From sequence record OR515477.1: a stretch of DNA of 64,000 nucleotides; one strand, written 5' to 3'. The notes under the pieces were generated by a model. It did no database searches. It had not been told where the DNA came from and saw nothing but the letters and a program-made list of their open reading frames with translations. The stretch is from Escherichia phage Es2. The position numbers were made by a program, and so were the translations under genes. This document shows positions 1 to 64,000 of this stretch, piece by piece (positions within the stretch are counted from its first letter, which is position 1; each line of letters opens with the position of its first letter).

Positions 1-1
1 A

Positions 2-451
2 ATTAATCTGATGATTAATGGTCCGGGTGGTTATGTTGATACTGCTGCACAGTTATCTAACTTAATTGCTAATTGCCGTGGAACAGTTATAGGGCATCTG
101 ATTGGTCCTAGTGCTTCTGCTTACTGCACAATTTTCCTATCCTGTCATGGGTGGGTAGTACATCCACATGCTACGCTAATGGGGCACACGTTCTCTGGCG
201 GATTCTGTGAGAAGGGTCAAGAAATTAAGAAAGCCTATGAATCTTACAACAAGTTCGTAGAAGATATGATGCTAGATGTCTACTATCCGTTCTTCTCAAT
301 AGACGAAATCGACGAGATGGTAAAAGACAACAAAAATATCTATCTAGATAGCAAAGAAATCCATAAGCGTATTGAAATCTTGGCAAAATATCGATCTGAG
401 CAATATAATAAAGCCCAGTTACCTCAATTAGAGGAGCACAGTGAAGAGTAA
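2..451 (+). CDS. ClpP-like serine protease, 5' end truncated by window edge
   Basis: Reading frame open to window start; INGPGG, GPSASA (active-site Ser), HPH and GGF..KGQEI segments align with the ClpP catalytic core; terminator follows. Confidence 0.5.
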   Translation: MNLMINGPGGYVDTAAQLSNLIANCRGTVIGHLIGPSASAYCTIFLSCHGWVVHPHATLMGHTFSGGFCEKGQEIKKAYESYNKFVEDMMLDVYYPFFSIDEIDEMVKDNKNIYLDSKEIHKRIEILAKYRSEQYNKAQLPQLEEHSEE

Positions 452-460
452 GTAGTTTTA

Positions 461-492
461 AGCCAGGGTTTAACGACCCTGGCTTTTCTTTT
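461..492 (+). terminator. rho-independent terminator
   Basis: Hairpin AGCCAGGGT-ttaacg-ACCCTGGCT followed by TTTCTTTT. Confidence 0.6.
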
Positions 493-554
493 ATCTAAAA
501 TTCTTCTTGACAACGACAAAATTTTATGCTCCAGAAGTGATCTTTAAAAACACA

Positions 555-583
555 TTGTAATTTTCCTCCAAAATTAGTATAAT
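555..583 (+). promoter_or_regulatory. sigma70-type early promoter
   Basis: TTGTAA (555-560), 17 bp spacer, TATAAT (578-583), AT-rich upstream. Confidence 0.5.
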
Positions 584-607
584 GGTACTGGTTAGAGGAG
601 GTTACAA

Positions 608-1264
608 TTGGAAAAGTTCTTACAATTATTAACGGTACTGCTCCAAGAAGCGAAAGATCCAGCATCGCTTCTTAAACGTCTGCTAACTATCTTAGTTGCT
701 GTCATTATTTTCTTATTTGTTAGTAATACTAGCGAGGTGATGTCATTCTTAAAGACTTTCTCCACGTCTGCGGTTCTACAGGATGTTCAAACTCAAAGGA
801 TAGATAACTTTCCTAATGTAGCTAGAGAAAAAAGCATGGTACTCTTTTCTCAAACGGGTGCGGATGCTGTTTTTGTCGTCAAGTATAAACCCGATGCCAT
901 TAATGATTATTCTAACATTATTGCATGGGAAAGCAATGCGCAATTAGATAGGGCTGACTTGGCCGATAAAGCGGTAAATAAAACGTCTGAGCTATATAGA
1001 CGTCACTTGGAAGGCTTTAACTACGCATCGGATTTAAGTGTAAAAGTAAATAAATACATGGGGTTAGATATACCTGCGTTTAAGAACGTTACTTTTAATT
1101 ACATATACACTTGTCCATATTTCAATCTAAACAATATCTATGCTGGATATATTGGTATTGCTTGGAAAGATAATCCTGTAGATGCAGCCGATTCTGAGAA
1201 ATTTAACGAGTATTTAACAAAGCTCTGTTCCCCACAACAGAGATCTTTAGGTAGATCAATATGA
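608..1264 (+). CDS. holin, T4 gpt-like (single N-terminal TM, large periplasmic domain)
   Basis: 218 aa; TM segment LLTILVAVIIFLFV; C-terminal CPYFNLNNIYAG matches the T4 holin T motif CPYFNLDNIYAG as recalled; TTG start; directly upstream of endolysin. Confidence 0.55.
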   Translation: MEKFLQLLTVLLQEAKDPASLLKRLLTILVAVIIFLFVSNTSEVMSFLKTFSTSAVLQDVQTQRIDNFPNVAREKSMVLFSQTGADAVFVVKYKPDAINDYSNIIAWESNAQLDRADLADKAVNKTSELYRRHLEGFNYASDLSVKVNKYMGLDIPAFKNVTFNYIYTCPYFNLNNIYAGYIGIAWKDNPVDAADSEKFNEYLTKLCSPQQRSLGRSI

Positions 1265-1674
1265 GTTTTAAATTTGGTAAAAATAGTGAAAAACAATTAG
1301 CTACCGTTAAGCCAGAGCTACAAAAAGTAGCTCGTAGAGCTTTAGAATTATCTCCATATGATTTCACGATCGTACAGGGTATTCGTACAGTAGCACAAAG
1401 TGCCCAGAATATTGCTAATGGTACTTCATTTTTAAAAGATCCTAGTAAAAGCAAGCATATTACTGGGGATGCCCTTGATTTTGCTCCATATATTAATGGC
1501 AAAATTGATTGGAATGATTTAGAAGCATTTTGGGCAGTTAAAAAGGCTTTTGAACAAGCAGGTAAAGAACTAGGCATTAAACTTCGTTTTGGTGCTGATT
1601 GGAATGCTTCGGGAGACTATCACGATGAAATAAAACGTGGTACCTATGATGGCGGTCATGTCGAACTAGTTTAA
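1261..1674 (+). CDS. endolysin, L-alanyl-D-glutamate peptidase (M15-like zinc peptidase)
   Basis: 137 aa, same length as T5 endolysin (from memory); H-x-x-G-D-A-x-D and D-G-G-H-V-E zinc-ligand motifs. Confidence 0.7.
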   Translation: MSFKFGKNSEKQLATVKPELQKVARRALELSPYDFTIVQGIRTVAQSAQNIANGTSFLKDPSKSKHITGDALDFAPYINGKIDWNDLEAFWAVKKAFEQAGKELGIKLRFGADWNASGDYHDEIKRGTYDGGHVELV

Positions 1675-1685
1675 TTGATAACTGA

Positions 1686-1708
1686 GGCGGGAATATTCCC
1701 GCCTTTTT
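1686..1708 (+). terminator. rho-independent terminator
   Basis: Palindrome GGCGGGAAT/ATTCCCGCC followed by TTTTT. Confidence 0.65.
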
Positions 1709-1751
1709 AGGCAAAGGGGGCTTTAATAATTTTTGAAGATAGGAGAAAGCC

Positions 1752-2168
1752 ATGTTTGCAGAACTATTCACTATGATGCTGCTAGGTATCTGGAAAATAA
1801 GTCTAGTAGTATTCGTTTTAATGATAGTTTTTACTATCCTTGCATTAACTACCCGAAATAGCTTACTAATAAAGGTTATTCACGGACTAGAGTATATAAT
1901 TATGGGTTCATTCGGCGTTTGTAAATGCAATTGCCATAGAGATACGAAATATTGTTGGTTATGGATGGAACTAGAGAATCCTATATCCATAGCTTTGGCT
2001 GTTTCATTCGGCATGATTCTTATGGCCCTTACTCTAGCATTAATTCCTTTGATGTTAGCTGGGGGAGTTACAGCGTATTTCACCCTTTTCTCCCCGATAC
2101 TTATGTACTCAATTTACCCAATAACTATGTATCTAGTTAGGAAAAGATTTATACATGCAGTAGATTAA
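1752..2168 (+). CDS. multi-pass membrane protein, unknown function
   Basis: 138 aa with three to four hydrophobic segments; RBS AGGAGA upstream. Confidence 0.4.
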   Translation: MFAELFTMMLLGIWKISLVVFVLMIVFTILALTTRNSLLIKVIHGLEYIIMGSFGVCKCNCHRDTKYCWLWMELENPISIALAVSFGMILMALTLALIPLMLAGGVTAYFTLFSPILMYSIYPITMYLVRKRFIHAVD

Positions 2169-2181
2169 GATAAAAAAGTAG

Positions 2182-2210
2182 TTGACTTTTAGCCCTAGTT
2201 ATTATATAAT
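2182..2210 (+). promoter_or_regulatory. sigma70-type early promoter
   Basis: TTGACT, 17 bp spacer, TATAAT. Confidence 0.6.
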
Positions 2211-2243
2211 ATATACATAAATTAGTTAAGAGAGGTATATATT

Positions 2244-2675
2244 ATGTCTGATCGTTTCTATACTCAAATGGCGGAACATTTTCGTATACCACATTACGAG
2301 CTAAACATTGCACTCCGTGATCATGACTCTCCTGAGTACAAAAAGCTCGAAAAGAAAGCGGAAAAATCTATTGATACAAAGGTAGGTGCATCTATGTCTA
2401 AGGGCAAAAAGTTAACTCGTCTTGATCTTAATAAAATTTTAACTGAACTTTTGGGTACTGATATTGAAGGTGCTAAATTACCGCTTCTTGTACTAGAGAC
2501 TATGATTAAAAAGGTCAAAAATAAAGAGTATAAAAAGGTAGAAGTCCCAGAAGGCAGATTAAAGGCTCCTTATCAGGAAGCATTAACCGAGTGTTTGGGT
2601 GTAAATCTTGATCTGAGCACCGCAACCGTAAAAACTATGAAAAACTTCTTAGAGGCCATTAATAACTATGAGTAA
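2244..2675 (+). CDS. hypothetical early protein
   Basis: 143 aa ORF with RBS AGAGAGG; no recognisable motif. Confidence 0.45.
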   Translation: MSDRFYTQMAEHFRIPHYELNIALRDHDSPEYKKLEKKAEKSIDTKVGASMSKGKKLTRLDLNKILTELLGTDIEGAKLPLLVLETMIKKVKNKEYKKVEVPEGRLKAPYQEALTECLGVNLDLSTATVKTMKNFLEAINNYE

Positions 2676-2958
2676 ATTAGTATATCTATTGAAAGGTTCT
2701 ACTTGCAACCCTTGCAAAATGTTTGAGCCAGTATTTGATAAAGTAGTCAATGAATATAATTTGGAAGTCCATAAAGAGACTGATAATACAGAATTAATGC
2801 AGAAATTTGGCGTACGCCAAGTTCCTGTAGTAGTTCTGGCAGATCGCTTACCTAATGGTCGAGTAGAAGCTAATCATATTTTGATTGGACGTCAGCTTCG
2901 TAAAGAAACTATGCACGAAGCTATTAAAAATTTCCTGGATGATAATCCAGAGGATTAA
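2668..2958 (+). CDS. thioredoxin/glutaredoxin-like protein
   Basis: 96 aa; C-N-P-C redox-type motif near N-terminus after a beta-strand-like LVYLLKGS. Confidence 0.4.
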   Translation: MSKLVYLLKGSTCNPCKMFEPVFDKVVNEYNLEVHKETDNTELMQKFGVRQVPVVVLADRLPNGRVEANHILIGRQLRKETMHEAIKNFLDDNPED

Positions 2959-2965
2959 TAAACCA

Positions 2966-2997
2966 AGCCTGATCTTAGCGGATCAGGCTTTTATTTT
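2966..2997 (+). terminator. rho-independent terminator
   Basis: AGCCTGATC-ttagc-GATCAGGCT followed by TTTATTTT. Confidence 0.65.
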
Positions 2998-2999
2998 AC

Positions 3000-3028
3000 T
3001 TGCTTTCAGCTAAAAATTTTGGTATAAT
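3000..3028 (+). promoter_or_regulatory. sigma70-type early promoter
   Basis: TTGCTT, 17 bp spacer, TATAAT. Confidence 0.55.
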
Positions 3029-3055
3029 ACTTATATAAATTGATTGGAGGATTAA

Positions 3056-3301
3056 ATGTTAGCGGAACAAGCAAAACGTTTAGCTAGGATAAATAGAGCT
3101 GCTCTTCTCAAGAGCAGAAAGAAGCCGTATAGATACGTTAAAAGACGGATTCTAGCTTCTGTAGAGGCTGGGGGTTCTTTTATACAATTTAATCGTGATG
3201 AAATTAGTTATGAAGCTATAAAAGCCCTCTATAAAGATGGTTATACTCTAAAACTATCAAATAATTATGGTACAACTATTTTAAATGTTATTTGGGAATA
3301 A
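3056..3301 (+). CDS. hypothetical early protein
   Basis: 81 aa ORF with RBS GGAGGA. Confidence 0.4.
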   Translation: MLAEQAKRLARINRAALLKSRKKPYRYVKRRILASVEAGGSFIQFNRDEISYEAIKALYKDGYTLKLSNNYGTTILNVIWE

Positions 3302-4167
3302 TTATGAAAAAAGAATTTAATGTACATAAAACACTAGTAGTACCTGATGATGTTAACTTATTCTTTGTTGGTGATATTCATGGATGCAACGATTTACTAG
3401 AAGATGCACTACAATTAGCTGGATATAACGGCAAGAAAGATTGCGTTGTATGCGTGGGAGATTTAATTGATCGAGGCACGCAGAACCTACAAGTTTTAGC
3501 TAAATTCCTGTATAATCCACGCTTTATCAGTGTCCGTGGTAATCATGACCAATTTATGATTGTGGGAGATTGGGCTAACTGGATGTATAACGGTGGTATG
3601 TGGGCTATGAATGAACTAGATGCAGATACCATTAAAAATATTGCCGAAGACATGGCTGAAAAAATGCCAGTATTCCTAACTGTTAAACATCGCGGCAAGA
3701 AGTATGGTGTTGTTCATGGTGGTGTACCTTTTACATACAAAGAATGTGGTAATGAAGTAGAAACCCCAGTATGGGATAATCTTATTGCACAAGTAGAAGC
3801 AGCTAAGGAAGACCCACACGACCATCCTGGATACCATGTTGAGCCATACTTATGGGATCGAGATGTAATCCAAGAAATAGGTTTTCACTTAGCTAAAAAT
3901 GGTGAAGAACACTCATATTTCCAGCGTTATGCAGGGTTTAAAGAGAAATACATGGTAGAAGTACCTCCAGTTAATGGGGTAGACTTTGTATTTCATGGAC
4001 ATACCGGAGTACCTTACCCGATTTTATACCAGAACCGTGTTTATCTTGATACTGGCGGTGTTTTCAACGGGCAGTTGACGGTTGCGCAAGTTAATGATGA
4101 AACTGGGAAAATCACAACATTTACCACGCTTCGAGAAGATAGCTGTGGTGTACAGAGGATTCTTTAA
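3292..4167 (+). CDS. serine/threonine protein phosphatase (calcineurin-like metallophosphatase)
   Basis: 291 aa; GDIHG, GDLIDRG and GNHD metallophosphatase motifs. Confidence 0.7.
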   Translation: MGIIMKKEFNVHKTLVVPDDVNLFFVGDIHGCNDLLEDALQLAGYNGKKDCVVCVGDLIDRGTQNLQVLAKFLYNPRFISVRGNHDQFMIVGDWANWMYNGGMWAMNELDADTIKNIAEDMAEKMPVFLTVKHRGKKYGVVHGGVPFTYKECGNEVETPVWDNLIAQVEAAKEDPHDHPGYHVEPYLWDRDVIQEIGFHLAKNGEEHSYFQRYAGFKEKYMVEVPPVNGVDFVFHGHTGVPYPILYQNRVYLDTGGVFNGQLTVAQVNDETGKITTFTTLREDSCGVQRIL

Positions 4168-4454
4168 TGAATGATAGAATGAAAGAAGTACAAGAAGAAT
4201 TACGAGCAATGCGTATTGATGCCCTTCGTTGGAGAGCATTAGTTAATGCTTTCGTCAAAGGAGATACCGGAGTAATATATTCTGGAATAGCAGTCAATTT
4301 TTGTTTTAATTCTCCTGCTGAAATAGAGATAGAAACAAGGCTTACTACCTACCTTAATGAGGTAGACCTTAAGGAAGGAGAGACTCCCGGGGAGTTTAAA
4401 ACTAGAGTATTAACTACCTGGGTTGATAATTTAATACAAAAAAGGAGTAAGTGA
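4167..4454 (+). CDS. hypothetical early protein
   Basis: 95 aa ORF, start overlaps upstream stop (ATGA). Confidence 0.4.
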   Translation: MNDRMKEVQEELRAMRIDALRWRALVNAFVKGDTGVIYSGIAVNFCFNSPAEIEIETRLTTYLNEVDLKEGETPGEFKTRVLTTWVDNLIQKRSK

Positions 4455-5044
4455 TGAAGGTTAAATTCTGGTCAGACTTGCACTTAGACCACCCTGGAGC
4501 ACTACGTTTCCGTCCGTGGTTTAAGAACATGAAAGAGCACGATGAGTATATTCTAGATACTTTATCCAAGCATATTGGTAAACGAACAAAACTTATTTTG
4601 CTAGGAGATATTGCAGTAGGTCGTGAAGGTCTGGCCAAATTAAAGTCGGTTATCCACAATGTCCCTAATCAACTCATTATGGGTAATCATGATGCGGAGC
4701 GTCAAGGACTGAGTATTAGGGACTTAGCGGAAGTTTATGACGATATTCAAGCTCTAGGCAAACAGACTGGAGGTGGCAAAAAGTTTTGGCTATCTCACTG
4801 CCCTTTGCACCCTAATGAACTTCGTGGCAAACTAAATATTCACGGACATGTACATACTACTTCTTTACGTGATCCACGTTATATTAATGTCTCATTTGAA
4901 ATGAGTAGAACTCCAATTCCACTAGAGGATATTGTGTCTGGTAAGTTTACTAGTTACGATAGAGTGGTTAATTGTACTACCGGCGAGGTATTACAAATAG
5001 GAGAAGACGTAGCTGCTGTATTGCGTGGCGATATAAATGTCTAA
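4451..5044 (+). CDS. metallophosphoesterase-like protein
   Basis: 197 aa; LLGDIAVG, GNHD and GHVH motifs. Confidence 0.5.
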   Translation: MMKVKFWSDLHLDHPGALRFRPWFKNMKEHDEYILDTLSKHIGKRTKLILLGDIAVGREGLAKLKSVIHNVPNQLIMGNHDAERQGLSIRDLAEVYDDIQALGKQTGGGKKFWLSHCPLHPNELRGKLNIHGHVHTTSLRDPRYINVSFEMSRTPIPLEDIVSGKFTSYDRVVNCTTGEVLQIGEDVAAVLRGDINV

Positions 5045-5152
5045 GTATATAGCTAGGGCTATTATTAAACGAATTATACAAGTGATAGCAATACTTATAG
5101 TTATTTGTATTGCCATTGGCACAGGACTAGGCATTTTAATTAAAAGTTTTAT

Positions 5153-5181
5153 TTGCTAAAATGCCTAAATTTCTGTATAAT
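5153..5181 (+). promoter_or_regulatory. sigma70-type early promoter
   Basis: TTGCTA, 17 bp spacer, TATAAT. Confidence 0.55.
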
Positions 5182-5211
5182 TACTTTATAAATTGATGAG
5201 AAGGAATAAAA

Positions 5212-5643
5212 ATGAACAAAGTCGATAAAGCCTTAGTTTTCGCAGCAGCAGATAAGTTTGAACAAGTCAAGGCAACTTTCCGAACCTTGTTCCAGTCTTA
5301 CGTTCAAGATAAGTCTAATCCTATTTCTGAACGCTTAATGGTTTGGGAATGTCATGCTTGCAATGCCCTGCTAATTGCGGATTATCGTAGTGATATAGAT
5401 AAAGATCTCTGTGAAATCCTCATCCCTGAGGAAGCAGAACGTTATCAGCTAATCTCTTTTCAAGATTTGGCAGAGCACATAATCCCTGATGATCTTTGGG
5501 ATAAATACTATGGTGATCCTGAAGATGAGGGGATGACTCCAGAAGCATGTATTGAGTTAATCTGTAAGGATCATCCTGAAATTGCAGAAAAATTTGAAAA
5601 AGTTTTTGCTTCTGAGTTCTCTGGTGTTGTTAACGATTGGTAA
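5212..5643 (+). CDS. hypothetical early protein
   Basis: 143 aa ORF with RBS GAGAAGGAA. Confidence 0.45.
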   Translation: MNKVDKALVFAAADKFEQVKATFRTLFQSYVQDKSNPISERLMVWECHACNALLIADYRSDIDKDLCEILIPEEAERYQLISFQDLAEHIIPDDLWDKYYGDPEDEGMTPEACIELICKDHPEIAEKFEKVFASEFSGVVNDW

Positions 5644-5660
5644 GTAATTAAAAAATTCAG

Positions 5661-5689
5661 TTGCTTTAAGCCTTAAAATTCTGTATAAT
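5661..5689 (+). promoter_or_regulatory. sigma70-type early promoter
   Basis: TTGCTT, 17 bp spacer, TATAAT. Confidence 0.55.
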
Positions 5690-5721
5690 AAGTTCATAAA
5701 TTAATGAGAGAGGAAATTCTA

Positions 5722-5973
5722 ATGGAAAACATGACTAAAAATGAAATGGCTAACGTTCTGGCAATTCTCCTCGACATGCAGGGTTTTGAGGGTCAGCTCA
5801 TGAAGATGTCTATTCCGGCAATGAAAAAGATGTATGATTCTCTGAATAAGAATGCTATGGCATTCAACCTTGCAAAACAGGAAGCACGTTTTGCTAAAGA
5901 GCATCAAGCGACTGCCGAACGTCGTGCAGCATCTTTTGAGCGTGAAGTTAAGCAACTGAAAGGTAAGAAATAA
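5722..5973 (+). CDS. hypothetical early protein
   Basis: Start moved to the ATG at 5722, which has RBS GAGAGGA 7 nt upstream; ORF track begins at 5704. Confidence 0.4.
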   Translation: MENMTKNEMANVLAILLDMQGFEGQLMKMSIPAMKKMYDSLNKNAMAFNLAKQEARFAKEHQATAERRAASFEREVKQLKGKK

Positions 5974-5995
5974 GGACTAAGGGAGTATATAATTA

Positions 5996-6277
5996 ATGTT
6001 GATTGAAATTCTTATTGGGTTACTAGTTCTTACTACCCTAGTAGCGATTGGCGGAGTTATTGGGATTGTGAATGCACGAAAAAGCATGGAAAATATGCTT
6101 ATTACTAATGATGGACTACACCACCGTTTGCTAGAGCAAGAGCAGGATATTGAATTAGCACAAAGACGCTCGGATATTCTTAAGGAAAAATTAAATAATA
6201 TAGAAGCAATAGTTGGGAATAATAAATTACCTGCTAAAGTAATGCGTACACAGATAATCACGGAGATTAAAAAATGA
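5996..6277 (+). CDS. small membrane-anchored coiled-coil protein
   Basis: 93 aa; N-terminal TM then charged helical region. Confidence 0.4.
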   Translation: MLIEILIGLLVLTTLVAIGGVIGIVNARKSMENMLITNDGLHHRLLEQEQDIELAQRRSDILKEKLNNIEAIVGNNKLPAKVMRTQIITEIKK

Positions 6278-6519
6278 TGATGTTTATTCTAGCGTTTTAT
6301 CTAATTGTGGTTGGTGTACTGGTTACTAAGTATCACACATGGACACCAAAGAATGTAGGTAAGGTAGCACTGTTTGTTATCCCAGTTCCACTTATTATCT
6401 TTTCTATGTTACTGGTGATGTTAATTGGTAAAGTAACAAAAACTGATATTAAACGTATTGCTGATGAATTGCAACAGTCTTGTGATATGGTAGAGGATAT
6501 TATTAAAGATGAAGCTTAA
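6274..6519 (+). CDS. small membrane protein
   Basis: 81 aa with two hydrophobic segments; ATGA overlap with upstream gene. Confidence 0.4.
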   Translation: MMMFILAFYLIVVGVLVTKYHTWTPKNVGKVALFVIPVPLIIFSMLLVMLIGKVTKTDIKRIADELQQSCDMVEDIIKDEA

Positions 6520-6835
6520 TTTTAATGAATTAAATACCTTACATGAGATATTACAGTTTGTGAATAATAATATTAGTATTCCAGATGATACTCTAGAAGT
6601 TCTCATGTTAATCGAGAAAAAGGTAGGAATTGAAATTGAGGATTCTTGGAAACCACTTTCTGTATTAACACCACTTAATATAAAAGTGATAGTTAAAAAT
6701 ATTGATACTGGTGAAGAGTGTGAAATGATTCGTAAAGAACTAGCTGATAGTTATTCACCAAAGTCTGTAGTAATGTACCATGATGATACTCCTAAGGTTC
6801 TACAGACAGCTAATTACGTATGGCGTCTACCATGA
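6509..6835 (+). CDS. hypothetical early protein
   Basis: 108 aa ORF. Confidence 0.4.
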   Translation: MKLNFNELNTLHEILQFVNNNISIPDDTLEVLMLIEKKVGIEIEDSWKPLSVLTPLNIKVIVKNIDTGEECEMIRKELADSYSPKSVVMYHDDTPKVLQTANYVWRLP

Positions 6836-6978
6836 TTGATCTAGTACCAGTTACTGCGGGGCTAATAGCATTGCTAGTATTAGCAGTATTCATTATTGTG
6901 GAGCAGGCCAAAGTAATAAGGAGACTTAAAAACAATGATAAAACGTCTTGTTTATCAGGCACCAAAGATTGTAACTGA
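6832..6978 (+). CDS. small membrane peptide (48 aa), not in ORF track
   Basis: ATGA overlap with upstream stop; hydrophobic core AGLIALLVLAVFIIV; overlaps next ORF in another frame. Confidence 0.25.
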   Translation: MIDLVPVTAGLIALLVLAVFIIVEQAKVIRRLKNNDKTSCLSGTKDCN

Positions 6979-7135
6979 GTATTTTGTATTACTGCCTCAG
7001 ATTGTATTTCTAACAGCATTATTTAATATACTTTTTCGACATCTAGGAATAACGGAAAATATCTTCTACACTTCTGAACTACTTCCCTTTATGTACGAAG
7101 GCATCATCGTGGCAATTAACGGAGTTCGTAAATGA
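6935..7135 (+). CDS. small membrane protein
   Basis: 66 aa; strong RBS AAGGAGA 8 nt upstream. Confidence 0.4.
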   Translation: MIKRLVYQAPKIVTEYFVLLPQIVFLTALFNILFRHLGITENIFYTSELLPFMYEGIIVAINGVRK

Positions 7136-7593
7136 CAGCACTACAACAACTACAGAATTACTGGTTTGATAACCAATTTAACGATCTCTTTATCCAGTTG
7201 TTTGTCGAAACGAACGGACGCTTCAACTACCGATTCTTTAATAAGTTTCACGAAACAAAATTCTCCCATACAGAAATTAACGCAGCAATTCAGGACTTAA
7301 CAGGTTCTAAGGTAATTCAGTATCGTGAAGTAGACTTTACACCAGATTGTTTTGGATTTGAATTGTTTAAGAAAGCGTATAAATTTGGCAAGTTTGAGGA
7401 TGCTCGTCAATGGGTTCATGATTTCTGGTATAATACCGATATTGTTCCTAGTCGTGTGCTGATTCTTAACTGGATTGCTAAACAACACCCACCTAAAGCT
7501 CAATCGTCCTTCTTACCAACTGACACAGGAAACCTTTACCATGACAGAAAAGAAAAATCCATTGCTGGAGCAGATGAAGGAATGGGAGAGTAA
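7132..7593 (+). CDS. hypothetical early protein
   Basis: 153 aa ORF. Confidence 0.4.
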   Translation: MTALQQLQNYWFDNQFNDLFIQLFVETNGRFNYRFFNKFHETKFSHTEINAAIQDLTGSKVIQYREVDFTPDCFGFELFKKAYKFGKFEDARQWVHDFWYNTDIVPSRVLILNWIAKQHPPKAQSSFLPTDTGNLYHDRKEKSIAGADEGMGE

Positions 7594-7912
7594 TATTGAA
7601 ACTGGTCTAGTAGACGGAGAAGATATTGTTAACTCTATGCTAGAAGTAACAGTGGATAATATTAACCCTATTTTGGCCGGGGAAACCTCAGATCTTATAG
7701 GACTTTCTAGTACATTCGATTCTTTGGCTAAATTAGCCTTAGATAACGAAGAGATAACCAAAGAAGATCTCGCTACAGCTATGAATATGGCTATTAACGC
7801 CTATATTGGTAAACGTACTGATGAACTCGATAAACAAATCAAAAAGCGTGATACAACGTTAGATCTTATGGAAATGGCCACTATGTTAAGAAGTGGTAAA
7901 CAACTTCATTAA
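7541..7912 (+). CDS. hypothetical early protein (acidic)
   Basis: Start set at an internal ATG (MTEKKNPLL) to limit overlap; the true start is uncertain. Confidence 0.35.
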   Translation: MTEKKNPLLEQMKEWESNIETGLVDGEDIVNSMLEVTVDNINPILAGETSDLIGLSSTFDSLAKLALDNEEITKEDLATAMNMAINAYIGKRTDELDKQIKKRDTTLDLMEMATMLRSGKQLH

Positions 7913-7919
7913 TTTTAGG

Positions 7920-7953
7920 GGCCAGGACTTAATTGTTCTGGCCTTTTGTGTTT
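7920..7953 (+). terminator. rho-independent terminator
   Basis: GGCCAGGAC-ttaatt-GTTCTGGCC followed by TTTTGTGTTT. Confidence 0.55.
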
Positions 7954-7966
7954 CAAGGAACTCCAA

Positions 7967-8170
7967 ATGCAAGTATACGTCCTTACTAGAGACATAAATG
8001 AGTATAATCAGGATGGTGAGTATTTTGTAAAAGTGTTCGCTGAAAAGCCAAGTAAACAACAACTATTAGACGCTGGAGTACCAGAAGACCAGGCTAAGTA
8101 TATACTACAAGATAAAGAATTTACTGGAGATGCTTACGAATGCTTCCATCTTAGTTGTGAGAATATCTAA
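7967..8170 (+). CDS. hypothetical early protein
   Basis: ORF track start at 7946 lies inside the terminator hairpin, so the ATG at 7967 is preferred. Confidence 0.3.
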   Translation: MQVYVLTRDINEYNQDGEYFVKVFAEKPSKQQLLDAGVPEDQAKYILQDKEFTGDAYECFHLSCENI

Positions 8171-8171
8171 T

Positions 8172-8618
8172 ATGAGAGAAAAAGTAAATGAATTATTAAT
8201 CGAGGAAGCGAACAACTTCCCAATAAATAGGTTTATCAAATCGGATGGATCTATTAATAGAACTAAGATTAAGCAGTTACACCCCGACTTTCAACAAGAA
8301 GCGCTAAATCTTATATTTGTCAAGAAAGCTGTTGCAGCTCATGGGGTTTTCTTCGGGTATGAGCGTGTAAATTATAAGACAATGCAACAGCAGGTTGAGA
8401 TATATTGTCCAGACCACAAGGGTTATTACTGGCAAACTGCTAGATCTCATTTAGAAGGGCATGGTTGTCGACTGTGCGCACACAAGGTTGTGCAGCGTAT
8501 CACGGATTATGGAACTTATACCGTACCAGCATGTTATCATAAATTTGTAATTGACGATAACCATATAGTTTGGTATAATAAGTTTTCAAAGTTAAGAATG
8601 GAGATAAATAGTGAGTAG
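8172..8618 (+). CDS. zinc-finger-containing protein
   Basis: C-P-D-H...H-L-E-G-H-G-C-R-L-C-A-H cysteine/histidine cluster; start at 8172 (MREKVNELL), RBS unclear. Confidence 0.4.
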   Translation: MREKVNELLIEEANNFPINRFIKSDGSINRTKIKQLHPDFQQEALNLIFVKKAVAAHGVFFGYERVNYKTMQQQVEIYCPDHKGYYWQTARSHLEGHGCRLCAHKVVQRITDYGTYTVPACYHKFVIDDNHIVWYNKFSKLRMEINSE

Positions 8619-8901
8619 CTACATTGTATGGTCAAATCCATTAGCAGCACTTAGTAATAAATTATTTAAAACAGAATGGGGTAAAAACGAAATAGACTTA
8701 GGTAGTCGCCCAATACCAAATAAGCACCCATTAGTACCCGAGCTATATAGGGTAGTTATAAATGGCACAGAGTATTTGGTCGATAAATTTGACAGAAAAC
8801 GTTTACTAGAGGGTATCTACGATAATTCTATATCAATAAATGAATTAGTGGAACATGCCCAAATATATGATAAAAGCTGGATGTTAATATGGAAATCATA
8901 G
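8611..8901 (+). CDS. hypothetical early protein
   Basis: 96 aa ORF. Confidence 0.4.
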   Translation: MSSYIVWSNPLAALSNKLFKTEWGKNEIDLGSRPIPNKHPLVPELYRVVINGTEYLVDKFDRKRLLEGIYDNSISINELVEHAQIYDKSWMLIWKS

Positions 8902-9122
8902 CAATTATTTTAGTAGTTATGTTATTCATCGTAGTACTTGTATCTTTTGCTATTATGAGCAGAGCTAGAGAACTAGCAGAAGATCTAACAAAATTACGTG
9001 GTGAAGTGGCCGCCCTTAAACTACAGCGTGAGGCTTTAAAGTTGTTTGTAGTTCAGGGTAGCGTAGCTCATACACCAGAAGACTTCATCATATACCTCAA
9101 ACGCTATATGGGGATTAAATAA
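8889..9122 (+). CDS. small membrane-anchored coiled-coil protein
   Basis: 77 aa; N-terminal TM IIAIILVVMLFIVVLV then helical region. Confidence 0.35.
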   Translation: MEIIAIILVVMLFIVVLVSFAIMSRARELAEDLTKLRGEVAALKLQREALKLFVVQGSVAHTPEDFIIYLKRYMGIK

Positions 9123-9307
9123 TGGAAACACTTTTTCTTTTAATGCTCGTAGGTTCGTTAGTAGTTATATTAGCACTCCTATTAATCTGTAATATTCTTA
9201 ATAATAAGAATTTAGGACTAAAGTGTGAGAACCAAATCCTTAATCGTGAACTTGAGCAATATAACCTAGCAGCCCATAAACTATTAGACAAACTGGAGAA
9301 TAAATAA
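9122..9307 (+). CDS. small membrane-anchored coiled-coil protein
   Basis: 61 aa; same architecture as the preceding ORF. Confidence 0.35.
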   Translation: METLFLLMLVGSLVVILALLLICNILNNKNLGLKCENQILNRELEQYNLAAHKLLDKLENK

Positions 9308-9906
9308 TGTTCACACAACAACCTATTCAAGTAGTACCAGACCATGAACTGAACACATGGGATTATAGCTTTAAAGATTTAACTGCTACTGTACAATTCA
9401 AATCTATGAAGCTAACATTTGCACACACTGACCTTAGAGCATGTAAAGATCTTGAAGGTAAGCTAGAAGATGCTCGTAAGATTTTTGGCAAGGCTCGCAT
9501 CCCGGCTGATAACCTGATTAATGCACTGATCGATGCAGGATACAAACTCGTGAAGGCTGAGGTTAACCGTCCTAGTACTCCAGTGACTATTAGAGATCCG
9601 TGGCAATCAGGGCCAATCGCAATGCTAAATAAATCATCGGATTTGCACAATGTTCCATGTGGCGGTACGCTGTCGTCTAATCAATCCTATCGAGTTGGGG
9701 AAGATTATGGGCCTTCTATACAGTTGAAACATACTCAAGAAGCTCTTGAGTCTGACATGAAAAGCGTAGCACCGGGGAACTCTGGAGTTTCTAGGAATTC
9801 TGTCTATACTGTTCATTTAAACAATCCTGGTAATCATGGAAGTTTAGAGGATGCTATTATGGAGGCGTTGGGAGCTGTCATTAATGAAGATAAGAGAGGT
9901 AATTAA
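9307..9906 (+). CDS. hypothetical early protein
   Basis: 199 aa ORF; ATGA overlap with upstream gene. Confidence 0.45.
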   Translation: MFTQQPIQVVPDHELNTWDYSFKDLTATVQFKSMKLTFAHTDLRACKDLEGKLEDARKIFGKARIPADNLINALIDAGYKLVKAEVNRPSTPVTIRDPWQSGPIAMLNKSSDLHNVPCGGTLSSNQSYRVGEDYGPSIQLKHTQEALESDMKSVAPGNSGVSRNSVYTVHLNNPGNHGSLEDAIMEALGAVINEDKRGN

Positions 9907-10253
9907 TGATATTTGGTAAAACAAAAATAGCCCCTGCTGGGGAAAATTTAATTACTCTTAGCCTCTACTATAAGGATGAAAATGTAGAAATAGAAACATT
10001 AGAGTATGTTCTTATAAATACTAATAAGCCTAAAATAGGAGAGTTACTTGGTATAATCTCTAATATCTCTGATAGGGAAGATATTCCAAGTATAACACCA
10101 AAGAATATAGCTCACTTAGCACAACAATTAGGAATCTTGTGGTATAAAGTAGATCTTCCAGCTAAAGAAAGAACCAAAGGAACCTTTGCAGAGATCGCAA
10201 GAAAACCTAAGTCAGAAAAGAAAGAAACAGGGGAGCAAGCGTCTGATATATGA
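9906..10253 (+). CDS. hypothetical early protein
   Basis: 115 aa ORF. Confidence 0.4.
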   Translation: MIFGKTKIAPAGENLITLSLYYKDENVEIETLEYVLINTNKPKIGELLGIISNISDREDIPSITPKNIAHLAQQLGILWYKVDLPAKERTKGTFAEIARKPKSEKKETGEQASDI

Positions 10254-10963
10254 TTAAAGAAGCCGAAAAATTAAAACGTCTCATCCAGCTAGCGCGGGGT
10301 GCTACACAAAAGAGTCTTTCCCAGCTAACTAATGAAGAAAAATATGCAGTAATGTTTTTAGGAGATCATTATCCTGCTAGGTGGGATAAAGGTAAGATCA
10401 AGTATGATCGTGATGCAAAACAAGTTGTTTGGTCAGGCTCATATGTAGAAGTGAATAAAGCATTAAAGGCTTTAGATCCTGAAGCAAAAGGTTTCTCTTC
10501 TAATGCTATTCATATTCTAATTGATGAAGATCTCCCAAGATTTAAGGAAGCATCATTTAAAGAAGCATTAGCTAGTGAAGATCTTATTCCTTTTAAACAC
10601 GGTAAGTATGCACATCTTCCACCACTAGAAAAAGAGAAACCTACTCTAGTTAAAGATGAAGTTTATCGTGGGATTGGCACAATGCTAGCGAGTTTGACTG
10701 TAGCTCTCCATAAAGATCTAGAGTTAACGCCCCTAGAAAACGCTGTGCATTTCATGTGCCATAAGTACGAGGATACATTTAAAGAGCTATGTAAGTCGCT
10801 AGGAATGCCAAGTTACACGATATTAAACTATGCTCCTGAATATACTAGAGCAGCTCGTGGAACTATGGATTACGATGATACAGGATCCACTGCTTCCTAT
10901 TTAGCAACTTATATCTACTTCGCATCCTTAGGTATCAAACTCAAATCCAAGAAGGAGGAATAA
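10250..10963 (+). CDS. hypothetical early protein
   Basis: 237 aa ORF, last gene before the repeat region. Confidence 0.45.
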   Translation: MIKEAEKLKRLIQLARGATQKSLSQLTNEEKYAVMFLGDHYPARWDKGKIKYDRDAKQVVWSGSYVEVNKALKALDPEAKGFSSNAIHILIDEDLPRFKEASFKEALASEDLIPFKHGKYAHLPPLEKEKPTLVKDEVYRGIGTMLASLTVALHKDLELTPLENAVHFMCHKYEDTFKELCKSLGMPSYTILNYAPEYTRAARGTMDYDDTGSTASYLATYIYFASLGIKLKSKKEE

Positions 10964-10980
10964 AAGTTAACAAAAAGTTC

Positions 10981-11010
10981 TTGCATTCTCATACCCAAAC
11001 ATGTTATAAT
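10981..11010 (+). promoter_or_regulatory. sigma70-type promoter upstream of non-coding transcript
   Basis: TTGCAT, 17 bp spacer, TATAAT. Confidence 0.45.
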
Positions 11011-11017
11011 AATCTCA

Positions 11018-11185
11018 TAGATTAACAACTACTCTAGTTGATTAACTCTAGGGGCGATGATTATTACACGAATGTCTCGTATAGCTTGCGGCCTAGCAAC
11101 AGCGGTATGACGGCATGAGTACTCACGTAATTAATCACGCGCCCACAGGAGAGACTCTCATGAAATTGGGGGTCTCTTTTTCTTT
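11018..11185 (+). ncRNA. candidate small structured RNA (about 165 nt)
   Basis: Bracketed by the promoter at 10981-11010 and a hairpin plus T-tract terminator at 11148-11185; long-range helix GGGGCG/TGATTA with TAATCA/CGCCC; only a 17-codon ORF with weak SD. Confidence 0.3.
11148..11185 (+). terminator. rho-independent terminator
   Basis: AGAGAC...GTCTCT stem followed by TTTTTCTTT. Confidence 0.45.
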
Positions 11186-11269
11186 ATATTATTTAAATAT
11201 TTTTAATGGCAATATCTGTGTTCAAGATGATACACCTGTTGCCGCTCATCTGCTAGGATGGCACAACAC

Positions 11270-11560
11270 TTTCTTCTAGACTCCTAAGTTTCTAGGAATA
11301 GTTGAGCACTAACTCTAGAGTTTACATTAAACTTTAAATCTGTTTCTCTAGTCAACTCAGGCGGTTTTCATATTCCTAGAAACTCTAGCAATAGGCGGTT
11401 AATACAGGGCGGTTTTAGGGAGGGCGGTTATTTCTAGAAGACATTTTTTGAAAACACATTTCTAGAAATTACTGTCGTATTTGCACACTGCATTTCTAGA
11501 AATTTATGGTCGGATTTGCACAAACGCCTAAGTTTTTAGGAACATATAATCTCTTGAAAA
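11270..11560. repeat. TTCTAGAA palindrome cluster and CCTAAGTTTYTAGGA repeats
   Basis: At least 4 copies of ATTTCTAGAA(A) and 4 copies of the ctRAGTTTYTAGRA element. Confidence 0.6.
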
Positions 11561-12080
11561 TGGCAGCATTATTTCGGGCCGAAGGCCCGTGATTGCCTGA
11601 GTTTTTAGAGCCACAAGAATTTTCACTTGTCAAGCTATTTTGCCCCATTTAGCAAATAAAATTTTACTTTATCTCCTCTAATCTCAAATTAACCCAAATC
11701 TTCTCAACTCTTCCCCAAAATACCCGCAAATCAGGTGCTCCGCACCAAACATGCGCCTCTCCCACAGTTCCCCCAAAATTTCTCTCGCTCTCTCAACTTC
11801 TCCCCAAACATACACAATCACACACCCTCCAATCGAAGCCACAAAAATCTTGTCGGATTCGCACATCTTAATCCTAGAAAAACCGTGTCGGATTTGCACA
11901 TACCCCACAGGATTCGAACGCAGTTCGAGATTGCTGGAGTTTTTAGGAAAATTCATTGTCGGATTCGCACACTATAAAAATTTTTCGGGTCGGATTTGCA
12001 CACTACCAAAAATTGTCGGATTCGCACATACACGCCCGCACGTAACACCCGTGGAGCAATGTCGGATTTGCACAAAAGCG
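11470..12080. repeat. dispersed 14-mer repeat GTCGGATT(T/C)GCACA, about 8 copies
   Basis: Copies near 11476, 11508, 11852, 11886, 11958, 11988, 12013 and 12058 with irregular spacing. Confidence 0.65.
11690..11830. repeat. C/A-rich low-complexity tract with CCCCAAAA-type repeats
   Basis: Strong strand compositional bias; repeated tCCCCAAAa units. Confidence 0.5.
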
Positions 12081-12099
12081 CAGGGCAATTGCCCTGCGC

Positions 12100-12310
12100 T
12101 AAATGAGAATAAAAATAAGAATCATTCTCATTTAGAAAGCGGAATGAGAATGATAATAATTCGCATTTAGAAAGCGAAATGAGAATCAATCTCATTTAAG
12201 AACGGAAACGAAAATTATTCAGGAAGTGAAACGATTCTCATTTAGAAAGTGGAATGATTCTCATTTAGAAAGTGGAATGCAAATGATAATGATTCGCATT
12301 TAAGAATGGA
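12100..12310. repeat. tandem array of ATTCTCATTTAGAAAG(Y)GGAATGA units with embedded inverted repeats
   Basis: About 5 direct repeat units plus AAATGAGAAT/ATTCTCATTT palindromic cores. Confidence 0.65.
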
Positions 12311-12333
12311 AGTGAGAAACACTGTTATTTAAG

Positions 12334-12415
12334 TTATCCACAGACTTATCAACAGCACGATTTGACTTGACAAAATTCTAGCCATTTTGAGGCGTTATCA
12401 ACAGACTTATCAACA
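12334..12415. promoter_or_regulatory. cluster of DnaA-box-like sites
   Basis: TTATCCACA (12334-12342) matches the DnaA box consensus TTATNCACA; TTATCAACA at 12346, 12395 and 12407. Confidence 0.45.
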
Positions 12416-12423
12416 GCTTATCC

Positions 12424-12443
12424 TACTGTATAAATATACAGTA
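12424..12443. promoter_or_regulatory. LexA (SOS) box-like palindrome
   Basis: TACTGTATAAATATACAGTA, CTGT-N8-ACAG, 18 of 20 match to TACTGTATATATATACAGTA. Confidence 0.45.
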
Positions 12444-12636
12444 TTCCTATGCAGTGAATAATTCTAATATACAGCTAAAACGCTCTCAAACGCATTCTAA
12501 CGCGTTTAATTTTGGTGGGGATACTAAAACACGGGCAAAATTGGAGGAGGCTTAGAAATTAGTTAGCTCGCTAACGATCACACAAGGCGACACGTAACAT
12601 CCTAACCATTAGCAGGCTAACCATCGCGGGCGCGGT

Positions 12637-12659
12637 CAAATGAGAATGATTCTCATTTG
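12637..12659. repeat. perfect 22 bp palindrome
   Basis: CAAATGAGAATGATTCTCATTTG, same core as the 12.1-12.3 kb array. Confidence 0.55.
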
Positions 12660-12809
12660 AGAATTGGGGGCACTTCCTGATAGTTGCGCCCCGTGATTAT
12701 TACAGTAGTGGGCAACCTTTACGCTTTGCCCATTCCCGCCACTCATCTTGATGTCTAGACTTGCGACGGCGTACTAAAAACCATTTATACCAGTGATTAA
12801 ACCATCGTT

Positions 12810-13013
12810 TCATAAATCCTCCTCCGGTAGTCGGTGCGTGATTTTTTCCTCCTCTCCGTAGGAATCCACTAAATGCTGATAATAACCATCGTGATCATAA
12901 ATCACTTTATCATATTCGCCACGCTCGACCGCTTGTCGGTTTTCCGGCGTATCTGGCACGTAAAAAACATCAACCATTGTACTGATTTTGGTTACAACAA
13001 TTTTATTGCTCAT
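12810..13013 (-). CDS. hypothetical small acidic protein (67 aa)
   Basis: RBS GGAG upstream of ATG; inside higher-GC cassette. Confidence 0.4.
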   Translation of the reverse strand: MSNKIVVTKISTMVDVFYVPDTPENRQAVERGEYDKVIYDHDGYYQHLVDSYGEEEKITHRLPEEDL

Positions 13014-13038
13014 AATAACGCTCCGTTATTATATAATC

Positions 13039-13383
13039 TCATTGTGCCACCTTTCGAAACGCTGTTTCAATACTTTCCGCAGTTGACTGAATATACGCGC
13101 CTTTCATGATCAGGCGCTCAGTGCATACCTTACGGAAGATATTAATAAAATCATCTTCATTTTCTGCAATTAACGCTTCACCCATAACCTGAACGTCACA
13201 AGATGCAAAGGTCAAAAATTGAAACGCTAGTTCACGGGCAACGACCTCATTGATTTTATAATGCGCCTTGCCCTCATAAATATTAATAACGCCCTTATAT
13301 GTTGGGGAAAGCTGATTTAAATAATTTGCTAATAATGCTGGGCGGCAATTAGCAATAAAACGATTGCCTTCATAAATAACCAT
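13039..13383 (-). CDS. hypothetical protein (114 aa)
   Basis: Start set at the ATG with RBS GGGAGG 6 nt upstream (MVIYEGNRF); ORF track start is 13398. Confidence 0.4.
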   Translation of the reverse strand: MVIYEGNRFIANCRPALLANYLNQLSPTYKGVINIYEGKAHYKINEVVARELAFQFLTFASCDVQVMGEALIAENEDDFINIFRKVCTERLIMKGAYIQSTAESIETAFRKVAQ

Positions 13384-13510
13384 TTGACAGCCTCCCAATT
13401 AGATAGCCAGATAATAACATAAAGATCCCCAATGAAAGGGGGTCATTTTTAAATAGGGTGGCGGTAAAACCGCCAGCCATTGCAAGGATGATAACAATAA
13501 CGCTTTTCAT
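13367..13510 (-). CDS. small two-segment hydrophobic peptide (47 aa), not in ORF track
   Basis: MKSVIVIILAMAGGFTATLF...LSLGIFMLLSGYLIG; ATGA overlap with upstream stop. Confidence 0.3.
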
Positions 13511-13719
13511 AGTACCCCACGAAACGCAGCGTAAAAGGTGGCAAAATGTTTAACTGTTTCAGCTATCACGTTGCCGCGCTTGTCAAATTTCTTTTCTGTA
13601 ACACGAAAGGCATTCTTATTACGTGCTACATATTCAATTTTACAATCTTCCCGCTCGAACGTGTTAACATCCACCAGCTTAAAGCCTTTCGAACGTGCAA
13701 GAGAAACATTGCGGATCAT
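13507..13719 (-). CDS. hypothetical basic protein (70 aa)
   Basis: RBS AGGAGAA upstream of ATG. Confidence 0.4.
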   Translation of the reverse strand: MIRNVSLARSKGFKLVDVNTFEREDCKIEYVARNKNAFRVTEKKFDKRGNVIAETVKHFATFYAAFRGVL

Positions 13720-13721
13720 TT

Positions 13722-13871
13722 TTATTCTCCTTTACTAGTCATGCAGCCCAGCAGATAAGAAAATGCAGCGATACCCGCGCCAATAATAACCGCGTGAACA
13801 CCGAAAGCTATTGCAAAAAGGGATAAAATAGCGCCCAAGATACCTGCTAGAATAGCTCGAAAAATAACCAT
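13722..13871 (-). CDS. small two-segment hydrophobic peptide (49 aa), not in ORF track
   Basis: MVIFRAILAGILGAILSLFAIAFGVHAVIIGAGIAAFSYLLG; RBS AGGAGA 7 nt upstream. Confidence 0.3.
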   Translation of the reverse strand: MVIFRAILAGILGAILSLFAIAFGVHAVIIGAGIAAFSYLLGCMTSKGE

Positions 13872-13917
13872 TTTCATTCTCCTAGTTTGCGGGGCGAAAG
13901 TAACGCCCCGTTATTAC

Positions 13918-14158
13918 TTACATTAAAACAATTTTTGCCGCTTGTTTTTTAGTACAGTGTTCCGCTTTCAGGGTATCCAGCAAAAAGCCGGCCGTTTGCT
14001 GATCGATTTTATCGGCGTTGTATAGTTCTTGGATGGTGTTATAAGTTTTAGCAATGCCGAACTCCTGCACCATTTCATGAATGATGGCGCGATTAGATAC
14101 CCAGCCTTGCGCGGTGAACAGATGACTAGCAGAAGAATAAGCAACCATTTTAAACCTC
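13918..14158 (-). CDS. hypothetical protein (80 aa)
   Basis: Start set at the ATG with RBS GGAGG upstream (MVAYSSASHLF); ORF track start is 14181. Confidence 0.4.
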
Positions 14159-14266
14159 CAAATTTTTGGGAAAATTTTCAACCGTCCTCAAACGGTGTAA
14201 AGGCATTATAACAAAAAAGGTCGCCATAAAAGGCGACCTTTACAAAACTTTACATTAGATTATTTA

Positions 14267-15277
14267 TTACTCGTTTTCGGTGTTAGTGGTAAAAGTAGAA
14301 ATATCGATACCTTTTACCATTTCATCAATCATTTCAGCGATGTTAAAACTTTGCACCATTTCCAACATTGCCGCTTCCATAGCTGCCCCTGCTACCGCTT
14401 TCGCTTTCTGGTTGCTTGGGGCATACTGGTCAACCGCTACGCTCAGCAGGTTGGCAATTACTACTCGACCGATAGGCGTATCAATATAACCTTTAATCAT
14501 GAACGGTGCTTTTTTAGCCGCTACTTTCGTAATTTGAGTCAGTGCAATTTTACCCGCTTCCAGTTTTGCAGCGTTTACAACGGCGGATTTATTAGCGGCA
14601 ACGATGTTAGCAATCTTGGTCATGGTATTTTTTCCTTTATTTTCAGTGATTTGAGTATTAACGCTTTGAGTGTTAGAATTTACAGCATGGTTTTCTACGC
14701 TGTCAATAATCTGATCTTCATCTTTCCAGAAAGAAAAACCAGCGCTTTCTATATCCCCATCATAAATATACGGGTATAGCTCCCGTGGTAACAAAAAATT
14801 ACCGTCGCCATCAAAAGCCATTATACCGGTATATTGAGATCCGTCGTTATCCGGCTTATACCATCCAGCGGGTAAATACTTCCAGATAACATCTAAAAAT
14901 CCCTCAATGCTAGAAAGTCCATTTATCAGATCAAGCCCAATAAGCTCAAAACCATTTATATTAAATGATTGACGGCCTGAATTGCTATGATACGCAACAA
15001 TAGTATTGCCCTGCGCAACAATAAAATCGGTATCCGGCCCCGCTCCCCTGCCCGTAAAGATATGGCAATCCCGATTATGTAAAACTAGCGTTGCCCCTTG
15101 CTTATATAAGGGTAGAAAACTATCCATATCATAGGCGTCATATTCATCAAAAAAGTTTTGATGAATAGTTTCAACCTTGTTAATAAAATGTTTAATGCTG
15201 GTTGACTTGCTACCGTCCAGCAGGTTACGCAATGCACCTTTTAAGACGGTTGCGTTATCTGGTTTATAAAGCCTCAT
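14267..15277 (-). CDS. hypothetical protein (336 aa), first gene of the inverted-repeat-flanked cassette
   Basis: Strong RBS GAGGAGG 7 nt upstream; Gly/Asp-rich N-terminal half and Ala/Lys-rich helical C-terminal half; no recognised catalytic motif. Confidence 0.5.
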   Translation of the reverse strand: MRLYKPDNATVLKGALRNLLDGSKSTSIKHFINKVETIHQNFFDEYDAYDMDSFLPLYKQGATLVLHNRDCHIFTGRGAGPDTDFIVAQGNTIVAYHSNSGRQSFNINGFELIGLDLINGLSSIEGFLDVIWKYLPAGWYKPDNDGSQYTGIMAFDGDGNFLLPRELYPYIYDGDIESAGFSFWKDEDQIIDSVENHAVNSNTQSVNTQITENKGKNTMTKIANIVAANKSAVVNAAKLEAGKIALTQITKVAAKKAPFMIKGYIDTPIGRVVIANLLSVAVDQYAPSNQKAKAVAGAAMEAAMLEMVQSFNIAEMIDEMVKGIDISTFTTNTENE

Positions 15278-15541
15278 TTGTTCGGCCTCCTCGTTAATCG
15301 GTGAGTGAATGATAAAGGTATTTTCTTTCTAGGGGCAAATATTATTTTACCTTTTTATTTTCTTTGCCTAACTCCTAGTTTTATGCTAATCGCGCAGCGG
15401 TACAGTAAAGAGCAAAACACGGCGAAGCCACCAGGGCGACGGGTGAAGGCTTTACTTTAATATTACCCCACTGCATTTAGCTCGTTAGAAAGCGATTTAG
15501 GCCGCTTAAAATTGATTGCAGTTGTTAACACTACCTTTTTA

Positions 15542-15561
15542 CCCTGTATATTTATACAGTA
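15542..15561. promoter_or_regulatory. LexA (SOS) box-like palindrome
   Basis: CTGTATATTTATACAG, CTGT-N8-ACAG. Confidence 0.45.
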
Positions 15562-15569
15562 GGATAACC

Positions 15570-15651
15570 TGTGGATAAGTCTGTGTAAAAGTCCTTATAT
15601 CGCCGCCTATCATGTCAAGTTATTTTACAAAATGTATAAGTCTGTGGATAA
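15570..15651. promoter_or_regulatory. DnaA-box-like sites
   Basis: TGTGGATAA at 15570-15578 and 15643-15651, reverse complement of TTATCCACA. Confidence 0.45.
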
Positions 15652-15841
15652 CTTAAATAATAGTGTTTCTCACTAACTAATTTATGCAGTTATTATATCG
15701 TAAAATATAGTTAGTTGGCTAATAGGATTTTAAAGTGATTATGAGTCCGCTAATTAAACCTGAAAAACTCATTAGCTAGTCTGCTAATCATTTTGATATA
15801 ATATAATAGAGATTAAATTAATAACATAAGGAAACAATTAG

Positions 15842-16360
15842 ATGCCTAAATATAAACATATAGATTATGACCTTTTTAATAGTTACTTTTATTATGATGA
15901 AACATCGTTATCATTTTTACGCTGGCGAGAAGATCATGCCATCGCTGGTGGTTTAAATGGTAATTATTGGCAAGTTGAATTATTAGATAAAGGACAATTC
16001 AAAGTACATAGAATTATTTTTTGTATAATGAATGGTGGTATAGATAGCGAGCTAATGATTGATCATATTGATCGTAACCCCCGTAATAATAACATTTGGA
16101 ATCTTCGCGCGGTTGATAGTTCCCAGAATAACTATAATAAGACTCCTAGTGAGTATGAAAACTATAAGCGTGCTAATGGTATCCCTAGAAACATTTACGT
16201 TAATAAAATTCGCCCCCGTGATAGTTTCGGGCGTGATTATTTAACTGCTCAAATTAAGAATCCTATTACTAACAAGCGTGTTAGTAAGTCTGGTTATGAT
16301 TTACAAGAGTTATTATTATGGCTTGAAGCTAAAAAAGCTGAATTCGGAATTGTCAATTAA
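15842..16360 (+). CDS. HNH homing endonuclease (HNH_3-type)
   Basis: IDHIDRNPRNNNIWNLR motif; sits in an AT-rich islet within the higher-GC region. Confidence 0.6.
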   Translation: MPKYKHIDYDLFNSYFYYDETSLSFLRWREDHAIAGGLNGNYWQVELLDKGQFKVHRIIFCIMNGGIDSELMIDHIDRNPRNNNIWNLRAVDSSQNNYNKTPSEYENYKRANGIPRNIYVNKIRPRDSFGRDYLTAQIKNPITNKRVSKSGYDLQELLLWLEAKKAEFGIVN

Positions 16361-16384
16361 TTTATTTTATAAATTAACTCGTTT

Positions 16385-16416
16385 AGTCTTGATTTTTAAA
16401 AGTCAAGACCTTTTTC
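16385..16416 (+). terminator. rho-independent terminator
   Basis: AGTCTTGA-loop-TCAAGAC followed by CTTTTT. Confidence 0.5.
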
Positions 16417-16585
16417 AACTATTTTTCAATTTTGCGGTTGTTAAATATTTGTTAAACCGAAAATAAGCCGCCTAAAACGCCCCAGAACGCGATGAAAGTT
16501 TTAGTCATGCCATTGCATTGCCTACCCTCGTTTATCGCTACCACGAGCTTTTTAGATTTTGTCAAGTAGGGGAAAGCAAATATAA

Positions 16586-16876
16586 ATGAAAAAATTACTT
16601 GCCTATCTGCTATGTTTTGTGGTATTCACGCGCCCGTTTCTTTTAATTTTAGTGTGCCGCGCCCTAGTCGCCGCACGCCGTCCGGTGAATCGTGTCTTTA
16701 CGTTTCTTTACAAAAATAAGGTTGCGCCATTTTCGGGAATCCCCTATTATTTATCACGTAGGGCGGCAATGACGAACTACACGGCGGGAAGTTTACCGCC
16801 ACGCTCTTTAAAAATTGGGTATATCTTAAAGCCTATCGGCGGTAAACTTATTCATTATAAGGAATCGACGATATGA
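16586..16876 (+). CDS. hypothetical protein (96 aa)
   Basis: ORF with weak RBS and unusual Arg-rich hydrophobic composition. Confidence 0.25.
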   Translation: MKKLLAYLLCFVVFTRPFLLILVCRALVAARRPVNRVFTFLYKNKVAPFSGIPYYLSRRAAMTNYTAGSLPPRSLKIGYILKPIGGKLIHYKESTI

Positions 16877-17076
16877 AACAAACGCTTTTGATAACTGGTA
16901 AACCAGCTAAAAAATTAGATGGTACTACTAAAAAATTGTTGACAGTAGCGCAAAGATCCATAAGATATAGATTCACGCAGTACAAGAAAGGCCGCCAGCA
17001 AGGTTTAGAAATGATCTGGCGAAATATTATGATTGACCTGAAAGAAAATCATAAAAAACTGCAAAAAATTGTTTGA
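16873..17076 (+). CDS. hypothetical basic protein (67 aa)
   Basis: RBS AAGGA upstream. Confidence 0.3.
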   Translation: MKQTLLITGKPAKKLDGTTKKLLTVAQRSIRYRFTQYKKGRQQGLEMIWRNIMIDLKENHKKLQKIV

Positions 17077-17306
17077 CACCCTAGCCGATAGGCTTTAAGA
17101 TGTACCCAGTTCGATGAGAGCGATAACTTGATACAATTTGACGGTCGGTGCTTACCATAATGCATCCCGCCCCCTAACTGGGATATAGCGGCCTGAGTGG
17201 AGTTCTTTAAATTGATTATAATGGCGAGCGGATTGTTACTTATTACCTGCTACTATTTTCTAGTAGGTAATGCGAAACAATCCCCTAAATAACTGGAGTT
17301 TATACT

Positions 17307-17558
17307 ATGCAAAACGTTACTAATGCGCCGAAAATTGGTCAATCCGTTTTTATCCCTTTCGTTACCAAAACGGATGAATTAACCGGAAAAGCCGAACGTA
17401 TTAAAGGTGCGGCGCTTATGCCGTTCGATACAATCGACGCGGTATACGCTGAAAATGAACGCAGTAACAACGGCAAGCCGATTTATAACGTTCGCGTTAA
17501 ATCCGGCGACGTTGTAAAGGTTGTTCAACGCAACGAAAAATGGGAAGCTGTACTGTAA
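17307..17558 (+). CDS. pre-early-type hypothetical protein (83 aa)
   Basis: Conserved TCCCCTAAAT leader plus GGAG SD; followed by perfect hairpin at 17574-17599. Confidence 0.45.
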   Translation: MQNVTNAPKIGQSVFIPFVTKTDELTGKAERIKGAALMPFDTIDAVYAENERSNNGKPIYNVRVKSGDVVKVVQRNEKWEAVL

Positions 17559-17656
17559 TCTAGTGTTAACTTTATATTCCCCTGAAATATGGGGAATATA
17601 ACGATTAACATTAGTTAATCATAATCCCTTAAATTAAACTAATAGGAGTTTATATC

Positions 17657-18064
17657 ATGACTAACGCAAAAACCGCAAAATTCGCATGGAATGAAGAAAA
17701 CACCCAAAAAGCTGTTACCATGTACCAGCAGTTAATCAACGAAAACGGTTTAGATTTCGCAAATAGTGACGGGCTGAAAGAGATTGCAAAAGCAGTAGGC
17801 GCGGCTTCTCCCGTATCCGTTCGCTCAAAATTGACCAGTGCAAAAGCCTACCAGAAAAGCGATAAGCCGCGTAAAGTTGGCGGCGGCAGTTCTGTACGCA
17901 AAGCGCATTATGTGCGTGTTATTGCTAAACATGCCATTGATTCCGGCATTATCAAAGACGCTGACGATCTGGCATCACTGGAAAGTGCAAAACTTGAAAC
18001 GCTGGACGCGGTAGCGCAATTGCTAGGCGTTGCCGATGAAGTGAAACAAGCCGCAGGCGAATAA
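17657..18064 (+). CDS. pre-early-type hypothetical protein (135 aa)
   Basis: AATCCCTTAAAT leader plus GGAG SD. Confidence 0.45.
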   Translation: MTNAKTAKFAWNEENTQKAVTMYQQLINENGLDFANSDGLKEIAKAVGAASPVSVRSKLTSAKAYQKSDKPRKVGGGSSVRKAHYVRVIAKHAIDSGIIKDADDLASLESAKLETLDAVAQLLGVADEVKQAAGE

Positions 18065-18153
18065 TAGTTATACATTGCCCTTCCTAGTGGGAGGGCAATA
18101 ATATAACTGTTTAGCGATAGTTATTTTCTTCCCTTAAATCAGGAGTTTTAAAA

Positions 18154-18351
18154 ATGATTTTCTTTCCTACTGAATCATTAATTTTAGGCTTGTTTATTAT
18201 GGCGGCCTCATTATTGTTCGCTTATTTTCAAAATGATTTAGATTCATATTATTTTAAACGTAAATCTAAGTTAGCAAAGCGTTTAGGTCTGATTTGTTTT
18301 ATTGCCGCCGTTGCTTGTGGTGTTAGTTCTAGCCTTATGCCTTTAAATTAA
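18154..18351 (+). CDS. small membrane protein (65 aa)
   Basis: TCCCTTAAAT leader; two hydrophobic segments. Confidence 0.4.
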   Translation: MIFFPTESLILGLFIMAASLLFAYFQNDLDSYYFKRKSKLAKRLGLICFIAAVACGVSSSLMPLN

Positions 18352-18447
18352 TGTTGCAAATTATAACGCCTATTATTCAAGGCGTTATATTTGGCAATAT
18401 TTGCCAATAACAAACGTTTTTTAATCCCTTTAATGGAGTTTATTACT

Positions 18448-20112
18448 ATGATTATTTCCGCAGAAAAACAAACCGTTATCCTGAAAATGGCCGCTGACTT
18501 TAATTTCTATGGTAAACGTCTGCGCGCCACTAAACTGGAGGTCTGCGACGATATATCAAAAGCGGTCTACGATACAACAAAACACTCGACCGCCATTTGT
18601 GATTGGCTGGAAGCAAATAAACCAGTTAAACCAAAAGCTGCAAAAGTAGCAAAAGCTATTAAAAACGATGAGCGCCCCGAAGCGGCTGGGATCGTTTCTA
18701 GCACGGTTGAACAGTGGGAAGTAAAACAAGGCAAACGCTTTATTATTACGTCGATTCAGAATAATACTTTCCCGCATAAAAACTTTTTGGCCTCGCTTGA
18801 ACAGTATGCTAAATACATCGGCGCTGATTTGCTTGTTTCTAAGTATATTTATAATAAAAACGGCTTCCAAAATGGTGAAGGTGCGGATGGAATCAAATAT
18901 GATTCCGCGTTCGATAAGTATATTTGCAGCAAAAACGTGTTTTTAAACAACCGCCGTTTTGCTTTCATGGCTGAAATTAACGTTTTGCCTACCGCAGATT
19001 ATCCGCTTTCTGGATTCGCTGAAACTGCAACGGCGCTTAATCTTGAAGGTCTGGCAATTGGTCACGCTAAAATCACCGCCGAAAGCGTGCCAGCTTTAAA
19101 AGGTGAAGTAGTACGCCGCATGTACTCAACCGGAACGGCAACGCTAAAAAACTACATTCAGCAGAAAGCAGGGCAAAAAGCGGAAGCGCTGCATAACTTC
19201 GGTGCGCTGATTGTTGAGTTCGACGAAGACGGTGAGTTTTTTGTACGCCAGCTTGAAACAATGGACGAAAGCGGGGTGTTTTATGATCTGAATGTTTGCG
19301 CTACTCCCGCAGGATGCTATGAAACATCGGGGCATGTTTTAGGTTTACAATATGGCGACATCCACGCAGAAAAATTAGATGATGATTGTGCCGTTGCGTC
19401 ATGGGCTGGCGAAAATAGCTTGCTTGATATTCTTAAACCAAAATATCAGTTTATCCATGACGTTCACGATTTTACATCTCGCAATCATCATAATCGTGCG
19501 TCCGGTGTATTCCTAGCGAAACAGTACGCCGCCGGACGTGATAAAGTTCTGGATGATCTTATCGATACGGGGCGCGTGCTGGAATCAATGGAACGTGATT
19601 TTAGTCAAACGATCATTGTTGAATCGAATCACGATTTGGCGCTATCCCGTTGGCTGGATGATCGTAATGCTAACATTAAAGACGATCCAGCAAACGCCGA
19701 ACTATATCACCGCCTGAATGCTGCAATTTACGCGGCAATCGGTGAACACGACGAAACGTTTAACGTGTTAGATTATGCGCTGCGCAAGGTTGCAGGTTGC
19801 GAGTTTAACGCCATTTTCCTAACAACTGACCAATCATTTAAAATTGCAGGCATCGAGTGTGGCGTACACGGTCACAACGGCATTAACGGAAGCCGTGGCA
19901 ATCCTAAACAGTTTAAGAAATTGGGCAAACTGAACACGGGGCATACGCATACGGCAAGCATTTACGGCGGGGTATACACCGCTGGCGTGGCTGGTAGTCT
20001 GGACATGGGTTACAACGTTGGCGCGTCAAGCTGGACGCAAACGCATTTAATTACCTATGCAAACGGTCAGCGCACTTTGATTGACTTTAAAAACGGTAAA
20101 TTCTTTGCGTAA
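18448..20112 (+). CDS. A1: A1-like pre-early protein with calcineurin-like metallophosphatase motifs
   Basis: 554 aa from the ATG at 18448 (T5 A1 about 556 aa, from memory); GDIH, GHNG and GHTH motifs; AATCCCTTTAAT leader. Confidence 0.55.
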   Translation: MIISAEKQTVILKMAADFNFYGKRLRATKLEVCDDISKAVYDTTKHSTAICDWLEANKPVKPKAAKVAKAIKNDERPEAAGIVSSTVEQWEVKQGKRFIITSIQNNTFPHKNFLASLEQYAKYIGADLLVSKYIYNKNGFQNGEGADGIKYDSAFDKYICSKNVFLNNRRFAFMAEINVLPTADYPLSGFAETATALNLEGLAIGHAKITAESVPALKGEVVRRMYSTGTATLKNYIQQKAGQKAEALHNFGALIVEFDEDGEFFVRQLETMDESGVFYDLNVCATPAGCYETSGHVLGLQYGDIHAEKLDDDCAVASWAGENSLLDILKPKYQFIHDVHDFTSRNHHNRASGVFLAKQYAAGRDKVLDDLIDTGRVLESMERDFSQTIIVESNHDLALSRWLDDRNANIKDDPANAELYHRLNAAIYAAIGEHDETFNVLDYALRKVAGCEFNAIFLTTDQSFKIAGIECGVHGHNGINGSRGNPKQFKKLGKLNTGHTHTASIYGGVYTAGVAGSLDMGYNVGASSWTQTHLITYANGQRTLIDFKNGKFFA

Positions 20113-20166
20113 TTAAATTATTACCCTAGCGGCTTGAAATACAGCCGCTATTATAGGAGTCAAAAA

Positions 20167-20424
20167 ATGAAAGTTACATTACCCAAAACATTAGACGAAA
20201 AAGCGTTTATTTCCCCCGATGAAATGGAATCCGATAAAGTTTACAGCTTCGGGCCTATCCTAGCCGCCAAAACTAATACTGATGGAATTATTACAGTCGA
20301 TTATCGTGATAATGATATTGTTCCCTTTGACGATGATGACGCTTTTTACGAGTGGTTAAGCGATAATAATTTACCCGTAAGTGGTGAATTAACGCCGTAT
20401 CAGATGCAAATCATTATCAAATAA
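20167..20424 (+). CDS. pre-early-type hypothetical acidic protein (85 aa)
   Basis: Start at ATG with RBS GGAG upstream (MKVTLPK). Confidence 0.4.
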   Translation: MKVTLPKTLDEKAFISPDEMESDKVYSFGPILAAKTNTDGIITVDYRDNDIVPFDDDDAFYEWLSDNNLPVSGELTPYQMQIIIK

Positions 20425-20463
20425 TTTAAATCCCCTTATTAAACTAATTGGAGTTTTATAACT

Positions 20464-20856
20464 ATGAAAAAGCAAAATATCCCATTCGACCGCGCTCAGT
20501 CCTCAATTGTTCTGGTTTATTCCAACGGCGAACGTTACCACGTCGAGGCGGGGCACGTTATTGATGACCTATTAGATTTCAATGACGCTTTGCAGGTTAC
20601 TACCTTTGCATATACGCAGGGCAAACTAACCAGCCATATTAAAGCAAAAGGCGTTTATGTTGACACGGTGAAACAAGAAACGATTATCATCGACGCCGTA
20701 AAATCCGGCCTAGCCTTTGCAGTTGTCGCGCCTTGCCTCGCTTGCCTTGATGATCAATTGATTAGTGCAAAGGTCTACACATGTGCGGGGATTCGTTCTA
20801 GCGTATCCGGTGAGGATGTTAGTTTTATCGCTGATGCGTTGGCTTATGGTCTTTAA
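20464..20856 (+). CDS. pre-early-type hypothetical protein (130 aa), possible A2-like
   Basis: AATCCCCTTATTAAA leader plus GGAG SD; A2 assignment is a guess from size and position only. Confidence 0.35.
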   Translation: MKKQNIPFDRAQSSIVLVYSNGERYHVEAGHVIDDLLDFNDALQVTTFAYTQGKLTSHIKAKGVYVDTVKQETIIIDAVKSGLAFAVVAPCLACLDDQLISAKVYTCAGIRSSVSGEDVSFIADALAYGL

Positions 20857-20936
20857 TAGTTGATTTATTATTGCCCGCTTATAAATAGCGGGTAATGCTG
20901 AATTAATCTAATCCCTTAAATGGAGAACGTAACAAA

Positions 20937-21671
20937 ATGAGTCAAGTTAAAACGAATATTACCCGCTCTTTCCCGCATATTTCCCGCGTTATGATTTGGG
21001 ATCTGGACGGCACTATCATTAATTCTTTCCATCGTGTAGCGCCTTGTTTTGATAGCGAGGGCAATTTAGATTTAAATAAATATAAAAATGAAGCCTGCAA
21101 ACATCATTTAATAATGCAGGATTCATTATTGCCATTAGTTGAATATATGCGCCAGTGTATGAATGACGCTAACACGTTAAACATTATTTGCACCGCTCGA
21201 CTGATGAGCAAGTCAGATTATTATTTCTTGCGTAAACAAGGATTGCGGGGGCGTGGAAATAGCAATATCCGCGTGTTTTCCCGCGATACCCTGCACAAAT
21301 ACTTTAAAGCTGATAAAGTTAGCGAGATATACCACAGTAAGGACGCAGTTTATAAATCTTATTATTTTGAATTATTTAAACAATTATATCCGAACGCTGA
21401 TTTTACAATGATTGATGATCATAAAGGCGTGTTAGCGGCGGCGGCATCATACGGATTTAAAACGCTGGACGCACAAGCCGTTAACGATATTCTATCAATC
21501 GGTGTTACATTGATTGGTGAAACCTTTATTGATGAATCGCTCGACGATGATAATGATTATCAGTTCCTAGCAGACCGCCTGCAATTATGTTGGGAAGGTA
21601 TGACCGAGGAAGAACGCGCAGAATATAGTTGCAGTCCTCAACAGTACATCGAGAAATTAAAAGTTGCATAA
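20937..21671 (+). CDS. dmp: 5'-deoxyribonucleotidase (HAD superfamily), Dmp-like
   Basis: 244 aa, same length as T5 Dmp (from memory); WDLDGTI HAD motif I; AATCCCTTAAAT leader. Confidence 0.65.
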   Translation: MSQVKTNITRSFPHISRVMIWDLDGTIINSFHRVAPCFDSEGNLDLNKYKNEACKHHLIMQDSLLPLVEYMRQCMNDANTLNIICTARLMSKSDYYFLRKQGLRGRGNSNIRVFSRDTLHKYFKADKVSEIYHSKDAVYKSYYFELFKQLYPNADFTMIDDHKGVLAAAASYGFKTLDAQAVNDILSIGVTLIGETFIDESLDDDNDYQFLADRLQLCWEGMTEEERAEYSCSPQQYIEKLKVA

Positions 21672-21828
21672 TAATTAAAGTTGAAATAGTCACGGTGTGT
21701 AATGATAACATGCCGTGACTATTAGTCTGCTAAGTACCGGGCGGTAATGAGACTCATTCTCATCTGGTGGGCCACTGGACACACCTCCATGTGTAATCTT
21801 ATGAAATTTGGCAAAAAGGTAATTAGCG

Positions 21829-22032
21829 CTATTTACGGACTGACTGCTCAAAGACTTCCCGCCACAGAGGGTCAGTCTTAACTAGATTATTAATATGCTC
21901 AATAGCTTCATCAAATCTCATGAATCCTTCCGGGATTTCCGAAGACTTAGGAAAAACTTGCAGCATCTCCTGTGTGATACCCATCTTTTCAAGATCTTCT
22001 TGGGTTAACTTAAACTGTCCGAATTCTTTCAT
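21829..22032 (-). CDS. hypothetical protein (67 aa)
   Basis: ORF with stop/start overlap to upstream gene. Confidence 0.4.
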   Translation of the reverse strand: MKEFGQFKLTQEDLEKMGITQEMLQVFPKSSEIPEGFMRFDEAIEHINNLVKTDPLWREVFEQSVRK

Positions 22033-22274
22033 GAACTTCTCCTGTCTACCGGCTTATCTCCAGATTCTGACATACGAAATCTCTTTCGTGACGCCCGAGA
22101 ACCGTCCGCCCACTCCCTCTCAAACTCCGCACGTTTCTTCGCAAACCTCCGCTCTCTTTCCGCAATCTCCCGCGACACTTCCGCAATATATTTACGATGC
22201 GTATTAATAGCCGCAGTCATTCCGAAAACTCCCGCGATTACCCCGATAATAAAAGCAATTACAATACTAAACAT
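22029..22274 (-). CDS. small N-terminal-TM protein with charged C-terminus (81 aa)
   Basis: MFSIVIAFIIGVIAGVFG TM then Arg/Glu-rich helix. Confidence 0.4.
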   Translation of the reverse strand: MFSIVIAFIIGVIAGVFGMTAAINTHRKYIAEVSREIAERERRFAKKRAEFEREWADGSRASRKRFRMSESGDKPVDRRSS

Positions 22275-22461
22275 CTAGTTCTCTCTCAATTTGCAGAATA
22301 CGAGTGCTATCACAACGTTGCAATTCTACTAATTTTTCTATAGCAAATTGTTGTTGTTTTACCTGGGCCTCTAGAGTTTTTAGGCGAACGTACACGGTGT
22401 AAGAAATAATGAAAGCTGACCAAACTGCTAGTACTATTAATATAGCTACTACTTCCATCAT
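22267..22461 (-). CDS. small N-terminal-TM coiled-coil protein (64 aa), paralog family
   Basis: MMEVVAILIVLAVW TM; overlapping start/stop with neighbours. Confidence 0.4.
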   Translation of the reverse strand: MMEVVAILIVLAVWSAFIISYTVYVRLKTLEAQVKQQQFAIEKLVELQRCDSTRILQIERELDV

Positions 22462-22565
22462 TTACGTTTCTCCAGTAACAGAGTTTCAATTCTAGCTAAG
22501 TGGTTATCTAAAATACATTGCCCGATAATCACAATCCCTAGTAGTGCAATAATTACCCATTCCAT
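22458..22565 (-). CDS. small N-terminal-TM peptide (35 aa), paralog family, not in ORF track
   Basis: MEWVIIALLGIVIIG...RIETLLLEKRK, similar to the N-terminus of the next ORF. Confidence 0.3.
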   Translation of the reverse strand: MEWVIIALLGIVIIGQCILDNHLARIETLLLEKRK

Positions 22566-22720
22566 TGTTTACGCTCCTCTAATAAAATTTCAATCCTAGA
22601 TAATCTGTTACTCAACTGCATTAATTTAGCTTCTACTTGTGTTATAGAGGTATCTATTACACGTAAGCCTACAAAGAGAAGTATCAGTAAGATGAATATG
22701 CCAATAATTACCCATTCCAT
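22553..22720 (-). CDS. small N-terminal-TM coiled-coil protein (55 aa), paralog family
   Basis: Start set at MEWVIIGIFILLILLF; RIEILLEERK C-terminus. Confidence 0.35.
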   Translation of the reverse strand: MEWVIIGIFILLILLFVGLRVIDTSITQVEAKLMQLSNRLSRIEILLEERKQWNG

Positions 22721-22848
22721 TAAATCCACCCCGCCATAGCTGCTAACCAAAAACCTACGAAAATAAAGAATAGGATAGTTCCGAACCCAAAACTATTTAT
22801 CCAGCTATCATATACCTCTCCACGTCTGCTCTTTCTTTTGTTTGACAT
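22720..22848 (-). CDS. small C-terminal-TM peptide (42 aa)
   Basis: Start set at the ATG with GGAG 8 nt upstream (MSNKRKSRR...); basic N-terminus then hydrophobic tail. Confidence 0.3.
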   Translation of the reverse strand: MSNKRKSRRGEVYDSWINSFGFGTILFFIFVGFWLAAMAGWI

Positions 22849-23024
22849 ATCTTTCATGCTCCTATAAATGTGATTTTTGAAATATTCTATAATTTGTGCA
22901 CAACCGACCATGCCTGTGAACTCATAGAAGGACTTCTACTTTTCTTACATAGTGGTTTCTGCCAATATACCATCCAAGAAATAAAAAATTTAGTTTACTT
23001 GGATGTCTTTTTGTTTTATACTAA

Positions 23025-23291
23025 TTACAGGTAATTAGATTGCTCTAGTTTAAATTTACAATCACCGTATTTAAGGTCAAACTGACTGAGATCCCACCAC
23101 CCAAACTTAGTACGGAGCTGTACTACTGGAAAGCGATCTCCCTTAATACGAACTTTTTGAACCTTGAGGCCGTAATGTTCCTCTCCAGCACCACCAAAAG
23201 ATTTTACAAACCCCGTACAAAATGGTTTGGGGGCAGGTGCACAACCAGATAACATAACTGCGGCAACTAGTGCAATCACAAACTTTTTCAT
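23025..23291 (-). CDS. llp: lipoprotein, Llp-like (receptor-blocking lipoprotein)
   Basis: Signal peptide with lipobox LSGC; divergently transcribed from the adjacent RBP gene as in the T5 llp/oad pair. Confidence 0.55.
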   Translation of the reverse strand: MKKFVIALVAAVMLSGCAPAPKPFCTGFVKSFGGAGEEHYGLKVQKVRIKGDRFPVVQLRTKFGWWDLSQFDLKYGDCKFKLEQSNYL

Positions 23292-23376
23292 ATTTATCTC
23301 TCCATTTCTAATTTATGAATCTATTATAGCAAAATAGAGAGATGAAAGCAAATACATTTTTATAATAGGAGATTAT
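23292..23376. promoter_or_regulatory. divergent promoter region for llp and RBP genes
   Basis: AT-rich 85 bp with TATAAT-like hexamers on both strands and SD sequences for both genes. Confidence 0.35.
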
Positions 23377-25134
23377 ATGGGTTTTTTCGCTGGAAAATAT
23401 AGCGATGGTAAGACCGTACTATCTTTAAATACTGAATCTGGTGGTGACATTAATCGTCACTATAGCCCAAATGCCAATAGTATTTTTCATAGTGATATGC
23501 CATTTGTCCTAGTTGATGGTACTTACGAGGCTGGGTTAGGTAATGCCGGGAATGGGTTTTTTGTATGTCAAATGCCCTCTGACATAATAAATATTAAATC
23601 TAATGACCCGGGTAGAGTTATACTAACTGCTATTGAAATTAATGGTACTCACAGAGCTTTTCTTAATGGTACTCAGAGTAAGGTTGGTCAAACTATAGTT
23701 GCCACTCAGGCAGACCCCTTTAGGTCTTTTGCCAGTGTTTCTCAAACCAGTGGATTTGCATTTGGTAATAGTCTAGCATCTGGCACTTATAACTACAACC
23801 CCTCTCTAGGGCATGAAGAATCTATCTCTAGAAGTGGCACAGGGGGTACTACGTTACATAGTACGTATCATGGTATAGTTAGGCCCGGTGGTGGAGCACC
23901 TGTAGGAGTTACTGTTGCAGAAGCCTTTGCACAATTAGGTTTTCCTACTAATAGTAGCACAGTACCTGTAGATGGTAATAACCCATACTATTGGGATCCT
24001 GGATGGATGGCTCCTCTAGGAGCAGCATATAGGGGGCATGATTGGTTTTATGTTTGCAATTCTAATATACGTGGATATGGTGGGGTTAGGCAAGGGCTCC
24101 CTGGTAATGTAAATACTATGTACCATGATGGTGGTAATAGATTTGTTTGTAGAGGGTCTACTACTAATTTAGCTAACCAGTCGGGTGACTCTACAATACT
24201 ACAGGACTGGTATAATATAACTCCTACTAAGGTTATTTGGTATGTTCTTAATTTAAGGTACTCAAATGGTGGAATGAGTATTTCAGGTAACCCTTTCACT
24301 GGTTCTGATATTCTTATATCTCCTTCTAATTTTATAATTAAAGGGGTAAGTCTCCCTAATACCGGGTATAAATTTATTAATCAGAATGCTTTTGGTAACC
24401 TAGGTTACCGTCCTGATATGGAGTATATAGGGAATAACGCTGCGTATACTGGGGTTTTTGGGGATACCACTGCAAGGTGTGAACTTGTAGGATCTAGTAA
24501 TGGAGGGTTGTGGTCTCCTGTAGATTATGGAGGTGCCAAATCACAGATTAGCATTTACAAATTTGGAGCAGGTAAACAGTGGTATGTAAACTCTAACGAT
24601 AATACTATTGGTAATGAGCATGGGGTTGTTTGGGGACCATCAGCAGTTCCATTACGACTTTTTGGAGGAAATGTAGGTAGCTCTTACATGGGGGATGATA
24701 TTACTCCTAGCTATCCAGGAACTGGGGATAGGTACGTTGGTTTATCAACTATTGGGCTAGGTATACCTGGTGGCAATGCTACAGTAATTCTTACTACTGA
24801 AGTTATATCAGGTAATCTTAACTGTGCAGGTGTCCCAGCTAACACATGGAATAATGGTGTGTTTCAAGTACAAGGAAGAAAAGCGCATAGTTATAGTAAT
24901 GGAGATGCAATATTCCACCAGATTCTAACGCTACCTGTGGGCTATCTAGTACCTTTTCATACTACAGCAGCTTTTAGATACACCCCTAATAATGCTTTAA
25001 GCAGGAATAGTTTTATATATACCGCTAAAAACCTAGGAAATGGAAATGTAGAGTTAGGGGTAGTTATGCATGTCAGTTTAGGTAGTGCAGTTTTCTTACC
25101 TAGACTAAGAGTAACAGTTCAACGCCTTACCTAA
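23377..25134 (+). CDS. receptor-binding tail protein, pb5-like
   Basis: 585 aa, Gly/Asn/Ser/Thr-rich; position between llp and terminase; receptor specificity not determinable. Confidence 0.55.
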
Positions 25135-25144
25135 AGGAGGAAAT

Positions 25145-25627
25145 ATGGCAAATGATGTACTAGTACCAGATCTTATGTCCCCTGAAGGGATGGATGTGAT
25201 TGAAGCTTATTTACAGTGCGGCAGCGATGTGCCTTCTGCCGCACGTAGTCTTGGAATGTCCGAAATTGCTTTCCGAGATATTATGAATCGTAGTGAAGTT
25301 AAGAACTACTTAAATGATATTTTTATGGAGAGTGGTTTCCGTAATAGGGATCGTTTATTTGGTGTTCTAGATGAAGTTATTAAACGTAAGCTAGAGGAGC
25401 TAGAAGAAACTGGCATGGGTTCTGACCAAGATATTATGGATATTCTCTGGAAAGCACATAAAATGAAAATGGAAGAAATGAAGATGATGGTAGAGTTGGA
25501 AAAAGCTAAAGCTGCTGTCCGTGCTCCTGCTAATCAGACCAATATTCAGAATAACATTATTGCTGGAGCTGGGGATCAAAACTACATGGATTTAATTACT
25601 TCCCTAGCTACTGGAGGTAAAAAGTAA
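25145..25627 (+). CDS. putative terminase small subunit
   Basis: 160 aa immediately upstream of TerL with coupled stop/start; N-terminal HTH-like segment. Confidence 0.35.
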
Positions 25628-26943
25628 TGGAAGTATCAAGACCCTATGTTAATACAGTAGACGTTATTGACTTCGGAATAGATAAACGTTTCTTCCGTCT
25701 ACCTGTTTCAGGAATACTAGCACAAGAGGGTATTACACCTAATGGTCCTCAAATAGCAATTATTAATGCACTAGAAGACCCTAGACATCGTTTTGTAACA
25801 GCGTGTGTGTCACGTCGTGTAGGCAAATCCTTCATCGCATACACACTTGGGTTTCTAAAATTGCTGGAACCCAATGTGAAGGTGTTAGTAGTTGCCCCTA
25901 ACTATTCACTGGCTAATATTGGTTGGTCACAGATTCGTGGTCTTATCAAGAAATATGGGCTACAAACAGAACGTGAGAACGCTAAGGATAAAGAGATTGA
26001 GTTAGCTAATGGTTCTCTATTTAAACTAGCTTCTGCAGCGCAGGCTGACTCCGCAGTTGGACGTTCATATGACTTTATCATTTTTGACGAAGCTGCAATT
26101 TCTGATGTAGGTGGTGATGCTTTTAGAGTTCAGTTGCGACCTACTCTGGATAAGCCTAATTCTAAGGCTCTGTTTATCTCTACTCCTCGTGGTGGTAACT
26201 GGTTTAAAGAGTTTTATGCCTACGGATTTGATGATACGCTACCTAACTGGGTATCTATTCATGGTACATATCGTGATAACCCTCGTGCCGACCTGAATGA
26301 CATTGAGGAAGCACGTCGTACTGTTAGTAAAAACTACTTCCGCCAGGAATATGAGGCTGATTTCTCTGTATTCGAAGGACAGATCTTTGATACCTTTAAC
26401 GCTATCGATCATGTTAAAGACCTCAAAGGTATGCGTCACTTCTTTAAAGATGATGAAGCATTCGAAACATTACTTGGTATTGACGTTGGTTATCGTGATC
26501 CTACGGCAGTTCTTACTATTAAATATCATTACGATACAGATACTTACTATGTATTAGAAGAGTACCAGCAGGCGGAGAAAACTACAGCTCAACATGCCGC
26601 TTATATTCAGCACTGTATAGATCGTTATAATGTAGATCGTATCTTTGTTGACTCTGCAGCAGCTCAGTTCCGTCAGGACTTAGCTTATGAACATGAAATT
26701 GCATCAGCTCCAGCTAAAAAGTCTGTCCTAGATGGCCTAGCATGTTTGCAAGCGCTATTCCAACAGGGTAAGATTATTGTAGATGCTTCATGTTCCTCCC
26801 TAATTCATGCATTGCAGAATTATAAGTGGGACTTCCAAGAAGGCGAAGAGAAATTATCACGTGAAAAACCACGTCATGATGCTAACTCTCACCTTTGTGA
26901 TGCACTGCGCTATGGAATTTACTCTATTTCCCGTGGTAAATAA
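25627..26943 (+). CDS. terminase large subunit
   Basis: 438 aa; Walker A-like VSRRVGKS and Walker B-like IIFDEAA. Confidence 0.75.
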   Translation: MEVSRPYVNTVDVIDFGIDKRFFRLPVSGILAQEGITPNGPQIAIINALEDPRHRFVTACVSRRVGKSFIAYTLGFLKLLEPNVKVLVVAPNYSLANIGWSQIRGLIKKYGLQTERENAKDKEIELANGSLFKLASAAQADSAVGRSYDFIIFDEAAISDVGGDAFRVQLRPTLDKPNSKALFISTPRGGNWFKEFYAYGFDDTLPNWVSIHGTYRDNPRADLNDIEEARRTVSKNYFRQEYEADFSVFEGQIFDTFNAIDHVKDLKGMRHFFKDDEAFETLLGIDVGYRDPTAVLTIKYHYDTDTYYVLEEYQQAEKTTAQHAAYIQHCIDRYNVDRIFVDSAAAQFRQDLAYEHEIASAPAKKSVLDGLACLQALFQQGKIIVDASCSSLIHALQNYKWDFQEGEEKLSREKPRHDANSHLCDALRYGIYSISRGK

Positions 26944-27057
26944 ATAAGTATAGGATGGGATACTACTCAGTTGGTATCCCATTCCTGCATTTTAAAATCC
27001 CCTTTACAAATTCGATACGATTATGTATACTATATTCATACAGTTGAGGAGAACACT

Positions 27058-27495
27058 ATGGCAAGCAATATAAAATATAAACGCGATGCTATATCCCTTA
27101 TGAGAGACGGAATAAAAAGTCAATATAAAAAAGACTCTCAATGTGCTATCTGCGGTTGTGCTGAAGAATTAGAGCTTCATCATTACCATACGGTGTCTCT
27201 ACTAGTTAAAAAATTTGCTAAAGAACTCCAATTGGATTTCACTGACGAAGAAACAGTCCTCTCAAATAGGACGGCATTCTATGATCGATATAGGCATGAG
27301 CTAGTAGAAGACACTGTTACCCTTTGTGTACACCATCACCAATTATTACATAAGGTTTACACAAAAGAACCTCCTTTATTTTCTGCTAATAAGCAAAAAG
27401 TGTGGGTTCAAAAGCAGAAAGACAAATTACAGAATCCTCAAGAAAAGACACAAGTCAAGACTGAAACAAAATCAGGATTCGCAAGGTTCTTATAA
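27058..27495 (+). CDS. HNH endonuclease (packaging-associated type)
   Basis: C-A-I-C-G-C ... H-H ... C-V-H-H-H motif; start set at ATG with RBS GAGGAG; ORF track start is 26971. Confidence 0.45.
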   Translation: MASNIKYKRDAISLMRDGIKSQYKKDSQCAICGCAEELELHHYHTVSLLVKKFAKELQLDFTDEETVLSNRTAFYDRYRHELVEDTVTLCVHHHQLLHKVYTKEPPLFSANKQKVWVQKQKDKLQNPQEKTQVKTETKSGFARFL

Positions 27496-28706
27496 TGGGT
27501 TTTAAAAGCTGGATTACTGAAAAGCTAAATCCGGGTCAACGTATTATAAGAGACATGGAACCAGTTAGTCACCGCACTAACCGTAAGCCTTTTACCACTG
27601 GACAAGCCTATAGCAAGATTGAGATTCTCAATCGAACTGCCAATATGGTTATAGATAGTGCGGCGGAGTGTTCTTATACTGTCGGAGATAAATATAATAT
27701 TGTCACGTATGCCAATGGCATCAAGGCAAAGACTCTAGACACTCTCTTAAATGTACGACCTAATCCATTCATGGATATAAGCACATTCCGTAGACTTGTA
27801 GTCACTGACCTACTTTTTGAAGGTTGTGCGTACATCTATTGGGATGGCACAGCACTTTATCATGTCCCTGCTGCACTAATGCAAGTAGAGGCAGATGCCA
27901 ATAAGTTTATCAAAAAATTTATATTTAATAACCAGATAGACTATCGCGTAGATGAGATTATCTTTATAAAGGATAACAGTTACGTGTGTGGCACAAATTC
28001 TCAAATTTCTGGACAATCTCGTGTTGCCACTGTTATTGATTCTCTTGAGAAGCGTTCTAAGATGCTTAACTTTAAAGAGAAGTTCCTCGATAACGGAACC
28101 GTGATTGGTCTTATTCTTGAGACGGATGAAATCCTGAACAAGAAATTGCGTGAGCGTAAACAAGAAGAATTACAACTAGATTATAATCCTAGTACTGGTC
28201 AGTCCTCTGTCCTGATTCTAGATGGTGGTATGAAAGCTAAACCGTACTCCCAAATATCCTCTTTTAAAGATCTAGACTTTAAGGAAGACATTGAAGGATT
28301 TAATAAATCTATCTGTCTAGCCTTTGGTGTTCCGCAAGTGCTACTTGATGGTGGTAATAACGCGAACATTCGACCAAACATCGAACTGTTCTATTACATG
28401 ACTATCATTCCTATGCTGAACAAACTGACTAGTTCTCTAACTTTCTTTTTTGGTTATAAGATCACTCCTAATACAAAGGAAGTCGCAGCATTAACACCAG
28501 ATAAAGAAGCAGAGGCTAAACATTTAACCTCATTGGTTAATAATGGTATTATAACCGGTAACGAAGCTCGTTCAGAGCTGAACCTGGACCCTTTAGATGA
28601 TGAGCAGATGAATAAGATTCGTATTCCTGCTAACGTCGCTGGTTCCGCAACAGGTGTATCTGGTCAAGAAGGTGGCAGACCCAAAGGTTCCACCGAGGGA
28701 GATTAA
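27495..28706 (+). CDS. portal protein
   Basis: 403 aa, same size as T5 pb7 (from memory); between terminase and protease/capsid. Confidence 0.7.
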   Translation: MGFKSWITEKLNPGQRIIRDMEPVSHRTNRKPFTTGQAYSKIEILNRTANMVIDSAAECSYTVGDKYNIVTYANGIKAKTLDTLLNVRPNPFMDISTFRRLVVTDLLFEGCAYIYWDGTALYHVPAALMQVEADANKFIKKFIFNNQIDYRVDEIIFIKDNSYVCGTNSQISGQSRVATVIDSLEKRSKMLNFKEKFLDNGTVIGLILETDEILNKKLRERKQEELQLDYNPSTGQSSVLILDGGMKAKPYSQISSFKDLDFKEDIEGFNKSICLAFGVPQVLLDGGNNANIRPNIELFYYMTIIPMLNKLTSSLTFFFGYKITPNTKEVAALTPDKEAEAKHLTSLVNNGIITGNEARSELNLDPLDDEQMNKIRIPANVAGSATGVSGQEGGRPKGSTEGD

Positions 28707-28708
28707 GA

Positions 28709-29191
28709 ATGATTGATTATAGTGGTCTAAAGACCATTTTTGGTGAAAAACTGCCAGAATCTCATATCTTCTTTGCTACGGTTGCTGCACATAAATATGT
28801 TCCTAGCTATGCTTTTCTTCGAAGAGAACTAGGGCTTTCATCTGCGCATACTAACCGTAAAGTATGGAAGAAATTTGTAGAGGCTTATGGTAAAGCAGTT
28901 CCTCCGGCCCCACCATTAACTCTTTCTAAAGATTTAACTGCTAGCATGTCAGTTGAAGAAGGAGCAGCATTAACACTTTCTGTTACTGCAACTGGTGGTA
29001 CTGGTCCATATACTTATGCATGGACTAAAGATGGTTCTCCTATTCCTGGTGCTTCAGGGGCTACCTATACTAAGCCTACAGCAGCAGCTGAGGATGCTGG
29101 CTCTTATAAAGTAACTGTAACAGATAGTAAGCGAGTAAGTAAGGATTCTACTGCGTGCACTGTGACAGTTAACCCTGGGGTTGGAGGCTAA
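28709..29191 (+). CDS. capsid decoration protein with Ig-like domain, pb10-like
   Basis: 160 aa; C-terminal TATGGTGPYTYAWTKDGSPIPGA Ig-like segment. Confidence 0.45.
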   Translation: MIDYSGLKTIFGEKLPESHIFFATVAAHKYVPSYAFLRRELGLSSAHTNRKVWKKFVEAYGKAVPPAPPLTLSKDLTASMSVEEGAALTLSVTATGGTGPYTYAWTKDGSPIPGASGATYTKPTAAAEDAGSYKVTVTDSKRVSKDSTACTVTVNPGVGG

Positions 29192-29194
29192 TAA

Positions 29195-29827
29195 ATGACA
29201 CAAGCTGCGATTGACTATAATAAGTTAAAATCAGCACCGGTTCATTTAGATGCTTATATTAAATCTATTGATAGCGAATCCAAAGAGGGTGTTGTAAAAA
29301 TCCGTGGATTCGCTAATACAATTAGTAAAGATCGCGCTGGTGATGTAATTCCTGCTTCTGCATGGAAAACGTCTAATGCACTTACTAACTACATGAAAAA
29401 CCCGATTATTCTTTTCGGACACGATCATCGTCGTCCAATCGGTAAGTGTATTGATCTTAACCCTACTGAAATGGGCCTCGAAATCGAATGCGAGATCTAT
29501 GAAAGTTCTGACCCGGCTATCTTTTCACTAATTAAAAACGGTGTACTGAAAACTTTTAGTATCGGATTCCGCTGCCTAGATGCAGAGTGGGATGAAGCTA
29601 CTGATATATTTATTATTAAAGATTTAGAACTATACGAAGTTTCGGTAGTTTCTGTACCTTGTAATCAGGACTCAACATTCAATCTCGCTAAGAGTATGAA
29701 TGGTCATGATTATACTGAATGGCGTAAATCTTTTACTGCAATAAGTTCTAAAGCTGCCCCAGCTCAAGAACGTAATCTTTCTGAACTAGAAAAACTTGCG
29801 ATAGCTTTAGGCTACGTTAAAGAATAA
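29195..29827 (+). CDS. prohead protease
   Basis: 210 aa immediately upstream of the major capsid gene; size matches T5 pb11 (from memory). Confidence 0.6.
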   Translation: MTQAAIDYNKLKSAPVHLDAYIKSIDSESKEGVVKIRGFANTISKDRAGDVIPASAWKTSNALTNYMKNPIILFGHDHRRPIGKCIDLNPTEMGLEIECEIYESSDPAIFSLIKNGVLKTFSIGFRCLDAEWDEATDIFIIKDLELYEVSVVSVPCNQDSTFNLAKSMNGHDYTEWRKSFTAISSKAAPAQERNLSELEKLAIALGYVKE

Positions 29828-29844
29828 CGGAGAATTATTTAAAA

Positions 29845-31221
29845 ATGACTATTGATATTAATAAGCTGAAAGAAGAACTTGGTCTGGGTGATCTGGCTAA
29901 ATCTCTGGAAGGTCTGACCGCTGCTCAGAAAGCTGCTGAAGCTGAACGTATGCGTAAAGAGCAGGAAGAAAAAGAACTGGCTCGTATGAATGACCTGGTT
30001 TCTAAAGCAGTTGGCGAAGATCGTCAGAAACTGGAACAAGCTCTGGAACTGGTTAAGTCTCTGGATGAGAAATCTAAGAAGAGCGCAGAACTGTTCGCAC
30101 AGACCGTAGAAAAACAACAGGAAACTATTGTTGGTCTTCAGGATGAAATTAAATCTCTGCTGACAGCTCGTGAAGGTCGTTCCTTCGTCGGTGATAGCGT
30201 AGCTAAAGCACTGTATGGTACTCAGGAAAACTTTGAAGACGAAGTAGAAAAACTGGTTCTGTTATCTTATGTAATGGAAAAAGGCGTATTCGAGACCGAG
30301 CATGGTCAGAGACACCTGAAAGCAGTGAATCAGTCTTCTTCCGTAGAAGTTTCTAGTGAAAGCTATGAAACTATTTTCTCTCAGCGTATTATCCGCGACC
30401 TGCAGAAAGAGCTGGTAGTTGGTGCACTGTTCGAAGAACTGCCGATGTCTAGTAAGATTCTTACTATGCTGGTTGAACCGGATGCTGGTAAAGCTACTTG
30501 GGTTGCTGCTTCTACCTATGGTACTGATGCAACTACTGGTGATGAAGTTAAAGGCGCTCTTAAAGAAATTCACTTCAGTACTTACAAACTGGCTGCTAAG
30601 TCCTTCATTACTGATGAAACTGAAGAAGATGCAATCTTCTCCCTGCTGCCACTGCTACGTAAGCGTCTGATTGAAGCACACGCTGTTTCTATCGAGGAAG
30701 CGTTTATGACCGGTGATGGTACTGGTAAGCCTAAAGGTCTGTTGACTCTTGCTAGCGAAGATGGTGCTAAAGTTACTACTGAAGCTAAAGCTGATGGTAC
30801 TGTTCTGGTAACTGCTAAAACCATTTCTAAACTACGTCGTAAACTGGGCCGTCATGGTCTGAAACTGAGCAAACTGGTACTTATCGTATCTATGGATGCT
30901 TACTATGATCTTCTGGAAGATGAAGAATGGCAGGATGTTGCACAGGTTGGTAACGATGCTGTTAAACTGCAAGGTCAGGTTGGTCGTATCTATGGTCTGC
31001 CGGTTGTAGTTTCTGAGTACTTCCCAGCTAAAGCAGCTGAGAAAGAGTTCGCAGTTATTGTTTATAAAGATAACTTCGTAATGCCACGCCAGCGTGCTGT
31101 TACTGTTGAACGTGAGCGTCAAGCTGGTAAACAGCGTGATGCATACTACGTTACTCAGCGTGTTAACCTGCAACGTTACTTTAGTAATGGTGTTGTATCC
31201 GGTGCTTACGCTACCGCTTAA
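29845..31221 (+). CDS. major capsid protein
   Basis: 458 aa, same size as T5 pb8 (from memory); N-terminal coiled-coil delta/scaffold-like domain; highest codon optimisation in window. Confidence 0.75.
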   Translation: MTIDINKLKEELGLGDLAKSLEGLTAAQKAAEAERMRKEQEEKELARMNDLVSKAVGEDRQKLEQALELVKSLDEKSKKSAELFAQTVEKQQETIVGLQDEIKSLLTAREGRSFVGDSVAKALYGTQENFEDEVEKLVLLSYVMEKGVFETEHGQRHLKAVNQSSSVEVSSESYETIFSQRIIRDLQKELVVGALFEELPMSSKILTMLVEPDAGKATWVAASTYGTDATTGDEVKGALKEIHFSTYKLAAKSFITDETEEDAIFSLLPLLRKRLIEAHAVSIEEAFMTGDGTGKPKGLLTLASEDGAKVTTEAKADGTVLVTAKTISKLRRKLGRHGLKLSKLVLIVSMDAYYDLLEDEEWQDVAQVGNDAVKLQGQVGRIYGLPVVVSEYFPAKAAEKEFAVIVYKDNFVMPRQRAVTVERERQAGKQRDAYYVTQRVNLQRYFSNGVVSGAYATA

Positions 31222-31242
31222 TACAGGCTTTTCAGCCGATAA

Positions 31243-31266
31243 GGAGAGCTTCGGCTCTCCTTTTTT
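31243..31266 (+). terminator. rho-independent terminator
   Basis: GGAGAGC-ttcg-GCTCTCC followed by TTTTTT. Confidence 0.65.
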
Positions 31267-31280
31267 ATTGGGAAAAATAA

Positions 31281-31793
31281 ATGCAAATAATCACAGCTGA
31301 AGACTATAGATTATACGGTGGGTTAAAACGACCGGAACTAGAATCTGGTGTAGAAATGATGATTACTGCTGCCAATGCGCTGATTACTAGCCTTCTAGGC
31401 ATGGATGATGCTGATGCGGTAGACCAGTTAATCAATACAAAACCTACTCGTAAAAAATACTTTTTAAGTTCTCCCTCAGCTACTTCAGTAACCAAAATGA
31501 CTATTAATGATAAGGAGATAGATCCCGAGCAATACAAGTTATACTCAGATGGGGTTATACTTCTTAAATTTAATCCTCCAGAAGGTTATATGGATGTAGA
31601 ATACACACAAGGTGGATTTAATCCAATACCTGAGGATCTCAAACTTGCAGCATGCATGCTAGTAGATCATTGGCACAAACAGGATTATCGCCAAGCTAAA
31701 ACAATTGGTGGAGAAACAGTTACTTTTAATAATACTAAGTCTGGTATACCAGAGCATATTCGTACTATTATTGAAGTCTACAGGAGAGTATAA
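31281..31793 (+). CDS. head completion / connector protein
   Basis: 170 aa; position after capsid gene. Confidence 0.4.
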   Translation: MQIITAEDYRLYGGLKRPELESGVEMMITAANALITSLLGMDDADAVDQLINTKPTRKKYFLSSPSATSVTKMTINDKEIDPEQYKLYSDGVILLKFNPPEGYMDVEYTQGGFNPIPEDLKLAACMLVDHWHKQDYRQAKTIGGETVTFNNTKSGIPEHIRTIIEVYRRV

Positions 31794-32560
31794 TGTCTCT
31801 TTCTGATTTAGCTACACAAATTATTAAGGAGCAACTAGATACTGCGGGACGTTCCGAGAATAATAAGAATACCGTTGTATATTCTGTTGAAACAGGACTG
31901 AAAGATCCTACTAGAGATGGTACTGTTGCTCAGGTATCTTTTAAATTCTCAAAACCTGTATCCCAAGACCTCCTTAATGTTAGGACCGCTTCTATTCTAA
32001 AAGCAGTTTCTTCTAGCTTAGATCTAACAGGAGACTTAGGTGCTTTAGAAAGTCTTATTCAAGCAACCGCTGGTAAAAAATCCTCTGTAGGTAAAAAACG
32101 TTCTACTGGTAGAGTTCAAGTAAACTTTGGGGATCCTAGAGACGTAGAAGATGGATATTCTGGTGCAGTAACAGGTGCTTCAGGACGTTTTGTATCTAAT
32201 AGCAATATGAAGGTTATTCTGGAGTTGGTTGCTAAAGAATACCTTATAAAGGATATGAAAAAAGCAGGAGCTCCACTTAAATTTAGAACAGGTCGTTTTG
32301 CAAATTCTCTAAAAGTTAAAGATGTTATGCTTAGAGATGCTGGAACTAGCAAAGGTGCTCCTGAATTAAATGTTACATATAATTATATGGTACGTCCATA
32401 TTCAGTATTTAATCCTGCAGTATCTACATATCGAAGGTTGTCATTACGACCCTACCCAGGTGCTAGAAACCCTCAAAGACTAATTGGAGAGGCGATAGCT
32501 AAAGCTGCAAGAGACTTAATTCACTCCAGATACAAAATTAAGGTTAATCAAGGAACCTAA
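31793..32560 (+). CDS. head-tail joining / tail completion protein
   Basis: 255 aa; position. Confidence 0.4.
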   Translation: MSLSDLATQIIKEQLDTAGRSENNKNTVVYSVETGLKDPTRDGTVAQVSFKFSKPVSQDLLNVRTASILKAVSSSLDLTGDLGALESLIQATAGKKSSVGKKRSTGRVQVNFGDPRDVEDGYSGAVTGASGRFVSNSNMKVILELVAKEYLIKDMKKAGAPLKFRTGRFANSLKVKDVMLRDAGTSKGAPELNVTYNYMVRPYSVFNPAVSTYRRLSLRPYPGARNPQRLIGEAIAKAARDLIHSRYKIKVNQGT

Positions 32561-32563
32561 TAA

Positions 32564-33049
32564 ATGGATCACAGAACAAGTATAGCACAAGCTCTGGTTG
32601 ACCGAATAGCCAAACAAATGGATGGCTCCCAACCAGATGAATATTTTAATAACTTGTATGGAAACGTCTCACGTCAAACTTATAAGTTTGAGGAGATAAG
32701 AGAGTTTCCTTATGTTGCAGTTCATATCGGAACTGAAACTGGGCAGTATCTTCCCTCAGGTCAACAGTGGATGTTTTTAGAACTTCCTATCCTGGTGTAT
32801 GATAAAGAGAAAACAGACATTCAAGAGCAACTTGAAAAACTCGTAGCGGATATAAAAACCGTTATTGACACAGGTGGAAATTTAGAATATACTGTTAGTA
32901 AACCTAATGGATCGACCTTCCCATGTGAGGCGACTGATATGAGCATTACATCAGTTAGTACAGATGAGGGTCTACTGGCCCCATATGGTTTAGCAGAAAT
33001 AAATGTAACAGTGAGGTATCAGCCTCCACGTAGGTCACTTCGCAGATAA
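32564..33049 (+). CDS. tail terminator protein
   Basis: 161 aa immediately upstream of the tail tube gene. Confidence 0.4.
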   Translation: MDHRTSIAQALVDRIAKQMDGSQPDEYFNNLYGNVSRQTYKFEEIREFPYVAVHIGTETGQYLPSGQQWMFLELPILVYDKEKTDIQEQLEKLVADIKTVIDTGGNLEYTVSKPNGSTFPCEATDMSITSVSTDEGLLAPYGLAEINVTVRYQPPRRSLRR

Positions 33050-33075
33050 GTTACAGATTAGGAGAAAATAATTAA

Positions 33076-34482
33076 ATGTCTTTACAACTATTACGTAATA
33101 CTCGAATCTTCGTGTCTACGGTTAAGACTGGTCACGATAAGACCAACACGCAAGAGATTCTAGTTCAGGATGATATTTCTTGGGGTCAGGACAGTAACTC
33201 AACAGATATTACTGTTAACGAAGCTGGTCCGCGTCCTACTCGTGGTTCTAAACGTTTTAACGATTCTTTAAATGCGGCTGAGTGGAGTTTTTCTACTTAT
33301 ATCCTGCCATACAAGGATAAAACTACTAGCAAACAAATTGTCCCTGACTATATGTTATGGCATGCACTTTCTAGTGGTAAAGCTATTAACCTTGATGGAG
33401 ATACCGGAGCACATAATAATGCTACTAACTTCATGGTTAACTTCAAAGATAACGCATATCACGAACTGGCTATGCTGCATATTTACATTCTAACTGACAA
33501 TGCGTGGAGTTACATTGACTCTTGCCAGATCAACCAGGCAGAAGTTAACGTTGATATTGAAGATATTGGTCGTGTAACTTGGTCTGGTAATGGTAATCAG
33601 CTCATCCCGTTAGACAGCCAACCATTTGACCCTGATGCATTAGGTATTGATGATGAAACCTATATGGCTATTCAGAGTTCTTACATTAAGAACAAGTTAA
33701 CTATCCTAAAAATTAAGGATATGGATTCTGATAAGGCATATGATATTCCTATTACTGGTGGTACTTTTACCATTAATAACAACATCACGTACCTAACCCC
33801 GAATATTATGTCACGTGTAAATATTCCAATCGGCTCATTTACTGGTGCGTTTGAACTAACGGGTTCTTTGACAGCATACCTTAATGATAAGTCTCTAGGA
33901 TCTATGGAATTATATAAAGATCTAATTAAAACCCTTAAGGTAGTTAACCGTTTTGAAATCGCACTTATTTTGGGTGGTGAATATGACGAGGAACGTCCGG
34001 CAGCTGTGTTAGTTGCTAAACAGGCGCACGTTAACATTCCTACTATTGAGACTGATGATGTACTTGGTACTTCAGTAGAGTTTAAGGCTATTCCTACAGA
34101 TTTGGATACTGGTGACGAGGGTTATCTCGGATTTTCTAACAAGTATACAAAAACTACTGTGGCTAATCTGATTGCTACGGGGGATGGTGCTAAAACTCCA
34201 CCAAAACTAGTTGAATCAATCACAGTTAAATCTGCTGGTGAGGCTACTTCTGTAACAAATAGTAATACTTTACAGATGTCTGTTGAGGTAACACCTCCAG
34301 AAGCTACTAATAAGGCTGTAACTTGGTCTATTTCTAGCGGTAACGCAGCTACGATTGATGCAGAATCAGGGTTATTAACAGCTGATGCTTCTAGAACTGG
34401 TGCAGTTACTGTGAAGGCTGTAGCTAAAGACGGTTCTGGTGTAGAAGGTACTAAAACTATCACAGTTAGTGCTGGTGGTTAA
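33076..34482 (+). CDS. major tail tube protein with C-terminal Ig-like domain, pb6-like
   Basis: 468 aa; C-terminal Ig-like (BIG2-type) segment ITVKSAGEAT...VTWSISSGNAATID. Confidence 0.65.
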   Translation: MSLQLLRNTRIFVSTVKTGHDKTNTQEILVQDDISWGQDSNSTDITVNEAGPRPTRGSKRFNDSLNAAEWSFSTYILPYKDKTTSKQIVPDYMLWHALSSGKAINLDGDTGAHNNATNFMVNFKDNAYHELAMLHIYILTDNAWSYIDSCQINQAEVNVDIEDIGRVTWSGNGNQLIPLDSQPFDPDALGIDDETYMAIQSSYIKNKLTILKIKDMDSDKAYDIPITGGTFTINNNITYLTPNIMSRVNIPIGSFTGAFELTGSLTAYLNDKSLGSMELYKDLIKTLKVVNRFEIALILGGEYDEERPAAVLVAKQAHVNIPTIETDDVLGTSVEFKAIPTDLDTGDEGYLGFSNKYTKTTVANLIATGDGAKTPPKLVESITVKSAGEATSVTNSNTLQMSVEVTPPEATNKAVTWSISSGNAATIDAESGLLTADASRTGAVTVKAVAKDGSGVEGTKTITVSAGG

Positions 34483-34486
34483 ATAA

Positions 34487-35386
34487 ATGTACTACTCTCT
34501 AATGCGAGAGTCAAAAGTTATAGTTGAGTATGATGGTAGGGCATTTCATTTTGATGCCCTATCAAACTATGATGTACAAACCTCCTACGAGGAATTCAAG
34601 ACTCTTCGTAGGACTGTTCATCGTAGAACTAACTATGCAGACTCTATTATAAATGCTCAAACCCCTTCTTCTATCTCTCTAGCAGTAAATTTTAGTAATA
34701 CTCTTACTGAAGCTAACTTCTTTGAATGGTTAGGTTTTGATAGAAAAGGTAATACTTTCTTACTCCCATTATATAGTAATAATATTGAACCTATTATGTT
34801 TAATATCTATATAGTAAATAAAGATAATAACTGTGTATATTTTGAAAACTGCTATGTATCTACAGTAGATTTTTCTTTAGATAAAAATATACCAATTCTT
34901 AATGTTGGTATTGAATCGGGAAAATTTTCCGAAGTATCTACGTATAGGGAAGCAGCTTCTATTATACAGGGTGAAGTAATGTCTTACAGCCCAGTAATAG
35001 CTTCTACTAATGGCAGCATCTTACCAGGTCTTATTTCTGCCTCTTTATCTTTCCAACAGCAGTGCTCCTGGAGAGAGGATAAGAGTGTTTTTGATATAAA
35101 TAAAATTTATAATAATAAAAGAGCTTATGTAACTGAAATGAATGCTTCGGCAACCATTTCTCTGTACTACTTAAAACGTTTTGCAGGAGACATGGTTTAC
35201 AATATCGAACCGGAGATAGATGTACCATTAAATATAAGAAATAATAATATTTCTATAGATTTTCCTTCAGCACGTATTACAAAACGCCTAGATTTCTCAG
35301 ATGTGTATAGAGTTGAGTGGGATATTATACCTACTGCTTCTTCAGACCCAGTGAGAATAGATTTCTTTGGAGAAATTAAAAAATGA
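34487..35386 (+). CDS. tail protein, p140-like
   Basis: 299 aa; position after tail tube gene. Confidence 0.4.
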   Translation: MYYSLMRESKVIVEYDGRAFHFDALSNYDVQTSYEEFKTLRRTVHRRTNYADSIINAQTPSSISLAVNFSNTLTEANFFEWLGFDRKGNTFLLPLYSNNIEPIMFNIYIVNKDNNCVYFENCYVSTVDFSLDKNIPILNVGIESGKFSEVSTYREAASIIQGEVMSYSPVIASTNGSILPGLISASLSFQQQCSWREDKSVFDINKIYNNKRAYVTEMNASATISLYYLKRFAGDMVYNIEPEIDVPLNIRNNNISIDFPSARITKRLDFSDVYRVEWDIIPTASSDPVRIDFFGEIKK

Positions 35387-35787
35387 TTAATTTAAAAGAT
35401 ATTACTCTCGATACTCGTACTATTACTCTTTCCTACCCGGGTATGCCGAACTTTAAACTAGAACTTAACTATATGTCTCGTGCTACCTCTAAACGTGTTA
35501 TTTCTTCTGCTAAACGCGATGAATGGGTTAATGGTACTTTGATTCAGGTACAGGATGATGATAAGTTCATTGAAGCCTTTGTTGACGCAGCTATTAAAGG
35601 TTGGACCGGTTTGACTGTAGGTGATGTTGAAAAACTGATGCTGATTGAAACAGATGCTGATCCTGCTACTGAAGTTCCTTTTAGCCGCGATAATGCTGTA
35701 ATGCTCATGCAGAACTCTGCTGCGTTTGATTCTTGGATCAACCAGACAGTGTTCCACTTAGATACTTTTCGTAGCCCAAAAGCGTAA
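35383..35787 (+). CDS. putative tail assembly chaperone
   Basis: 134 aa acidic protein upstream of the tape measure gene. Confidence 0.3.
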   Translation: MINLKDITLDTRTITLSYPGMPNFKLELNYMSRATSKRVISSAKRDEWVNGTLIQVQDDDKFIEAFVDAAIKGWTGLTVGDVEKLMLIETDADPATEVPFSRDNAVMLMQNSAAFDSWINQTVFHLDTFRSPKA

Positions 35788-35848
35788 AGAACTTCTAGAT
35801 GCTGTTGCTGATTTCGCAGATAAATGTATTAAAAGCTCAGCATCTAAA

Positions 35849-36217
35849 ATGACCAAACAACAATATTTAATACTTTGTGAGTCAATGGGTATAGAACCTG
35901 ATCCTAAGGCTATGCCTGTTGAACTCGAAGATTTTCCACCTATTGTGGCTATTAGTATGAATATTTATAATAGTCTGATTGACTGCTTCATACCAAGTGA
36001 CTTTCCTATCTTTATAGGTAAAGATAAGGCTGCTCTAGGTGTTTTATTTGATATTTATGGGATTACTGATCCTATAGAGAAAGAATTTGTTCTACACATT
36101 ATCAATATATTTGATGCTAAAGCTGTAGATGCTGCACGTAAACGTGCTGAGAAGCATAAACCGCAAAACGGAAGGATTCCTAACGTTAAGCCACATGCTA
36201 GATCTCGTGCACGGTAA
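35849..36217 (+). CDS. putative tail assembly chaperone
   Basis: 122 aa directly upstream of the tape measure gene. Confidence 0.3.
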   Translation: MTKQQYLILCESMGIEPDPKAMPVELEDFPPIVAISMNIYNSLIDCFIPSDFPIFIGKDKAALGVLFDIYGITDPIEKEFVLHIINIFDAKAVDAARKRAEKHKPQNGRIPNVKPHARSRAR

Positions 36218-36252
36218 AAGTTTCCTCCAATGGGCGTTCCACGATGAGGCTT

Positions 36253-36283
36253 GGCTCTGGGTGATTTGCCCAGAGCCTTTTTT
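36253..36283 (+). terminator. rho-independent terminator
   Basis: GGCTCTGGG-tgattt-CCCAGAGCC followed by TTTTTT. Confidence 0.6.
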
Positions 36284-36300
36284 ATTGGGAAAAATAAAAT

Positions 36301-39300
36301 ATGACTGACAAGCTAATACGAGAATTACTAATAGACGTTAAACAGAAGGGGGCAACTCGTACTGCAAAGTCTATTGAAAACGTATCTGATGCATTAGAGA
36401 ATGCTGCTGCTGCTTCTGAACTAACAAATGAGCAGTTAGGTAAAATGCCCAGAACTCTTTATTCCATTGAGAGGGCAGCAGACAGAGCAGCGAAAAGTCT
36501 TACTAAAATGCAAGCTAGTAGGGGTATGGCTGGTATCACTAAATCCATTGATGGTATTGGTGATAAGCTAGACTACCTAGCTATCCAGCTTATTGAAGTA
36601 ACAGATAAACTAGAAATTGGATTCGATGGAGTTTCTAGATCTGTTAAAACAATGGGTAATGATGTTGCAGCTGCAACAGAAAAAGTCCAGGATAGATTAT
36701 ACGATACTAATAGAGCATTAGGTGGCACAGCTAGGGGTTTTAATGATACTGCTGGTGCCGCTGGTAGAGCTTCTAGAGCTATTGGTAATACTTCTGGTTC
36801 AGCACGTGGTGCAACTCGTGATTTTGCGGCAATGGCTAAGATCGGTGGTAGTCTACCTATTATGTACGCAGCTCTTGCTTCCAACATCTTCGTTTTGCAA
36901 TCAGCATTTGAACAACTTAAACTAGGTGATCAGCTAAATCGTCTAGAAAAATTTGGTGTTATAGTAGGTACTCAGACAGGTACTCCTGTTCAGACCCTTG
37001 CTAGATCGTTACAAGAAGCTGCCGGATATGCTATTTCTTTTGAGGAAGCAATGAGACAGGCATCTTCAGCATCTGCTTATGGATTTGATGCTGAACAACT
37101 TAATAAATTTGGTTTAGTAGCTCGTCGTGCGGCTGCTGTTCTTGGCGTTGATATGACTGATGCACTTAACCGTGTAATTAAGGGCGTATCTAAACAAGAA
37201 ATCGAACTTCTGGATGAACTTGGTGTTACTATTCGCCTTAACGATGCTTATGCTGATTACGTTAAACAGTTAAATGCTGCAAACACAGGTATAACATATA
37301 ATGTTAATAGTCTTACCACTTTCCAGAAACAACAAGCATACGCTAACGCGGTAATTGCTGAATCTACTAAGCGGTTTGGCTACCTAGATGAAGTACTACG
37401 TGCAACTCCATGGGAGCAATTTGCTGCTAATGCAGATGCTGCACTAAGAAAAATACAACAAGCTGCTGCTAAGTATTTAGGGCCAGTAATTGATGCTATC
37501 AATACAGTATTTTATACATCTCAGGCTTCTATATCTGCGGAGGCAGCTAGAGCTCAAGAAAAAACTAATAGACAGATAGACCCTACCAACGTTGGTGCTG
37601 TTGCTTTAAGTTTAGCTGCTTCTGAAGAAGGCTATAATAAAGCTCTAGATATGTATAAGGAATCTCTTGATAAGCGTAATAAGCTAAAATCTGAGTTCGA
37701 TAAACGAATGGAACAAGCAGATTTCTATACAAAACTAGCTATACGTCAAGTTGGTGAAGGTATTCCTGTTGGTCTCGCAGCAGCAGGTGCTTCGGAGGCC
37801 AATAAGCAATTTGTAGCAGAAACTGCAGCTATGGGTCTACAAGTAACTAGACTTGGTAAGGAAGTAGAGGATTCTACAGAGAACCTCAATGCTTGGAAAT
37901 CAGCGTATCAAGCTGCTGGGGCTGCTGCTGCAAAGGCTAGTCCAGAGTTTCAGAAGCAAATTAATCTACAGAGAGATACTACTGATCCTGATGCTGTATA
38001 CGATTTTAATTCTACTGTATTAAAAGGTCTAACTGAGCAACAGAAAGCGTACAATCAGACTAAGAAAACTGCTAGTGACTTAGCTAATGATATACAGAAC
38101 GTTGCTCAGAATACAGATACTGCTGCTAAAACTAGTGCTACTTTAGCAGATGCTATAAAAAACATAGAATCTCTATCTCTAGGTACTGGTAAGAGTGCTG
38201 ATGAATACGTTAAAAATCTTAACCTAGGCTACAACACTCTGTCTGAAATGAAAACTGCGTCTCAGGCCTTATCTGAGTACGTTAAACTAACCGGTAATGA
38301 GACTAAGAACCAGTTAGCAGTTCAACAGAAGATAGCTGACGTATACAACCAAACTAAAGATAAAGAAAAGGCACAGGAAGCCGGTAGGCGTTTAGAACTC
38401 CAACAGTTAGAAGAGCAAGAAGCTGCTTTACGCCGTGTTCTTCAAACAAACCAGGGAAATAAAGCTGTTGAGAAAGAAATTGAAAAAATTCAGCTGGAGA
38501 AACTTAAACTTACTAATCAGGGTATGGAGGCTCAGAAGAAAGTTAAGGATTATACAGATAAAATTCTGGGTGTAGACCGTGAGATAGCTCTTCTGAATGA
38601 CCGTACTATGACTAGCACTCAGTATAGATTAGCACAGTTAAGGTTAGAACTAACCATAGAGGAAGAAAAATACGAGTGGTACTTAAAACAAGCGGATAAA
38701 CAAAAAGAGGCAGAGCAGTCTAGACGTGCTCAAGCACAGATAAGTAGAGAGTTATGGGAAGCAGAGAAACAAGCTACTGCTACTCATGTATCCGCCCTTA
38801 TGGATGCCTTAGAGGTTAGCCAAACGCAGAGAAATGTCACTGGTCAGTCACAGATTCTCACTGAAAGGTTATCTATTCTGCAGCAGCAGCTGGAACTGTC
38901 TAAAGGTAATACTGAAGAAGAAATTAAATATCGTAATGAGATTTATAAAACTTCAGCAGCCTTAGAGCAGCTTAGAAAACAGAGAGATAGCCAGATGCAG
39001 CAACAGGTAGGGTCTTCTGTAGGTGCTGTATATACTCCTACAACTGGACTATCTGGAGAAGATAAAGATTTTGCTGATATGGGAAATAGAATGGCTTCTT
39101 ATGATCAGGCAATCTCTAAACTATCTGAGCTAAACTCTGAAGCAACCGCTGTAGCTCAAAGCATGGGTAACTTAACCAATGCTATGATTCAATTCTCTCA
39201 GGGATCTTTAGATACTACATCTATGATTGCTTCCGGTATGCAGACTGTGGCCTCTATGATTCAATATAGTACTAGTCAACAGGTTAGTGCAATTGATCAG

Positions 39301-39981
39301 GCTATTGCAGCAGAGCAGAAACGAGATGGTAAATCTGAAGCATCTAAAGCTAAACTGAAAAAGTTAGAAGCTGAAAAGCTGAAGATTCAACAAGACGCAG
39401 CTAAGAAGCAGATTATCATCCAAACTGCCGTAGCTGTAATGCAGGCGGCAACAGCTGTACCTTACCCGTTCTCTATCCCTCTAATGGTAGCGGCAGGTTT
39501 GGCAGGTGCATTAGCTCTTGCTCAAGCATCTTCTGCATCTGGTATGTCAAGTATTGCTGATTCTGGAGCGGATACAACTAGTTACCTAACCTTAGGAGAG
39601 CGCCAGAAGAATATAGATGTGTCTATGTCTGCTAATGCTGGTGAATTATCTTATATTCGTGGCGATAAAGGCATAGGCGGTGCTAATTCATTTGTGCCTC
39701 GTGCCGAAGGTGGTAATATGTACCCTGGGGTTAGCTATCAAATGGGGGAGCATGGTACAGAAGTAGTTACCCCTATGGTTCCTATGAAAGCTACGCCTAA
39801 TGATGAGCTAAAAACCTCATCCAACTCAACTTCAGGAAGACCTATCATCCTGAATATTAGTGCTATGGATGCTGCAAGTTTTAGAGAGTTTGCTTCTAGT
39901 AATAGTGGTGCTCTAAGAGACGCGGTAGAATTAGCTCTGAATGAGAACGGTGCTAGTCTGAAAACATTAGGAAATTCTTAA
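36301..39981 (+). CDS. tail tape measure protein, pb2-like
   Basis: 1226 aa, Ala/Gln/Lys-rich coiled coil with hydrophobic segment near C-terminus. Confidence 0.75.
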   Translation: MTDKLIRELLIDVKQKGATRTAKSIENVSDALENAAAASELTNEQLGKMPRTLYSIERAADRAAKSLTKMQASRGMAGITKSIDGIGDKLDYLAIQLIEVTDKLEIGFDGVSRSVKTMGNDVAAATEKVQDRLYDTNRALGGTARGFNDTAGAAGRASRAIGNTSGSARGATRDFAAMAKIGGSLPIMYAALASNIFVLQSAFEQLKLGDQLNRLEKFGVIVGTQTGTPVQTLARSLQEAAGYAISFEEAMRQASSASAYGFDAEQLNKFGLVARRAAAVLGVDMTDALNRVIKGVSKQEIELLDELGVTIRLNDAYADYVKQLNAANTGITYNVNSLTTFQKQQAYANAVIAESTKRFGYLDEVLRATPWEQFAANADAALRKIQQAAAKYLGPVIDAINTVFYTSQASISAEAARAQEKTNRQIDPTNVGAVALSLAASEEGYNKALDMYKESLDKRNKLKSEFDKRMEQADFYTKLAIRQVGEGIPVGLAAAGASEANKQFVAETAAMGLQVTRLGKEVEDSTENLNAWKSAYQAAGAAAAKASPEFQKQINLQRDTTDPDAVYDFNSTVLKGLTEQQKAYNQTKKTASDLANDIQNVAQNTDTAAKTSATLADAIKNIESLSLGTGKSADEYVKNLNLGYNTLSEMKTASQALSEYVKLTGNETKNQLAVQQKIADVYNQTKDKEKAQEAGRRLELQQLEEQEAALRRVLQTNQGNKAVEKEIEKIQLEKLKLTNQGMEAQKKVKDYTDKILGVDREIALLNDRTMTSTQYRLAQLRLELTIEEEKYEWYLKQADKQKEAEQSRRAQAQISRELWEAEKQATATHVSALMDALEVSQTQRNVTGQSQILTERLSILQQQLELSKGNTEEEIKYRNEIYKTSAALEQLRKQRDSQMQQQVGSSVGAVYTPTTGLSGEDKDFADMGNRMASYDQAISKLSELNSEATAVAQSMGNLTNAMIQFSQGSLDTTSMIASGMQTVASMIQYSTSQQVSAIDQAIAAEQKRDGKSEASKAKLKKLEAEKLKIQQDAAKKQIIIQTAVAVMQAATAVPYPFSIPLMVAAGLAGALALAQASSASGMSSIADSGADTTSYLTLGERQKNIDVSMSANAGELSYIRGDKGIGGANSFVPRAEGGNMYPGVSYQMGEHGTEVVTPMVPMKATPNDELKTSSNSTSGRPIILNISAMDAASFREFASSNSGALRDAVELALNENGASLKTLGNS

Positions 39982-39985
39982 AACT

Positions 39986-40015
39986 GGAGGAGGACTTTGA
40001 GTCCTCCTTTTCTTT
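39986..40015 (+). terminator. rho-independent terminator
   Basis: GGAGGAC-tttga-GTCCTCC followed by TTTTCTTT. Confidence 0.6.
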
Positions 40016-40033
40016 ATGGAAAAATAAAAATTT

Positions 40034-40062
40034 CTTGATAAAATTTTCTAATACTATTATAA
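40034..40062 (+). promoter_or_regulatory. sigma70-like promoter upstream of distal tail protein gene
   Basis: TTGATA, 17 bp spacer, TATAAT. Confidence 0.4.
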
Positions 40063-40090
40063 TAATTGTATCTAAGAGGAGAAATTAACT

Positions 40091-40705
40091 ATGAGATTAC
40101 CAGACCCATACACGAATCCAGAACTTTCAGGATTAGGATTCGAAAGTGTTAACCTGATTGATAATGACCCAGTAATTCGTGATGAGTTACCTAATGGTAA
40201 AGTTAACGAAGTTAAGGTATCTGCTCAGTACTGGGGTATAAATATTTCTTACCCAGAATTGTTTCCCGATGAATATAGTGTTCTCGATTCCTTTATTCTA
40301 GAGTATAAGAGGACAGGAGGCTATATTGATGTTATATTACCTCAGTATGAGGCTTTTAGGGTTAGGGGTAATACTAACTTAGTAAATATACCAGCAGGAC
40401 AAAAAGGCTCCAATATTACTATGGATACAAAAGGTATTCTTACGGGTATCCCTAAACCAGGTGATTTATTTAAGTTATCCAATCACCCAAAAGTTTATAA
40501 AATAACATCATTTAATAGATCTGGTAATTCATGGTCTATTAACGTATATCCTGACCTATTTATAACTACTACTGGAGCTGAAAAACCAGTATTTAATGGG
40601 ATACTATTTAGAACAAAACTCATGAATGGTGATGCTTTCGGATCTACATTAAATAATAATGGAACATACTCCGGCATCTCATTAAATTTACGGGAAAGTT
40701 TATGA
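40091..40705 (+). CDS. distal tail protein, pb9-like
   Basis: 204 aa; position between tape measure and baseplate hub. Confidence 0.55.
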   Translation: MRLPDPYTNPELSGLGFESVNLIDNDPVIRDELPNGKVNEVKVSAQYWGINISYPELFPDEYSVLDSFILEYKRTGGYIDVILPQYEAFRVRGNTNLVNIPAGQKGSNITMDTKGILTGIPKPGDLFKLSNHPKVYKITSFNRSGNSWSINVYPDLFITTTGAEKPVFNGILFRTKLMNGDAFGSTLNNNGTYSGISLNLRESL

Positions 40706-43551
40706 AAAAAATACTAGATAGTGCTAGAAACTACTTAAAAAATAATAGCAGAATAAAAACTGCTAGTCTAATTTCTTTAGAATTACCTGGCTCTACTGGT
40801 ACTAGTACTGCTTTTATTTACTTAACTGACTATTTTAGAGATGTACTATATAATGGTATTTTGTACCAGGCCGGTAAAGTTAAGTCTATTAGCACACATA
40901 AACAAAATAGAGATTTATCTATTGGCAGCCTATCTTTTACTATTACAGGTACAGCGCAGGATGAAGTACTGAAATTAGTGCAGAATGGTGTATCTTTTTT
41001 AGACAGATTAGTATCAATTCACCAAGCAATTATTACAGAAGATGGTTCTATTTTATCTGTAGACCCAGACACAAATGGGCCTTTATTATACTTTAGAGGT
41101 AGAATTACTGGTGGAGGTATTAAGGATAATATTAGCACTTCGGGAGTTGGAACCTCCACAATTACTTGGAATTGTTCTAACCAATTCTATGATTTTGATA
41201 GGGTTAATGGTAGATTTACTGATGATGCTTCTCATAGAGGGCTTGAAGTTGTAGCAGGACAATTACTTCCATCTAACGGGGCTAAAAGACTTGAGTACCA
41301 AGAAGACTACGGTTTCTTTCATGCCAATAAAAGTATCTCTATTCTAGCAAAGTATCAGGTACAGGAAGAAAGATACAAACTAAAGTCTAAGAAAAAGCTA
41401 TTTGGACTATCTAGAAGTTATAGTCTTAAAAAGTATTATGAGACTGTTACTAAAGAAGTAGATATAGATTTTAACCTTGCTGCTAAGTATATACCAGTAG
41501 TTTATGGTGTACAGAAAATACCAGGAATACCTATTTTTGCGGATACGGAATTACATAATCCTAACATAGTTTATGTAGTATATGCTTTTGCTGAAGGAGA
41601 GATAGACGGTTTTCTTGACTTTTCCTTTGGGGATAACCCTATGATTTGTATGGACTCTAATGATAGCTCCGCTAGAACCTGCTTTGGTACTAAAAAAGTG
41701 GCTGGGGACACCATGCAAAGAATAGCGTCAGGAACACCTTCTAGTAGTCCTTCCGTTCATGGGCAGGAGTATAAGTATAATGATGGTAATGGTGACATAA
41801 GAATTTGGACGTATCATGGAAAACCTGACCAAACGGCTTCTGAAGTACTAGTAGATATAGCTAAAGAACGTGGGTTCTACCTTCAGAATATGAATGGCAA
41901 TGGACCGGAGTATTGGGATGCTAGGTATAAACTACTAGATACTGCATACGCAGTGGTGCGCTTCACTATTAATGAAAATAGGACTGAGATTCCTGAAGTT
42001 AGTGCTGAAATTCAAGGTAAAAAAGTAAAAGTCTATCATTCTGATGGTAGAGTAACTGCTAATAGTACTAGTTTAAATGGTATTTGGCAAACACTTGATT
42101 ACTTAACCTCTGATAGATATGGCGCTAATATTACCCTTGATCAGTTCCCTCTTCAGCAACTAATACAGGAAGCAGCTATTTTAGATATTATAGATGAATC
42201 CTATCAGGTATCTTGGCAGCCGTATTGGAGATACGTTGGGTGGACTGATCCACTAGCAGAAAATAGACAAATAGTACAAATGAATACTATTCTGGATACA
42301 TCTGAATCAGTATTTAAAAATGTGCAAGGTTTATTAGAGTCCTACGGTGGGGCTATTAACAATTTATCTGGCCAGTATAGAGTTACTGTAGAAAAATACT
42401 CTAATACTCCGCTAGAGATTAATTTTCTAGATACTTACGGTGATTTGGAGCTATCAGATACTACTGGTAGAAATAAATTCAATTCAGTTCAAGCATCTAT
42501 CGTAGATCCCGCCCTTAGTTGGAAAACTAATTCCATTACATTCTATAATTCCAAGTATAAGGAACAGGACAAGAACCTAGATAAAAAATTACAACTGTCT
42601 TTTGCTAATATTACTAATTATTATACTGCAAGAAGTTTTGCTGATAGGGAGCTTAAGAAATCCAGATACTCAAGAACACTCTCTTTCTCATTACCATATC
42701 AATTCATTGGTATTGAACCTAATGATGCTATTGCATTTACATACGACCGTTATGGGTGGGATAAGAAGTATTTCCTAGTAGACGAAGTGGAAAACTCTAG
42801 GGAAGGAAAAATAAATGTTACCCTACAGGAATATGGAGAAGATGTATTTATCAATTCTGAGCAGGTTGATAATAGCGGTAATGATATTCCTGATATTAGT
42901 AATAATGTCCTTCCTCCTAGAGACTTTAAATATACTCCTACTCCTGGCGGTTTAGTAGGCTCTATAGGTAAAAATGGTGAGTTATCTTGGCTTCCGAGTC
43001 TAACCAATAATGTAGTCTATTACTCTATCGTGCATTCCGGTCATGCTGAACCTTATATTGTGCAGCAACTAGAAACAAATCCCAACGAACGGATGATCCA
43101 AGAGATAATTGGAGAGTCTGCAGGTTTAGCAATATTTGAAATAAGGGCTGTGGATATAAACGGTAGAAGAAGTTCTCCAGTAACATTATCTATAGAACTT
43201 AACTCTGCTAAAAACCTAAGTGTAGTATCTAATTTTAGGGTAACTAATACGGCTTCTGGGGATGTAACTGAGTTTGTAGGCCCAGATGTAAAACTAGCTT
43301 GGGATAGAATACCAGAAGAAGATATAATAGAGAGTATATTCTATACTCTGGAGATCTATGATTCCCAGAATAGAATGCTAAGAAGTGTACGTATTGAAAA
43401 TCAGTATACTTATGACTATTTATTAACGTATAATAAGGCAGATTTTGCTCTTCATAACAGTGATGCTCTAGGAATCAATAGAAAACTATATTTTCGTATT
43501 AGAGCAGAAGGAGATGATGGAGAACAGTCTGTGGAGTGGGCATCCATTTAA
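40702..43551 (+). CDS. baseplate hub / tail tip protein, pb3-like
   Basis: 949 aa, same size as T5 pb3 (from memory); position. Confidence 0.65.
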   Translation: MKKILDSARNYLKNNSRIKTASLISLELPGSTGTSTAFIYLTDYFRDVLYNGILYQAGKVKSISTHKQNRDLSIGSLSFTITGTAQDEVLKLVQNGVSFLDRLVSIHQAIITEDGSILSVDPDTNGPLLYFRGRITGGGIKDNISTSGVGTSTITWNCSNQFYDFDRVNGRFTDDASHRGLEVVAGQLLPSNGAKRLEYQEDYGFFHANKSISILAKYQVQEERYKLKSKKKLFGLSRSYSLKKYYETVTKEVDIDFNLAAKYIPVVYGVQKIPGIPIFADTELHNPNIVYVVYAFAEGEIDGFLDFSFGDNPMICMDSNDSSARTCFGTKKVAGDTMQRIASGTPSSSPSVHGQEYKYNDGNGDIRIWTYHGKPDQTASEVLVDIAKERGFYLQNMNGNGPEYWDARYKLLDTAYAVVRFTINENRTEIPEVSAEIQGKKVKVYHSDGRVTANSTSLNGIWQTLDYLTSDRYGANITLDQFPLQQLIQEAAILDIIDESYQVSWQPYWRYVGWTDPLAENRQIVQMNTILDTSESVFKNVQGLLESYGGAINNLSGQYRVTVEKYSNTPLEINFLDTYGDLELSDTTGRNKFNSVQASIVDPALSWKTNSITFYNSKYKEQDKNLDKKLQLSFANITNYYTARSFADRELKKSRYSRTLSFSLPYQFIGIEPNDAIAFTYDRYGWDKKYFLVDEVENSREGKINVTLQEYGEDVFINSEQVDNSGNDIPDISNNVLPPRDFKYTPTPGGLVGSIGKNGELSWLPSLTNNVVYYSIVHSGHAEPYIVQQLETNPNERMIQEIIGESAGLAIFEIRAVDINGRRSSPVTLSIELNSAKNLSVVSNFRVTNTASGDVTEFVGPDVKLAWDRIPEEDIIESIFYTLEIYDSQNRMLRSVRIENQYTYDYLLTYNKADFALHNSDALGINRKLYFRIRAEGDDGEQSVEWASI

Positions 43552-45608
43552 TGATTTCGAATAATGCACCAGCCAAAATGGTCTTAAATAGTATAATGAC
43601 TGGATATACAATGGCATATGTCCAGCACTCTATATATACTGACTATGACGTTATTGGTAGATCTTTTTGGTTAAAGACAGAAGAAAGTATAGATAGACGT
43701 GATTATACTGGTATAGATACTTTCTTCGTAATGATTAATAATCTAACCCCTTCTACCTCCTACGGGGTTCAGGGGGCTTTCTATGACTCAATTATTGACT
43801 CAGAGTTACTGGAAGCTAAGATTGGTATCAACCTCTCTAATGAAACTAACTTTAGAACAAAGGAAAAGCCAATAATTACTGCAGCAAGATCTGAATCAGA
43901 ACCCGTCGACGTGGGTGTTGGTGCTCCAATAGTTGTTGTAGATACTACTGGGGAAGCTAGTTACTGCACTATTGAATTAAAAAGTACTGCATCAGAAGAT
44001 AGTGAATGGGTTAAGTATTATATAGGCGCATTGGGATCTACTATCAAATTTGGTGGTGTTCCGGTTGGCGACTATAAGATCAGAATATCGGGTCAAGTTA
44101 CGATGCCAGATGGTGTTACAGTTGACTCATCTGGTTATTATGAATACCCTAGCGTTTTCACTGTAGCTTATAATTTCGTACCACCTACTGCACCTACTAA
44201 CATTGCCTTTAAAGCTGCACGAATCGCAGACGGTAAGGAACGATATGATGTTAGAATAGAGTGGGACTGGGAACGTGGTGCTGGTGCTAATGTCCGTGAA
44301 TTTCTAGTCACTTATATAAACTCTGAGGAATATGCTAAGACTGGCTGGGCTAAAGCTCAAAAGATAAACGTTGGGGCTGCTAGAGCTGCAACGATCATAT
44401 CATTCCCATGGAAAGTTGAGCATACTTTTAAGGTATCATCAATTGCCTGGGGACCAAATAAGCAAGATATAACAGAATCAGCTCCTGTAACATTTATATT
44501 GAATGAAGATACTCCTCTAGACAACAGCTTTGTCAATGAGACGGGTATTGATGTTAATTATGCCTTTATTAAAGGTAGTATGAAAGATGGAGAAATCTGG
44601 AGGCAGACATTCTTAATCGACGCAGCCACTGGCGCTATTAACATTGGTCTGTTAGATGAAGAAGGAAAAGCACCTATTTCTTTTGACCCTATAAACCGTG
44701 TTGTTAACGTTGATGGGAAAGTAATTACTAGAGATATTAATGCTGCAAACTTTATTATGACTAACTTATCCGGTAAGGATAATCCAGCAATTTACACTCA
44801 AGGTAAATCTTGGGGGGATAATAACTCCGGTATTTGGATGGGCATGGATAATACCTCTGCCAAAGCTAAGTTAGACATTGGTAATGCCACACAGTGGATT
44901 CGTTATGATGGTGATGTGCTACGTATTTCTAGCGGTGTAGTAATTGGAACACCAAATGGTGACGTAGATATTGAAACTGGTTTGCAAGGCAAACAAACCG
45001 TATTTATTTATAAACTTGGTAAAAGTTTGCCAGCAAAACCATTAGAGCAAGATTATCCCCCTCCTGGTTGGTCTAAAACACCGCCTAATCGTACTGATAT
45101 GACTCAGAATATCTATGCTACTACTGGTACTTTAGATCCTGTTACTAATAGATTATTAGAGGGTACTAGCTGGTCTGATGTAGTTCAGTGGAGTGGTACT
45201 GAAGGTACTATAGGGCATGACGGACAACGTGGTCCTGGGATGTACTCCTTAGGCATACCTGGTCTTGGGGGCTGGGATGATGGACAAGCTAATTCCTTCT
45301 TCCAGAATAACTTTGGTAGTCCCCCTGTTAAATATGATGTATTAACTGAATTTAATAGTAATGCCCCACAATCAGCATTTACACGGCAATGGAATGGTTC
45401 TAGTTGGGTTAACCCTGCAATGGTTCTCCACGGAAACATGATTGTTAATGGAACAGTGACGGCAGATAAAATTGTAGCAGGAAATGCTTTCTTGTCTCAA
45501 ATTGGTGTTAATATCATCTATGATAGAAATGCTGCGTTATCCGGGAATCCTGAGGCATACTACAAGATGAAGATAGACCTAAATAGTGGGTATATCCATA
45601 TAAGGTAA
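43536..45608 (+). CDS. tail tip central fibre protein, pb4-like
   Basis: 690 aa; position after hub. Confidence 0.55.
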   Translation: MGIHLMISNNAPAKMVLNSIMTGYTMAYVQHSIYTDYDVIGRSFWLKTEESIDRRDYTGIDTFFVMINNLTPSTSYGVQGAFYDSIIDSELLEAKIGINLSNETNFRTKEKPIITAARSESEPVDVGVGAPIVVVDTTGEASYCTIELKSTASEDSEWVKYYIGALGSTIKFGGVPVGDYKIRISGQVTMPDGVTVDSSGYYEYPSVFTVAYNFVPPTAPTNIAFKAARIADGKERYDVRIEWDWERGAGANVREFLVTYINSEEYAKTGWAKAQKINVGAARAATIISFPWKVEHTFKVSSIAWGPNKQDITESAPVTFILNEDTPLDNSFVNETGIDVNYAFIKGSMKDGEIWRQTFLIDAATGAINIGLLDEEGKAPISFDPINRVVNVDGKVITRDINAANFIMTNLSGKDNPAIYTQGKSWGDNNSGIWMGMDNTSAKAKLDIGNATQWIRYDGDVLRISSGVVIGTPNGDVDIETGLQGKQTVFIYKLGKSLPAKPLEQDYPPPGWSKTPPNRTDMTQNIYATTGTLDPVTNRLLEGTSWSDVVQWSGTEGTIGHDGQRGPGMYSLGIPGLGGWDDGQANSFFQNNFGSPPVKYDVLTEFNSNAPQSAFTRQWNGSSWVNPAMVLHGNMIVNGTVTADKIVAGNAFLSQIGVNIIYDRNAALSGNPEAYYKMKIDLNSGYIHIR

Positions 45609-45614
45609 TAAATA

Positions 45615-46037
45615 ATGAGTACTGAAAATAGAGTTATAGACTTAGTAATAGATGAGAAAGTGCCTTATGGTCTACTAATGCAATTCTTAGATGTTGATGA
45701 TAGTACTTATCCCCCTACAAATACCCCTGTTAACTTAACGGGGTATTCTCTAAGGGGTACTATAAAGAATAGCCTTGATGAGACTGCGGAAACTTTAGCA
45801 TCTTTTACTACTAAAATTATTGATGCTGCTCAAGGTGCTATAGCTATAAGTTTACCCATAGAAGCGGTAGAGAATATTGGTGAAAAAGCCACCAAAGAAA
45901 GAGATAGATATAACCCTCGTCAGCGATTCGCAGGATACTATGATATAATTATGACTAGAGATGTTATAGGATCTGCAATTAGCTCCTTTCGTATAATGGA
46001 GGGTAAAGTATTTATCAGTGATGGGGTAACTAAATAA
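45615..46037 (+). CDS. tail collar protein, p132-like
   Basis: 140 aa between pb4-like and tail fibre genes. Confidence 0.45.
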
Positions 46038-48391
46038 TGGCAGTAACTACTAAAATTATCGTACAGCAGATATTAAATATTGATGATACTAAAGCTACTG
46101 CTAGTAAATTTCCTAGATATACAGTAACTCTAGGTAATTCTATTAGCTCTATTACTGCAAGTGAGTTAGTATCTTCTATTGAGGCAGCAGCTAAGTCTGC
46201 TGCAGCTGCAAAAGATTCTGAGATAGCGGCTAAAACTTCGGAGCTTAACGCTAAGAACTCTGAACAGGAAGCTGCTATTTCTGCTGGAGCTTCTGAAGCT
46301 TCTGCTACTCAGTCTGCTACCTCTGCTACTCAGTCTGCCACTTCTGCTACTAAATCTGCAGAATCAGCTGCAGCTGCAAAAACCTCTGAAACCAATGCTA
46401 AGTCTAGTGAAACAAAAGCTAAAACCTCCGAGACTAATGCAAAAACTAGTGAAACTAATGCAAAGTCTAGTGAAATCAAAGCTAAGGCCTCCGAGACTAA
46501 TGCTAAGGCTAGTGAAACTAATGCTGCTGCTTCGGCTGCAGCGGCAAAACTTAGTGAGGATAATGCAAAAATCAGTGAGACTAATGCTGCTGCATCCGCT
46601 GCGGATTCCAGTGGTTTTAGGAATGAGGCGGAAACATTCTCTACACAAGCTGCCACATCAGCTTCTGCTGCAAAAACCTCCGAAACAAAGGCTAAAACTA
46701 GCGAAACTAATGCAAAAGCTAGTGAGACTAAAGCCAAAGCTAGTGAGACTAACGCAGCTAGTTCCGCAACTTCAGCTAGTCAGTCAGTAACTACTATTCA
46801 AGGCTTAAAATCAGATGTTGAGCAGCTAAAATCAGATACTCAGGCCATTAAAAACAGTGCTGTAACAGAGACAACAGCTATAAAGGCAGATGTTGCGCAG
46901 TTAAAAACGGATACACAAGGTATTAAAGATAGCGCGGTAGCTGAGACAACAACTTTAAAAAACCAAGCTGCAACTTCTGCAACTAATGCTGCTAATTCTG
47001 CAGCAGAAGCGGGGAGACAGGCTACTGCTGCTGCTAATAGTACTAATACTGCTAAAACTGAAGCCGATCGTTCAAAAACTGAGGCTGATAGATCAGAAGC
47101 TGCTGCCAATGCTACTCCTGACATTCAGCCTCTTCCAGATGTATGGATACCGTTCAACGATTCACTGGATATGATTACGGGCTTTTCTCCATCTTATAAA
47201 AAGATTGTTATTGGTGACGATGAAATTACGATGCCGGGCGACAAGATTGTTAAATTTAATCGAGCGTCTACTGCAACGTATGTTAATAAGTCTGGCGCGT
47301 TCACAATTGCTGAAATCGATGAACCAAGATTTGAACGTGAAGGTTTGCTTATTGAGGGGCAGAGAACTAATTATCTATTAAACTCAAATAAACCGCAGTC
47401 GTGGCCTATACACTCATCACTAAATAAAGAGTTTAGTAGCGACAATTTTAACTTCAACTATGCAACAGTATCGCCGACTAATGGTATTATAGGGACAACA
47501 GGTGGCTACATGATAATCAATGTTGCCACCAGAGATAGGTTTAATCTACCTAACGGTGAAAGTTTTACTTTTTCTTGTCGTGCAAAAGGTAGCAAGTGCA
47601 GACTCAGAGCGCGTGTAGCTTACGCTGGTGATGGTGGTGCTGATGTTTTTTCGGCAGACGCATACCTTGACTTTGATTCAGTATCGGCTTCAGTAAGCGG
47701 TCAAACCAATCTTATTAGATCAAAAGTTGAACAGCGTGGAGAATGGCTTTATTTTGAAGTGACATACACGGCGGACGCTGATCGCAACGCCATAAACTGT
47801 GCTTTCTTTTTTGCTAACAAGATTAGAGAAGAACCATTTTATGAAGATTCAACGATTACGCTAGCTACATCACAAATTGAGCTTGGCTCCTGCGCATCAT
47901 CGTTTATTGTATCAGGTGGCACTCCAACCACAAGAGCAAGTGACGTTGTGACCATTCCAGCACAAAACAACCTTGCTATTAGGCCATTTACTGTTCTTTG
48001 CGAAGTAAACAAAAATTGGACTACTCCACCAAATGTAGCCCCACGTATATTTGATGTCGGTGGGCACCAGATTGATGATAATTATTTGTCACTTGGGTTT
48101 GTATCAACAGGAAAGCTGGCTGCAAATGTCGGAATGATTCAACCGCAGATTGCTGTTGATGGGGATAAGTTTGTTGTTGGTTTAAGGGCTAAATCAGACT
48201 TATCTGTTAATGCTATATTCAATGGCAATTATACAACTAACCCTAATGGTAAAGAGTTCGGAATCACGGCAACATCGTACCGATTCGGAGGGCAAACTGC
48301 GGCGGGAACTCGTCACTTATTTGGCCATATCCGCAATTTAAGAATCTGGTTTAAAGAGCTAACTGATAGACAAATGAAGGAGTATGTATGA
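46037..48391 (+). CDS. L-shaped tail fibre protein A-like, with tandem repeats and C-terminal LamG/lectin-like domain
   Basis: 784 aa; 7-aa KTSETNA-type repeats; C-terminal GTRHLFGHIRNLRIWFKELTDRQMKEY resembles a concanavalin-A-like lectin domain end motif. Confidence 0.5.
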   Translation: MAVTTKIIVQQILNIDDTKATASKFPRYTVTLGNSISSITASELVSSIEAAAKSAAAAKDSEIAAKTSELNAKNSEQEAAISAGASEASATQSATSATQSATSATKSAESAAAAKTSETNAKSSETKAKTSETNAKTSETNAKSSEIKAKASETNAKASETNAAASAAAAKLSEDNAKISETNAAASAADSSGFRNEAETFSTQAATSASAAKTSETKAKTSETNAKASETKAKASETNAASSATSASQSVTTIQGLKSDVEQLKSDTQAIKNSAVTETTAIKADVAQLKTDTQGIKDSAVAETTTLKNQAATSATNAANSAAEAGRQATAAANSTNTAKTEADRSKTEADRSEAAANATPDIQPLPDVWIPFNDSLDMITGFSPSYKKIVIGDDEITMPGDKIVKFNRASTATYVNKSGAFTIAEIDEPRFEREGLLIEGQRTNYLLNSNKPQSWPIHSSLNKEFSSDNFNFNYATVSPTNGIIGTTGGYMIINVATRDRFNLPNGESFTFSCRAKGSKCRLRARVAYAGDGGADVFSADAYLDFDSVSASVSGQTNLIRSKVEQRGEWLYFEVTYTADADRNAINCAFFFANKIREEPFYEDSTITLATSQIELGSCASSFIVSGGTPTTRASDVVTIPAQNNLAIRPFTVLCEVNKNWTTPPNVAPRIFDVGGHQIDDNYLSLGFVSTGKLAANVGMIQPQIAVDGDKFVVGLRAKSDLSVNAIFNGNYTTNPNGKEFGITATSYRFGGQTAAGTRHLFGHIRNLRIWFKELTDRQMKEYV
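46300..46770 (+). repeat. in-frame 15-nt and 21-nt tandem codon repeats within tail fibre gene
   Basis: TCTGCTACTCAGTCTGCY units then about 12 AAAACCTCTGAAACYAATGCW-like 21-mers in two blocks. Confidence 0.6.
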
Positions 48392-48666
48392 GAGATATAA
48401 TCCTAAAATTCACGGATAAATCAGCATATAAAGATTTTCTCTTAAAAATAGAGTGGGATACTAATGAAACTTTGCAAAACCAAATAATGCTTGATGAAAT
48501 TGGATATACTTATACTGAAATCTCTCCGCTAGGTGATGATGAGCCTAGATGCATCCGTAATGAGGGGTATTATGTTAATGTAAGGATTCTTGATGAATCC
48601 TTTACTTACGAATACTTTGAGCCTTTTATAGTTCAGCTAGAACAGCCTCTTAGAGAGTGGGCATAA
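48388..48666 (+). CDS. hypothetical protein (92 aa) between the fibre genes
   Basis: ORF with ATGA overlap to upstream gene. Confidence 0.35.
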   Translation: MRDIILKFTDKSAYKDFLLKIEWDTNETLQNQIMLDEIGYTYTEISPLGDDEPRCIRNEGYYVNVRILDESFTYEYFEPFIVQLEQPLREWA

Positions 48667-48675
48667 GGTTTTATA

Positions 48676-50421
48676 ATGGTAACTAAAACAGTAATTCCTA
48701 CGGATATTACAAAACTTAAAAACGAGTCACTTAATAAGAATAATAACCTGAGTGACTTAGCAGACCGTGCAGCAGCATGGCTAAATGTGCGTCCTATTGG
48801 ATCCACCCCTCTTGCGGGGGATCCTGTTGGGGACTATGATGCCGCAACTAAACGTTGGGTAGAGAATAAGATTAACACTGGTACAGTTGGACCCACTATG
48901 AATGGTGTTATGAACTACGGTGTTGGTGATTTTCACCTCCGAGATAGTCGTGCATATATTCAACCATACGAAGTCGTTTCTGACGGACAGCTTCTTAATA
49001 GGGCTGACTGGCCTGAGCTTTGGGCTTATGCTCAGATGGTTGGGCTTATAGAGGATTCCGTCTGGTTAGCGGATAAATTCCAGCGTGGTAAATACTCATC
49101 AGGAGATGGAACAACAACTTTTCGTGTTCCAGATAGGAATGGGGTACAGCAAGGGTCAATACGTGCTCTTTATGGTCGTGGTGATGGCGGTATGTCCGAC
49201 GCTAACGGTCGTGCTTTTGAATCCGCTGCACCGAATATTACAGGTGCTGTTCCTAGCTACTCAGGAGGTATGTATGCTCAGGTATTCGGTTCTGCTGCTA
49301 GAGGTGCATTCTTTTCTGATAATATGCTTTTTCCTAACGGGGATGGGGATGTCATCCCTGCAGGTAAGACACCGCTTACTGGCCGTTGTAACACGCTAAA
49401 TTTTGACGCCTCACGTTCAAGTCCAATTTACGGAGCATCAAATGATGAGATTCTTACACGAAATTTTGTAGGTGTATGGGTGATTCGTGCATCTGGTGGT
49501 TTCGTTGCAGCAAATACATCATGGAGTGTTATTAACGGCGATGCGACCAGACCGATAGACGGCACAAGAGTTGAATCAGGGAAAGTAAGCGTAGAATATA
49601 AGATTGGAACGGCTATTGAGGCGCAGGGTAATGTCTATACTGCTGCAACAATGGGTGGGGCATATTCTACCCAGCTCTCTGTTAAAAATGCCACTACGGG
49701 CAAAGAGAAAGATATCAGCGTCACAGAAGATGGTGATCTGTGGTCCGACCGCTTTAAGGCTAGATTTGGCACCCGTATGGCTTGGGCTCAGACCGGCTGG
49801 GCCTATGGCACATTTTCCCAAGCCAACCAATCCATCGGTAACGACTACAATTTCTACAGTATTCTTAGCGGCTCCCAAAGTTCAAGCACGGGCTATAAAA
49901 CTCATACCCATATTGGTCAAATCCACAATGACAACGGTTCATTTGCTGATAGCTGCTGGCATGTTGCAGGTGATGATGATAACAAATATGGTGTACGTTT
50001 AAAAATTCAGCCTAATAATAATAGTATTTATTTCTATTCTTGGTGGCCTGGTGCTTCAGCAGTCTATACTTTGCAATTAAATGCTGTATCTGATTCTCGC
50101 TTAAAGCATGATATTAAGGCTATAGACGCAACTAAGTCCATCGAGGTATTAAAAGGATTAGAATTCCAATCCTTTGTATATAATAACGATGAAAAATCTC
50201 GCGTCCGACGTGGGGTTATTGCTCAGCAAGTAGAGACTATAGAACCACTTTATGTAAAAACTAGAAGATTTTATAATAATGATGGGGTGGAGCAAGAACA
50301 GAAGGAATTAGATACGACTCCAATGCTTCTTGACACTATGCATGTCGTGCAAGAACTTATAAAACGGATTGAATCTTTGGAAGAAGAACTCAAACAATTA
50401 AAAGTACAATTAGTACAGTAA
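48676..50421 (+). CDS. tail fibre protein B-like, with phage tail collar domain and C-terminal S74 intramolecular chaperone domain
   Basis: 581 aa; N-terminal QLLNRADWPELWAY...GDGTTTFRVPD collar-type motif; C-terminal SDSRLKHDI autoproteolysis-type motif. Confidence 0.55.
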   Translation: MVTKTVIPTDITKLKNESLNKNNNLSDLADRAAAWLNVRPIGSTPLAGDPVGDYDAATKRWVENKINTGTVGPTMNGVMNYGVGDFHLRDSRAYIQPYEVVSDGQLLNRADWPELWAYAQMVGLIEDSVWLADKFQRGKYSSGDGTTTFRVPDRNGVQQGSIRALYGRGDGGMSDANGRAFESAAPNITGAVPSYSGGMYAQVFGSAARGAFFSDNMLFPNGDGDVIPAGKTPLTGRCNTLNFDASRSSPIYGASNDEILTRNFVGVWVIRASGGFVAANTSWSVINGDATRPIDGTRVESGKVSVEYKIGTAIEAQGNVYTAATMGGAYSTQLSVKNATTGKEKDISVTEDGDLWSDRFKARFGTRMAWAQTGWAYGTFSQANQSIGNDYNFYSILSGSQSSSTGYKTHTHIGQIHNDNGSFADSCWHVAGDDDNKYGVRLKIQPNNNSIYFYSWWPGASAVYTLQLNAVSDSRLKHDIKAIDATKSIEVLKGLEFQSFVYNNDEKSRVRRGVIAQQVETIEPLYVKTRRFYNNDGVEQEQKELDTTPMLLDTMHVVQELIKRIESLEEELKQLKVQLVQ

Positions 50422-50428
50422 TAAAAGA

Positions 50429-50463
50429 AAACCCCAGTGGACAAAATCCACTGGGGTTTTATT
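50429..50463. terminator. bidirectional rho-independent terminator at convergence of late and replication modules
   Basis: CCCCAGTGG-acaaaat-CCACTGGGG flanked by A-run and T-run. Confidence 0.65.
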
Positions 50464-50465
50464 AC

Positions 50466-50726
50466 TTATTTACTGCCTTCTATAATACCAAGATTATAAA
50501 TGGCTAAAAGGAATTTTAAATGCTCATTGTCACTATTAGTGCAAAGTTCTATAAAACCTTCAGGATCCCAAAAAGTAACATTACCTTCTTTATCTGTTTT
50601 CAGCACAAACTTTTCGGATTCAGTGGTTTTAATCTGATAAGTAGACATATTGGTATTAACAATACCTACCATACTAGGGTTAGTAAAATTATTTGTTTCC
50701 TGAACTTCCAAATCCACCTTCTCCAC
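50466..50726 (-). CDS. hypothetical protein (86 aa)
   Basis: ORF downstream of dUTPase gene. Confidence 0.4.
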   Translation of the reverse strand: MEKVDLEVQETNNFTNPSMVGIVNTNMSTYQIKTTESEKFVLKTDKEGNVTFWDPEGFIELCTNSDNEHLKFLLAIYNLGIIEGSK

Positions 50727-51135
50727 GTTCTGTCTCCTCTAGTTCATCAACGATTTCAAAATGATGAGTTGAATAGTGTGGTAGTACCACTAGCTGACAA
50801 AGTCTTTCAAAATTTTCCAGGGTTTGCATTTCGGAACCGTAATTGAATAGGTTCATCTTAATAGTTCCACGATAGTCTGAGTCGATCACTCCTGCGGTGT
50901 TTGCAATCATCAGATGACGCTTACCTAAGGAGCTACGAGGAACTACCAAACCGAACCAACCTCGCGGAATTTCTACCGCGACACCGGTGTCAATCATTAA
51001 GGATTTGCCTGGTGCAATAGCACGTAAATCTGCAGCAGGGTTAGTACCAAAGAATGCTCGCAGATCCATACCTGCAGCATCTTCGGAACCAATCTTAGGC
51101 ATACAATCTGGATGAGTTAATTTAATTTTAATCAT
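50689..51135 (-). CDS. dut: dUTPase
   Basis: 148 aa; AGMDLRA, RSSL, GVIDSDYRG and GGFGSSG motifs. Confidence 0.8.
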   Translation of the reverse strand: MIKIKLTHPDCMPKIGSEDAAGMDLRAFFGTNPAADLRAIAPGKSLMIDTGVAVEIPRGWFGLVVPRSSLGKRHLMIANTAGVIDSDYRGTIKMNLFNYGSEMQTLENFERLCQLVVLPHYSTHHFEIVDELEETERGEGGFGSSGNK

Positions 51136-52007
51136 TGTTCTGCAATCTCCAAAATATCTTTTGTAAACTTATCTAATACATCTTGACCTACAGCGGCGAT
51201 AGCATCTACACAGTAGGTTGGTAAATCAACCAGAATTAAGTTTCGATAAAGTAATTCTTCCGAAGCATTTAAATTCTGTATATATTTCTGTTTTCCAGGT
51301 AGTGGAAGCTGATCAATAATATCCAGAACGTTACCAAATTCACGAATAATATTATACCCGCGTTTTGCCCCAATACCTTCAACACCTCGGATATTATCCC
51401 CTAAATCACCCATAATTGCTTTCAGAGAGATAAACTGCTCTACATCGTCAACATTATGATGCTCATACATATCACGAAGATGATATTCACGACGTGTTGT
51501 AAAAGAAAAACGAGAAACTTTATCAGTTAATAAAGTATCCCAGTCACCATCAGTAGAAATCAACCAAACGTGATCATACAGATGTCCAATGAGTTTAACA
51601 ATATAAGCCGCCATATCATCTGCTTCTACACCACGAATAGTGAAAGTTGGGAATGTAGTTTCACATAATTCGAAAGCATCTTTCAAATACTCGAAGAACT
51701 GCTCATCTAATGCTTTCTCCTCTTCCGTACGCTGAGAGTATTTCTCATCTCGGTTCCCTTTATACTCGGGGAGATGCTCTAAGCGGAATGCAGACTTTCC
51801 TTTATCTCCTAAAACTATTGTAGTTCTAGCGGAATAAGATTTTGCTAGAGACTGAATAGTGGAAACATAACTTGAGGCAAATGGTTTTTTACTGTTATTA
51901 TGCTTGAAGCGAAAGCCTAAGTTAGTTCCATCGACAATCATTAGGTTACGACGGGAAGCCATTTCAGCTTCCTCTTCTTCAATAAATTTTCCCCAGGATT
52001 TACTCAT
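51132..52007 (-). CDS. flap endonuclease (5'-3' exonuclease), D15-like
   Basis: 291 aa, same size as T5 D15 (from memory); acidic clusters typical of FEN/PIN domains. Confidence 0.65.
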   Translation of the reverse strand: MSKSWGKFIEEEEAEMASRRNLMIVDGTNLGFRFKHNNSKKPFASSYVSTIQSLAKSYSARTTIVLGDKGKSAFRLEHLPEYKGNRDEKYSQRTEEEKALDEQFFEYLKDAFELCETTFPTFTIRGVEADDMAAYIVKLIGHLYDHVWLISTDGDWDTLLTDKVSRFSFTTRREYHLRDMYEHHNVDDVEQFISLKAIMGDLGDNIRGVEGIGAKRGYNIIREFGNVLDIIDQLPLPGKQKYIQNLNASEELLYRNLILVDLPTYCVDAIAAVGQDVLDKFTKDILEIAEQ

Positions 52008-52489
52008 TATTTAATTAAGTCCTCAACAGATGCATGATGTAGCCACGGCTCAAATAAACCAATTACGATTTCCATGTCTTTCTTATTTAACACCATATGG
52101 GTACGACTCATTAAGTTGTCAACCATCGGGTCTGAGCTATCCAAAGCTATTAACCACTGTCCTCTGTCTTTCTTGAATATTAATGCAGGTTTGGAGTTCA
52201 TCTGCTCACCTTCACGTGAGCATTGCTGCCACCACTTCTCTAGAGTGGATTCACCAACATTAAATAAATTACTTGATATATTATCATCTTTATACCACTT
52301 AACTTCGAAGCAGTATTTACTAATGTGTCCACTTTGTGGTGGAAGGTAGATGTCACCTTTTAGTCCATGGCTCTGGCCAAAAGCACCAGAGCCAGGAACA
52401 CGTTCCCACTCAAGACCTGTACGCTCACGTAGAATATCTCTTACCTGATATTCGCCACGTTTACCTTTCTCTCTACTATCTACAGCCAT
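52007..52489 (-). CDS. putative nuclease (PD-(D/E)XK-like), D14-like
   Basis: 160 aa; E-x-K-type segment CFEVKW and GxG-rich N-terminus; weak. Confidence 0.3.
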   Translation of the reverse strand: MAVDSREKGKRGEYQVRDILRERTGLEWERVPGSGAFGQSHGLKGDIYLPPQSGHISKYCFEVKWYKDDNISSNLFNVGESTLEKWWQQCSREGEQMNSKPALIFKKDRGQWLIALDSSDPMVDNLMSRTHMVLNKKDMEIVIGLFEPWLHHASVEDLIK

Positions 52490-52492
52490 GTT

Positions 52493-54361
52493 TTAATCTA
52501 AGTAGGAAAATCCTTCTGCATCTTTTTTGACGGTAATCTTATGGGCCAATGGATGCGTATGCCCATGAGAAACAATGATAGAATTTAGACCTTCTTCCTC
52601 ATTTAATAATTCAACAAGGGTGTCAAGTCCTTTCGTATCAATAAAGCTGATTACTTCATCAAGGAATAGAAGATTAATATTAACTTTACTAATAGATGTT
52701 AGTAGCATTCGAATAGCTAACAGAGTTGCTAAATTAATTCTACTTTGTTGACCAGTGGAGCAGTTCTCCATACTGGTACGGTTTCCATCATTGAAGATTA
52801 CTACTTGTAATTTTGTTTCATCAAGTTCAAATCCAAGTGCGAACTTACCACCAGTCATAATAGAAAGGTATTTATTAATTAATTCTTCGAATACTTTCAC
52901 ACTATGCTCTAGTTTATACCCTACCAGATTTTTCAATGCGGCGATCAGAATATCGAGATCAGCAACAGCTTCTGATACTCCATCCAGTTTGGAAGTAATC
53001 TCAGACATTTCTGCCTCAGCTTTCTCAATCTGTTCTAGTTTCGCTTTATATTTTGCATTGGCTAATTCAACATTTGCATTATGCTCTTTGGCAATTGCAA
53101 CCTTAGAACGTCCGTCAGCGATTTCCTGTTCTAGTTGTCGGATTTGCACCTGTAGGTTTTGCACATTGAGTTCTTCAAAAGAAGCATCACTCATTGAATT
53201 TTTGAACTCGTCTCTAGCTGCCACTGCTTTATCCAAAGCATCCTTTGCTCTAATATAAGTAGTGTACTCAAGTTGTTCTTTCTTCAACTGTTCTAACTTA
53301 GCTTCAAGAGATTGTTTCTCTTTGAACAGAGGATCATATTCTGTTCTAGCCATATCCATTGCTTTTTGAGCAGCAGTTGTATCAAGATGAGTACCACAGG
53401 TAGGACATTCAGTATTTGAAGCCTCTTGCTTGAACTTCTGATAACGTTTCTTAACTTCGCCCGCACATGAGGTCACAATCGTTAGGTCACGCGTAACACT
53501 TGAGATCTCTTCATTTTGGTCAATGGGCGCAGGCAAGTTTTTGAAAGGCTCGAAAGATTGTTCGGCAACTTGTACAGCTTTGTCCAAATTACGCAATTTA
53601 GTAATATTAGCCTCTTGAGACTTGGCTAATGCCGCCTTAATTTTCGATTCAGTAAGTTCTTGTGCTAATGGCCCTTCATCAAACTCTGGTACTTCTACAG
53701 GTTCCTGCAAAGTTCCCAGATTATCTTTACTATTGAGGATCTTCGTAATTACAGCCATTTGGCCCTGCAGATTACTTAAAGTAGCTGCCACTTCTTTACG
53801 ATCAGCCTTAATAGTTTCAGACATTTCTTTATACTGCTCTTGATTAAACAAGTTAACAAGAAACGCTTTACGTGTTGCATCGGTAGCTTTGAGGAAGTCT
53901 AGATTTGAACCAACAGATTGATAGATTAGTTTGGTGAAAGTTTGGAAGTCACCACCCATGATCTCTTCAATCATCTTGTACGTTTGGGTTGCAGTATGCC
54001 CACTAATATCTTCCCCGTTCTTAATCAACGTTACTTTAGCGGTTGATTTGACAACTTTATGCAGCTCATATTCATCATCATCTTTTGAAAAGTAAGCGTG
54101 CATATCGTACTCTTTTTTTGGAGCATTCCAAGAGAACAGAGCATCTTTCTTAATGCCGCGCGAGTTCTTATTATAAAATAGTTCTTCAATAACAGTAGCA
54201 ATAGTGGATTTCCCTAGCCCATTGCCACCAATTAGTTGAGTAACTGGATTCTTATCGAAATGAATTACGATGTCCTTACCGTAAGACATAACGTTACTAA
54301 ATTTTAGTGTCTTAATTGTAATCTTTGACATATTTCGCAGCTCTAGCCAAGATTCTATCAA
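52493..54361 (-). CDS. SbcC/Rad50-like ATPase
   Basis: 622 aa; Walker A GGNGLGKST, zinc-hook CPTCG within coiled coil, Walker B LLFLDEV. Confidence 0.7.
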   Translation of the reverse strand: MIESWLELRNMSKITIKTLKFSNVMSYGKDIVIHFDKNPVTQLIGGNGLGKSTIATVIEELFYNKNSRGIKKDALFSWNAPKKEYDMHAYFSKDDDEYELHKVVKSTAKVTLIKNGEDISGHTATQTYKMIEEIMGGDFQTFTKLIYQSVGSNLDFLKATDATRKAFLVNLFNQEQYKEMSETIKADRKEVAATLSNLQGQMAVITKILNSKDNLGTLQEPVEVPEFDEGPLAQELTESKIKAALAKSQEANITKLRNLDKAVQVAEQSFEPFKNLPAPIDQNEEISSVTRDLTIVTSCAGEVKKRYQKFKQEASNTECPTCGTHLDTTAAQKAMDMARTEYDPLFKEKQSLEAKLEQLKKEQLEYTTYIRAKDALDKAVAARDEFKNSMSDASFEELNVQNLQVQIRQLEQEIADGRSKVAIAKEHNANVELANAKYKAKLEQIEKAEAEMSEITSKLDGVSEAVADLDILIAALKNLVGYKLEHSVKVFEELINKYLSIMTGGKFALGFELDETKLQVVIFNDGNRTSMENCSTGQQSRINLATLLAIRMLLTSISKVNINLLFLDEVISFIDTKGLDTLVELLNEEEGLNSIIVSHGHTHPLAHKITVKKDAEGFSYLD

Positions 54362-55289
54362 TGTCGCCTTGAGATAGCTTCTCTACTTCACGGAAGTAAA
54401 GTTCAAGTTCACCTAACATATCAAGATCAACAAGATTTAACTTAGCGTCTTTAGTAACTCGATGGTTAATCTTCTTATCTAATAAATCAGAGTCTTTGAT
54501 TGACTTTAATTGAACAACGTCACCAGTAACTTCATAGACTACACGATCATAATCACTAGGTTCCATCTCTTCACCGGCTCCGATTGTTTTACGAATCAGT
54601 TGTGGTAAATCACCGAGTTCAATCCATTCTACTTTTAATGTGTCGGTATCAACGATAAGACAACCATTTGTACCTTTTGTGCGCTCTCTATGGAACGATG
54701 TAGTTAATGGAGACCCTGGGTAGAGAAGTCTAGTAGATCCGATAGTCTGGCTATTAGTATAAGAATGTAAATCGCCAGCAATTACAGTATCATAACAGTT
54801 ATACTTAGTTAGATCAATTTCTGGTTTTACATGTGGAGGGATTTCACCACGAACATGCGTGAAACATAGTTTTGATTCAGACGGTTTCCATTTGGATTTA
54901 TGGATCTCATCATACGGAACAATATCAAATTCAGGGGAACGATATGGTTTGGTAATTACTTCCCACTTACCACTCGTTACCTTATTAATAACTCCTGCAT
55001 AATGATATAGACATGAAATCGTTTTAGTTAACATTTCATGATTTCCAGTAAAGATTTTACCTGGGTGGTCAAGTCTTGACATGAACTGTTCAAGCAGTTC
55101 TATTTCTTCTGACGACGGGTCGGCAACATCAAGAATATCACCACCAGCAATATGAAGATCACAGTTATGATTATGGAATATATCATTTAACCGTTCTCCT
55201 AGCATCAGGAAACGACGCTTCTGCCATTCCTTTGGAACTTTATCTTGTCCTAGTTTGATATGATGATCAGCACTAAATAATATTCTCAT
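54312..55289 (-). CDS. SbcD/Mre11-like nuclease
   Basis: 325 aa; N-terminal DHH and GNHE metallophosphatase motifs. Confidence 0.7.
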   Translation of the reverse strand: MRILFSADHHIKLGQDKVPKEWQKRRFLMLGERLNDIFHNHNCDLHIAGGDILDVADPSSEEIELLEQFMSRLDHPGKIFTGNHEMLTKTISCLYHYAGVINKVTSGKWEVITKPYRSPEFDIVPYDEIHKSKWKPSESKLCFTHVRGEIPPHVKPEIDLTKYNCYDTVIAGDLHSYTNSQTIGSTRLLYPGSPLTTSFHRERTKGTNGCLIVDTDTLKVEWIELGDLPQLIRKTIGAGEEMEPSDYDRVVYEVTGDVVQLKSIKDSDLLDKKINHRVTKDAKLNLVDLDMLGELELYFREVEKLSQGDIDRILARAAKYVKDYN

Positions 55290-55325
55290 TGGTTAAAAAG
55301 AAAGGGGCCGAAGCCCCTCTATTTA

Positions 55326-56099
55326 TTAGTCGTCCAGATCGCTTGCAGCTTCTGAGTCAATACCTTTCTGGGAGCCTGCATTGCTATTACCAGATTTGGC
55401 ATCATCATCTTTATTCTCACGACCCTCCATGAAGGCTAGAATTGCTTCTTTCTGCTCTTCATAGGTAGGAACCGGATAGGTTTGTTCCAGAGAAGGAACT
55501 TTTTCGAACTTAATGATGTCGCCATCTTCATCACACATAGCTTCACCGATCAGGTCGACATCCGCAGCATATTGCTTAGATTCCGCACTGTTAGGATCTT
55601 GCAGCTTAATCTGGAACTGCATAGCAGCAATCTGCTGTACATCATACTCAGTATCGAAACCTTTACCTTTTTTCTCGATAGAAATATCGATATCAAATGG
55701 AGTTGCCAGGCTCAGCTGCTTCATGATAGACTGGATGCCTTTCAGAATAGTGGCCTTAACTTCCATTACTTTCAGTTTGTTATCAGAACGGTCAATAACA
55801 AAAGCGATATAGTTTTTCTTCGGTTTCAGCGGAACACGATTACCATCTTTATCCAGCTCTTTCTCGAAGAAGCCCATCTCATGAACCGGATCAGCTTTAC
55901 CACGAACAAAACTCTCTTTGTCACGGTTAAAACGGAGACATTCGAAAGGAGCTACGTTACCCTCTTTATTATTCAGCCAATAGACATAACGTGGAAGAAC
56001 ACCAGAAACGATACGAACACGAGTGATACCGTTGTTGAACTTCAGGAATTCGATTTTATCGTTAGAACCGCCAGTAGTTTCGCCCCAAGACTTAGCCAT
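55326..56099 (-). CDS. putative single-stranded DNA-binding protein
   Basis: 257 aa with acidic C-terminal tail ending DSEAASDLDD; position in replication module. Confidence 0.3.
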   Translation of the reverse strand: MAKSWGETTGGSNDKIEFLKFNNGITRVRIVSGVLPRYVYWLNNKEGNVAPFECLRFNRDKESFVRGKADPVHEMGFFEKELDKDGNRVPLKPKKNYIAFVIDRSDNKLKVMEVKATILKGIQSIMKQLSLATPFDIDISIEKKGKGFDTEYDVQQIAAMQFQIKLQDPNSAESKQYAADVDLIGEAMCDEDGDIIKFEKVPSLEQTYPVPTYEEQKEAILAFMEGRENKDDDAKSGNSNAGSQKGIDSEAASDLDD

Positions 56100-56376
56100 A
56101 TTTTATTTCCTCTTTAAAGATTAATTTCGATTTGTTAATTGCGATTAGTGGGTTAGTGTCGATTACTAAACGTGGTATCCATACTGGAACATATTGTATG
56201 TCCAAACTAGGATCGTTTGTAAACTTGTATTCGGCATAATTTCGTAGACTTAAAATTCCTAGATATTCTGCCAGTTGTCTATTAGACAATTTATTTGGAT
56301 TATCAACTATTGTTGATTCATTCAAAATGAATGAGGAACCGACCAATAATTGGTGAGCATCAGGCTCTGTAAGCAT
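56092..56376 (-). CDS. hypothetical protein (94 aa)
   Basis: RBS GAGGA upstream. Confidence 0.4.
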   Translation of the reverse strand: MLTEPDAHQLLVGSSFILNESTIVDNPNKLSNRQLAEYLGILSLRNYAEYKFTNDPSLDIQYVPVWIPRLVIDTNPLIAINKSKLIFKEEIKYG

Positions 56377-56483
56377 TCTTTTGAATAACTTAATAATTAG
56401 GTCGGAATTTCCTCTAGCTAGTAAGTATAGCTTTTCATAATCGAAGAATTTAATTTTTGTTTTCTCCTCGAATTTATGTATAT

Positions 56484-56513
56484 ATTATACTAGATTTCGA
56501 GAGAATTTAGCAA
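56484..56513 (-). promoter_or_regulatory. sigma70-type early promoter (minus strand)
   Basis: On minus strand TTGCTA, 18 bp spacer, TATAAT; a second copy of the -10 region lies near 56575. Confidence 0.45.
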
Positions 56514-56596
56514 CTAAAATTTTTATTTTTCTGCTTCGGACTTTCTTATCAATCCGAAACTTTCTCTCTCAAATTTATGTATATATTATACATCAT

Positions 56597-57949
56597 TTAT
56601 GAGCTGTTGCCAAATGCAATTTTAGCTAATTGAACTGCTTTCTCCGGAGTCATGGTAATAGTTTTCCACCCGTTGTTACGATATACTGCCATACGTCCAG
56701 AAGCCTGTCTTAGTCCAGTGCCCCCTTTCATAATTAGATCTACAACAATAGGGTCGAGTTTACCTTCGACAATACGTTGAACACGGCCTGCAAGCTGTTC
56801 AATGAGAGATTCATTATTAATGAGGCTTCCCATTATTAAACAAGACAACTCATTAAGAGAAATACCTTCAGAGAAGATGCTCTGAGCTGCTGCAAGTACA
56901 CAAGGTCCACCTTTTGCTATATCTTCCTGGATTTTTAATCGGTCATCTAAGTGGGTTGCCCCTATAATTTCATATGTTGTAACACCACGCTGTGCAAGAG
57001 CTTCTAATACTGTTTGGATTAACTCTGTTCTATCGCTTACAATGAGTACTTTATGCCCCATATTCACGTATAAATGTGCTAGATTTATAATAGTCTCTCG
57101 GTATTCAGGATGATTATATACATCGTTAGCACGTAATGCCCATGGTACGTTTTGGTTCCCTGATAACTCAACAGGTACGGAATACCTATGGATTGTAGGT
57201 GCAACAGTATTATTAACCGGTGGGCTAAAGATCTTATATCCAAAGAAATCTTTGAACATAACTTGTAGACCATCTTTTCTTTTTAATGTACCGGATAGTC
57301 CAATCTTATAGCGAGCACAGGATATTTCTAGGAAGTTAGTGAAAGTTGTAGCCACACAATGGTGAACTTCATCAACTATAACAGTACCGAATACTTTAGA
57401 AAGATTATTCGCATGTTTATTCACTGTTTGAATATTACTAACCACAATTGGTGGATCAATATTGTATTTCCCAGAACCTATGATACCTGGTTCAAACCCA
57501 AACCATTTACGAACCTCTGCCGCCCACATTTCACGAATAGATGTGTTGGTACAAATTACCAAAGTTTTTTGGCCAAATTTATACGCAAGTGCAAGGGCTA
57601 AGATAGTTTTACCAAATCCTGGCTTACCATTAATAATACAGGTATCATCGCACTCTTCATATATTGGGAGCTGGTCTTCTTCACGTAGCTTGAACTTAGG
57701 TTTTGGTATATCTACCGGAGCTAATGTACGTTTATCTACTAATTCGTATTTTACTCCTTTAGCATCTAGTAAGTCCAGACGCGTAATAGGAATCCACTTA
57801 ATCTCTTTGGCAACAACACCACTATTCTTATACATAATAGGGTATTTACTAGTCATTGTCTCAATGTGATAAGTGGTTTGTTTACTACAATAATCCCAAA
57901 GTTCATCATCGGGCTTGAAATAGGCTTTATTAGATATAACAACCTTCAT
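56597..57949 (-). CDS. SF2 DNA helicase, D10-like
   Basis: 450 aa; Walker A GKPGFGKT and DEVH box. Confidence 0.65.
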   Translation of the reverse strand: MKVVISNKAYFKPDDELWDYCSKQTTYHIETMTSKYPIMYKNSGVVAKEIKWIPITRLDLLDAKGVKYELVDKRTLAPVDIPKPKFKLREEDQLPIYEECDDTCIINGKPGFGKTILALALAYKFGQKTLVICTNTSIREMWAAEVRKWFGFEPGIIGSGKYNIDPPIVVSNIQTVNKHANNLSKVFGTVIVDEVHHCVATTFTNFLEISCARYKIGLSGTLKRKDGLQVMFKDFFGYKIFSPPVNNTVAPTIHRYSVPVELSGNQNVPWALRANDVYNHPEYRETIINLAHLYVNMGHKVLIVSDRTELIQTVLEALAQRGVTTYEIIGATHLDDRLKIQEDIAKGGPCVLAAAQSIFSEGISLNELSCLIMGSLINNESLIEQLAGRVQRIVEGKLDPIVVDLIMKGGTGLRQASGRMAVYRNNGWKTITMTPEKAVQLAKIAFGNSS

Positions 57950-58443
57950 AATTTTATTCTAAGTCTAGGAATTTCAGGCTCCTCTTGATGGACTTGATAA
58001 ATAACAGGGCTATTATTTACCAGAATATAGCTTATATAAGCTGGAACATAAGATAATACAAATGGATATGGAACTTTAGCCACATAGCATTGGTATTTTC
58101 CATTATAGATTCTAGCTGAATGCAAAACTTTAGAGGTGACAACATCATAGAACGTAGTTTTCTTCCAGTTAATAAGATTTCCATCAGAATCTATAAATTG
58201 GCTACGCTTTGACCCAACTAATTGAGACAACATTGATATTCTACCTCTAATAGGATAGAGCTTATATGGTAATTCTTTCCGTTTCTCAAATAGAATAAGC
58301 CTACGTTGAGAAAAAGTGCCAGGCAACTTCCTGTTATCTAGCACATATTTATTATATCTTGTTGTAATTACGGAATAATCACCTTCTTGCTCAATTGATA
58401 CGAACGCCCGTAAAGCATATACGGGCAATTTGAAATCAAGCAC
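57946..58443 (-). CDS. hypothetical protein (165 aa)
   Basis: ORF between polymerase and helicase genes. Confidence 0.4.
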   Translation of the reverse strand: MLDFKLPVYALRAFVSIEQEGDYSVITTRYNKYVLDNRKLPGTFSQRRLILFEKRKELPYKLYPIRGRISMLSQLVGSKRSQFIDSDGNLINWKKTTFYDVVTSKVLHSARIYNGKYQCYVAKVPYPFVLSYVPAYISYILVNNSPVIYQVHQEEPEIPRLRIKL

Positions 58444-61003
58444 CGAGAATCCTTCTCACGTTATCCAGATCTTTACATACAGCAATAAACTTATCATCCT
58501 TGTACTTGCTATGATCTGGATGCTCTTTATCCATTGCAGCTAGTTTCTTATACTCGAACTCTACATCAAGTAATACACCCTTGACATAACGAGTGTATTC
58601 ATCATCATCAATACAAGCGATTGATGGATGCTGCTTCTTCATCTTACCACAAGAGTAGTCACGAGAACCTCCAGCTTCAGAATCAGAATCAATACCAATC
58701 GGACAACCAGGAATACTGATACCACGGTCTTTCTGAATATTACGAATCAGGATTTCATTGTATTGGTCGATCAAGTCTTCACGAACAATAGCAACTACGG
58801 AGTCATGAACCAGCATAACAATCTTCATCTCTTGTTCTAGGCCAAGAGAAATGATCTCATTGTCTGCATCTACAGCACCTAAAAGGAGGCTATCAGAAGA
58901 AGCAGACTGAATGATTGCGTTAAATCCAGAACGGATTTCTTCACCCTGAACACCACGGTCTTCGGAGTGGATATTATGCAGACGACGTTTACGACCAAAG
59001 TGACTGTAGATAAATCCATGATTCTTGATCTGATCGTGGCACTTATCAATCCAACGTTTAAGCTGTGGGAACTGACCGAAGTACGTTTCAATGTACTCTT
59101 TAGCATCTGCAACAGTACACTCCACAAATGGTTCACCTGTCTTAGCAGCTTGTTCCAGAAGAGCTTCATTAACAGAATGAGCTACTTTAGCCGGGCCAGA
59201 ACCGTACAAAATACCGAAGGTGATTGCCTTAGCGGCCTGACGTAGTGCTGGGAACAACTTCTTAACATCACGAGGTTCGCATTGGAGCTTAAATACCATG
59301 TGTGCGATGTTAGAGTGGAAGTCAGGGTATTTATCAGGCTCATTTCTCATGTTGATAAATACTTGTTGCATATTTCTATCCCCAGATAGAACAGCAGCAT
59401 AATAAACTTCCGCAGTTGTTAAGTCCCATGCGATTACACGATACCCGGGAGGAGCTACTACACAACCCTTGATAATAGATTCATCACGAGGTAACTGTTG
59501 AAGGTTCAGTTTACCAGAAGAACTCAGACGACCAGAAGTAGTCATGTGTTCGTGGAAGCCAGTACGAATGCAACCATCAGCATCAATGCTCAGAAGAATC
59601 TTCTCAACGTAAGTGGAGATCAGCTTAGTCAGCTTACGAATCTCTAGCAGAGTTTTAGCGATTGGATGCTGCGTAGACAGTTCGTTCAGAGCTTCTGCAT
59701 CTGTAGAGTCCGCTCCAGTATCTGTCAATTTACCTGTTGGAGTTAAGCCAACATAATCAAACAGAAGAACACGTAGTTGCTTAACAGAGTTTGGGTTAAA
59801 CGCCTCGTTCTGGTCTTTTTCTAGCTGAACGACTTCTGGATAAGTATACAGTTTCTCACGAGCCTTATTCAGGTTATGGGTTAACTGGTACTGTGCTTCT
59901 TTCAAGCGATCAATAGAAATTGGTACACCGCGATCTTCAACACGTTGCAGGAACACGCAACCAGGCATCAAAACATCGTAGTATAGACTGCAAAGTTTTT
60001 CATTCTTCTCAATTTTTGGTAAGAAGAAGTTGTGCAAACGTATGGTGGCATCGGTATCTTTTGCAGCGTAAGGCCACATAATATCAAACGGAATTAAATC
60101 ATAGGTGAAATCTTCTTTCTTGATTTTATGTGCTTTGCAGTAATCCTCCTTGAACTTATCTAGTTCAAAGTCATAGTCGCCCATATCGGTATACTTCATT
60201 GCTAGAGATTTCAAGCCATGAGTACCACGACGCTCATCTAGAACATAATGCTGCAACATGGTATCATGGAGCCTGCGTTCTTTATGTGCTTTATCAAAGG
60301 TAAGTCCCAGATGGTACTTATAAAAGTGCATATCAAACTTCAAGTTGTGAAAAACAATAGTGTGGTTTTCACTATCCAGAATTTTCTGGAGATAATATAC
60401 TGCAACCTCTGTGAGACAATCAGAATCGATATACACACCCTGATACTCTTGGTGAGACATAGAAACACCAAGCAGATAACCATCTCGACAGTATAGTGCT
60501 GAGGTTTCGGAGTCGAATGCGACAGGTCCGATAACCATATTATACACCATCTTGATATATTCTTCCGCCTCATCAGGGTCAGTAATAGGGCGGTAATCAC
60601 CAGCTTTTGCAATCTTCTCGCGACCATTGATAATATCGTGGATATTTTCTACTGTTGCATCGAAAACTGGTTTCATTTCAGGTTTAAAGTGTAGCTGGGC
60701 TGGGCTGATACTCGCAATCCAGTTAGCATATCCATTATATTCTACACGTTTACCAGTATAGTCACCAATGCCTTTCTTACCTGCGAAATACAGGAAAGGT
60801 TCAGCACCTACTAGTATAACAAAATCGTAATCATTCGGATCAAATGGGTTTTCTGGTGTTCCAATAGTAATGTGCTTTTTAAGCAAACGACCAGATAACT
60901 TCTCGTTACACATATGGAATACATCAACTTCCTCACCGTATAGCTGGAAGTGTTTATCGTAACGAGTGTTATTTAGAGCTTTATCAACTACTGCGATTTT
61001 CAA
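58436..61003 (-). CDS. DNA polymerase, family A, with 3'-5' exonuclease domain
   Basis: 855 aa, same size as T5 DNA polymerase (from memory); exonuclease and Pol A palm segments recognisable. Confidence 0.8.
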   Translation of the reverse strand: MKIAVVDKALNNTRYDKHFQLYGEEVDVFHMCNEKLSGRLLKKHITIGTPENPFDPNDYDFVILVGAEPFLYFAGKKGIGDYTGKRVEYNGYANWIASISPAQLHFKPEMKPVFDATVENIHDIINGREKIAKAGDYRPITDPDEAEEYIKMVYNMVIGPVAFDSETSALYCRDGYLLGVSMSHQEYQGVYIDSDCLTEVAVYYLQKILDSENHTIVFHNLKFDMHFYKYHLGLTFDKAHKERRLHDTMLQHYVLDERRGTHGLKSLAMKYTDMGDYDFELDKFKEDYCKAHKIKKEDFTYDLIPFDIMWPYAAKDTDATIRLHNFFLPKIEKNEKLCSLYYDVLMPGCVFLQRVEDRGVPISIDRLKEAQYQLTHNLNKAREKLYTYPEVVQLEKDQNEAFNPNSVKQLRVLLFDYVGLTPTGKLTDTGADSTDAEALNELSTQHPIAKTLLEIRKLTKLISTYVEKILLSIDADGCIRTGFHEHMTTSGRLSSSGKLNLQQLPRDESIIKGCVVAPPGYRVIAWDLTTAEVYYAAVLSGDRNMQQVFINMRNEPDKYPDFHSNIAHMVFKLQCEPRDVKKLFPALRQAAKAITFGILYGSGPAKVAHSVNEALLEQAAKTGEPFVECTVADAKEYIETYFGQFPQLKRWIDKCHDQIKNHGFIYSHFGRKRRLHNIHSEDRGVQGEEIRSGFNAIIQSASSDSLLLGAVDADNEIISLGLEQEMKIVMLVHDSVVAIVREDLIDQYNEILIRNIQKDRGISIPGCPIGIDSDSEAGGSRDYSCGKMKKQHPSIACIDDDEYTRYVKGVLLDVEFEYKKLAAMDKEHPDHSKYKDDKFIAVCKDLDNVRRILGA

Positions 61004-61096
61004 ATTTAATCTCCTCTTGGTAAGTAAGTATAACTTCAGTGTTTCTTCTCTAACTTACCAATATATTATATCAAAGTATTAGGATAATAGCAAATA

Positions 61097-61426
61097 CTAT
61101 TTATATGTGTGTAGTAGTTTAAGCATTTCGTTGCGCTGCTTTTCTACTGCCTTAAGTTCTTCATCTATGCGCAAGAAAGCTCCGAGTACTTTCATAGATT
61201 GCTCAGTATTTTCTACAACAGCCCAATCATACGTTAGATATACCTCTTGACCAGTATCTTTTACTATAAAGTAAATATATGATGCTGGTAATTTAGAGTC
61301 TCCAAATAGATGGAAATCCTTTCGTTTATTAAGGGATTCTAGTACCGTAAACCGTTCTAATTCCACTCTTTCATGTGTTGTACTGTCGTATACTGGAACA
61401 TCCTCATAAATATATACATATTCCAT
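61097..61426 (-). CDS. hypothetical protein (109 aa)
   Basis: RBS GAGGAG upstream; own promoter. Confidence 0.45.
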   Translation of the reverse strand: MEYVYIYEDVPVYDSTTHERVELERFTVLESLNKRKDFHLFGDSKLPASYIYFIVKDTGQEVYLTYDWAVVENTEQSMKVLGAFLRIDEELKAVEKQRNEMLKLLHTYK

Positions 61427-61453
61427 AGTGACTCCTCAGTTATTTATGAAAAT

Positions 61454-61483
61454 ATTATACCAAATCTTTGAGCGATTCAGCAA
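61454..61483 (-). promoter_or_regulatory. sigma70-type early promoter (minus strand)
   Basis: On minus strand TTGCTG, 18 bp spacer, TATAAT, then RBS and ATG at 61426. Confidence 0.5.
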
Positions 61484-62345
61484 CTAAAATTTCAATACGT
61501 TTTGCTAACATATCAATTTCATCTTTGTTTAAATCCCCAGGATCTTTACCTTCAGGCAGAAGAAAGTTAGCAACTACAGGTGTTAAACGCGTTTTTGTAC
61601 GAATTAACTTGGCCAATGCTTGTGCAGCCTTATTACCAGAAGCATCATTATCTAGTAAGATAACAACAACTTTAACACCAGCAATAATATAAGGACTGAA
61701 CTTATCTGCAATGTTATCCGAGGTAAACTGATGTGTACCAAAGCAGCAAGAAGCATAGTCTATACCATTATCCTCTAGGTTCAGCATATCAAAGATACCT
61801 TCAACTAGAATAAGAACTGGAGTATTATATCGTACAGGGAAAATCGGTGGTGAAACTTGTTTTGGTTTTACTAAGTATTTAGGAGGGGCAGAACTGTTTA
61901 TAGAACGACCCAAAAATAGGATATTGCGTCCAACAGCATCTGTGATTGGGAATACAATTCTGCCTTCCCAGTCTGCTTGGTGTTGGAAAGCAAAATATTT
62001 CTTCAAGGTCTTAGAACTTATACCTCGGAAATCACCTTCGAAAAGGTAAGCAGATTCAGGAATTGCAAGATTCGTAGATCCATTCCTAATCTCTGAAATC
62101 TTTTTACGTACCTGCGATAGCCTTGGGGACTGTCGGTACTGAGTCTCATTAAAATAATGGTAAATGCTCGGTATACCTTTACCGAAGCCACAACTCAAGC
62201 AGTGCATAATACCTGTTTCAGGATCAATACGCAAACTTGGGTGTTTATCGTCATGATCTGGATTGAGACAACAGATGAGGATGTCCCCACCTGTGTCTTT
62301 ATATTCAATGCCTTTCAGATCAAGTAGTTCTGTTATTCTACTCAT
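61455..62345 (-). CDS. DNA primase (DnaG-like, zinc finger plus TOPRIM)
   Basis: 296 aa; C-x-x-H...C-x-x-C zinc finger CCLNPDHDDKHPS...CLSCG and TOPRIM-like LVEGIFD. Confidence 0.6.
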   Translation of the reverse strand: MSRITELLDLKGIEYKDTGGDILICCLNPDHDDKHPSLRIDPETGIMHCLSCGFGKGIPSIYHYFNETQYRQSPRLSQVRKKISEIRNGSTNLAIPESAYLFEGDFRGISSKTLKKYFAFQHQADWEGRIVFPITDAVGRNILFLGRSINSSAPPKYLVKPKQVSPPIFPVRYNTPVLILVEGIFDMLNLEDNGIDYASCCFGTHQFTSDNIADKFSPYIIAGVKVVVILLDNDASGNKAAQALAKLIRTKTRLTPVVANFLLPEGKDPGDLNKDEIDMLAKRIEILVAESLKDLV

Positions 62346-63811
62346 ATATCGCTGGCCTGTTCACCTGTTGAATTTTCAGTTTTGTCTTTCTTAGCACGTT
62401 TAGGTTGAGCCGGCTTATCCTTCTCAATAGGGATAACGAACTCAGCTTCCATTTGAGATATATCTTCCATTGCTAGGTTGGTAGTGTTATCCATCCGCAA
62501 GGTTTCCCAGTTCATTTTAGGCATAAACTTCACGCTATCAGAAGAACGAGTCTTAACGAAGTCAAACATAATAGCACCTTGACCATTATCAGCTTTTGCA
62601 GCATTAAGATTAGCCGCCATGTCTGCAGAATCAAGAATACCCTTTGACATACGTGTTCTACCATCTTGATCGATCTGGTAAGGAGCTACACCAGCCACGT
62701 TATGTTTCTGGCAGATAGATTTGAAAGACGAGCTAACAACCATCTGTTCTTTCCAGTCATACATATCAATGGTTTTAGAGTCTGGAAGTCGGGTTTGGTT
62801 AATATAGTCCAGTAAAGCTACTGTAACTTTATCACCATATCTAGCAACTAATTTATTTAATTCTACGTCAACTGTTGTAATGGACAGTTCAGGGTCATAA
62901 ACGATAATCATAGGAGTATGTAGTTCATATCCTTCTATTAGCTTACTCTCCATATCGTAGAAATCACTCATCTTAGCCATTGTGTACTGTTTAACGAAGT
63001 TGTCGAAAAGCTCTTCACCACCATTAAACATTCTAGCTCTAGTTCTGGCTAATCTCAACAGAGCTGCACCTTCTAGAGTATTATTACGCATTGCTAATGC
63101 TGATACACCAGCTAACATGGCTAGATTACGTCTAAATACTTCATGTTCTTTCATCTCAATTGAGAAGTATGGAGCAATATCCCCATTCAAATATTGCTGA
63201 ACCTGTATGTTTGAACAGATAATGGATTTACCAGTACCACGCCAACCACCAAGCAGTAACGTTTCTGTGCGAGCTAAACCGATTTGAGCGTCGAACTCAT
63301 TACAAATACCAAGAGCGATTAAGTTCAGTTTGGTATCTTCTTCTCTCTGGAAAATACGCATGTTATCTGCGTTGAATACTTTTCCAGTATTCGTTACTTT
63401 CTCTTCTAATTTTAAGTGAAGGGAGGCAACTCGGTTGAGAATTTCTCCCTGATCCAGCATTGTTAAATCTTGAAGCACGTCTGTTTCTAGAAGCTTCAGG
63501 AATAAATCCTGTGTATATTCGGCTTCTAGGACTTCAAGTGCCTGTTCCATGCTCACTTCTGGAATTTGAGTGTTAGCTAAGACGACTAGAGCTTGAGAAA
63601 GGCGGGCGTTCCTATTAGCTTCAAGCATAAGTGCGTCAATGGACGGCATTGTGTTATATTTTTTATAATAATTCTGGACGGCTTGGTAAATTGAGGAGAA
63701 AGCGTCATTAAAATGATCTTTATGCAGTTTTGAGAATGTTTCCAATGCTATTTGCTTCTGTTCGGAAGCTAGAAGCATCTTCAACACTACAGCTTGCACG
63801 TTAAACAAGGT
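62342..63811 (-). CDS. DnaB-like replicative helicase
   Basis: P-loop GGWRGTGKS; start uncertain (ATG at 63811 or 63865, the latter overlaps an upstream hairpin). Confidence 0.5.
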   Translation of the reverse strand, partial: TLFNVQAVVLKMLLASEQKQIALETFSKLHKDHFNDAFSSIYQAVQNYYKKYNTMPSIDALMLEANRNARLSQALVVLANTQIPEVSMEQALEVLEAEYTQDLFLKLLETDVLQDLTMLDQGEILNRVASLHLKLEEKVTNTGKVFNADNMRIFQREEDTKLNLIALGICNEFDAQIGLARTETLLLGGWRGTGKSIICSNIQVQQYLNGDIAPYFSIEMKEHEVFRRNLAMLAGVSALAMRNNTLEGAALLRLARTRARMFNGGEELFDNFVKQYTMAKMSDFYDMESKLIEGYELHTPMIIVYDPELSITTVDVELNKLVARYGDKVTVALLDYINQTRLPDSKTIDMYDWKEQMVVSSSFKSICQKHNVAGVAPYQIDQDGRTRMSKGILDSADMAANLNAAKADNGQGAIMFDFVKTRSSDSVKFMPKMNWETLRMDNTTNLAMEDISQMEAEFVIPIEKDKPAQPKRAKKDKTENSTGEQASDI

Positions 63812-63850
63812 CATTCTCCTTTGCACGCTTTCGTGCCTTCTAAATGCAAA

Positions 63851-63880
63851 AAGGGGAAGGAGCATAGCCCCCTCCCCTTA
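63851..63880 (-). terminator. putative terminator (minus strand)
   Basis: On minus strand AAGGGGA...TCCCCTT hairpin followed by TTTTGCATTT. Confidence 0.35.
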
Positions 63881-63896
63881 GGTTTAATTTACCAGA

Positions 63897-64000
63897 TTAT
63901 TCAGCAGCCGCAGCTTTTGCATCCAGTTTAGCACGCTTAGCGGCACCATCATAGTCCTTAGCAACCAGACCACGACGAGACAGCATAGATTTAACACCGC
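63897..64000 (-). CDS. 3' end of a gene continuing beyond window
   Basis: Open frame on minus strand ending ...KRAKLDAKAAAAE-stop; only 34 codons visible. Confidence 0.3.
   Translation of the reverse strand, partial: GVKSMLSRRGLVAKDYDGAAKRAKLDAKAAAAE

Follow-up and report, generated by a model that had tools for sequence, protein, structure and literature searches.

A probable proximal-plus-distal lateral tail-fibre operon in the T5-like Escherichia phage Es2

Results

Gene order and features of the locus

The window analysed here is a stretch of 64,000 nucleotides from Escherichia phage Es2 (OR515477.1), a Tequintavirus; the genes of the locus under study encode the side fibres of this T5-like coliphage. 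Positions 46037-50421 hold three open reading frames of 784, 92 and 581 aa, all on the plus strand and exactly where a first-pass annotation of the sequence had placed them, flanked by ltfC and a bidirectional terminator. The order along the operon is pb4-ltfC-P784-P92-P581 followed by the terminator, with the following features.

45615..46037, plus strand: ltfC, context gene, collar protein that fixes the lateral fibres to the tail tip (Pfam PF23926)
46037-48391, plus strand: P784, ORF of 784 aa
46145..47128, plus strand: P784 aa 37-364, trimeric coiled-coil shaft (heptad register, TRF, LtfA analogy)
46037..46144, plus strand: P784 aa 1-36, N-terminal anchor strands inserting into the LtfC ring (similarity to DT57C LtfA, T5 pb1 and 8HQZ)
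47129..47368, plus strand: P784 aa 365-444, "neck", candidate trimer junction and docking region (conservation profile, invariant residues)
47369..47893, plus strand: P784 aa 445-619, variable β-sandwich 1 (GTA head-spike-fibre type, ConA-like fold)
47894..48388, plus strand: P784 aa 620-784, β-sandwich 2, LamG-like (AF2, sub-threshold Pfam)
48388-48666, plus strand: P92, ORF of 92 aa, conserved acidic protein (11.1 kDa, pI 4.25)
48676-50421, plus strand: P581, ORF of 581 aa
48676..48729, plus strand: P581 aa 1-18, MVTKTVIPTDITKLKNES, N-terminal motif, candidate docking peptide (motif recurrence)
48730..50088, plus strand: P581 aa 19-471, predicted mature distal fibre
50089..50418, plus strand: P581 aa 472-581, S74 intramolecular chaperone domain (Pfam PF13884)
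50428..50460, no strand assigned: bidirectional intrinsic terminator with a 15-bp stem, end of the tail-fibre operon

The ltfC product matches the LtfC family PF23926 (E 7e-14) and is 94% identical to gp21 of phage IrisVonRoten; the role of LtfC as the lateral-fibre collar comes from the cryo-EM structure of DT57C (PMC10713586). The ltfC stop overlaps the start of P784 (TAATG), and the P784 stop in turn overlaps the start of P92 (ATGA). At the position equivalent to 50428..50460 the T5 annotation carries an "efficient bidirectional terminator".

Anchor and shaft of P784

Residues 1-205 of P784 share 55% identity with DT57C LtfA and 53% with T5 pb1, and the N-terminus matches chain d of PDB 8HQZ (E 1e-37). 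On this homology P784 is predicted to trimerise, its first ~36 residues locking into the tail-tip collar formed by LtfC. The heptad register is continuous from aa 37 to about 364 (about 47 heptads), with Ala at position 1 in 27/47 and Ser at position 4 in 29/47. The three-helix coiled coil of DT57C LtfA starts at T40 in the DT57C structure (PMC10713586), and by homology residues 37-364 of P784 form an Ala/Ser-core three-helix coiled coil with a length of about 49 nm if fully helical.

Within the shaft, KTSETNA heptads are arrayed at aa 114-183 and again at aa 212-239, a 25-aa unit occurs twice at aa 260-309, and TEADRSK is present in two copies at aa 340-353. The in-frame 21-nt repeats coding for KTSETNA-type heptads, described in the first-pass annotation, are present: 16 heptads conform to A[KA]xSExx, the self-match of the DNA at lag 21 is 0.48 against a background of about 0.33, and the periods that TRF detects are 21 nt, 63 nt (2.4 copies, 86% match) and 75 nt, with shorter periods of 9 and 12 nt inside the 21-nt unit. 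The 15-nt tandem repeats claimed beside them are absent from the shaft DNA, where the self-match at lag 15 (0.36) equals background, and the two repeats put at ~20 aa do exist but with a unit of 25 aa (75 nt, 78% match by TRF). The suggested comparison of repeat copy number reveals polymorphism among relatives, whose shafts differ in length by entire 7-aa and 25-aa units; one relative with a 99%-identical shaft has a clean deletion of 14 heptads. The number of heptads and 25-aa repeats sets the shaft length, and recombination between repeat units probably changes their copy number.

Neck and lectin-like C-terminus of P784

By homology or fold, two ConA-like β-sandwiches, preceded by a conserved neck, form the end of the chain. 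The neck is the most conserved segment within the aligned aa 355-784 (column conservation 0.79-0.98); in a monomer model its pLDDT stays below 50. The lectin-like character proposed earlier for the C-terminus is borne out by the fold prediction, a ConA-like jelly-roll β-sandwich, together with a match to NCBIfam NF048003. The RcGTA head-spike fibre protein, namesake of that family, binds capsular polysaccharide (PMC10218006), and β-sandwich 1 is a candidate glycan-binding domain. In β-sandwich 2 (AF2 pLDDT 50-75) a conserved frame, which includes the C-terminal strand ...RHLFGHIRNLRIWFKELTDRQMKEYV, carries variable loops at aa 675-745; Laminin_G_3 (PF13385) aligns to aa 628-784 with E 0.031 and 14.9 bits, below the cut-off of 27.6, and two homologues (P0019 and P0057) come near that threshold with 26.8-27.5 bits. 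The Pfam search of P784 found no S74 domain and no RBD of the LtfA type.

P92

P92 ends in an invariant PLREWA tail. It has no match to any Pfam family and therefore none to the tail-fibre-assembly chaperone families of Pfam; a comparison with tail-fibre assembly chaperones of the lambda Tfa / Caudo_TAP type gave no sequence-family or fold match either. Its identity among homologues tracks that of the distal-fibre N-terminus (Spearman 0.63, vs 0.29 for the proximal C-terminus), and phage 21 retains P92 though it has no distal fibre gene. P92 is unreported in the virion proteome of phage SIA3lw, which covers a gel range of 19-132 kDa only. It probably acts at the joint between P784 and P581, as a structural adaptor or an assembly factor.

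P581

By homology or fold, P581 is a separate trimeric distal fibre in which a conserved stem precedes the variable receptor-binding part and an S74 domain lies at the C-terminus. Its N-terminal motif, M-x-T-x-T-x-I-P-x-D-I-x-x-L-K, is common to distal fibres, 151-586 aa long, that are otherwise unrelated and come from T5-like, Nonagvirus, Drexlerviridae and prophage loci. Residues 19-160 are stem/collar-like and conserved, with near identity to DT57C LtfA 526-670, and are followed at aa ~160-400 by variable receptor-binding sequence; the equivalent region in the IrisVonRoten model comprises a Gp12-like RBD1 and a T5-like RBD2 (PMC11990801). The tail-collar motif attributed to P581 falls under the Pfam threshold (Collar PF07484, E 0.035, 14.5 bits, cut-off 24), reaching E <= 0.01 in only 4 of 32 homologues, and a PDB profile search with P581 returned no gp12 or pb1 match.

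The S74 chaperone with its SDSRLKHDI site, on the other hand, was correctly recognised: PF13884 matches aa 472-524 (E 3.9e-12, 46.7 bits, cut-off 22) and all 32 homologues, among which the Ser472/Lys477 pair of the cleavage site, with a spacing of five residues, is invariant. Relatives of the domain in the PDB are 6F45, 7DC3 and 3GUD, and the motif VSDSRLKHDI of P581 resembles TSDARLKNDV of T5 pb1. The domain would fold the P581 trimer and then cut itself off before Ser472, a cleavage predicted to convert the 63.8-kDa precursor into a mature fibre of 50.9 kDa and a fragment of 12.9 kDa.

Discussion

The correct published counterpart of the Es2 fibre is the Gp22/Gp24 fibre of phage IrisVonRoten (Bas32), in which Gp22 is a proximal fibre with a lectin-like domain and Gp24 a "T-shaped" distal fibre (Humolli et al., PLoS Biol 2025, PMC11990801). 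Gp22, gp23 and Gp24 (796, 92 and 574 aa) follow the same gene order as P784, P92 and P581, which are 67%, 93% and 75% identical to them in amino-acid sequence, the frame being conserved between P581 and Gp24. Es2 thus presents, in synteny with ltfC, the ~790-aa fibre, the 92-aa ORF and the ~580-aa S74 fibre of the IrisVonRoten type, with a galectin/ConA-like β-sandwich at the end of the proximal fibre. Both phages share the neck, the P581 N-terminus, the IMC and the shaft length, without any indel; they diverge in the lectin-like domains (aa ~445-745) and in the receptor-binding core of P581 (aa ~160-400), and therefore the receptor specificity of Es2 is probably unlike that of IrisVonRoten. 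We consider it likely that the locus is a lateral (L-shaped) tail-fibre operon of the same proximal-plus-distal format. Since a close relative already has a published description of such a layout, that of Es2 is real but largely ordinary.

The evidence also supports the earlier view of a two-protein fibre instead of one Ltf of the T5 type. T5 pb1 (Ltf), put at ~1400 aa in the first-pass annotation, has 1396 aa; its operon position is as in Es2, with a bidirectional terminator 3' in both, and its N-terminal 205 aa resemble those of P784, KTSETNA heptads included. However, pb1 is a single polypeptide whose middle and receptor-binding parts bear no sequence relation to Es2.

Because P581 itself carries no virion anchor, we infer that it would dock on the distal end of P784 via its N-terminal TxIPxDI peptide, an attachment that follows from the published prediction for the homologue and from gene-context logic. 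With P581 so docked, the lectin-like domains of P784 together with RBD1 and RBD2 of P581 would provide up to three candidate glycan-binding surfaces, in keeping with the plural glycan-binding tips suggested by the first-pass annotation; these surfaces may bind O-antigen reversibly before pb5 engages the outer-membrane receptor. Both fibre proteins of SIA3lw, 63% and 82% identical to P784 and P581, were found in its virions by mass spectrometry.

An unlikely alternative to this docking is that P784 and P92, the latter as a Tfa-like chaperone or tip protein, make one lectin-tipped fibre and that P581 sits separately on the tail tip. Phage 21, a viable lambdoid phage, does carry the proximal fibre and P92 without a distal fibre gene, as do many E. 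coli prophages, and P92 occupies the position of tfa in lambda, but P92 lacks any chaperone-family match and P581 any recognisable anchor domain, while stand-alone forms of the P581 cassette carry added N-terminal anchors (707-790 aa, or phage_tail_N fusions). Furthermore, TxIPxDI fibres come after P92 in T5-like, Nonagvirus, T1-like and lambdoid phages despite their unrelated tails, and therefore their partner lies inside the module.

Less probable still is the branched LtfA/LtfB organisation of DT57C and DT571/2 (Golomidova et al. 2016, PMC4728585; Ayala et al. 2023, PMC10713586; PDB 8HQZ), which the locus had been said to match and in which P784 would make up an entire LtfA-like fibre bearing P581 as an LtfB-like branch on a mid-shaft domain. 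DT57C likewise has two fibre genes downstream of ltfC, its LtfC collar and the LtfA-type anchor and coiled-coil start are shared with Es2 (55% over 205 aa), and the stem/RBD/IMC cassette of P581 is 45% identical both to LtfA 511-1073 and to LtfB 206-785. However, the phiEco32 gp14/gp15-like docking pair is missing in Es2: LtfA 223-471, the gp14-like proposed dock for LtfB, has no counterpart in P784, where significant BLASTP alignment ends at LtfA ~226, and P581 lacks the N-terminal 205 aa of LtfB, including the gp15-like 45 aa, its own N-terminus (MVTKTVIPTDIT...) being unrelated to that of LtfB (MSRPLMPKSGAM...). P784 ends in ConA-like sandwiches, whereas LtfA ends in an RBD plus IMC, and the 92-aa gene between the fibre genes is extra relative to DT57C. 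The distal half of LtfA (511-1073) is matched by P581 from residue 3 onwards, which speaks for a serial fibre split in two and not for a side branch.

That a single T5-type fibre gene was split by an assembly frameshift or stop is scarcely credible, even if P92 and P581 share a frame with TAA plus 9 nt between them and one GenBank version of mar004NP2 has its distal gene broken into three ORFs, given that the three ORFs are laid out identically, ATGA overlap included, in about 40 independent loci of several phage families, that the spacer between P92 and the distal gene is 2, 9, 10 or 12 nt, so the two are not always in frame, that exact protein matches occur in GenBank phage Es2 and other assemblies, and that the two large fibre proteins of SIA3lw virions run as separate bands.

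The proximal-plus-distal fibre of Es2 is alike in principle to the long tail fibre of T4 (gp34 proximal, gp35/gp36 joint, gp37 distal), in that the proximal rod, the small joint protein(s) and the receptor-binding distal rod come from consecutive genes. The joint components of T4 and Es2 showed no relationship in sequence or fold, and the joint role of P92 in Es2 is putative.

T5-like, Nonagvirus, Drexlerviridae and lambdoid phages all have the module formed by the proximal C-terminus, P92 and the TxIPxDI fibre, although the virion anchors that precede it differ. In phage 21 and E. coli prophages, JenP2 and tunzivis, the neck and ConA-like C-terminal region are 69-80% identical to those of Es2 and are followed by the 92-aa ORF with the same 4-nt overlap. 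JenP2 and tunzivis (Drexlerviridae) also have a distal fibre with the TxIPxDI start, unrelated to P581 past about residue 20, whereas phage 21 has none; the anchors in this group are of the phage_tail_N type and that of Es2 is of the T5 Ltf type. Beyond the literature, the P92 ORF and the TxIPxDI motif of the distal fibre occur in each of the families that were sampled in detail (T5-like, Nonagvirus, T1-like and lambdoid). The Es2 locus is itself a mosaic, with a shaft like that of IrisVonRoten and a lectin cassette, unlike that of IrisVonRoten, that is 93% identical in DNA to Nonagvirus JenP2 (47250-48391). The receptor-binding segments of P581 resemble those of other T5-like phages, nt 49100-49530 being 83% identical to IME178 and nt 49470-49950 95% identical to SIA3lw.

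Organisation of the fibre operon

The three co-oriented fibre reading frames of the first-pass annotation coincide exactly with those of the ORF listing, and lie among the following features:

43536-45608, upstream of the fibre genes: pb4, straight-fibre gene (four PB4 Pfam domains)
45615-46037, upstream, adjoining the P784 gene: ltfC, collar gene (Pfam LtfC)
46037-48391, + strand: gene of P784, the 784-aa proximal fibre protein
48388-48666, + strand: gene of P92, a 92-aa acidic protein
48676-50421, + strand: gene of P581, the 581-aa distal fibre protein
50428-50460: strong bidirectional intrinsic terminator with a 15-bp stem, ending the fibre operon
50466-50726, - strand: 86-aa ORF overlapping the end of the dUTPase gene

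The junctions ltfC/P784 and P784/P92 are TAATG and ATGA, respectively, and 9 nt separate P92 from P581; the gene starts in ltfC-P784-P92-P581 are tightly coupled. Beyond the terminator, an equivalent of which is annotated in T5, the dUTPase and flap-endonuclease genes are convergent with the fibre operon. P784 and P581 match "tail fiber" proteins of Escherichia phage Es2 at 100% identity. An in-frame read-through from P92 into P581 was ruled out, since the spacer measures 2, 9, 10 or 12 nt in relatives. The distal fibre gene of mar004NP2 (locus L002, OR896837, 5780-7552) is broken into three ORFs in that GenBank version, and an intact 589-aa distal fibre (P0264) is deposited under the same name too; the split is probably due to sequencing frameshifts or a laboratory pseudogene. 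The 86-aa ORF has a counterpart with Pfam DUF7369 in locus L009, and its position resembles that of T5.132.

Relationship to published fibres

The fibre feature is real and correctly placed; its reading needs one correction, namely that it is of the IrisVonRoten type and not of the DT57C type. The branched LtfA/LtfB model of DT57C was based on two resemblances to phiEco32, that of LtfA 223-471 to gp14 and that of the LtfB N-terminus to gp15 (PMC4728585), and DT57C bears a receptor-binding domain (RBD) and a chaperone domain on LtfA and LtfB alike. None of these defining features is found in the right place in Es2, so that the match to this organisation proposed from the sequence alone is not upheld. 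In the Tequintavirus IrisVonRoten (Bas32), the nearest phage in the collection compared, Gp22 is predicted to be a proximal fibre whose C-terminus bears an additional, galectin-like domain, and Gp24 a "T-shaped" distal fibre joined to Gp22, with a Gp12-like RBD1, a T5-like RBD2 and an intramolecular chaperone (Humolli et al. 2025, PMC11990801); nothing specific is said there of the 92-aa gene. IrisVonRoten Gp22, gp23 and Gp24 show 67%, 93% and 75% identity to P784, P92 and P581, and the divergence falls exactly at the lectin block and the receptor-binding core. The proximal fibre is called Gp22 in the Fig 12 legend of PMC11990801 and Gp23 in its main text; the GenBank locus tags assign bas32_0022 to the 796-aa fibre and bas32_0023 to the 92-aa ORF. 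In SIA3lw, the homologues of P784 and P581 are both virion proteins by mass spectrometry.

The shaft and its repeats

In P784 a single heptad register runs from residue 37 to about 364, with mostly Ala at position 1 and mostly Ser at position 4, and 16 units fit the pattern A[KA]xSExx. LtfA of DT57C, 55% identical to P784 across residues 1-205, forms an Ala/Ser-core trimeric coiled coil from residue T40 by cryo-EM (PMC10713586), and by homology the P784 shaft is a coiled coil of this kind. T5 pb1 (1396 aa) has its N-terminus in common with P784, KTSETNA heptads included. Thus, the repeats, described earlier as hypervariable-looking, make up the T5 lateral fibre's ancestral stalk and not a variable tip. 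At the DNA level the 21-nt in-frame tandem repeats were confirmed, with a self-match at lag 21 of 0.48 over a background of about 0.33; TRF placed repeats of 21, 63 and 75 nt in frame, those of 63 nt in 2.4 copies with 86% match and those of 75 nt in 2 copies with 78% match. The 15-nt repeat also claimed is absent by both autocorrelation and TRF, lag 15 being at background.

Repeat copy number, which it had been suggested to compare, is polymorphic among relatives. In 50 distinct T5-type homologues, where counts refer to sequences and not to independent events, shaft indels are nearly all of whole units: 7 aa in 27 cases, 25 aa in 22 cases leading to 1, 2 or 3 copies, and longer ones of 14, 98, 105 and 112 aa. 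What departs from this is chiefly a 3-aa indel, present at one site in 16 cases, along with single 1-aa and 18-aa indels. We take as the decisive case the homologue P0041, the shaft of which is 99% identical to that of Es2 but shorter by exactly 98 aa (14 heptads), with the deletion junction within an AAKTSET stretch common to both KTSETNA arrays. The idea of a repeat hotspot is therefore supported for recombination between repeat units, and the Es2 locus and its relatives provide clear natural evidence that such recombination alters stalk length. IrisVonRoten has the same copy number as Es2.

Neck and lectin-like domains of P784

Among 49 homologues the neck (residues 365-444) is near-invariant. 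Two variable blocks come after it, at 445-612 and 675-745, with a conserved linker between them, and the end is again conserved. AlphaFold2 (AF2) predicts a confident beta-sandwich at residues 444-619 (pLDDT ~90) and a moderate one at 639-784; the neck is modelled poorly, as would be anticipated when a trimer interface is predicted from a single chain.

Fold matches of the P784 C-terminal half (score)
Pseudomonas phage Pa193 baseplate protein gp46: 16.5
Botulinum toxin Hc: 14.5
Sialic-acid-binding CBM40: 14.4
Pentraxins: ~12.9
LamG / neurexin: ~10
CBM4: ~10

All the tabulated matches have the ConA-like lectin/glucanase fold. NCBIfam NF048003 (GTA head-spike fibre domain) is above cut-off on residues 438-634, and the RcGTA head-spike fibre protein from which it takes its name binds capsular polysaccharide (PMC10218006); Pfam Laminin_G_3 is sub-threshold in P784 and near threshold in homologues. 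The predicted models and NF048003 support the proposed lectin-like C-terminus as a statement about fold.

The distal fibre P581

P581 aligns with DT57C LtfA 511-1073, the distal half, from its own third residue onwards, and with LtfB 206-785; its first ~150 residues are nearly identical to both. The C-terminal end is an S74-type chaperone, as had been recognised, with Ser472 and Lys477 invariant in 32 homologues. A conserved Ser of T5 pb1, which we take from the pb1 structures to mark the cleavage position, aligns with Ser472, and self-cleavage before Ser472 would give a mature P581 of 50.9 kDa. The tail-collar motif also attributed to P581 is reduced to a weak Pfam match, and a sequence-profile search of the PDB with P581 recovered neither T4 gp12 nor T5 pb1.

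P92 and a possible portable joint

Homologues of P92 were found in 183 phage records, among which the small gene g124 of phiR2-01 is absent; Pfam and fold searches gave neither a family nor a diagnostic fold. A profile search of 1.8 billion representatives retrieved small phage and prophage proteins, together with weak multi-repeat matches to PKD-repeat giants (P0165, P0167 and P0194), where residues 4-78 align to single PKD-type repeats (VEIDWGDG...THQYLDDNPTGTP.D.Y.V.VRV.DDDG) at ~15 bits per repeat. None of the Pfam PKD models matches P92, and AF2 places helices in this same region. The virion proteomics consulted for P92 had a gel lower limit of 19 kDa in SIA3lw and identified just four bands in AKFV33.

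P92 may be either a structural adaptor or an assembly factor. Its identity follows that of the distal fibre N-terminus (Spearman 0.63) more than that of the equally adjacent proximal C-terminus (0.29), which points to an adaptor but is only suggestive because the loci are not independent. The presence of P92 in phage 21 and many prophages where the distal fibre gene is absent favours a partner located on the proximal fibre. In phage 21 (L095, OL657228, 1944-8126; also L006-L008) and many E. coli prophages, a 97-aa membrane ORF and sitABCD, an iron/manganese transporter, come after the genes of the side tail fibre and the P92 homologue, as cargo at the site that the distal fibre gene occupies in other phages.

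The layout does not vary over 40 IMG/VR loci and further contigs: the proximal fibre ends in ...HLFGHxRNxRIWxKxLTDxQ..., with a 4-nt overlap with P92, which ends in PLREWA, followed by a 2-12 nt spacer. The distal fibre (151-586 aa) starts M-x-T-x-T-x-IP-x-DI-x-x-LK and continues with almost anything. The three-gene module also occurs in JenP2, there with another anchor and another distal fibre, and the P581 cassette occurs elsewhere with other N-terminal anchors, as 707-790-aa forms or a phage_tail_N fusion. Since P581 lacks an anchor and the module functions behind tails that are unrelated to one another, the TxIPxDI peptide of P581 would dock within the module. We advance, as a tentative reading that may well prove wrong, that the conserved neck, P92 with its invariant PLREWA ending and TxIPxDI form a portable plug-and-socket joint common to T5-like, Nonagvirus, T1-like and lambdoid phages, and maybe Dhillonvirus, where the 92-aa homologue is the sole part seen; any distal fibre could then be swapped onto any stalk, and P92 would be a new structural adaptor family, possibly diverged PKD-like, rather than a chaperone. 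P92, which accompanies this kind of joint in many coliphage families, is the single part of the locus that could lead to new ground. Lateral fibres set the O-antigen types open to T5-like phages, so that their modularity bears on how host range is predicted and engineered.

Mosaic origin

In the lectin-domain DNA (47250-48391), identity to Nonagvirus JenP2 is 93%, and similarity to T5-like phages is no more than patchy. One half of the P581 core matches IME178 at 83% identity and the other SIA3lw at 95%. The Es2 locus is a novel combination of known cassettes. Records OR847733 and OR848352 ("Listeria phage") and MG065676 etc. ("Campylobacter phage") also contain fibre sequence of T5-like or rV5-like coliphages, at 95% identity, and are probably mislabelled or contaminated deposits.

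Follow-up and report, generated by a model that had tools for sequence, protein, structure and literature searches.

Several long open reading frames lie nested, on both strands, within the first part of a single long gene in the 64,000-nucleotide stretch of Escherichia phage Es2 DNA that was analysed here (the window), and the question they raise is whether any of them is a gene in its own right or whether all are by-products of the gene that contains them. Three such ORFs had been listed in the first-pass annotation, and all three were present exactly where it placed them, with lengths of 135, 94 and 131 amino acids. The same stretch holds a fourth ORF (46840-47124, minus strand), missing from that earlier list. 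All four are nested inside the 784-amino acid ORF at 46037-48391 on the plus strand, and we list them here as shadow ORFs, the reading that we favour below:

46330 to 46737, minus strand: shadow ORF of 135 amino acids, TTG start, in the antisense frame that shares third codon positions with the sense gene
46364 to 46648, minus strand: shadow ORF of 94 amino acids, TTG start, in the codon-aligned antisense frame
46395 to 46790, plus strand: shadow ORF of 131 amino acids, ATG start, in the +1 frame
46840 to 47124, minus strand: fourth shadow ORF, 94 amino acids, ATG start, in the frame of the 135-amino acid ORF

The products had been described as rich in Ala, Leu, Val and Ser. This description fits the product of the 135-amino acid ORF, which is hydrophobic, rich in Ala/Leu/Val/Ser/Phe and helical-looking, but not the 94-amino acid product of 46364-46648, which is rich in Ser/Phe/Cys/Leu/Ile, nor the 131-amino acid product, which is rich in Leu/Lys/Gln/Arg. 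The 64,000-nucleotide window as a whole has 34 nested ORFs that reach 80 amino acids, 33 of them in the same three frame classes, and four of the 34 crowd into this 1.1-kb stretch. We consider it very likely that none of these open frames is a gene and that all are passive "shadow" ORFs produced by the biased composition of the sense gene.

The identity of the sense gene and of its upstream neighbour is clear from the following assignments:

46037 to 48391, plus strand: lateral (L-shaped) tail fibre gene, LtfA type of T5-like phages, 784 amino acids (ORF, PHROG and PDB matches, synteny)
45615 to 46037, plus strand: gene for the LtfC collar protein that anchors the fibre (Pfam PF23926 LtfC, E 7e-14; phrog_34807)

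The gene at 46037-48391 is the lateral tail fibre gene of a Tequintavirus. Its product is an exact match to WNL62877.1, the "tail fiber protein" of Escherichia phage Es2, and it matched the PHROG tail and tail-fibre families phrog_1419 (E 1.8e-237, over residues 140-784) and phrog_5481 (E 2e-87), as well as phrog_35823 and phrog_24159. An NCBIfam GTA_spike_fiber domain was found at residues 438-634; this domain and the phrog_1419 match are the family matches that bear on a putative distal receptor-binding part. Pfam returned no match to the fibre protein at E ≤ 0.1. Residues 1-218 matched residues 1-233 of PDB 8hqz chain d (E 1.3e-37), a chain of 1076 amino acids that we take, from our reading of PMC10713586, to be LtfA of phage DT57C. 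The N-terminal segment is homologous to the LtfC-binding N-termini of DT57C LtfA and T5 pb1, and the first ∼100 residues are near-identical across 22 T5-like loci. The order of genes, from pb4 (straight fibre; four PB4 Pfam domains within 43536-45608) through ltfC (collar) to the fibre gene, is that of annotated Tequintavirus genomes and is shared with DT57C and T5, and the gene occupies the position that lateral tail fibre genes have in the annotated genomes of Stokescottia and IrisVonRoten. Members of the LtfC cluster are named as collar tail proteins for L-shaped tail fibre attachment, and the stop codon of ltfC overlaps the ATG of the fibre gene. A second fibre gene (48676-50421) follows downstream, as it does in DT57C. 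The Es2 protein differs from DT57C LtfA in its length (784 versus 1076 amino acids), and from both DT57C LtfA and T5 pb1 in its distal 57%, which is JenP2-like, showing 91.7% DNA identity to a fibre gene of this unrelated 59.8-kb phage.

The nested ORFs fall over, or largely over, the part of this gene that encodes the fibre shaft, in which three features were distinguished:

46157 to 47107, plus strand: alpha-helical shaft coding region, residues 41-357 (AlphaFold2 single-sequence model, composition)
46292 to 46756, plus strand: degenerate 21-nt (heptad) arrays in four blocks (TRF, 68-86% matches; repeat families D1-D4)
46812 to 46959, plus strand: 75-nt (25-amino acid) unit in two copies (TRF, 78% matches; repeat family D5)

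The AlphaFold2 single-sequence model has helices at residues 41-189 and 199-357, with pLDDT mostly 70-89, and the predicted helix is broken at residues 190-198 (SSGFRNEAE). The composition of the shaft is rich in Ala/Ser/Thr/Glu/Lys/Asn. In DT57C LtfA a long helix runs from T40, compared with the predicted residue 41 here, and takes part in a three-helix coiled coil (PMC10713586); judging from that structure together with our monomer model, the Es2 shaft is probably a trimeric coiled coil. TRF found a 21-nt heptad period in the shaft coding region, the units lying in blocks at 46292-46360, 46387-46525 (which also shows a 63-nt super-period with 86% matches), 46544-46587 and 46681-46756. The protein consensus of the heptad is A-K-[T/A/S]-S-E-T-[N/K] and that of the 25-amino acid unit is LK[S/A]DV.QLK.DTQ.IK.SAV.ETT. 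The numbers of both heptad and 25-residue units vary among relatives, some of which show more copies of the 75-nt unit in the alignment. The earlier description of the stretch as repetitive is therefore confirmed by these tandem 21-nt and 75-nt units, though they are degenerate.

We propose that the open frames arise from the way in which this part of the protein is encoded. The stretch is the 5' third of a T5-like lateral tail fibre gene encoding a long alpha-helical shaft, and that shaft, built of degenerate heptads (A-K-x-S-E-T-N) and 25-residue units, draws on few codons (GCT, GCA, ACT, TCT, AGT, AAA, GAA, GAG and AAT), almost without Tyr, His, Leu, Ile, Val or Met and with few Gln or TCA codons. 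Because the set of codons and residues is so narrow, dicodons that read TAA, TAG or TGA are scarce in the +1 frame and in two antisense frames, and in the remaining two frames the contexts that yield stops occur dozens of times. Over 663 nt we counted no stops in the sense frame, 8, 10 and 5 in the three open frames, and 41 and 37 in the two closed ones. The stop-free runs extend to 187 codons in the +1 frame, 97 in the codon-aligned antisense frame and 149 in the antisense frame of the 135-amino acid ORF.

Whether such runs are longer than expected depends on the null model. By mononucleotide shuffling, the 187-codon +1 run was never reached (P = 0 of 2000) and the 149-codon run was rare (P = 0.0035), and the 97 codons open in the codon-aligned antisense frame were not exceptional (P = 0.077). 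When the same protein was re-coded, with synonymous codons drawn by the phage's own codon usage, the runs were 150±44 codons (+1), 80±26 codons (frame of the 94-amino acid ORF) and 138±34 codons (frame of the 135-amino acid ORF), and the observed runs did not exceed them (P = 0.18, 0.24 and 0.54, respectively). An excess of length over the codon content of the host gene, which is a mark of a functional overlapping gene, was thus not found by re-coding. When the order of the codons was shuffled, these three frames still ran open for about 105, 76 and 117 codons (P = 0.018, 0.16 and 0.18). The +1 excess over this codon shuffle was gone once the order of residues was kept, and so it reflects hydrophobic residues clustered outside the repeats. 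Since codon shuffling and re-coding both still yield long runs, it is composition, more than repetition, that keeps the three frames open. The first-pass annotation had attributed the ORFs to codon repeats; it was correct in regarding them as by-products, but given the codon-shuffled runs the cause is mainly composition and not repetition. Mir et al. argue that long alternative-frame ORFs are commoner in bacterial genomes than codon models would lead one to expect (PMC3454372), and on account of that excess a composition null by itself cannot exclude function. The ORFs studied here resemble known shadow ORFs (PMC3454372) in their embedding, in their stop-poor frames and in having lengths predicted by sense codon content, and differ from shadow ORFs generally in their local concentration; their cause here is a coiled-coil shaft whose amino-acid composition is extremely biased, and not genome-wide codon usage. 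Since they do not code and follow from the codon bias of the fibre gene, these ORFs are an ordinary finding.

We considered next the possibility that the minus strand of the repeat region yields a cis-antisense regulatory RNA, modelled on IsrG of Salmonella, which is described as lying cis-antisense to the 5' end of STM2243, a putative phage tail fibre gene, and as inversely expressed (PMC2330248). This prophage precedent, over the 5' end of a tail fibre gene, is joined by the sole Rfam match that we obtained, a sub-threshold one to isrG (RF01390) that scored 27.8 bits (E 2.6e-5 to 8.3e-5) and covers 46652-46728 of the minus strand. We nevertheless judge such an RNA to be very unlikely. Its likeness to IsrG consists of a partial sequence and structure match on the minus strand of the fibre 5' region, but the score is far under the gathering score of 100 for the full model and the match covers only model positions 129-205 of 279 (77/279). 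Unlike the Salmonella case, no promoter was found, the minus strand having no promoter-like site in 45968-47500, and its sole terminator-like hairpin (46984-46966) is upstream of the match and not at its 3' end. The simplest explanation may be that the isrG model contains the antisense of a similar fibre-repeat coding sequence. A search of the literature for antisense-transcription or ribosome-profiling studies of T5 gave nothing relevant. Transcription entering from outside was addressed by one further feature:

50428 to 50460, both strands: bidirectional terminator-like hairpin of 14-15 pairs with T-runs on both strands

This hairpin separates the rightward fibre genes from a leftward gene block, and would stop antisense transcripts from reading through into the fibre genes. 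On this analysis it is highly improbable that the minus strand of the shaft-coding region is expressed in infection, whether as an IsrG-like cis-antisense RNA modulating the fibre or as the mRNA of a 135-amino acid peptide.

The second possibility, that the 135-amino acid antisense ORF (46330-46737) is a genuine overlapping gene for a small hydrophobic, membrane-like protein, gains some credit from its being the longest ORF nested in the fibre gene, from its frame, which shares third positions with the sense gene, from its hydrophobic, helical-looking product, from a weak match of that product to phrog_560 (E 8.7e-6), and from the ORFs of 119-142 amino acids that four relatives (L002, L008, L009 and L004) keep at its site. 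We regard it as extremely unlikely. As described above, its length is that expected from the fibre protein and codon usage. Conservation was scored at 12 close relatives, in which the 135-amino acid ORF is intact at the same coordinates in two, similar in two more, and shortened or absent in eight, Stokescottia included. The 94-amino acid ORF at 46364-46648 is missing from L003 and L011; seven other relatives have it shortened or shifted, and L008 and L009 alone retain it, in a slightly longer form. No intact ORF with conserved start and stop was found throughout the 12 relatives, the boundaries being variable.

The pattern of substitution likewise argues against coding function in the alternative frames. 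Substitutions at sense codon positions 1, 2 and 3 numbered 233, 172 and 692 (63% at the third), and omega for the sense frame is about 0.12. By a simple count of single-nucleotide variants, which is not phylogeny-aware, the fraction of sense-synonymous variants that alter the alternative product was 0.219 in the frame of the 135-amino acid ORF compared with a neutral 0.255 (p = 0.42), giving no sign of purifying selection; it was 0.989 (87 of 88) compared with a neutral 0.970 in the codon-aligned antisense frame, and 1.0 (120 of 120) compared with a neutral 1.0 in the +1 frame. Four distinct stop-creating variants occur among the relatives in the codon-aligned antisense frame of the 94-amino acid ORF. 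Stop-creating single-nucleotide variants were not seen in the frame of the 135-amino acid ORF, where 40 of the 41 possible ones also alter the fibre protein. The high identity of the 135-amino acid product among relatives also appears in the same frame over an N-terminal control region. Third positions diverge more over the stretch than across the 97 N-terminal codons (57/155 versus 14/97 in L001, for example), which is the opposite of the effect of an overlapping gene.

Signals for expression and independent recognition of the ORFs were also sought. A Shine-Dalgarno motif is absent at every ORF start and two of the starts are TTG; the 135-amino acid ORF, which begins with one of these, has neither such a motif nor an antisense promoter, and is separated from the leftward genes by the strong terminator described above, so that the ribosome-binding site and promoter that mark a functional overlapping gene are both missing. 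Among the 120 rows listed of 408 matching phage records, none of the annotated ones carries an antisense or nested CDS, and the doubtful entries that were checked ("hypothetical protein", "methyltransferase") proved to be the sense-strand fibre CDS. A search of 5.8 billion protein clusters with the 135-amino acid product gave no homologue at E ≤ 0.001, and the exact sequences of all four ORF products are absent from a 15-billion-protein collection. TBLASTN with the 135-amino acid product found this same fibre gene, on its antisense strand, in 8 T5-like phage records, and nothing else. The fourth ORF (46840-47124) gave only a weak PHROG match (E 0.33). A synthetic heptad chain of the 135-amino acid product reproduced the phrog_560 match (E 2.8e-5), indicating that the match reflects periodic low complexity; shuffled and reversed versions of the product gave no match, and the synthetic chain also matched phrog_35823 and phrog_24159, as does the sense fibre. 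We entertained the idea that phrog_560 is a family of mis-annotated antisense ORFs and rejected it, as the antisense products of five other fibre loci did not match it. Proven antisense overlapping genes, for example those of EHEC and Pseudomonas aeruginosa, are reported to rest on ribosome profiling, with purifying selection as further support in P. aeruginosa (PMC9927249, PMC8850804). The 135-amino acid ORF is like those cases in being a long antisense ORF embedded in an annotated gene; it is unlike them in that conservation, selection and start signals were tested here and not found. The earlier advice against annotating the ORFs thus stands: they are of the expected lengths, unconserved, under no detectable selection, without start signals and not called as genes in the relatives sampled or in the protein collections.

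A third possibility, that the repeat array is mis-assembled with a wrong copy number, which would make artefacts of the ORFs and the repeat count alike, had been hinted at in the first-pass annotation, which called the stretch prone to mis-assembly. Repeat number does vary between relatives, and the deposited genome of SP15 has an out-of-frame duplication inside the array that splits its fibre gene. In Es2, however, no exact repeat is longer than 17 nt, a length below that of any usual read or assembly k-mer, and the sense frame is unbroken for 784 codons. Alignment of the region to phage Baret is gap-free (93.3% identity), as it is to five other phages among the matches listed (seven records, 85-92%), and an identical 784-amino acid protein is found in one NCBI genome and two other assemblies, making three independent assemblies. 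Mis-assembly is an exceedingly improbable explanation, and the concern is not supported for this window; the risk is real in some relatives, which carry exact repeats of 58-114 nt.

Finally, ribosomal frameshifting into the +1 ORF (46395-46790), giving the fibre an alternative C-terminus that is basic and rich in Leu/Lys/Arg, has next to no chance of being correct: the +1 frame is stop-free over the 187 codons noted above, and for that reason the frameshifted gene copy of SP15 is open across its junction, but a conserved slippery site or stimulatory structure was not identified, every one of the sense-synonymous variants alters the +1 product, the identity of that product is only 43-77% in 10 of the 12 relatives, where the fibre itself keeps 81-93%, and the ORF is split in L010 and L012 and split or shifted in L011.

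With passive shadow ORFs of the fibre gene as the preferred reading, the locus is of value mainly for annotation, since it shows that long spurious ORFs can be anticipated, in three particular frames, over the coiled-coil shafts of phage fibres. Such ORFs can be told apart from real overlapping genes by simple controls: re-coding of the codons, a check of conservation among relatives and the pattern of substitution by frame. Degenerate heptad repeats of this kind are not in themselves an assembly hazard, but near-perfect repeats of 58-114 nt can be. For the phages themselves, gain and loss of repeat units appears to be a natural route to variation in shaft length between relatives.

Four nested ORFs lie within the 784-aa lateral tail fibre ORF. 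The three listed in the first-pass annotation were each found exactly where that annotation had placed them, and the ORF scan added a fourth of the same kind. The features of the locus are as follows.

43536-45608, + strand: ORF for the straight fibre protein pb4, with all four pb4 Pfam domains, upstream of the fibre gene
45615-46037, + strand: ORF for the LtfC collar protein, with the LtfC collar domain (Pfam)
46037-48391, + strand: lateral tail fibre gene, 784 aa
46330-46737, - strand: nested ORF, 135 aa, TTG start (ORF scan)
46364-46648, - strand: nested ORF, 94 aa, TTG start (ORF scan)
46395-46790, + strand: nested ORF, 131 aa, ATG start (ORF scan)
46840-47124, - strand: fourth nested ORF, 94 aa (ORF scan)
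48388-48666, + strand: next gene after the fibre gene, 92-aa protein of unknown function (phrog_1361, E 7e-33)
48676-50421, + strand: second fibre gene, 581 aa, downstream of the 92-aa gene
50428-50460, both strands: strong, perfect-looking bidirectional terminator-like hairpin of 14-15 pairs, 7 of them G-C, with T-runs on each strand

The source phage is T5-like (Tequintavirus). The 784-aa protein has matches to tail and tail-fibre families in PHROG, the phages Stokescottia and IrisVonRoten annotate a lateral tail fibre protein at this position, and the exact sequence is deposited in NCBI under WNL62877.1 (‘tail fiber protein [Escherichia phage Es2]’) and also occurs in two further assemblies. 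The two fibre genes follow the branched, two-fibre arrangement described for DT57C (LtfA plus an LtfB-like protein), not that of T5, which has a single Ltf; the hairpin separates these genes from a convergent leftward dUTPase/exonuclease block. Fibre residues 1-218 match a 1076-aa chain of PDB 8hqz (E 1.3e-37), which we read as LtfA from the DT57C structure paper (PMC10713586), in which a long helix starting at T40 forms a three-helix coiled coil projecting off the tail tip. AlphaFold2, run on the single sequence of residues 1-420, gives two long helices (41-189 and 199-357; pLDDT mostly 70-89), with the N-terminus and the part past residue 360 disordered. Because of the DT57C LtfA helix and these modelled helices, the stretch flagged in the first-pass annotation (residues 89-308) is assigned as the coding region of a predicted helical shaft. 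Its 21-nt period corresponds to a heptad with the consensus A-K-x-S-E-T-N, which would be expected to pack its small residues into the core of a trimeric coiled coil.

Beyond the shaft, residues 438-634 (window 47348-47938) match the NCBIfam phage head spike fiber domain NF048003, ‘GTA_spike_fiber’ (E 1.3e-17; 64.9 bits, cut-off 36). The gene is also mosaic: its first ∼1350 nt are T5-like (85-90% identity), and the distal 57% (window 47051-48391, gene nt 1015-2355) is 91.7% identical to a tail fibre gene of JenP2, a 59.8-kb phage that, judged by its genome size, is not T5-like. This mosaicism suggests that the receptor-binding part of the fibre was exchanged, the junction falling close to where the helical shaft ends.

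Tandem Repeats Finder reported four blocks of 21-nt units within 46292-46756, one block also showing a 63-nt super-period (86% matches), and a 75-nt unit present twice at 46812-46959. The copies are degenerate (61-86% identical). The first-pass annotation had described the nested products as Ala/Leu/Val/Ser-rich, which is true of the 135-aa product only; the 94-aa product of 46364-46648 is rich in Ser/Phe/Cys/Leu/Ile and the 131-aa product in Leu/Lys/Gln/Arg. It had also attributed the open frames to codon repeats. The frames are indeed open, but a codon-composition bias of the predicted coiled-coil shaft describes their cause better than repetition does. Within 46298-46960 the sense frame is free of stops; three alternative frames contain 8, 10 and 5 of them, against 41 and 37 in the remaining two. 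The shaft consists of Ala (27%), Ser (16%) and Thr (14%) plus Lys, Glu and Asn, encoded mainly by GCT, ACT, AAA, GCA, TCT, GAA, GAG, AAT and AGT. A stop in the +1 frame requires that A or G come after a sense codon whose last two bases are TA or TG (Leu, Ile, Val, Met); one in the codon-aligned antisense frame requires sense TTA, CTA or TCA; and one in the third-position-aligned antisense frame requires NNT|CAN, NNT|TAN or NNC|TAN, hence Gln, His or Tyr. All of these contexts are rare in the shaft, and the three frames therefore stay open, whereas NNT|AAN, NNT|AGN and NNT|GAN are abundant throughout and so close the other two.

The observed stop-free runs are 187 (+1), 97 (codon-aligned antisense) and 149 codons (third-position-aligned antisense). 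Re-coding the same protein with the codon usage of the phage's structural genes gave 150±44, 80±26 and 138±34 codons (P = 0.18, 0.24 and 0.54), and shuffling codon order gave 105, 76 and 117 (P = 0.018, 0.16 and 0.18), so that only the +1 run exceeds most codon shuffles. A mononucleotide shuffle takes no account of the sense gene, and under it only two of the runs look long (187 codons, P = 0 of 2000; 149 codons, P = 0.0035; for the 97-codon run P = 0.077). The open frames are therefore due mainly to composition, and repetition is not required. Window-wide, 33 of the 34 nested ORFs of at least 80 aa within longer ORFs fall in the same three frame classes, and four of the 34 sit in this 1.1-kb stretch of the fibre gene. 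Long alternative-frame ORFs arising from codon usage have been described before (PMC3454372).

Comparison with 12 close relatives showed the nested ORFs to differ in their boundaries or to be missing. Only L002 and L009 keep the 135-aa ORF intact at identical coordinates; L008 and L004 have a similar one, and in the remaining eight, Stokescottia included, it is shortened or absent. First, second and third sense codon positions account for 233, 172 and 692 of the differences between the window and these relatives, and sense omega is ∼0.12 (distinct single-nucleotide variants). The sense product shows 81-93% identity in 10 of these 12, compared with 43-77% for the +1 and codon-aligned antisense products. 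The third-position-aligned antisense product reaches 0.71-0.87 in these 10, always below the sense product, as it also is in an N-terminal control region; its better conservation is passive. Sense-synonymous variants altered the 135-aa product at a frequency of 0.219 against 0.255 by chance (p = 0.42), with corresponding values of 0.989 against 0.970 for the 94-aa frame (46364-46648), where four variants create stops, and 1.0 against 1.0 for the +1 frame; all three fractions fit the chance expectation. Third-position divergence is greater in the stretch than in the first 97 codons of the fibre gene, and synonymous change is thus not suppressed.

No Shine-Dalgarno motif was found at the nested starts, although several real neighbouring genes have one, and no promoter-like site was found on the minus strand of 45968-47500. 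Of 120 rows listed for the 408 matching phage records, no annotated one has a nested or antisense CDS beneath the match; some rows carry repeat_region features, and ambiguously named entries, where checked, were sense-strand CDS. A search of 5.8 billion protein clusters gave no homologue of the 135-aa product at E ≤ 0.001, and none of the four nested products occurs in a 15-billion-protein collection that contains both the fibre and LtfC. We conclude with high confidence, as the first-pass annotation had advised, that the nested ORFs are artefactual and should not be annotated; the locus shows no departure from known biology.

Two database matches had to be weighed. The 135-aa product matches phrog_560, a family of unknown function (E 8.7e-6), and its shuffled and reversed versions do not. 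However, a synthetic chain of its heptads reproduces the match (E 2.8e-5) and also hits phrog_35823 and phrog_24159, both matched by the sense fibre too. The antisense products from five other fibre loci fail to match phrog_560. We therefore rejected homology and read the match as periodic low complexity. The other is a single sub-threshold Rfam match, to isrG, which covers 77 of 279 model positions on the minus strand at 46652-46728 and scores 27.8 bits where the gathering score is 100. The Salmonella sRNA IsrG lies cis-antisense to the start of a prophage tail fibre gene, the 5' end of STM2243 (PMC2330248), so that, on the simplest reading, the model probably contains the antisense of a similar fibre-repeat sequence. 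Given that no minus-strand promoter-like site was found, we consider an IsrG-like RNA at this locus very improbable.

Two further observations concern the fibre frame and its annotation. A heptanucleotide A_AAA_AAC (46957-46963, +) has the X_XXY_YYZ register relative to the fibre frame (TTA AAA AAC, Leu-Lys-Asn), and a -1 shift there would reach a stop at 46984-46986, 8 codons past the slip; it is probably a chance occurrence, since several relatives have Lys-Asp at this position. In the Salmonella phage SP_Thor (NC_103484.1, L038 1-3342) the RefSeq product names appear to be wrong: ‘rIIA protein’ is given for the pb4 homologue, ‘rIIB protein’ for that of LtfC, and ‘putative DNA N6-adenine methyltransferase’ for the lateral tail fibre.

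The suggestion that the stretch is prone to mis-assembly is not supported for the window. The longest exact repeat within 46037-47140 is 17 nt, the sense frame is intact, three assemblies carry an identical 784-aa protein, and the stretch can be aligned with no gaps to Baret (93% identity) and five further phages (seven listed records; 85-92%). Longest exact repeats in relatives reach 49-114 nt (L004, L006, L008, L009), and 96 nt in the fibre gene of SP15 (AP019559.1, L037 1900-4441). The SP15 annotation splits this gene into two overlapping CDS, each in its own frame. There, an out-of-frame tandem duplication of the repeat segment KLSEGNAKASETNAAQSAADSSGFRNEAEI terminates the first CDS; the second begins in the +1 frame, and because that frame is open its start lies upstream of the junction. 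The duplication could be an assembly error, given the 96-nt exact repeats, or a real fibre-inactivating mutation.

Repeat-unit number appears to vary naturally among relatives. Shaft length (window 46292-46960) differs among the close ones mostly in whole repeat units: compared with its place in the window, the conserved PDVWIPFNDSLD motif is shifted by -7 residues in L004, by -98 (14 heptads) in L011 and by +18 (+25-7) in L005, L007 and L010; the -13 residues of L006 do not correspond to complete 7- or 25-residue units. With a helical shaft, such variation would alter fibre length by ∼1 to 15 nm.
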